This document shows, one piece after another, positions 1-25,560 of a DNA stretch of 25,560 nt. Every line of letters starts with the position of its first letter. The first letter of the stretch is position 1. Location: positions 1-25,560 of the forward strand of contig NIVC01005123.1 in the NCBI GenBank assembly GCA_002269645.1, read 5' to 3'. The DNA is from Macrostomum lignano (taxonomy: Eukaryota). The position numbers and the translations under genes were made by a program. The notes below the pieces were generated by a model. It did not search any database. It worked only from the letters and a program-made list of their open reading frames with translations, and was not told the origin of the DNA.

Positions 1-537
1 TTTTATGTGTACCTACTCATTTTCCTTGGTGAATAATTGTTTGGTGTATTGGCGACTCAGGGTTTTTCTATTGTTTATATATTCCCTTGCAATCGCATTT
101 ACTATTCTTTATTCTTTGTGCCATTATTAAATTGCTTAGTTTTTGATGATTATGTACCGTTGTGTTTTTTCATTATTATATACTACTAAATTATCATTTT
201 GCTCACTTAAAAATTTGCAAAATAATATACCCATAATATTCCCAATATATTTCCATCTATTGTTCTATTGAATAATTTTAATATTCTAATAAAACCTGCT
301 GCTAGAGGCATATTATATATTTTACTTGCTTGCAGTATAAGAGGGATATATATAACATAGGTGTACCTGTATGTAAATTGCGATATGCTCAATTTTTCGT
401 TAACTATTAACTGATTTCTGACTAATGCTGTCTGACTAACTGATTATTTGCTAACTGAAACTGACTGGCATTAAGACGAAAGTTAAGACTAAAGTTAAAA
501 GTTTAAGTTTCTGTCAAACTCTGTAACGCTGAAAGCA

Positions 538-2255
538 ATGTCAAGTAGGTCTACTAGTAGAAAAAGACCACGAGTTGAAGAAACATCAAGCTCTGCTGAA
601 ACTGAAACTGAAAGCGATAGCGAAAGCTTAGACTCCACTGTTTCTAATTCTAAATCTAACGTTAGTTCAAATCTTGAAGCTGGAGCTGATTCTGAACAGG
701 CTGAAGTTGCTGAAGTTGCTATTGCTAATAGTATTGCTGAAGCAGCTGAAGAGGATAATGATGTAGTTGTGACAGCGATAGGTAAGTTTAAATATTTTTT
801 TAAGTTAAAGTTTGGGAATGGGACCTAATGCCTTAACACTAAACAGCCTAAGTGTTGATTATTAATTCATTTTTAATTAGTTAATTGGGTTATTGGGATA
901 ATGTATTAATGTGAAAATTTGAAGTCTACCTACTCTACTAAATACTAATACTATTATACTAAGTACTAATCTATCTTAGCTTAAGTTAAGTCTAACACTT
1001 ATGACTTATATGACATTATGAGTGATGAGTCTAAGTCTAGTCTAGAAAGAATCTTAAGTTAAGTATAAAAATAATCTCTAATAAAAATCTAACTTATGGA
1101 TTTCTAATTTAATTTTCAATAAGGAGCTTCAACTTCAACGAGTCAAAAATGTCAAGGTGACAAAGCATCATCAGAACATTCAAAACCAGGTTGGAATTTG
1201 AATGCACTTCGACTTGGACAGTTGTCTTTAGCACCTGCTGCCACCTAAGAGCCAAAATGTCCATGGCACTGGCAGTACTGAGAGTGAGAGTGCTAGCACC
1301 GTGCGAAATTCAAAGGACACTCACTACTGCATTTCCTGTCTGGAGGCTGGTGTGGAGCTGAAACACTGTACAATATTTTGCAATGATGCTAGTTCACGTA
1401 AACGTCACTTGTCCAGGTAATTGATTATACCCCATCTATTGACTTTTGCCTGTTAAAATTAAAAGTCAAACTTAGCTACTTGCTAAGATGGTATTAGTAA
1501 GACTGAACAGACACAAACAACAGTACAGTCTATGTTTAAAAATTACATTGAAATATGAAGAAAAAACTTTATATTTGAGCAGGTTAAGTTCATGTTCTTT
1601 TTAAGATATCTTACTGGGTTTTTTAGAATTGTAGTTATTCATTAAGTAAATCATGTCAGAAAACTTTGTAAGTAGCAATACAGCAATACCTTAACTACTT
1701 TGTATTATTTTGACAAACTTTAAAGGAGACACAAGGATGGCCAAATCATGCTGCAGTTTGCACGGCCTGACACTCATGACGTCCGCCGCCTCCTGAGGCA
1801 AAGGCAAAGCGAGACAGCGAGCGCAACACCAGCTGATGCAGGGCTGCCGCAGCAGACAGCGAGTGTAATACCAGCTGATGCAGGGCTGCTGCAGCAGATG
1901 GCGACACAAGCCGACGGGACTCGATTGCAGCAGTCAGCAGCAACTGCATCAACATCCGGGTGCCGCCAGCAGTTGCCCCAAACGGGTTCCCGTTTCTTGG
2001 AACAGCAGAATCTGCACATCTCGCTAGGGAGTTTGGACATGAGCTTCGCTGCTCCCATGTCAACACCCGCAGTATCTAATGGTCGAGTAACACAATCGGC
2101 GCCAGCTTGCAACTGTAATTGTTGTGACCATTTAAAGTCCGAAGGCAAGGCCGAACAAAATATTGATAAACTGCTACAGTTATTCACTAACTTTACTGTC
2201 TCGCAAGCTACACTCCAAGGCCAGTCTAGCGATTCACGGCAACGGGCAACCCGAT
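538..2255 (+). pseudogene. 5' part of a spliced hAT-like transposase (element A) with BED-type zinc finger, interrupted by an LTR
   Basis: Exons 538-781, 1124-1416 and 1726-2255 have GT-AG boundaries with compatible phases. Exon 2 has a frameshift and a stop. Stitched peptide YCISCLEAG...DASSRKRHLSR|RHKDG gives CxxC...HxxxxH and resembles the YCINCLQND region of the hAT gene at about 8930. The ORF ends where the LTR begins (2256). Confidence 0.6.
1817..1905 (+). repeat. Two-copy 42-bp coding tandem duplication (TASATPADAGLPQQ / TASVIPADAGLLQQ)
   Basis: CCAGCTGATGCAGGGCTGC occurs twice, 42 bp apart. Confidence 0.85.
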
Positions 2256-2806
2256 TGTGACGTTGCCAGTTTAAAGTGGTCCCGCAAAAGGGCCGTTGGA
2301 CTGCAGTTCCTCTACAATTTCTCATTTTAATTTATCCAATCGTTTATTTTAACGTTTACTTGTAGTAGTGCCCAACGAATCTGTGTCTATCGCTAAATCA
2401 CTGCGTACTTTGCAATCCTTGCATGCGACCGTAGAAAACTTGCACGATCGATAATTTTAAGTTCTTTAACCAGCCAATGAGAACTCCACTCGTGTTTTAT
2501 GCTAACCCTTCTGCGCTCCTTTATTAACCCCCGCCTGGCGGCGGCCTGGGGGGTTTTTCACTTCTGCCCTTCGCTGCCCTTCCTTCGCGGCTCTTGTTTT
2601 CCTTCTCTCTCCTGGCTGCCTCGAGCCTCCTTATCTCTCGCCACGGCTCCTCTGTCTGGGCCAGCCTGTTTACACACTGTTACTTCACTGTGTACCGCCA
2701 CGGCTAACGCCAATCTCGCCACTACTTATCTGCCTGTCTACTTGCTACTCACTGCCTCCACTGTGCTCATCGCCATCACTAACCGGTTAGCAGGCATAAC
2801 GTGACA
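2256..2806 (+). mobile_element. 5' LTR of a Ty3/Gypsy-type retrotransposon (551 bp)
   Basis: Begins TGTGACGTTGCC and ends GGCATAACGTGACA (TG...CA, imperfect terminal inverted repeat). A PBS follows 6 nt later, then a gag-like ORF. No second LTR copy was found in the window. Confidence 0.85.
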
Positions 2807-2812
2807 TAATTT

Positions 2813-2829
2813 TGGAGGTCCCACCGAGA
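2813..2829 (+). promoter_or_regulatory. Primer binding site complementary to the tRNA-Gln 3' end
   Basis: TGGAGGTCCCACCGAGA is the reverse complement of TCTCGGTGGGACCTCCA, the 3' end with CCA of metazoan tRNA-Gln as I recall it. Confidence 0.85.
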
Positions 2830-2985
2830 CTCCTGCTCAGCACTGCCGGCTCGCAACTAAGTCAGTACCACCAAGACTTCTGCTCAGCCCTGCCAGCTCG
2901 TAATCAGTGCCATCAAGACGTCTGCTCAGCCCTGCCAGCTCGCAACCAAGTACCAGCGAGATTCTGCTCAGCTCTGCCGGCCCGG
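2821..2985 (+). repeat. Four degenerate 42-47 bp tandem units in the retrotransposon leader
   Basis: Units start at 2821, 2868, 2910 and 2953 and share CCAnCrAGAnnnCTGCTCAGCnCTGCCrGC. Confidence 0.85.
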
Positions 2986-3015
2986 GACTGAGTGCCGGCC
3001 TGCCTCGTCTGCGTT

Positions 3016-3136
3016 TCGGTCCGCAAGGCTTACAAGAGCCTGTGCCACGTCTCTGAGGGTCGGTCCGCAAGGCCTGAGTGCCTGTGCCACGTCTCTGAGG
3101 GTCGGTCCGCAAGGCCTGGGTGCCTGTGCCACGTCA
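3016..3136 (+). repeat. Three about 42-bp tandem units in the retrotransposon leader
   Basis: TCGGTCCGCAAGGC...GCCTGTGCCACGTC occurs three times. Confidence 0.9.
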
Positions 3137-3499
3137 GGCCCAGGGGTCTTGATCGTCACCGGTCGTCGCTGGTCGTCGCCCTGAGCAACGCGCGCTGTCA
3201 ACTGCGTTGAGCTCGAGCTTACGCTCTGCCAAGATAGCTCCGCTGCGTGTGCCAAGCCACGCCAGGTTACGCCGTGCGCTGATTGTTTGTAGGGACTATT
3301 GCCTGACAGTTAGTCCGGGTGGTTTGCGTGATAGGACTTTCCCCTATACTAGGCTTTTTGTGGTTTGCCCCTGTCAGGCACTATTTATTACTAGGACGCA
3401 ATCTCTCTCGCCTCTCTCGCGTCATCAACCTCAATTCGTTTTCTCTGGAGCCTTATTTTCATTCACGCTTGCTTCATTCGTCTCACTCAATCTAGCACA

Positions 3500-3995
3500 A
3501 TGTCCGACAACGGGGACAACCACGCCGCAGCGTCATTGGCTGACGGAGATGCCGTCAGGCCAGGTCAGGACGCAGCCGATGCCGGCGAGCAGCCAGCAGG
3601 CGCAGCTGCTGTCGCCGCGCCAGCTCCCAGTGAGCAACTCTTGCTGACTCAAACCTTAGCCTCTCTTCATCGGATGCTCGAAGAGCGTCTCGCCGTTTCC
3701 TCACCGTCAGCGCCAGATTCCTCGCCGCCTGCGAAGCCAGATATACGCCTTCACCCTCCAATAGCTTATCAGCCGAAGATGAACTTCGATACGTGGGAAG
3801 CTCAGCTTACTTTGTATCTAGCCACTTGCCGCGTTCCTGAGGACCAGAAATCCGCCATTCTCGTCTCTTTACTGTCCACCGAGTGCCAAGAGGTTTACCT
3901 TAACTACCGGTGTGACCGGATGCCTTTCGAGCCCTGCAGCTGCTCAGGGGAAGGTACACCGATGCCAAGAAGAAGGACAAGGCCTACGTAGAATT
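3500..3995 (+). pseudogene. gag: Truncated, frameshifted retrotransposon Gag N-terminal region
   Basis: FDTWEAQLTLYLATCRVPEDQKSAILVSLLSTECQEVY is typical of Ty3/Gypsy Gag. After a frameshift near 3927 it continues RALQLLRGRYTDAKKKDKAYVEL. It lies downstream of the LTR and PBS. No pol follows. Confidence 0.75.
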
Positions 3996-4038
3996 AGTTG
4001 CTGCTGCCCAATCTCATAATCTCACAACTCTTCTACAG

Positions 4039-6276
4039 CTCCAGAAATCAGCATCAACTCGAGCTAAGCTGATGCCGATGCCACCGGATGAGGATACTGG
4101 TGAGTTATTATTTCGCCCACCCACATTAGCTAACTCATCCAATCATCCGCTCACTCACACTACACACTCATTTATGATTACTCATTAGTAGCCACAAAAT
4201 CATTTCAACACACTCATTCTTCCCCAGAACCAGCATTGCCAGAGCCAGAGTCACAACCAGCGGCGTCAGAGCCAGGGACAGCAGAGCCAGAGTTACAACC
4301 AGCGGCGTCAGAGCCAGGGACAGCAGAGCCAGAGTTACAACCAGCGGCGTCAGAGCCAGGGACAGCAGAGCCAGAGTCACAACCAGCGGCGTCAGAGCCA
4401 GGGACAACAGAGTCATTAGAGTTAATCGAGCTCGAGCCAACGACTATCTCAAAGGGGTCTGTGGCAGTTGATGCGGCGGCCTCAGCTGCAATGCCAACAC
4501 TCCTAGATGTAGAGTCAGCGTCAGAAGGGTACCCACAGTTCCTTAATTTTGGTCAAGGCCCAATCAAGAAGCTGGGAGAAAAAGTGCAGGCATGCATCGG
4601 TCACAATCTGAGCAGTCCTGATGGCCTCGCCTTTTTGATGCTGACCGTCCTGCGGGCGTCTGGCGGCCTGGAGGCAAAGATGACAGCACAGGCGGTGGAA
4701 CTAGTGGCTCTTCGCAATGAAGTGGCGGGTCTGCGCAGTGAAGTTACTCGCCTCTCTGCTGCCTCACTGGATAATGAGCCAGTCGGTCCGCCAACAAGTA
4801 ATTTCTGGCCAATTTCTTCTTGGTCGGATTACATAGTTTGCCTCGTCGCCGGAAGAGTTGCTCGTCGAATTGGTTAGTGACATTCGCCTCGAAAGAATTA
4901 ACCAACATTCACTCACCAATTCATTCATTGATCCACCCAATGACTCATTCATTCATCAATCAATCAATCAATTTATTCTTTCACTCATTCACTCATCCAT
5001 GAGTCATGAACCATAACTCAACCCCTTAAGCCCACCATTTACAAAAACGCAGAGGGCAGCGCTGCTTTGCTGTAAATCAGCAAAATGGACCATGACCATC
5101 AGGGCAATGATGGACTTCGCCTTGGCAGCCGAAATGCAAAGGGCGATCAATTTTAACGGTCGCGAGATGGCAGAAAGAGCTCGCGCTGCTGGCTGTCCGA
5201 CATCTCTAACGGACGACATGCTCGTCTTTGAAAAAGCTTTTCTTCGGTGGTTTCAATGTGAGAATAGTTTTGTGATATACTGCGTTTAGAAACTGCATGC
5301 AGTAAAAGTAGCCACTTAAAAAACAATGCTGCCATGATTTAACTTGCAAAAAATTTAAAATGCACCCATTCCAGACGCTATAAACAGCATCTACGGGGAC
5401 TTCACCCTCCAGCCACAGATGAGACCAGCCCACGTTCCATCAATGGTGGAAGTGCGGAAAACATGTATGAACATGCTGAAGCATGCCATTGACCGCGTGA
5501 CACCTCGATCTCACAAGAAGATAACAACAGCCACAAACAGCCAGCAGCAAACGCCAGGGCGACAGCAACAGCAGCAGGAAGCGCTGGAGCAGCAGCAGCA
5601 AACGCCGGAGCAGCGGCAGCAGCAGCAGCAAACGCCAGAGCAGCGGCAGCAGCAGCAGCAAACGCCGGGGCAGCGGCAGCAGCAGCAAACGCTGGGGCGG
5701 CAGCAGCTGCAGCAAACGCCGGGCCAGCGTCAGCAGCAGCAAACGCCGGGCCAGCGGCAGCAGCAGCAAACGCCGGGCCAGCGGCAGCAGCAGCAAACGC
5801 CGGGCCAGCGGCAGCAGCAGCAAACGCCGGGCCAGCGGCAGCAGCAGCAAACGCTGGCCAGCGGCAGCAGCAGCAAACGCCGGGCCAGCGGCAGCAGCAG
5901 CAAACGCGGGCCAGCGGCAGCAGCAGCAAACGCCGGGCCAGCGGCAGCAGCAGCAAACGCCGGGCCAGTGGCAGCAGCAGCAGCAATCGCCGGGCCAGCG
6001 GCAGCAGCAGCAAATGCTGGGGCGCAGCAGCGGCAGAAAACGCCGGGGCAGCGGCAGCAGCAGTGCAGCGTAGCCGCCCTGCTGCCTAGTATCCATAATG
6101 CAAGAAGAGCCACTCTTGGCAGGTTTGAAGCGCTGCCAGACCTCGAACCTTGGGCCAAAAAGATGAAGATCTCAGAGAAGAAGAGTGAATACAGCAGCAG
6201 CTCGAGCGAAGACTCACGAACTGATTTTCTAACTGAAAATCTAACTGATGATGACCTTGACAGCGATTTTGACTAA
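4039..6276 (+). CDS. Spliced BEN/DUF4806-like putative DNA-binding protein with coiled coil, 14-aa repeats and Gln-rich tail (5' end missing)
   Basis: Approximate exons are 4039-4099, 4228-4797, 4837-4872, 5053-5257 and 5375-6276; the phase at the 4797/4837 junction is unresolved. Stitched peptide TIRAMMDFALAAEMQRAINFNGR...KAFLRWFQ|YAINSIY...EVRKTCMNMLKHAIDR resembles the BEN/DUF4806 pattern (N-W/F-x-G, K-x-F, L-K/R-H-A-x-D-R). It is preceded by the coiled coil VELVALRNEVAGLRSEVTRL. Confidence 0.55.
4240..4410 (+). repeat. 42-bp coding tandem repeat x4 (EPESQPAASEPGTA)
   Basis: Directly visible repeat of CAACCAGCGGCGTCAGAGCCAGGGACA. Confidence 0.95.
4907..5000. repeat. Intronic (CATT/CAAT)n-like low-complexity tract
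   Basis: Runs of TCAT, TCAA and CACT. Confidence 0.75.
5541..6063 (+). repeat. CAG-rich minisatellite of 24-27 nt units encoding QQQQTPGQR repeats
   Basis: GCAGCAGCAGCAAACGCCGGGCCAGCG is repeated many times. Indels shift the reading into Ser/Ala-rich repeats. Confidence 0.95.
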
Positions 6277-6499
6277 TCAATACGATTGTTCAATTGCTCA
6301 CTTGATCACTTATTCACCACGATAGTTTTATGCATGAAGTTCGGTTTATATATTCTAGGGTTACCAATGTGAAAATTTCGAGGGACAAAATAAAGTAGCT
6401 CGTATATTCGAAAAGCAAGAGCAGCTATGAGAAATGAAAAATATATGAAAAAGTACGTTGGGGCGACCGTACAATTAGTCCGCCTTGCTGACGTCAAGC

Positions 6500-7176
6500 G
6501 GCTGTCAGGCGCACATCGCCCGACGATTGGGGTGAACTAGGATTTTCCACTGGGCTGACAGTCACGAAGGACGACGACTCCGTCGTCGAGGTCGCGCTAG
6601 ACGAAGAGGCTGTCTTCAAGTCATTCTACACCGACACCCCCGTGTACTTCGCGCTTAATTGTGGTAGTACTGGTAAGACTTTATTTCTCTGACATTATGG
6701 TGTACATCAGGTAAGCCTACATTAAAAATTAACAGTAGAACTACCAAAGAACCTTCTTTGTTTTCCTACACTTAAACAGATTATTTATTCACTCTAGTTA
6801 TGATTTTAAATGAACCAATTATACTGCAAATGGGTCTCTTATGAAACACATACTCTGAACAGAGGCCATTGTCAAGTCATTCTACGGAACCATGCGCTCA
6901 TAGCAAAAGTACGGCGGGCAAGCCAATGAGGCCCTGCAGTGTCGTACTAAGCTGAAATGTATGCTGCCTCTCCTGGGTAGCAACGCCTGTGAGCGGTTTC
7001 TAGACGAGGTGGTGAAATTGTATTTCAGAGGCGACGTAAAGCGCGGCATCCGCAAGCACCGCGTGCCATACTTCGTCTCAAACCGAGCCACGAACTACAT
7101 AATCAACAAAGTTGTTGATCGTTGCAAAAATTTAACATCTCACAGCAACTTTGTCGGCGCAGAGTGTGACCATTAA
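6500..7176 (+). pseudogene. 3' end of a hAT-like transposase (element A, last two exons, dimerization region)
   Basis: EEAVFKSFYTDTPVYFALNCGST|EAIVKSFYGTMRS*QKYGGQANEALQCRTKLKCMLP aligns by eye with NEAAMYRSLYSDP...FALHLGGT|EAIVETYYSVMRSQEQQGGQTNDTLALRTKLSWMLP (12130-12540). The phase-1 intron is at the same position (6673-6862 versus 12238-12432). There is an internal stop. Confidence 0.8.
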
Positions 7177-7510
7177 CTGCCTCTACTGACTCTACCCCAC
7201 AGCCAGGAAGACGGTAGAATCCTTGGAATTTTCCGGCGCAAATCAGCAATTTGCCGGCGCACGGCGCACACTTCACTGCGCCGCGCGCATGGACTCGGCG
7301 CATCGGCGCATGGCTCGGTGCATCGGTGCATGGCTCGGCGCATGGCGCACAAAGTACGTCAGTGTACGTGACAATATAATAATGAATAATAAAAAAACGT
7401 ATATTAAATGTCAATCAATCAATAAAATAAACGATAGTCGTTATTTCCAGTGTTGTTTCTACTTCAAATTTCATTAATCGTAGCTTTTAACGATTGCAAA
7501 GCAACGAGCA

Positions 7511-10500
7511 ATGGAGCAAGTTGGAGAATCTTCAGTTCAGTTCAGTATGAGTAAGTCAAGGTCAAGTCACTCAAGTGACAGTGACAGTGATCGTGATGCA
7601 GATTTTGAAGTTGGAGTTACGGGCATGGCTACTACCATCAGTAAAAATGCCAAAGGTGAGTCGTCCAACTCCAAGTGGAGTCAAATTCCAAATTTCCAAT
7701 GATGACTATCAATTATCAATATCGAATATCATATATCATGATATGATATTCATGACTCCAATGACCAATGTTACAATTACAAAGTTACTTAATTACTTAC
7801 TGTCTGACTGACTCTTAAGTGTTACTGTTATTGTTAATTTTTACTTTTAGTGTTTACTATTATGACTTATGTGAATGTCTATTATTCGTAATTAAATTAG
7901 TTACTTATAAAGTTATTATTTTATCACTTTAATGTTTAGACTTTAGTTGTTAAAAACTCTCACTCTTGCTTGAGTTGTCTTGAATATTGGATAGAAATTT
8001 AGAATTGGATAGAATTTATATAATTATATAAGATTATATAAGAGTAAGATTAATAGTATTTTAATATAAATATAAGTTAATAACAAATAAAACTGAAGGG
8101 CATTTTTAATTTAAACTAGCAATAGAAGTCACTTGTGACTTGTCTTGATAGCCCCATACTCTGATACTTAAGGCCTAGCCTAGGCCTAGGCCTAGGGGTA
8201 ATTGAAGAATTTTTTTCTGGGAAGCACAGCACAGGCTGCATAGCCACTGAGCCACACAGGCCATACATACATACCCATGGCCATGGCCATATGGGCCATA
8301 TTTTCAATAATTGAAAGGGCATAGCCTATGGCTATGCGCGGCGCGGCGCGCGGGTAATGTGCCTAGGCAATAGCGGTAGCGACATATTTTTGTAAGAAGG
8401 TTTGTTAAAATTCAATTAATTTTGTGTACCTGTAAGAGTATAGAGACTAAAGAGTGGAGTTAAGTGTAGCGGGCTTCAGCTTAGGCTAAAACTAAGGCTG
8501 AAGCCAAAAATCTATTAGAAATTGAAATTTTTCAAATTTTCAACAAAATTTTCAATAGCAAAAGCAAATCACCATTGTAAATATAATTCTAGGCTACTAG
8601 TGCTAAGGCTAGTCTGGCTAGACTACTTAAAGGCCATTCGGCCATGCCCATAACAATGATAATAGCCCACTGGGGATTTGGATTTGGGGGTCAATAAAAC
8701 TGGAAGCTCAAAGACTAGTATAAACAATTTAAGCCATTATTTTATTTTTTAGCTATTCAGAAAGAGGAATGGAGTTTCCTGACTAAGTCTGGTGGTGTGG
8801 AAGCACCTGGCACTGGCACTTCTCACAGAAGCTCTGCAGCAGCAGCAGCATCAAAACGGAAAGGGTCAGCATCAACAAGCACTGCAACTGCTGCAGATAC
8901 AGAGCCATCAGCAAGATAGCCTCAGATCTTTTACTGCATAAATTGCCTTCAGAATGACAAAAAAGATCTCGAAAGTACCAATTTGTTCGAGGCAATCCAT
9001 CCTTCAAAAAGTGACATATCGCAACAATCATGACACTGTTGATGCTCACAATGTGAGCTTTGGAACCGCTGACCTTGAAATTGTCCAGAGTCTTCTCATG
9101 GCCAGGGAGGAGAAGAGTAAAAGAATTGATTGGAAGCGATCTCATTCTGCAGCCAATTCTGATGCTGCAGCCAATTCTGCTGATGCTGCTGCCAAATCTG
9201 CTGATGCTGCTGCCAATTCTGCTGATGCTGCAGCCGTTGCTACTGTCACTGATGCTTCCTCTCTCCAGCTGTTTGTTCAGCTGCCACGTTCAGACTTATT
9301 ATTATCAGGTAAGTCATAGAAGCAGCACATTAATCTTTTATTGAAAAATGAATTAAGTTAAGTAATTCTTACTGTAGCTATGGCATGATTCACTGATCAA
9401 AGAGATATGACCACCTACTTTTCATATTCTCTAATGTCTATTAAACAGGTGCAGCAGCCGTTTAATCAACGCCAGCTATTTTTGAGCCGCGGCGTTCCAC
9501 TAGTGCATCTGCTCCACCTGGAGCTGTCAGTGTTGAACAATTTGAGTCGCTATGTGGTCTAGTAAATAATCAATCGCAGCAAATTTTGCACCTGACTGAA
9601 GCCCTAAAAAGTCTTTCTGCTGCTGTAAAGGCTGGTAGCCATAGTGCAGCTGCTGCTCCTAGTCTTCCAGTTGATGAGCAGTACACTATGATTAAAAGTG
9701 CCAAAAATATTGCCAAGTTGCTGGACCATCCATTCGTTAGTATGGCATCATGCGGCGTCGACCACATCATTTTCTGTGAACCTTGCTTCGCTAGGTGTCG
9801 CAAAGTTCCGAGTCTTCACCTGCCAGTGGAATGTTCTATAGAAGAAGCTTTTCTAAACATGTAAGTCAGGTAACATGGCGAAGCAGATGCTGAGATGTAG
9901 AACCTAATACAGTAACACTAACACGCTACAATATATTGACATAAAATCCTCTATAATTTAACCCTCATAATTATACAGGAACCCTTGAAGAAAGGTTCTC
10001 TCAGCACTGGTCTGTTAGTTTTATCAACAACCATGCAGCAATACCACAGCAACCATTCGAAATTCTGCCACTTTTGGGCAATTGTCACAGATCACTTTTT
10101 GGGTGTTGCCAGCAAGGAACACTCAAACGCTGTGAGAGAATTTCATGACGATAAGAAGCGCCAATCAGGCAATGAGAAGGTTTTAAGAATACTACTGCTA
10201 CCGCTATCTTCATTATACAAATCGGAACCGCTAATGTGCACTACAAGGACCTTATGTGCCATTTGGATGCATCTGATGCAGCTATCGGCAACATTGGTCA
10301 CGGCTTGTAAGTTCTTGGTTTCTTGGTTTGTTTGTAGGCTAACATTAAAATTATTATTAGTAAATTTTTTCAAAACGAAAATTGGAATTCGCATTTCCCA
10401 CGCTTCTTATTCAGCGCTTACTGCAAAGAACTTTGGCATCTTCTTGAGTATTGCGTTGACCGAGATGCCTCTATGTTTCTGCACGAGGTGCTTCCATCCA

Positions 10501-12760
10501 CTGGCCATCCGCCCTTGGTCTGCCTTACCTGCGACAAAAGCACACCAAGCTGGACCACTAATCAAGCTGCCCTGATTCTTGCTAGAGATTCATCAGGTGG
10601 AGCGGTGGCAATTCCAGCTAGCGCACCGCCTATTTATGATGACGACATGGATGCTGGAAGGGAAGCCTTAGCCAATCTTCTATTGGAAAGTGTTCAAAAG
10701 CTTAACCTTCCGCTGCCAAGCATTGTTGGCTTTGTTGGAGATGGTCAGTATCATCAAAATGGGCCTTTTGTCGCAACTCTATGCGAGAGACTCGGCTATC
10801 ATAAAAATGACAACAGCTTACCAGTCTGCTGGGATGCAGCTCATTTTTTAAATCTCGGCGTTCAGGACATCCGTGACGTCAAGGAAATGGAGTTCTTTAA
10901 GCGATTTATAAAGCGAGCTAATGTCTTCCCCAAAATGTTTGGGCATGGCCATGGCTTTGCTGCTCTCGAAAAAGCAGCCAAAGCTCAGCAGGAGGCGAAG
11001 GAAAGTGCGAGGGCAAGGTGCATCTCAGTTTTTGCTGCACAATGCTTCCTGAGCTCTGCAATGAAGATGTGGGAGGCCGTTGAAGAATCATACGAAGTAA
11101 GTTTTTTACTGCTTACAGAAATTAAAGACTGAAAGGGGGAAATATTAATATTTGAAATAAATACAATCAATTCCTTTCTTTTAAACGTCTAATACAGGCA
11201 TTATACTCTGCCTTCCGGAAAGAGCATCCGGAGAGCAACCCAAACAAGAAAATCCAATATTAGCTCTTTGGCTACGACTTCCTGTTCGATTTGCTTGGCC
11301 TACTAGACTTGCTGGATCCCGTCTGAAAGCTATTGGAGCTTGTTCAAGATCTGGAATAGCCTCATTGGAAGTTGGCGCTTTTATGGCCGAAGGTGGCTAG
11401 CTTCTAGAATGCCAAGCTTGAGGCTTTAATGTCGAGGATTATCCGAGGCTAAAAGCTTGTTACAGATCGCTTCATCCAGGTAGACTCAGACTGGGTGCTA
11501 AATCTTATTTTTATTAATTTATAAAAGTTCCTGTAAGCTAGCCCAAGCAACATATTTTCAATAAATCAAATTCTATCAACAGGTGGTACATTCCACGGTG
11601 TGCCCCTACTTGACGGCTGGCTTACGGACAATGACGAGAGAGACCAGCGCGTCAACTGGACTGCTCGGGACCTCCGTGACATGGAGCAGGACTTGGTCCG
11701 GCTGTCTGCTGCCCTGCTTAAGAGCCTCTCATCATATATAGCGAAGGCTGACAAGCACTCCTCTGTGGCTGCTAGTGCGATGGTCATGGATGTGGCTAAT
11801 ATTATCCTGTTTCTGACCTCCGCCAACCCCAAAACTAGCACTGAGGAGTTCACCACCTCTGCTGCCATTCTAAAGTTTGTCAAGCAGGCTGAGAAGCACC
11901 AGTCTGCATGTGAGGTCTCAGCTGGCTCGGAAGTACGTGGCCAACTATGCCAGTGCTATTCACTAGGTATTTTTGTCTGGTGTTGGCCGCGATTCCTGGC
12001 TCAAACCCAGCATGAAAGGGCCCATCAAACAAGTCGCATGCTCAGAGTCGTGTGCTCCAAACGTGCTTTTGCTTCAGTTGCAGCTTGTTGTGACTACTGA
12101 GTCCGGATACAAGAGCTCAGTATGGCTGAACGAAGCTGCCATGTATAGGTCGCTGTACTCCGATCCAAGGCTTTACAAAGCAGCCGGCCAGGAGGCATGC
12201 CACTTGCTAGACTTTGCGCTTCACCTTGGAGGCACAGGTGAAAGTAATTTTTTTATGCCTTTTATAAAGTATTTTAGTAATTCTTAAAGTATTTTGATGT
12301 CCATACGAGTTTCTTTCTGCTTGTAAAGTTTCTGTATGTAGAAATAGGTTTAAAAATTACGAGCTACATGTACTGTTAGCAATTATAAAATATGACAATA
12401 GACAGGAGAAACAACATATATTTTAATTTCAGAGGCGATAGTCGAAACGTATTACTCAGTAATGCGATCGCAGGAGCAGCAAGGGGGCCAAACTAATGAC
12501 ACTCTAGCGTTACGAACTAAACTAAGCTGGATGCTACCCCCCAAAGTAAATACGCAGGAGTGCCGACTGCTTTTGAACGAAGCTGCTAGGCTCTTTTTTG
12601 TCGGAGACAGGCAACGCGGTTTTCGGCCTCATTGTGGCCCATTTTTCTACGACATTTAGTAGTAGGCAGCAAAAAAGTATCGCGTAAGCAAGGTTGTTGA
12701 CCGGTACAGCAACTCCATCCCTCGCTGTCCCTTCATTGGCCGGTATCAGCATCAGCAGCG
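7511..12760 (+). pseudogene. Seven-exon hAT transposase, inactivated by stops and frameshifts
   Basis: Approximate exons are 7511-7655, 8753-9308, 9449-9860, 9979-11096, 11198-11479, 11583-12237 and 12433 to about 12760. It has a BED-like finger (YCINC), first Asp in LTCDKST (10533), second Asp in FVGDGQY (10740), WDAAHFLNL (CxxH-equivalent, 10830-10856) and the catalytic Glu in GT|EAIVE. In-frame TAG at 8917 and several frameshifts. Confidence 0.85.
9143..9236 (+). repeat. 18-21 bp coding repeats (AANSADA)n
   Basis: GCCAATTCTGCTGATGCTGC repeated about four times. Confidence 0.85.
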
Positions 12761-13473
12761 TCAGTTGGCTGAGGAAGCGGAAGCTGAGGAGCAAAGTGAC
12801 GAGTCTAGCTAGAGTAGGTTGGTCTATGAGTTGAATAAAAAAATTACATGATCACACAAAATTTGGTCTCTTTGACCAGTGTGAATAGGTTTTAATACTT
12901 ATACTCAGTATATGCTTATAATGCTTACACTATACTTATACATATGCTTACTACATGTATGTCTGACTATATCATGTACAATGTACTTTTTACTTAACAA
13001 ATTTGCGCCTTTCGCAGCTTTTGTTGCACCTTTTTGCTTATATTTTGCAAATAGAAGCCATGATTGAACTGCTTGAACTTCCATTGATATTGATTCAATT
13101 TAGATACTTAATACTTGATGTTGCTTTTTCAAGTGTATTTTTCTTGGCGCATGGTGCACAAGTAATTTTTTTTCTCAGCGCATGCGGCGCGGGCGCACAA
13201 CAAAAATTTTGATGGATGTTATTCTGGCGCACACGCTGCACCTTCCTGACCATGGACTCTACCAAACATAACTATTCTTTTGCCAATTTGCCATACATGC
13301 TACCAGGGACATCCAATGTCAGGATAGGTGCTATGGATTTCTGTGGGAGTGAGAACATAATGTAAGTGCAAATTTTGCTTGGCATATTTTTGTGAGCAAC
13401 ATAAATCTGCTGGCAAACATTGGCATATAGGAGCTAAGGAATCAAATTTCATTCCGGTGTACAACGGTACAAA

Positions 13474-13486
13474 ATCCTGACCCTGG
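13474..13486. repeat. Candidate right TIR of the outer hAT element A
   Basis: ATCCTGACCCTGG (reverse complement CCAGGGTCAGGAT) resembles the element B TIR CCATGGTCAGGAA and lies about 210 bp beyond B's right TSD. The matching left end is not in the window. Confidence 0.45.
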
Positions 13487-13935
13487 GCGTATAGTTAGGG
13501 AAGGGAAGGCAGAAAAAAATTGGCATTCATTGGCATACAAACTGTGAATCCATCAAGTTTTAGTTTGGCGTACACCCTGCCATGATCCAGACTATGGCCA
13601 GCATACATAGAAAACCTGCAATATGGCAGCCATAGTGTAGATCATGTAGTGCACGCGAGAATTTTCCCGCATGCATTTTAAAAAGTGGCATGCACCGGCA
13701 TGTGATTAGGTAAGTGGCATGCATTTGGCGTGCATAATGCACACTACATAAATACACTGGCGTGCCTGGCATGCGCCGCGTGCCGCATGCCTGGCACCTG
13801 ATGTGGCAACATACATGCGCAACCTCCGAAATTTGGTCGGCCATGCGACTTAGTTTCAACAAAAATGCGACATAGTTTTTGGCCAAAAATGCGACTTACA
13901 TGTAAAAAACCCTAAAGCAAAATTAACGCAACTTT

Positions 13936-13999
13936 GGGTAAACGGCAGGAGTAACTATGACTGTCTTATTAAGCCAAAATGCCTTGTCAGCTACTTAGT
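13936..13999 (+). pseudogene. Short degenerate 28S (LSU) rRNA fragment spanning the R2/I-PpoI target region
   Basis: GGGTAAACGGCAGGAGTAACTATGACTGTCTTATTAAGCCAAAATGCCTTGTCAGCTACTTAGT versus conserved GGGTAAACGGCGGGAGTAACTATGACTCTCTTAAGGTAGCCAAATGCCTCGTCATCTAATTAGT. About 55 of 64 positions match by hand alignment. Confidence 0.85.
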
Positions 14000-14525
14000 A
14001 TTACTACTTGGTTATTTTTTGGGTGGGCATTTTTGCAACTTCCTTGGTTGGCCGCCAGATTGGTCAGCCGGATTGGCCAACTCGGCCAACTGTTGCGCAT
14101 GTATGTGTGGCAAAGCTGCCAATGCAATGGTAAGCAGACATAAAATACGTATTATTGTATTTAACTTTTGAAAAAAAACTATTGTAAACAAACAGTGTAT
14201 AAGACTGTTAAATAAATTAATATATGAGAAATACACATTTTTAAAGATATATCATTTCTTTTGTACATCATTTGTTGCTTTGTTTTACACAATGCAATTT
14301 AAAATACGTTTTTTGTCTTCTATTTGAATTTCAATTTATCGTTTCTTGTATTGGATCTATTGTAGTATTGATTAATCATCAATCATATTCATAAGTCATG
14401 ACATCAAGTATTTGTTTAGACAAATACAATTATACAATTCTATTTCTAGTTTTGTTATTTGTTGTTACCTGTGGTTAGTAGTCCTTGTCCTAGTAGGCGT
14501 GCATTGGCGTGTATTCGCTTGTCAT

Positions 14526-14932
14526 TAGAGGTCGGACAGGATCCCGATCCTGATCCCGAAATCTCAAGATCCCAAGGAAAATTGGATTCCTGCGGGACTA
14601 GAATCCCGACCCTAAAAAACACGAGAAACGGGAACAGGTCTTTTGATTAAAATTTATAGAATTAGTGATTACTTGAATGTATTTTGTTTTACCTTGTACT
14701 CATTACATTATTAATTTGCTGGTTACAAAACTTTGCATCAATTTTGTTGTATTCTACTTTTTGATCTTGATATTTTTAGCTCAATTTTTTTAACTTTATA
14801 TGGACCTACAAGCTACAATACACTAAAAGACCTAATCCCGATTCCCAAATCCCGATCCCAATCCCAATCCCAAAAAAAAAATTATTCCCGATCCCAATCC
14901 CACCCAAAGATTTCAATCCCGTCTGACTTCTA
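14526..14932. mobile_element. Non-autonomous hAT-type MITE (407 bp)
   Basis: TIRs TAGAGGTCGGACAGGA and TCCCGTCTGACTTCTA match 13/16. The 8-bp TSD is CTTGTCAT (14518-14525) / CTTGTCGT (14933-14940). Subterminal ATCCCG/ATCCCA repeats are present. Confidence 0.85.
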
Positions 14933-16282
14933 CTTGTCGTCGGCGTGCTTTTGGGAATTAGCTTTGGGTCGTTTCTCGCGTGCACTTAGCATGATCCACA
15001 CATTGGTATGGCAGATATTAGCATTTGATAGAATGACCAAAATTCATTGTCCTAGTAGAATACAATAGGCTAGGCATAAAATCTCAAAAAATAATATATT
15101 TTTATTTTAATTTTAAATTGCAAAATTATTGAATTTATTTTATATAAATATTACTATCAATCAGTCATTTTGAATTAGCATACTTTTATCTATCAAATTC
15201 CAAATGGATTTGTCTATTAGTATTAATGTCATTATTGACAATAAATTAAATATCAACTTTTTATAACTTTACTTTAGACAAGTACAAAAGCTTGTCTATT
15301 GACATTGTAAAAGGAAGGATAGTGTTACTTCAGAATTGAATCAAAACTATGCTTACCTTACTAAGTTGTTGTCCTTACAAGTTACAACTTACAAGTTAGG
15401 GGCCTACATTTCATTTTTTATTTCCTTATTACTATTTAAGCATAGCTGCTTGAAACTAATGAGCTAGCGGTTCCAGCCACGGAATTCGGAATTGGAACAA
15501 ATTTTGGAATTTCCAGGTTCCAAGAATCCTAAGGACCTAGACAGTCGTTTCGAATTCGATGATAAGTGAAGTGGGGATGGCTGACCGGATGACCCGATTT
15601 TCAGTTGTGAGAAGTAAGAAGTAGTAAGAATTTGGCACAGGCAATTAGCCTGTTTGGCCAATATATTATAGAGCAATGTATTTGGAAAAAAATTCGAAAT
15701 GGAAGTTTAAAACGACGATTCGACGAAGTGTTATTGTAAAGGATAAACTATTTGAAAGCGCGCCAGAATATTTTTACGGTATTTTTGGACGAAAAGTGAC
15801 GACTAACAACTAACAACGAGTATAAATATTAGTACAAAAATGAGTACGAATTACGAGGTATAGCTTTGATTACGAGATTACGCGATAAGGAGCGAATGAA
15901 GTTTGGACGTAAAATCCAAAAGAAAAAATAACTATTTTATGCCAATATATCAAAGCATATATAACCGTAATTACAATAGCAGTTCTCAGTTCAGTTCCGA
16001 AATGTAAATTATTTCATTCCGGATTGCCTCTAAATAGTTAGTGTATAGACAAAGTAAAAACTTTTGTGCTACAATTGCACCAATAAAAAAAATATAAAAA
16101 CCTTGTCCTATATAGAATTATACTTTTTAATGAATAATTTACATTTATTTGTACTATTTGTATTAGTCACTAGCGTGCATATGGAATTATGCACGAATAT
16201 GAAATTCAAAAGCACATGCTTTCGAAGTCCTGTTGAAAAGACACTAGGGTAAAGAAAGTTTCCTTACACACCTCTTTTTAAT

Positions 16283-16967
16283 ATATCGCACAGGGCCTCG
16301 GTCCCGACGCTCTCGTCAGCTCGAAAGGCCGCGCGGAGCAGCCCTGAGTGCGCCGAGAGTCCAGCTGCCGCTCTAGAGTAGTCGTCAGTGTCCACTTCTC
16401 GGCGTTGTAGAGCAGAATGGTTTCGACCACCGCCTGCCACAGCCGAGCCCTCTGGTGGTCGGGCAGCGCTTCGGACTGGACGTCGGCCCGGTTCGAACGG
16501 AAGGCCGCCCAGGCAAGTCCTCGGCGCCGCCGTATCAAAGTCTTCGTCCACGTGAGGCACCAGACCACCGAGTAGGTAAACCGCTGGTAGCGTGCGCGCG
16601 AGCGTGGTCGTCTGCCCGTCTGCGAAGCGACATGTCCGGTCCGCTGGAATGTCGGCCGGCACAGTCAGCACATCAGTTTTCAGCGTGTTGACAACCAGTC
16701 CGACGCTCGATGCCACCTCGACCAACCTGTCGATCTGACGCTGGGCGCCTTCAACGGACGAGGACAGGAGGGCGAGGTCGTCGGCGTAGCCAAGCACGCT
16801 GCATTTATAAGGCGCTTTTCGCCGTGGCGGCGACCGATGCGTCTGCGCAGCGCAGCAAGCCGTCGTTAGCCGAGGAGACTGCGGTCCGAAGCACCCAGTC
16901 CAGCAGCAGCACGAAGAGAAACGGCGCCAAAGTGTCGCCCTGCAGAACTCCTGATGAAGTGTCGAAC
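16283..16967 (-). mobile_element. Truncated non-LTR retrotransposon (RTE-like) reverse transcriptase fragment
   Basis: Minus-strand SGVLQGDTLAPFLFVLLLDWVLR, LGYADDLALL (YADD at 16777-16788) and downstream LWQAVVETILLYNAEKWTL, spread over different frames (frameshifted). Confidence 0.9.
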
Positions 16968-17908
16968 TGATGATGATTTACATGTATGTAATCGCCCCAG
17001 TGAACCGTCTTCTCATGGGAGAAGGATCAGATCGTATGACTATAGGGATGGCTGCCAGCCGTCTATGACCAGGCTATGACCGACAGATCACCTTCAGGTT
17101 TAGCTTTAATTAGCTTAGCTTTTTGGTGGTGTTATTTTAGTGACCTGAGGGACAAGGACCCACATGTGCCCCATCGATAGCTAATGTGCAAATTTGGTCA
17201 TCGGGTTATATAATTGCATGACCCACGGCTGTCACCACTCTGTGTGACCTGGTGCCAGAGCCCCGCCTGGGATGGGTATCAAGGGTTTGAGCGAGCAGGG
17301 AGCAGCATGCAGCCGAATAATGGGACTCTGCTTGGGCACAAATCGGGAACTCCAGGATCATTACTGAAGGATTTTTATCAGGGGATCCTTTTAAGGCATG
17401 ACATACGGTTCAGATTGCAAAGAGTTGCGTATAGAGAACACGTAACAGCTATACATGTACATGTAGTTTGGATTGATCAATGGGTTCGGGCCTGGCCGCC
17501 TCATATGAAAGGTTCTCCTCCACATGGAGCACCAGACCGCTGGTGTGATAAACCACTGCTGGCAGCGTGCGTCTGCGCCATAGCATGTTTTTTAGGTCCC
17601 CTGTGACGTCAGCAGACACAGTCAGCATCTCGGTCTTCCATTATGCTGACAACGCTTGAATCCACCTCTCTGTGCTTTCAACAGACGAGGAAAAGAGGTT
17701 GAGGTCGCCAGCGTTGCCAAACAAGCTCAGGTGTTTTTTGCCGCTGTGGCGAACGATGCGTCTCCACAACAGATAAAAAAGCACGAAGAAATCCCTCCAT
17801 TTCAGCATTCGAGGTATGCCATGAACCTCACAGATGTTCAATTGAAAAGATATTTTTGGTGTAAAGTCTACTCAGATGTTATATTGCAAAAATGCTTTTA
17901 GTTTAATT

Positions 17909-18079
17909 TTAGAAAGCCCAAGATAAGGCTATATCAGCACCCCAATTACTCGTATCAGGGCCGCCGTTTTCTACGTCTAGGGGGATTATGTGTTCGGGTA
18001 TATCACCGTCGAAGGCGGCTAATTCTTCAGCTGGGCGGTTGTTGTCCCAGAGGGTGGATAGAGCTCGGCGGCGAGACAT
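17909..18079 (-). CDS. 56-aa orphan ORF (MSRRRALSTLWDNNRPAEELAAFDGDIPEHIIPLDVENGGPDTSNWGADIALSWAF)
   Basis: Not in the ORF track because it is under 60 aa. It has an upstream TATATAA (18150-18156, minus strand), a CCAAT box at 18180-18184, and ATTAAA just after the stop. Confidence 0.5.
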   Translation of the reverse strand: MSRRRALSTLWDNNRPAEELAAFDGDIPEHIIPLDVENGGPDTSNWGADIALSWAF

Positions 18080-18190
18080 GTTGGAATCAGCAGACTATAG
18101 TATCAGGGCTAGGATTAGGGTTTGGCTCTCTAGAGGCTGGATAGATTAGTTATATAGGGAGCCCCGCGGGTGGCGCGAGCCAATAGGGAA

Positions 18191-18740
18191 CTACCAGCGC
18201 TGACTCTCGTCAAACAGATTTTCCCAGGGCGGGGATTGGTAGGGTTTGTGACCCACAACCTGGAGAACGTCCTGGAGATTTTCTTCCTCCTCCTCAGTCC
18301 TGGCTACCGGAGAGGTCTCGGTCCTGGCTCGCTTGGCTAGCGGCGGGGCCTTGGGTTTGAAGAGCTTGCCCAAACGGGCGGCAAACATCCGGTGCCACAG
18401 TTCAGGCGTGAATTCAATTGTGTAGCGCTAATTGAACTTTGGATCCCGATTAAGCCAATTGCGCCGCAAACGAATCCTCCCCCTGTGAAGCTTCTGCCGC
18501 CTTGAAGTTGCCCAACACGACTCTCTTGTCCACGTGAAGACGTGCCGCAGCCTCCAGGTCAGGGCGTGCAGCTTCGAGCTTCTTCCACTCGACCTCGCTT
18601 AAATAGATTGCTGGGAAGCCGTCCTTCCACACTCCAGCTTCGTCGGTGTAGAGCCGACGGATTTCAATTAAGTCATGTTCCGTTTCAAATGTGGGCTTCC
18701 GCGCCACAAAGTTTTCGTATAGAGCGATAGAAGAAGACAT
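18191..18740 (-). CDS. PC4/Sub1-like ssDNA-binding protein, probably with tandem PC4 folds and a basic/acidic tail, now split by a frameshift and a stop
   Basis: DLIEIRRLYTDEAGVWKDGFPAIYLSEVEWKKL matches the PC4 signature (IDIRExY...GISL..EQW..L). A second PC4-like stretch IRLRRNWLNRDPKFN*RYTIEFTPELWHRM is in frame with ORF 18191-18388. TATATAAA lies at 18785-18792 on the minus strand. Confidence 0.7.
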
Positions 18741-18956
18741 GATTAGCAGCAGCAGCAGAGAGCTCTCTGATAGCCGCGCAGCGCTTTATATACCCCCAGA
18801 TGGAGGGTGGGAGGGTGTGATTTTGGGGTGATTTTGAGTGATTCTGGTTGGTTTTTTGGTGATTTGGCCAATAATAGACGAGCTAAGCAAGTTTTTAGTA
18901 AATATTCGGACCCCTAGAACAGGGGTAGAGAGATAATCCTTCTCTCTGTATGCAAA
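18741..18956. promoter_or_regulatory. Compact divergent promoter region between the PC4-like gene and pPolB
   Basis: 216 bp between head-to-head start codons (18740 minus, 18957 plus), with a clear TATA box for the minus-strand gene. Confidence 0.55.
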
Positions 18957-21900
18957 ATGGCTAAACGCAGCGCAGCATCGACCACTTTCCTGGCTGACAA
19001 GAGGCAACGTCTTTATGGTAAGTTTTAATTAATTTCTGACATCAGTCTAGACGGGTTTTGAGTTGCTGCAGCAGGGAGCTTCTATGAATTGACAGGGACA
19101 GGAGCAAGAGGGGCTCGATAGAGAGTTGAAAAGAGCAGGTTAGACAGGCGGGGTTAACAAAGAGTTTAGGGGTTTGTCGCTGTGACAGCTTCAGGAGCAT
19201 GCGGGAATTCAGAGTGCTGCGACAGGGGGCTTACGAGTTTGAGTAGGGAAGGCGCGCAAACAAATAGCAGGCCGGATAACAGCTGCGGGCGGGGGTTAAA
19301 AAATTGCAGAGCGTTTCAGCAGGAGGGTCTACGCGCAAGAGGTTATGTGGGAACACAAACAATGAGCCAGACCGATAAAAAATGGTGGGCGCTCTGACAG
19401 CTGCAGGAGCATGCGGGAATTCAGAGTGCTGCGACAGGGGGCTTACGAGTTTGAGTAGGGAAGACGCGCAAACAAAGAACCAGGCTGGATGCGGCTGGGG
19501 TTAAAAAATTGCAGACGCGTGTCGGGAGGAGGCATGAGTGCGAGGGGTTATGGGGGAGCGCAAACAAAGAACCAGGCTGGATGCGGCTAGGGTTAAAAAA
19601 AATTGCAGAGCGTTTCAGCAGCAGGGCTTGTGCGGGAGGGGTAGCGCAAACAATGAGCCAGGCAAATGCGGCTGGGGTTAAAAAAATTGCAGACGCGTCT
19701 CGGCAGGGGGCATGCGTGCGAGGGGTTATGGGGGAGCGCTAACAAAGAGCCAGGCGGGATGCGGCTGGGGTTAAAAAAATAGCAGAGCGTGTCGGCGGGA
19801 GGGCCTGAGCGCAAGGGGGGAGCGTGAACAATGAGTCGGTTGGAGTCTGATCCTTGGGGTGCCACGAATTGACAGATTCTTCTGGTTTTTTATCTCCTTG
19901 TGTTTTTTCAGACGCGTTTGTCCCGCCAACACAGCCGGAATCTGTTACCGGACCGGGTGAGTTATCCAGCCCCCCATTCCCTAGACAGACCGGGCTGACT
20001 CACACCCCCCCCCATTCGTTCCATGCAGGTTTCACGGCCCGGCTGGATAATCAGCGCGACCTGCCCAAGTTTAGGGCAAAGGGTGTTGAATATGTTGTGA
20101 AGTTAGATGACACCGAAGATTTACGCGAGACATTTGCCAGTATGCTCGATGTCTTTAAGCAAGATTTGGCCGGCGAGGATTTCATGGCTGCGAAATTCGA
20201 GAGCGATAACATGCTCCAAGCGGCTCATACTCCCCCGGTGCGTGCAGCCCGCATGACAGCAGAGTTGTTGTTTAAGCACATTGACAAGATTGTGCAGTCG
20301 GATGCAACCGTATTAAGCAACAACTTTTCTATCCGACTGCTAAAGGCCTGGGTGCCTCGAGGTGGTTGTGCCCTCGAGAACAAGCATCTAGAAGAGCGGC
20401 ACGCCTTCTCCCGCCACTATGTCAGCATCAACAACACGGACAAGAGGTGCCTGCTGCGAGCGCTTGTTGTCGCATGCGCCTACCTGCAATTTGTGGCCAA
20501 GCGCATCACCGAGGATGTGTGGCGCAGGATCAAGACCAATTCGCCCAAGCAGACTAAGCTGGCGACTGAGCTGCAAGTCGAAGCAGGCCTCTACACGGTA
20601 AGTTGTGCACTAGTATCAGTATCATGGAATACTAAAAGATATATTTTCTGATAAGAATTTTTACGCAGTATCATGGAATACTAAAAGAAATCTTACATAG
20701 TACCAGGGAATACTAAAAGAATTTTTACACAGTATCATGGAATACTAAAAGATATATTTTCCGATAATATTTTTTACATAGTATCAGGGAATACTAAAAG
20801 AAATATTTTACCCCCACACAGACTCATCAAATCGTCTCGCAGGCTGGTCCTTTCGGGCTGGATGCACTGCCCGAAGCGATCTGTTCCCTGAACCGGCTGC
20901 ATCCTGGCCACAACTTTGGTGTACGCGTGTACCGGGCAGAGGAGGCCAACAGGTGCATCTTCAACCTGCCTGGCACCGAGATTCTGCACCTGCACCTGGT
21001 TGAACAGCACTTCAATGTGATCACCAAGCTGCCTGCGTTTTTCGGCAGCCACCACTACTGTGCCAAGTGCGAGATGGCCTATGATAGCGACCCCGCCAAG
21101 CACAAGTGTGCGGATGCCTGTAGCACCTGCAAGACTCCGGGCTCTAACTGCAAGGTCAACCGCGCATATGTAAGATGCCAGGATTGCGGGCTAAACTGTT
21201 ATAATGCTCAGTGCCTAGAGAATCACAAGCGCAAGAATAAGGCGGGCAGATCTCGCTGTGATTCAGTCCACGTTTGCGGCACGTGCGGCTATCTAGAAGA
21301 ACTAAAAGTAGGCCAAGCCCCCGAGCATCAGTGTGGTTACGCCAAGTGCCCAGTCTGCAAGCAGTACGACGAAACTGCCACCCACGAGTGCTTTGTCACC
21401 CCGCCCAAAGCCAAAGAGTCTAGCGCCCCGTAAGTTTACTATGATTTTGAGACGTACGTGGACTCGGGAAAGCAGCACCGGGTACACTTGGTTACGGCAG
21501 CTACCTCCTGCGAGGCGTGTCCCAAACTCTTCCCCAGGCCCCGCTGCGGCGCGTGCGGGGGACTACACAGCTCAGCCAATTGCATTGCGGGACGCGATTT
21601 GGCGCGCGATTTTACGAGCTGTGTGTCCCACAGCGACTGTGCCTGCGGGATGCGAGAGTTTGTATCCGTCGGGCCGCACTCTATAGACGCTTTTTACTGC
21701 TGGTTGACTACACTGTTCAAGCAGGGAGCTATTGCTATAGCGCACAATGGCTCTGCGTACGATGCATTCCTCCTGCTCGGCGCCCTACTCAATGGCCTGG
21801 CCAAGAAGAAGCCGCAGGTGATTTTCCAAAACAGCCGCCTAATGTATAAGAAGTGCGACAAGATCGCATTCAAGGACAGCCTCAACTTTATCCCTATTGG

Positions 21901-22783
21901 TCTGGCGCAATTCCCAAAGGCGCTTGGTTTGGGCACCCAACTGACCAAGGGAGATTTACCGCACGTGTTTAATCAGCCAGAAAACTGGGGCTACGTGGGG
22001 CCCTACTGCTCAATTGAAATGTACGGAGGCAAGAAAAACAAGCAGCACGACTCTATCACAGACTGGCTGGCCAAGCAGGAGGGTCGAGTGTTTGATTTCA
22101 ATAAGGAGTACCTGGACTATTGCCTGCAGGACACGCTAATTTTGCGGGAAGGCTGTCTAAAGTACGCCCGCCTGATTAAGGACATTTGCGGACTGGACGC
22201 ATTTGTTCAATCCAACACCATTGCGGGCTTGGCTATGGCAGTATTCACCACCAAGTTTATGGAGCCCAACACTCTTGGGGTGATTTCCCGCCGATCGGAT
22301 GTACAGTCGCACAAGGCGCGGTGCTGGCTTGCACATTTGAATGCAACCGAGTTTGGCGGCCGGTTGAGGACAGCGGACTCGGGCGGCGAGGCTTTTGCCA
22401 TGGGTCGTAAGGTGGACGGCTTCGACCCGGAGACTAGGACGGTGCTGCAGTTTCACGGCTGCTTCTTCCACGGTTGCCCAAAGTGCTTCCCCAATGGCGA
22501 CGTGCTGCACCCGCTCAAGAACCAGCCAATGCGGGCAATTTATGAAGAGACTGAGCGCTTCACTCGCCTGCTCTCTACCGCCTACAATGTGCGTGTCATG
22601 TGGGAGCACGACTATCAGGACGAGGGAGCGCCAGTCCAGCAGCCTATTCGCCTGGAGGATGCCCTGTTTGGCGGACGCACCGAGGCTTTTGTCCCGCACG
22701 CCGAGGCCACCGAGACTGTGCAGCTGCGCTATCGGGATGTGGTAAGTTTGTACACTTTTCAAAGTTTTTTCAAAATTTCTCAT

Positions 22784-22833
<50 letters not shown>

Positions 22834-24293
22834 GACTTGTGTTTGAGTTTGGCCTACTTACCCCCCTAGGTGTCGCTCTACCCGACTGTCAACAAGTTTG
22901 ACAAGTACCCCGTCGGGCATCCGGTTCACCACCCCGAGCCTCATCTACTGGATGAGCAGCAGCTGGCCCGGTATTTTGGCATCGCCGAGGTGTCAATTCT
23001 GCCGCCAACCAATCTCCACATTCCGCTACTGCCCGCCAAGATTAGCAAGAAGCTAGTTTTCGGCCTCTGCCGCGTCTGCATGGAGACCCAGTGCAGCAGC
23101 GAGTGTACACACACTGACGCTGAGAGAATGCTCCGCGGCACGTGGTCGACCCCAGAGCTCCACAAGGCCCTGCAGTTGGGTTAAAAGCTGCAGTCAGTTC
23201 ATGCCCTGGCCTATTGGACCAAGACTCGGACCGGGCTGTTTGCTTATTATGTAAACACCTTTTTAAAGCTCAAAGCCGAGTCTAGCGGTTCGCCGGGGAT
23301 GACTGAGGACGCCAAGGCTGCCTACATGGCCAGCTTTTTTGAGCGCGAAGGCGTCCGGCTGGAAAAGGTGGAAGAAAATCCTGGCCTGCGCTTTGTTGCC
23401 AAGATTTTTCTAAACTCGTAAGTCTGGGTTTGAACAGTGGGGACCGTGTTTTTCTACTTACAGTAGTAATACTAAATCTTTTTTTCCCTGCAGGCTCTGG
23501 GGCAAATTCTGCCAGCCGGATGACTTGACCTCCACAGAGATTGTGGACAGTTACGAGGCGTGGCTGCAGCGCCTGACAGACCCGTCCATCAAAGTCAAGT
23601 CGTGCGAGCCAATAGGAGAGTGCTTCATGATGCTTGAATACAAGCCCCGAATTGGTGTTGCTGGCGAGCGGGCATTCAAGTACGCCAATGTACCTATTGG
23701 AGTTTTCACCACCTCCCATGCCCGGCTGCGACTCTACGAGGCTCTGGAGGGCCTAGGAACCCGCGTGATTTACGCCGATACTGATTCGTAAGTTTTTCAC
23801 ACTGTCTGTCTGTCTGCTTCGCTCCCCTAAACACTTTATTCTCCTCCTCCTCCCCAGGGTCGTATACCGGTGCTCTCCGGGCGAGTACGAGCCTCCGGGC
23901 GGATCGAGTTTGGGGCAGTGGACTGACGAGGTACCTGCCGGCTGCCGCATGGTACAGTTCACCACGGGAGGCCCCAAGCTCTATCGCTATGTGGTGGAGA
24001 AGCCCGACGGGTCGCTGTACTCGGTGCTCAAGTGCAAGAGCATCCGAGTCACGCCCGAGATTTCCGAGCGGGAGGCGGAGCTGCAGGAGATTCTGCGCCA
24101 CGGCGGGGCTGTACGGCTGCCCCAGGCACAGTTCAGGCGCGACAAGGCCAGCTGTACAATTCGGACCCTGGAGATGGATAAGACATTCCAGCGCGTCATG
24201 ACTAAGCGAGTGTATGGGTCTGGCAGCCGCCCGTTTGGCTTTCGGGAGCCTCCCTTGACTGAGATTCCCCTGTCTGTGCGGCACTTGGGATAA
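18957..24293 (+). CDS. polB: Protein-primed family B DNA polymerase (Polinton/Maverick/adintovirus type), 6 exons, about 1314 codons, two internal TAA
   Basis: Exons 18957-19017, 19912-20597, 20822-22741, 22870-23417, 23494-23787 and 23858-24293 total 3945 nt, are all GT-AG and phase-compatible. Motifs are ExoI YYDFETY, ExoII AHNGSAYD, ExoIII YCLQD, LFGGRTE, motif A RDV|VSLYP, motif B KIFLNS|LWGKF, motif C YADTDS|VVY, and GGPKLY. In-frame TAA at 21431 and 23182. AATAAA overlaps the final stop. Confidence 0.93.
19183..19838. repeat. Higher-order repeat array in pPolB intron 1
   Basis: The core GCGGCTGGGGTTAAAAAA(A)TTGCAGA (with variants) has its TTA at 19296, 19501, 19593, 19678 and 19771. 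An about 82-bp direct repeat also occurs at 19183 and 19395. Confidence 0.9.
20618..20800. repeat. Five 21-bp quasi-palindromic repeats in pPolB intron 2
   Basis: AGTA(T/C)CA(T/G)GGAATACTAAAAG at 20618, 20667, 20699, 20731 and 20780. Confidence 0.92.
22786..22830. repeat. (CA)n microsatellite in pPolB intron 3
   Basis: Uninterrupted CA run of about 22 units. Confidence 0.97.
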
Positions 24294-24312
24294 TAAAACC
24301 TATTTGGAAGCT

Positions 24313-24496
24313 CCCCTGGGGAGAATTCTCTTTGTATGCGGTCTGCTACCTCCACTGTACATTGGGGCGGTCTCTGTTACTCCTCTCTGCCCGCACTGTA
24401 CTCCGCTAAGGATCCCCCGGCCCTGGGGAGGAATTGAATTTCTCTATGTTACTCCGCCTGCACTGTACATTGGGATCCCCCGGCCCTGGGAGGAAT
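24313..24496. repeat. Degenerate direct repeats downstream of pPolB
   Basis: CACTGTAC x3, GGATCCCCCGGCCCTGGG(G)AGGAAT x2, TGTTACTCC x2. Confidence 0.75.
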
Positions 24497-25063
24497 GCGG
24501 GGCGTGTCTCTTTACTAGGAAGCCGGATATTTTACTTTGCACCTATAAGCTTAATTTTGCACACATATGTTGTATTATACTTAACTTCCAGTGTGTGTAT
24601 TTTATCCTATGCATTGAAATTTGTGCCTGCGGTTAATATGCAAAATGTAATGTTTAAAATCTGCCTACATTATATGCTATGTAATTTTCCTGTATTATAC
24701 TCAATTTGCACCTACAGTGTATGTATGCACCTGCATAATTGAAATCGAGAGTGCGTATGTGTATTTCCGCCTATGTTTAATTTTCCTGCAGTATACTTGA
24801 ATCTGCCTACTACACTAATATGTACCCGCTTTGTATTTTGCCTGTTTTACCGTCTGCCAATATAACGATAATATCATTATGTATACCTAAGTTTGTACAC
24901 CTATATGCATTATGCACCAATATGTACATTTTAATATGCACCTGCATTATACCTATGCGCCTACCATGTATTTTTTATACTTTTTATGTAAATATACGCA
25001 ATTTCACCTACTATAAGTAGTTTTCGTAATTTTGTGTGTTAATATCGCTGACTATACGTATCG

Positions 25064-25340
25064 GTGTACACCTGTATTGGGCGAGTGTACACCTGTATTG
25101 GGTGAGTGTACACCTGGCGCCTGTGGCGGGAGGGTCTACATATCTGGAGGGTGAGCCTGCGGCTCGGGAGGGTCGCCTCCAGCTGCGCCTGCGGCATACA
25201 TATCGTAGGGTGTACTTATCGGGAGGGTCTACATATCGGGAGGGTCTACATATCGGAGGGTCTACATATCGGAGGGCCGCCTGCGGCATACATATCGGGG
25301 GAGGGCGCCTGCGGCATGGCGCCTGCGGCGCGCGCGCGCG
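25064..25340. repeat. GC-rich composite repeat block
   Basis: 21-bp GTGTACACCTGTATTGGGyGA units at 25064, 25085 and 25106 (last one partial); 16-17 bp GGAGGGTCTACATATC x4; GCCTGCGGC x5; ends in a (GC)n run. Confidence 0.9.
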
Positions 25341-25348
25341 AGCGCCAG

Positions 25349-25478
25349 CCAATGAGAGGCGAGGAGGGTTGACACCCACCCCACCTCCAAAAACGCCCGG
25401 ATACGGGTTCATATAGTAGTGCGTTGAACTTTCGAATTTCCGCCGGCGTTGTGGTCGCACATATAAATCCGGAAGTAT
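25349..25478 (+). promoter_or_regulatory. Candidate Pol II promoter for a gene beyond the right edge
   Basis: CCAAT at 25349-25353, TATAAA at 25462-25467, and CCGGAAGT (ETS-like) immediately after. Confidence 0.4.
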
Positions 25479-25560
25479 CGCAGACGAATCACAACGAAAT
25501 TCTTTCTCCTTGTTTTACTCGCGACTGCCGGGGTCCTCAAATTCCGGGGAGGGTAGTCAT

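Follow-up and report, generated by a model that had tools for sequence, protein, structure and literature searches.

The analyzed window comprises 25,560 nt of Macrostomum lignano DNA (contig NIVC01005123.1, positions 1 to 25,560). Its right-hand 7.6 kb contain a plus-strand pPolB gene and a minus-strand PC4-like gene in a head-to-head arrangement, together with a 56-codon ORF. The initial annotation had described a divergent pair of SSB and polymerase genes, one small ORF, and repeat blocks, and all of these were confirmed by the sequence; three of the repeat arrays reside within pPolB introns 1, 3, and 4. It had also placed a promoter at the right edge, where outward-pointing CCAAT and TATA-like motifs were indeed found. 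The features are the following:

16264 to 16977 and about 17500 to 17780, minus strand: flank outside the element, two decayed non-LTR reverse-transcriptase pieces (Pfam RVT_1, E=4e-5)
17909 to 18079, minus strand: 56-codon ORF, preceded by CCAAT-like (18180) and TATA-like (18150) motifs
18191 to 18740, minus strand: PC4-like gene, predicted to be single-strand DNA-binding, unspliced, with a disrupting frameshift near 18484 and a disrupting stop near 18429
18741 to 18956, no strand assigned: putative divergent promoter region, with CCAAT at 18868 and, for the PC4 gene, a TATA-like motif at 18786
18957 to 24293, plus strand: seven-exon pPolB gene, with AATAAA at 24292
19018 to 19911, plus strand: intron 1, 894 nt, containing an array of 86-92 nt repeats (19178-19835)
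19957 to 20028, plus strand: intron 2, 72 nt
20598 to 20821, plus strand: intron 3, 224 nt, containing an array of 32-nt repeats
22742 to 22869, plus strand: intron 4, 128 nt, with an AC microsatellite, interrupting polymerase motif A
23418 to 23493, plus strand: intron 5, 76 nt, interrupting polymerase motif B
23788 to 23857, plus strand: intron 6, 70 nt, at polymerase motif C
24300 to 25342, no strand assigned: non-coding tail of AT-rich degenerate repeats, followed by GC-rich 21-nt and 17-nt arrays
25343 to 25560, plus strand: outward-pointing CCAAT (25349) and TATA-like (25462) motifs, covered by contigs of all four runs

The seven pPolB exons (18957-19017, 19912-19956, 20029-20597, 20822-22741, 22870-23417, 23494-23787, and 23858-24293) join to a single frame of 1290 codons, with internal stops only at codons 429 and 970 (positions 21431 and 23182). 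All six introns have GT(A/G)AGT...AG ends, and excision of introns 4, 5, and 6 rebuilds polymerase motifs A, B, and C, respectively. Logan contigs were aligned to the window at 85% likeness. Among the 15 of 62 joints listed, GT..AG joints were present for introns 1, 2, 5, and 6 in run X11 and for introns 1, 2, 3, 5, and 6 in run X17, while runs X1 and X2 had none for any pPolB intron; no RNA joint for intron 4, which adjoins a masked AC repeat, was among these 15 of 62. Runs X11 and X17 were called RNA-type by guess, and the run records do not list them as RNA; contig depth was not taken as copy number. The seven-exon frame and the joints in RNA-type runs for five of the six GT-AG introns support the earlier proposal that pPolB is spliced. 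These five introns appear to be spliced at the level of the family, and the transcripts may stem from sibling copies.

Pfam DNA_pol_B_2 matched three pPolB exon frames (E=8.5e-14, 1.5e-5, and 0.068) and was the only Pfam family on the scanned exon frames. The motifs follow one another in the order terminal-protein domain, vOTU protease, Cys-rich region, 3'-5' exonuclease, VSR insert, and polymerase. Judged by these motifs, the protein unites the terminal-protein, vOTU, exonuclease, and polymerase parts by which a Polinton/Maverick pPolB is recognized. Conservation was scored against 111 other polymerases, with counts taken over filled rows. The vOTU cysteine was common to all 87 filled rows and the vOTU histidine to 92 of 95. 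The acidic residues of exonuclease motifs I-III and of polymerase motifs A and C, as well as the histidine of the VSR insert, were near-invariant. At its end, the N-terminal domain has a serine that recurs in 76 of 87 filled rows. According to Krupovic et al. (PMC11161782), this domain is the terminal protein, and the linking Ser or Tyr lies between its second helix and last strand; we infer that the conserved serine is the priming residue. Two further conserved positions differ in the window copy, consistent with decay. The N-terminus could be aligned to the pPolB of a full Polinton, L014, with E=3e-15, and the VSR insert is known from marine pPolB2 Polintons, as described by Jeong et al. (10.1101/2023.08.22.554363).

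Taken alone, the PC4-like gene of the window gave weak matches (Pfam PC4, E=0.049; PDB PC4, E=0.04), and the single-sequence fold of its fragment was poor (pLDDT 55). A profile of four PC4-like sequences (A3) matched human PC4 with E=3e-7, in agreement with the initial assignment as a PC4-like SSB. The Atlas model of residues 1-115 of sibling P0086 had a TM score of 0.78 to PC4 clusters, and homolog P0099 matched Pfam PC4 with E=2e-4, below the curated cut-off. On the basis of the profile and the structural model, the family is assigned the PC4/Sub1 fold, and DNA binding is predicted. RNA-type contigs cover the PC4-like gene. PC4-like ORFs were also observed beside pPolB at L029:3439-3954 (Pfam E=1.5e-12, two repeats; a locus unrelated to L014) and at L014:14142-15152 (Pfam E=1e-4). 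PC4 was not found as a Polinton gene in the literature searches. No family was found for the 56-codon ORF (56 aa), which weakly matches residues 71-96 of sibling model P0101, downstream of the PC4 gene of that model (43% identity, E=0.52).

Both main genes of the window are broken, a point missed by the initial annotation. The window copy is dead, since pPolB is interrupted by two in-frame stops and the PC4-like gene by one frameshift and one stop; the position of the first pPolB stop is read through by 30 of 37 close sibling models. The copy is also left-truncated, decayed, and incomplete, because a further gene, which the siblings P0100 and P0101 carry to the left of the small ORF, is missing from the window. 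The place of this gene is occupied by the two reverse-transcriptase pieces (16264 to 17780), which match each other at 72%. Because the copy is a truncated pseudogene, the gene content of the window understates that of the family. No inverted-repeat pairs involving 17800-25560 were found in this copy, which is truncated at the left and cut by the window edge at the right. Within the 3' tail, the GC-rich arrays lie at 25064-25116 and 25197-25276, and the stretch from 25025 to 25342 varies among sibling copies. The final 300 bases of the window are multi-copy DNA with contig coverage in all four runs. Folding of the right end was no better than that of shuffles (z -0.13), and an Rfam search of 15000-25560 yielded zero matches.

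Sixteen other ORFs of the window had no Pfam match at curated cut-offs. At positions 7285-13235, repeat clusters that are rich in GCGCA and similar to one another enclose fragmented ORFs of multiple exons; these ORFs have no Pfam match and resemble a decayed hAT-like DNA transposon. At 3395-3991 and 4134-6276, ORFs were observed that include some built on 42-nt and 27-nt tandem arrays, again with no Pfam match at the cut-off; one of them we take to be gag-like.

A search with exon 4 yielded 85 matches, which included 35 named M. lignano models and one further row grouping with them. The best matches were 96-99% identical, and the best outside M. lignano reached 33-37%. With the last exon, all 41 matches came from the M. 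lignano set. The 48 pPolB models, which are automated models of a draft assembly and not a locus count, form two subfamilies with 37 close and 11 distant members (about 63% identical). Because the best matches are these M. lignano gene models in two subfamilies, the element is, by sequence, a multi-copy family. Some sibling pPolB models sit within a zinc-finger gene, an ADAM-protease gene, or LINE sequence, as expected for insertions. P0010, P0011, and P0085 are clearly one locus (ADAM), at which only the extra gene, PC4, and pPolB lie between the host exons. Breakpoints in models of the distant subfamily coincide with the positions of introns 3-6, which suggests that these introns are older than the split of the two pPolB subfamilies.

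The extra gene lies downstream of PC4 and the small ORF and was found in sense orientation in P0100 and P0101 and in the antisense flanks of six other models. In its product, a predicted helical domain comes after a stretch that is acidic and rich in Ala/Thr; the product matched no Pfam or PHROGs family. Structure searches gave Atlas scores of 0.75, Foldseek E values above 1, and a best Z of 8.0, with generic helical bundles; the protein is predicted to be all-helical and not a jelly-roll. Model P0086 fuses PC4, pPolB, and the end of the extra gene in the same orientation. This arrangement points to a nested or inverted copy, or else to an error in the model. Scans of viral contigs with P0015, P0099, and the right-edge pattern gave no matches.

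The initial annotation had emphasized that no capsid or integrase gene is in view. This holds for the window: its six frames gave no match to integrase, ATPase, protease, and capsid profiles (best E 0.13). The window itself does not show that these genes are absent from the element. The same four profile types gave no match in the 51 sibling models (0/51), a test that the initial annotation had named. These profiles, built from 89 related loci of which the metagenome part was the best 80 of 441, comprise 3 to 21 sequences each, lack an independent control of sensitivity, and would overlook genes that are divergent or antisense; in addition, predicted introns in gene models can conceal many kilobases. 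Eight sibling pPolB models extend at least 25 residues past the polymerase, and none of the eight continues into a shared element gene; the left-hand extra gene, by contrast, was captured repeatedly in sibling models. Together with the gene content of the ADAM locus, these negatives are no more than suggestive of a family that lacks the hallmark genes.

The related loci indicate where such genes would be expected. Among the 89 loci (metagenome part: best 80 of 441), 27 had a match to at least one of the hallmark genes (integrase, ATPase, protease, or capsid); in 26 of these 27 the hallmark lay downstream of pPolB, in 22 on the same strand, and it began within 1.4 kb in 19 of the 26 and more than 1.4 kb away in 7. 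The window ends 1.27 kb past the pPolB stop codon, and the 19 starts within 1.4 kb argue mildly against a full Polinton. In the same set (metagenome part: best 80 of 441), 21 loci had at least 3 kb downstream, with a hallmark there in 14 and none in 7. Locus L014 contains pPolB, an ATPase, an rve-chromo integrase, capsid genes, a protease, and a PC4-like ORF. Because this full Polinton also has a PC4-like ORF, PC4 next to pPolB is no sign of a capsidless replicon. A separate pPolB clade of 29 rows (support 100; L057, L074, L023, L046, L065, L066, L020, and relatives) consists of metagenome contigs of 3-11 kb with GRF zinc-finger, RING, or phospholipase A2-like ORFs, in which no integrase, ATPase, protease, or capsid match was found; the clade may represent partial Polintons or a capsidless group. 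At L043:1-12656, the 7.9 kb past pPolB contain a RING ORF of the Sina type as well as unknown ORFs in pairs, and no hallmark gene was found there.

Among known systems, the likeness is greatest in kind to Polintons/Mavericks (eupolintoviruses, 'adintoviruses') of the VSR-bearing pPolB2 type: terminal-protein, vOTU, exonuclease, and polymerase parts in one protein, a VSR-type insert, a chromosomal, multi-copy nature, and, in L014, a PC4-like gene. The window differs in that pPolB has six spliceosomal introns and stands head-to-head with the PC4 gene. Neither inverted repeats nor a target duplication of 5-8 bp, nor any integrase, ATPase, protease, or capsid gene, was seen within the window, which includes neither terminus. 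The intronless core ORFs typical of vertebrate Mavericks, reported for intact copies in PMC8097293, are not shared by the six-intron pPolB. The nearest non-Macrostomum polymerases have about 30% identity to the window pPolB. In a pPolB tree, a check that the initial annotation had proposed, the Macrostomum polymerases sat on a long branch, and no capsid-bearing sister was well supported; their pairing with L004/L005 (support 89, long branches) was rejected. Introns in elements of this kind are known in protists, namely as introners in dinoflagellate polinton-like elements (PMC12166617).

Several capsidless systems were also considered. Cytoplasmic linear plasmids of the pGKL type are located in the cytoplasm and have unspliced genes and their own transcription enzymes. 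Assignment to this type was rejected in view of the spliceosomal introns in RNA-type runs and the chromosomal repeats as flanks; the plasmids have the same order of terminal-protein, vOTU, exonuclease, and polymerase parts (PMC11161782). The same paper describes transpoviron polymerases as lacking an exonuclease and having a helicase. The initial suggestion of a transpoviron-like element did not hold, since the acidic residues of exonuclease motifs I-III are all present and Pfam detected only DNA_pol_B_2 on the scanned frames; a Transpoviron / Tlr1-like pPolB derivative, without exonuclease and with a fused superfamily 1 helicase, was therefore ruled out. pGKL-type plasmids and transpovirons are alike as capsidless replicons, whereas the window has spliced chromosomal genes and polymerase II-type motifs. 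Because the genes are spliced, chromosomal, and equipped with such motifs, the setting appears to be nuclear. A bidnavirus, in which the vOTU of pPolB is inactivated according to PMC11161782, was ruled out by the vOTU cysteine and histidine kept in the window pPolB.

Literature searches that combined Macrostomum with polinton or maverick gave only unrelated papers; Repbase, subscription papers, and bioRxiv supplements may list the family. Searches for Polinton with PC4 and intron returned none, and those for maverick with PC4 and transposon nothing relevant. The available portions of PMC8502044, 10.1101/2024.03.25.586562, PMC11131425, PMC12220804, PMC11662393, and 10.64898/2026.10.13.758929 mention no spliced pPolB or PC4, and the accessible content of three supplements of PMC5730564 has no Maverick or Polinton entry.

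Our preferred reading, with a probability of about 0.55, is that the stretch represents the replication arm of a spliced, multi-copy Polinton-type family whose integrase and capsid genes likely lie past the right edge. That the missing genes lie there had been offered initially as one option; it is the best supported one, given their downstream position in 26 of 27 relatives and the multi-copy, promoter-like edge, but none of them was seen. Polinton membership is unproven because the integrase, the capsid genes, and the termini are outside the view. A family that is capsidless overall is possible, if somewhat doubtful. We consider it unlikely that both capsid and integrase are missing and that the family is a nuclear linear replicon of about 10 kb, consisting of pPolB, the PC4-like protein, and two unknown genes, whose copies arise by protein priming and reach the chromosomes by host break repair or with a trans-supplied integrase. 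Such a replicon would fit the lack of any hallmark gene in the window or the 51 sibling models, the host exons that flank the core to its left and right in the models with zinc-finger, ADAM, and LINE sequence, and the predicted all-helical extra protein without a jelly-roll. Intron positions 3-6, apparently common to the 63%-identical subfamily, suggest long nuclear residence, and in some metagenome pPolB loci of 9-12 kb no capsid gene was seen either. However, gene models can skip many kilobases as intron, the right edge resembles a promoter and is multi-copy, 26 of 27 hallmark-bearing relatives (metagenome part: best 80 of 441) have the hallmarks downstream, and neither termini nor a free linear form was seen.

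Quite unlikely, too, is a Polinton that kept its integrase but lost its ATPase, protease, and capsid genes in concert and acquired introns after it had become confined to the nucleus. A precedent is the concerted loss of capsid, protease, and ATPase in nine Repbase Polintons (PMC4028283), which resemble the window in having pPolB with no morphogenesis genes in view; the window family is so far without a linked integrase. The many dispersed copies imply an efficient integration route, and in L031 and L079 an integrase is the only hallmark within the contig, but an integrase was linked to none of the sibling models. Finally, the two genes could be a host gene pair domesticated from a Polinton, the copies being due to segmental duplication and redundant assembly. 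The host-style introns and promoters, the spliced RNA, and the derivation of P0010, P0011, and P0085 from the same locus would agree with domestication, which is nevertheless very improbable, as the host flanks of the siblings differ, two subfamilies exist, and the window copy is broken in both genes.

For intact copies of a Polinton-type family, the following cycle can be envisaged. A single divergent promoter would serve both pPolB and the PC4-like gene; host RNA polymerase II would transcribe them, and the six pPolB introns would be excised by the host spliceosome. Through the conserved serine, the N-terminal domain of pPolB would act as the primer at both termini of a linear copy, and the linear intermediate would be copied by protein-primed strand displacement. 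The vOTU domain would cleave the terminal-protein domain free, and the strand displaced during copying would be covered by the PC4-like protein. Reinsertion of the product would then fall to a retroviral-type integrase whose gene lies downstream or in another copy. Since the introns persist, such a cycle would run from DNA to DNA in the nucleus and not by retrotransposition.

If the preferred reading is true, M. lignano, a transgenic model animal, harbors a deep-branching, transcribed Polinton family with a polymerase that relies on host splicing. Intron-blind surveys would miss or fragment such spliced elements. Introns within three polymerase motifs would signify copying at the DNA level and long nuclear residence. 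If the family instead lacks capsid and integrase, it would represent a new class of nuclear self-copying element, a nuclear counterpart of fungal linear plasmids, and the integration of protein-capped linear DNA would become a testable question.

Follow-up and report, generated by a model that had tools for sequence, protein, structure and literature searches.

The window, by which we mean the whole 25,560-nucleotide stretch of DNA from the flatworm Macrostomum lignano that was analysed, contains the remnant of an element of about 10 kb and, within it, a gene whose match to PF03175 and whose motifs A, B and C identify it as a protein-primed family B DNA polymerase (pPolB). Six introns interrupt this gene, three of them inside the catalytic motifs. 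The features are as follows.

17977..25560, no strand assigned: remnant of a ~10-kb element with terminal inverted repeats of ~0.9 kb; the left part is missing and the right end lies off the contig
18453..18743, minus strand: short divergently oriented frame, weakly similar to PC4 (Pfam PF02229, E 0.049, below the cut-off)
18957..24293, plus strand: pPolB gene (PF03175) in seven exons with 3870 nt of coding sequence; putative start codon; broken copy
19018..19911, plus strand: intron 1, N-terminal region, GT..AG; joint seen on a sister copy in three studies and mapped to the window
19957..20028, plus strand: intron 2, N-terminal region, 72 nt; sister-copy joint mapped to the window
20598..20821, plus strand: intron 3, N-terminal region; sister-copy joint mapped to the window, with a second in-frame acceptor at 20842
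21431..21433, plus strand: in-frame stop, also in one other of 12 copies
22370..22620, plus strand: Vsr-like nuclease domain inside the polymerase, motif seen, bounds approximate
22742..22869, plus strand: motif A intron, phase 0, D-V|V-S-L-Y-P, 128 nt, with a CA repeat inside
23182..23184, plus strand: in-frame stop, in the window copy only, of 12
23418..23493, plus strand: motif B intron, phase 2, in the Ser of L-N-S-L-W-G-K, 76 nt
23788..23857, plus strand: motif C intron, phase 2, in the Ser of D-T-D-S, 70 nt

The initial annotation counted five introns; the N-terminal region holds three, intron 1 having been missed earlier, so that the share in the motifs is three of six rather than three of five. 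Introns 1-3 sit in variable regions of pPolB, and the donor of intron 3 has the same position in the sister family. Direct repeats of ~90 nt and ~210 nt upstream of the second exon lie wholly within intron 1 (window 19178-19835), and intron 3 contains repeats of 49-64 nt. Further introns proposed by the aligner at ~21430-21630 fall in a poorly aligned stretch, were inconsistent between references and were discarded; the GTAAGT at 21430 was likewise rejected as a donor, as it overlaps the stop and the introns placed there disagreed between references. The window copy is probably dead because of its in-frame stops at 21431 and 23182, and pN/pS is 0.06-0.075 among the four copies with unbroken exons. 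The Vsr-like insert lies before motif A; its family profile matches E. coli Vsr at E 0.006, a weak likeness and not a structural one, and the window's piece of the domain alone found no match in the PDB. This architecture of PF03175, motifs A, B and C and a Vsr-like insert is that of the pPolB2 group, whose members have a VSR nuclease insert and are known from marine nematodes and molluscs (10.1101/2023.08.22.554363).

The PC4-like frame is part of the element and is kept in sister copies, which are themselves ~10-kb elements with terminal inverted repeats. In three of these, read by eye, the target duplications measure 6, 6 and 5 bp and the terminal repeats 0.3-0.95 kb. Terminal inverted repeats and target duplications of 5-6 bp are shared with Polinton/Maverick elements; the Macrostomum element, however, is only ~10 kb long, with no integrase found and no capsid gene recognised. 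A tblastn search with a Polinton integrase found no match in the window, nor within the elements in five neighbourhoods of 40 kb, and 106 Polinton-type integrase matches lie elsewhere in the genome, several of them near uninterrupted pPolB families. We infer that the element is a reduced one, moved in trans. Its larger frames gave no Pfam or Atlas match for capsid, packaging ATPase or protease, a search that split genes could escape, and an orphan frame of 376 aa gave no usable Atlas match. Elements of ~10 kb with inverted repeats that combine pPolB, the PC4-like frame and this orphan frame are seen in the window (17977-25560) and at G000:C491:285030-295129 and G000:C566:83277-92764; the integrase-less elements apparently form a non-autonomous Polinton-like class of tens of copies. 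We found no paper on the Polintons of Macrostomum lignano. The copy closest to the window (98% identical) is broken up by a 10.8-kb insertion with tandem repeats (G000:C38:1106254-1117086), and an element of the sister family (family B) has an insertion with an unbroken LINE-like frame of 1558 aa with endonuclease, reverse transcriptase and RNase H domains (L147:609-5282). Several additional pPolB families, with open frames of 1100-1480 aa, are present in the same genome. Outside the element, at window 5359-6276, a glutamine-rich frame of 305 aa derives from an array of 27-nt repeats.

That motifs A, B and C are each split, as had been proposed from the sequence, is borne out: the junctions lie exactly at 22741/22870, 23417/23494 and 23787/23858, and spliced alignment of protein to DNA gave these introns again with all three distant reference proteins (~35% identical). 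The introns have the character of major-spliceosome (GT-AG) introns: their ends are GT..AG, their removal restores the frame, and their interior is free to vary. Introns B and C, both in phase 2, each bring an in-frame stop right at their start. A genome search yielded 50 matches from 40 of 132 candidates scored. In the window family, GT..AG ends are present in every scored copy (28/28 for A, 28/28 for B and 25/25 for C, where three copies were unscorable). In a second family (family B, ~64% identical), every scored copy is interrupted at these three positions too (11/11, 11/11 and 9/9, respectively), by introns whose sequences are largely different from those of the window family; each of the three motif introns is thus present in every scored copy of both families. 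Uninterrupted motifs occur in L058, a decayed relative in the same genome. Across copies the lengths of the motif introns fall into all three classes modulo 3, and divergence amounts to 0.12-0.15 substitutions per site plus many indels in the introns, against 0.035-0.062 in the exons. The V-S-L-Y with which intron A begins in some copies might have marked a duplicated motif; it is absent from the sister family and is put down to chance.

Splicing was examined on a sister copy that is 89-91% identical over the pPolB gene, using contigs from four runs, three of them putative RNA runs of separate studies and the fourth a probable DNA run; the run types are guesses, as no run is recorded as RNA, and contigs only were compared. 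The joint of intron B appears in all three putative RNA studies, that of intron A in two of the three, and those of the three N-terminal introns in all three; the run that is probably DNA has neither the A nor the B joint. Putative RNA support thus extends to A and B, while the joint of C is not among the 15 of 32 rows listed, in which a repeat inside intron C was skipped, and intron C therefore rests on the comparison of copies. One low-depth contig (run X5) crosses intron C unspliced. The motif introns are real, host-spliced, and fixed in two families under purifying selection. It had been suggested that they make activity strictly dependent on splicing, which is true but would hold for any frame-breaking intron upstream of motif C, so that this dependence does not explain their positions. 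The claim that they hide the gene from searches based on open reading frames holds in part: Pfam still matches a 436-aa piece (E 1e-13), and UniRef gene models of Macrostomum lignano already splice at the pPolB motifs, whereas relatives in the database appear cut there.

Those relatives provide the map of introns across pPolBs, a fair survey of which is limited to motif A and downstream. In a metagenome survey, 26 loci were found with exonuclease-region patterns, and nine of them span motif B. Four of the nine (L107-L110), forming one family that sits beside an rve integrase, have a single GT..AG intron of 89-90 nt with an in-frame stop; it falls within the motif B Trp codon and, at the DNA level, lies 5 nt away from the window site, and motif B is the sole interrupted site in the aligned gene. 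Many other pPolB relatives are uninterrupted in their DNA. Most of the remaining cross-lineage cases are protein ends, interpreted at the protein level. We examined the best 150 of 1548 representatives matching a profile of the A-to-B region at E<1e-30; 95 are full length and 55 end early, or 53 when two with internal repeats are set aside. Ten of these 53 stop within 8 residues of motif B, where 1.8 would be expected (P 1e-5, the window having been chosen afterwards). Three of the ten, from a mealybug and two spiders, are NCBI models whose ends are not contig ends, because they lie on chromosome-size records. Among the same best 150, inspection by eye found donor-like read-through at motif B in eight proteins (N-R-stop, N-R-Y, N-C-K, W-G-K plus junk, K-L-V-S) and at motif C in three (D-T-G-K/E); two further candidates lie at other places downstream of B, around residues 1131 and 1212. 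A cluster of 443 members appears to be delimited by one intron immediately ahead of motif A and another within the motif B Gly. Read at the protein level, these truncated relatives suggest no fewer than five sites of intron insertion in motif B, and introns in motif C in three lineages; distant relatives have likely acquired introns independently, at nearby bases within these motifs.

A tree was built from 225 A-to-B segments, 34 of them interrupted at motif B, 173 uninterrupted and 18 left out. Over the 207 scored tips it requires at least 15 changes of state at motif B, involving five positions, one of which is common to 23 of the 34 interrupted tips; these figures come from ~180 residues with weak deep support, and some tips scored as uninterrupted may be spliced transcripts. 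Viral contigs contained no relative of the window exon or of the N-R-stop clade, and searching them with split-motif patterns gave either no match or 85 matches, none of the 80 fetched being pPolB; 21 viral loci were found with intact-motif patterns, a set biased toward uninterrupted genes. A 358-aa fragment of a pPolB of the window type, running from the Vsr-like domain through motif B, lies among ankyrin-like genes at L088:2971-4047; fragments of this type occur on viral contigs of 339-733 kb, suggesting capture by a giant virus. Motif-splitting introns represent a real and apparently general pattern in pPolB.

The initial annotation regarded the placement as non-random, and on balance the tests agree. 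In an alignment of 37 sequences the motif intron sites rank in the 97th-99th percentile for conservation. If six sites are drawn at random, the best three reach this level with P 0.0003-0.002, depending on window and statistic, and the chance that all three named motif windows are struck is 3e-5; a version of the conservation test with edge artefacts gave P 0.012-0.016. Averaged over all six introns, of which the two nearest the N-terminus were placed approximately, conservation is not significant (P 0.17-0.26). Each of these tests is post hoc. High conservation by itself does not account for the sites, because about 13 other blocks equal them in this respect, and the comparison across lineages adds that interruptions elsewhere strike the same motifs. 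What needs explaining, as inferred from proteins that end early, would be many gains within ~20 nt of motif B, fewer over shorter stretches of A and C, and few at equally conserved blocks. Such a pattern is as expected of selfish homing elements, not of ordinary introns.

We consider it most likely, with a probability of about 0.4, that homing-type cutting acts at the pPolB motifs and that introns are kept there because they destroy the cut site. A site-specific nuclease would cut the invariant codons of the motifs; it could be borne by an intron or an intein, be free-standing, or be the polymerase's own Vsr-like domain. The intron would arise in the repair of the break, or be what remains of a nuclease-carrying intron that has lost its gene. 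Because it would remove the recognition site and leave the protein unaltered, it would spread, and only an exact deletion could remove it. Homing nucleases recognise sites of 12-40 bp, the size of the motif B footprint (PMC2814812), those of phages are directed at residues critical to essential genes (PMC2988022), and homing nucleases are present in polinton-like viruses (PMC12220804). Since motifs A, B and C are unlike one another as DNA, a single nuclease would not cut them all. Half of the pPolB introns (3/6) lie in variable sequence, which counts against homing, the motif introns examined (65-144 nt) contain no nuclease frame, and no intein-sized insert follows motif B among the best 150 of 1548 representatives, some rows of which are mis-anchored. 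A narrower form of this reading, that the Vsr-like domain is a homing-type nuclease cutting motif B of rivals and that the short introns are recurrent immunity spread by gene conversion (collaborative homing), seems to us unlikely; the Vsr-like motif is also found in relatives without a motif intron (L058, L083, L085, L087).

The strongest competitor does without a nuclease, and although we find it somewhat improbable we take it seriously: introns would arise anywhere and be purged from compact elements by imprecise deletion, while codons intolerant of indels keep theirs. Such survival bias requires no unseen enzyme, covers three unrelated motifs and many phases, and agrees with the retention of all motif introns by every scored copy. 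It sits poorly with the three N-terminal introns, which persist in variable sequence, one of them common to both families, and with the finding that, among the best 150 of 1548, three other conserved blocks downstream of B give only one candidate against eight at B and three at C. Alternatively, a small number of ancient introns may have been passed down, shifting by a few bases and disappearing many times, or chance may have combined with easier recognition of breaks at invariant residues. Families A and B do hold all three positions by descent, a single position accounts for 23 of the 34 interrupted motif-B tips, and the significance tests are post hoc. We nevertheless doubt this account, since motif B has at least five distinct positions, Ser is split as TC in some lineages and as AG in others, and many relatives are uninterrupted in DNA; ease of recognition does not enter the test on protein C-termini, which is independent of recognising read-through.

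Less probable still is a preference at insertion, by which the invariant Asn-Ser, Trp-Gly-Lys and Asp-Ser codons keep proto-splice sites or transposon targets where insertions recur. The proto-splice context fits some intron classes and not others: the commonest class, N-R-stop, implies an exon ending in AG, and 2 of 10 uninterrupted relatives have a cryptic GGTAA in motif B, but the exon ends in TC before window introns B and C and in TTTT before the L107 intron, neither of them a proto-splice end, and an AGG site was found in just 1 of 29 motif stretches of relatives. Intron B, moreover, matches polymerase copies only (19/19), and the six introns are mutually unrelated. We give as little weight to a functional switch in which regulated retention or skipping would time the active polymerase. 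The in-frame stops and shared phase 2 of introns B and C, and the unspliced X5 contig, would suit it; yet any upstream intron would serve, no exon-skipping joint is among the 15 of 32 rows listed, and that contig may be DNA or pre-mRNA. Two sources of introns were also rejected. Host polymerases, which we take from their motifs to be delta, alpha and zeta, are split at none of seven motif instances (delta A/B/C, alpha A/B/C, zeta C), and an introner family is contradicted, for intron B, by the polymerase flanks of all 19 of its genome matches.

Inteins sit in all three motifs (A, B and C) of family B polymerases; our literature search found no paper on inteins at these positions. The initial annotation raised descent from inteins or self-splicing introns, for which the introns themselves offer no support: at 65-144 nt they contain neither a long frame nor an unusual fold (the longest stop-free frame in a motif intron is 23-42 aa, and the folding z ranges from -1.0 to 1.2, which speaks equally little for a shintron) and are mutually unrelated. 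Like inteins and group I introns, which according to PMC2814812 favour conserved sites where spliceosomal introns do not, they are placed at invariant residues; they differ in being spliceosomal, in using several phases per motif and in having no splicing domain, ribozyme fold or nuclease. An intron at the codon of an intein is described for Bathycoccus PRP8 (PMC3749507). The spliceosomal homing introns ('shintrons') of mirusviruses, nuclear DNA viruses for which homing is proposed and whose shintrons carry Vsr-like nucleases among others, are also GT-AG introns in conserved core genes (PMC12768974); they lie in morphogenesis genes, whereas the pPolB introns are 65-144 nt long, geneless and in polymerase catalytic motifs. 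Dinoflagellate introners resemble the present case in being spliceosomal introns inside Polinton-like elements (10.1101/2025.03.18.643946), and are unlike the motif introns, which are mutually unrelated and do not form a repeat family beyond the polymerase gene. Vertebrate Mavericks, where intact, are reported to be intronless (PMC8097293), in contrast to the six spliceosomal introns of the window pPolB. In the open-access literature, supplements, subscription papers and Repbase aside, we found no report of motif-targeted spliceosomal introns in pPolB.

The pattern departs from the reported lack of preference for conserved sites among spliceosomal introns (PMC2814812) and from the description of Polinton core genes as lacking introns. 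In practical terms, motif-based searches or primers will miss elements with split motifs, and surveys blind to introns will count such elements as broken. How introns arise and persist is a long-standing question, to which repeated gain in one 20-nt motif brings a compact natural test of break repair, homing and the bias imposed by precise loss.
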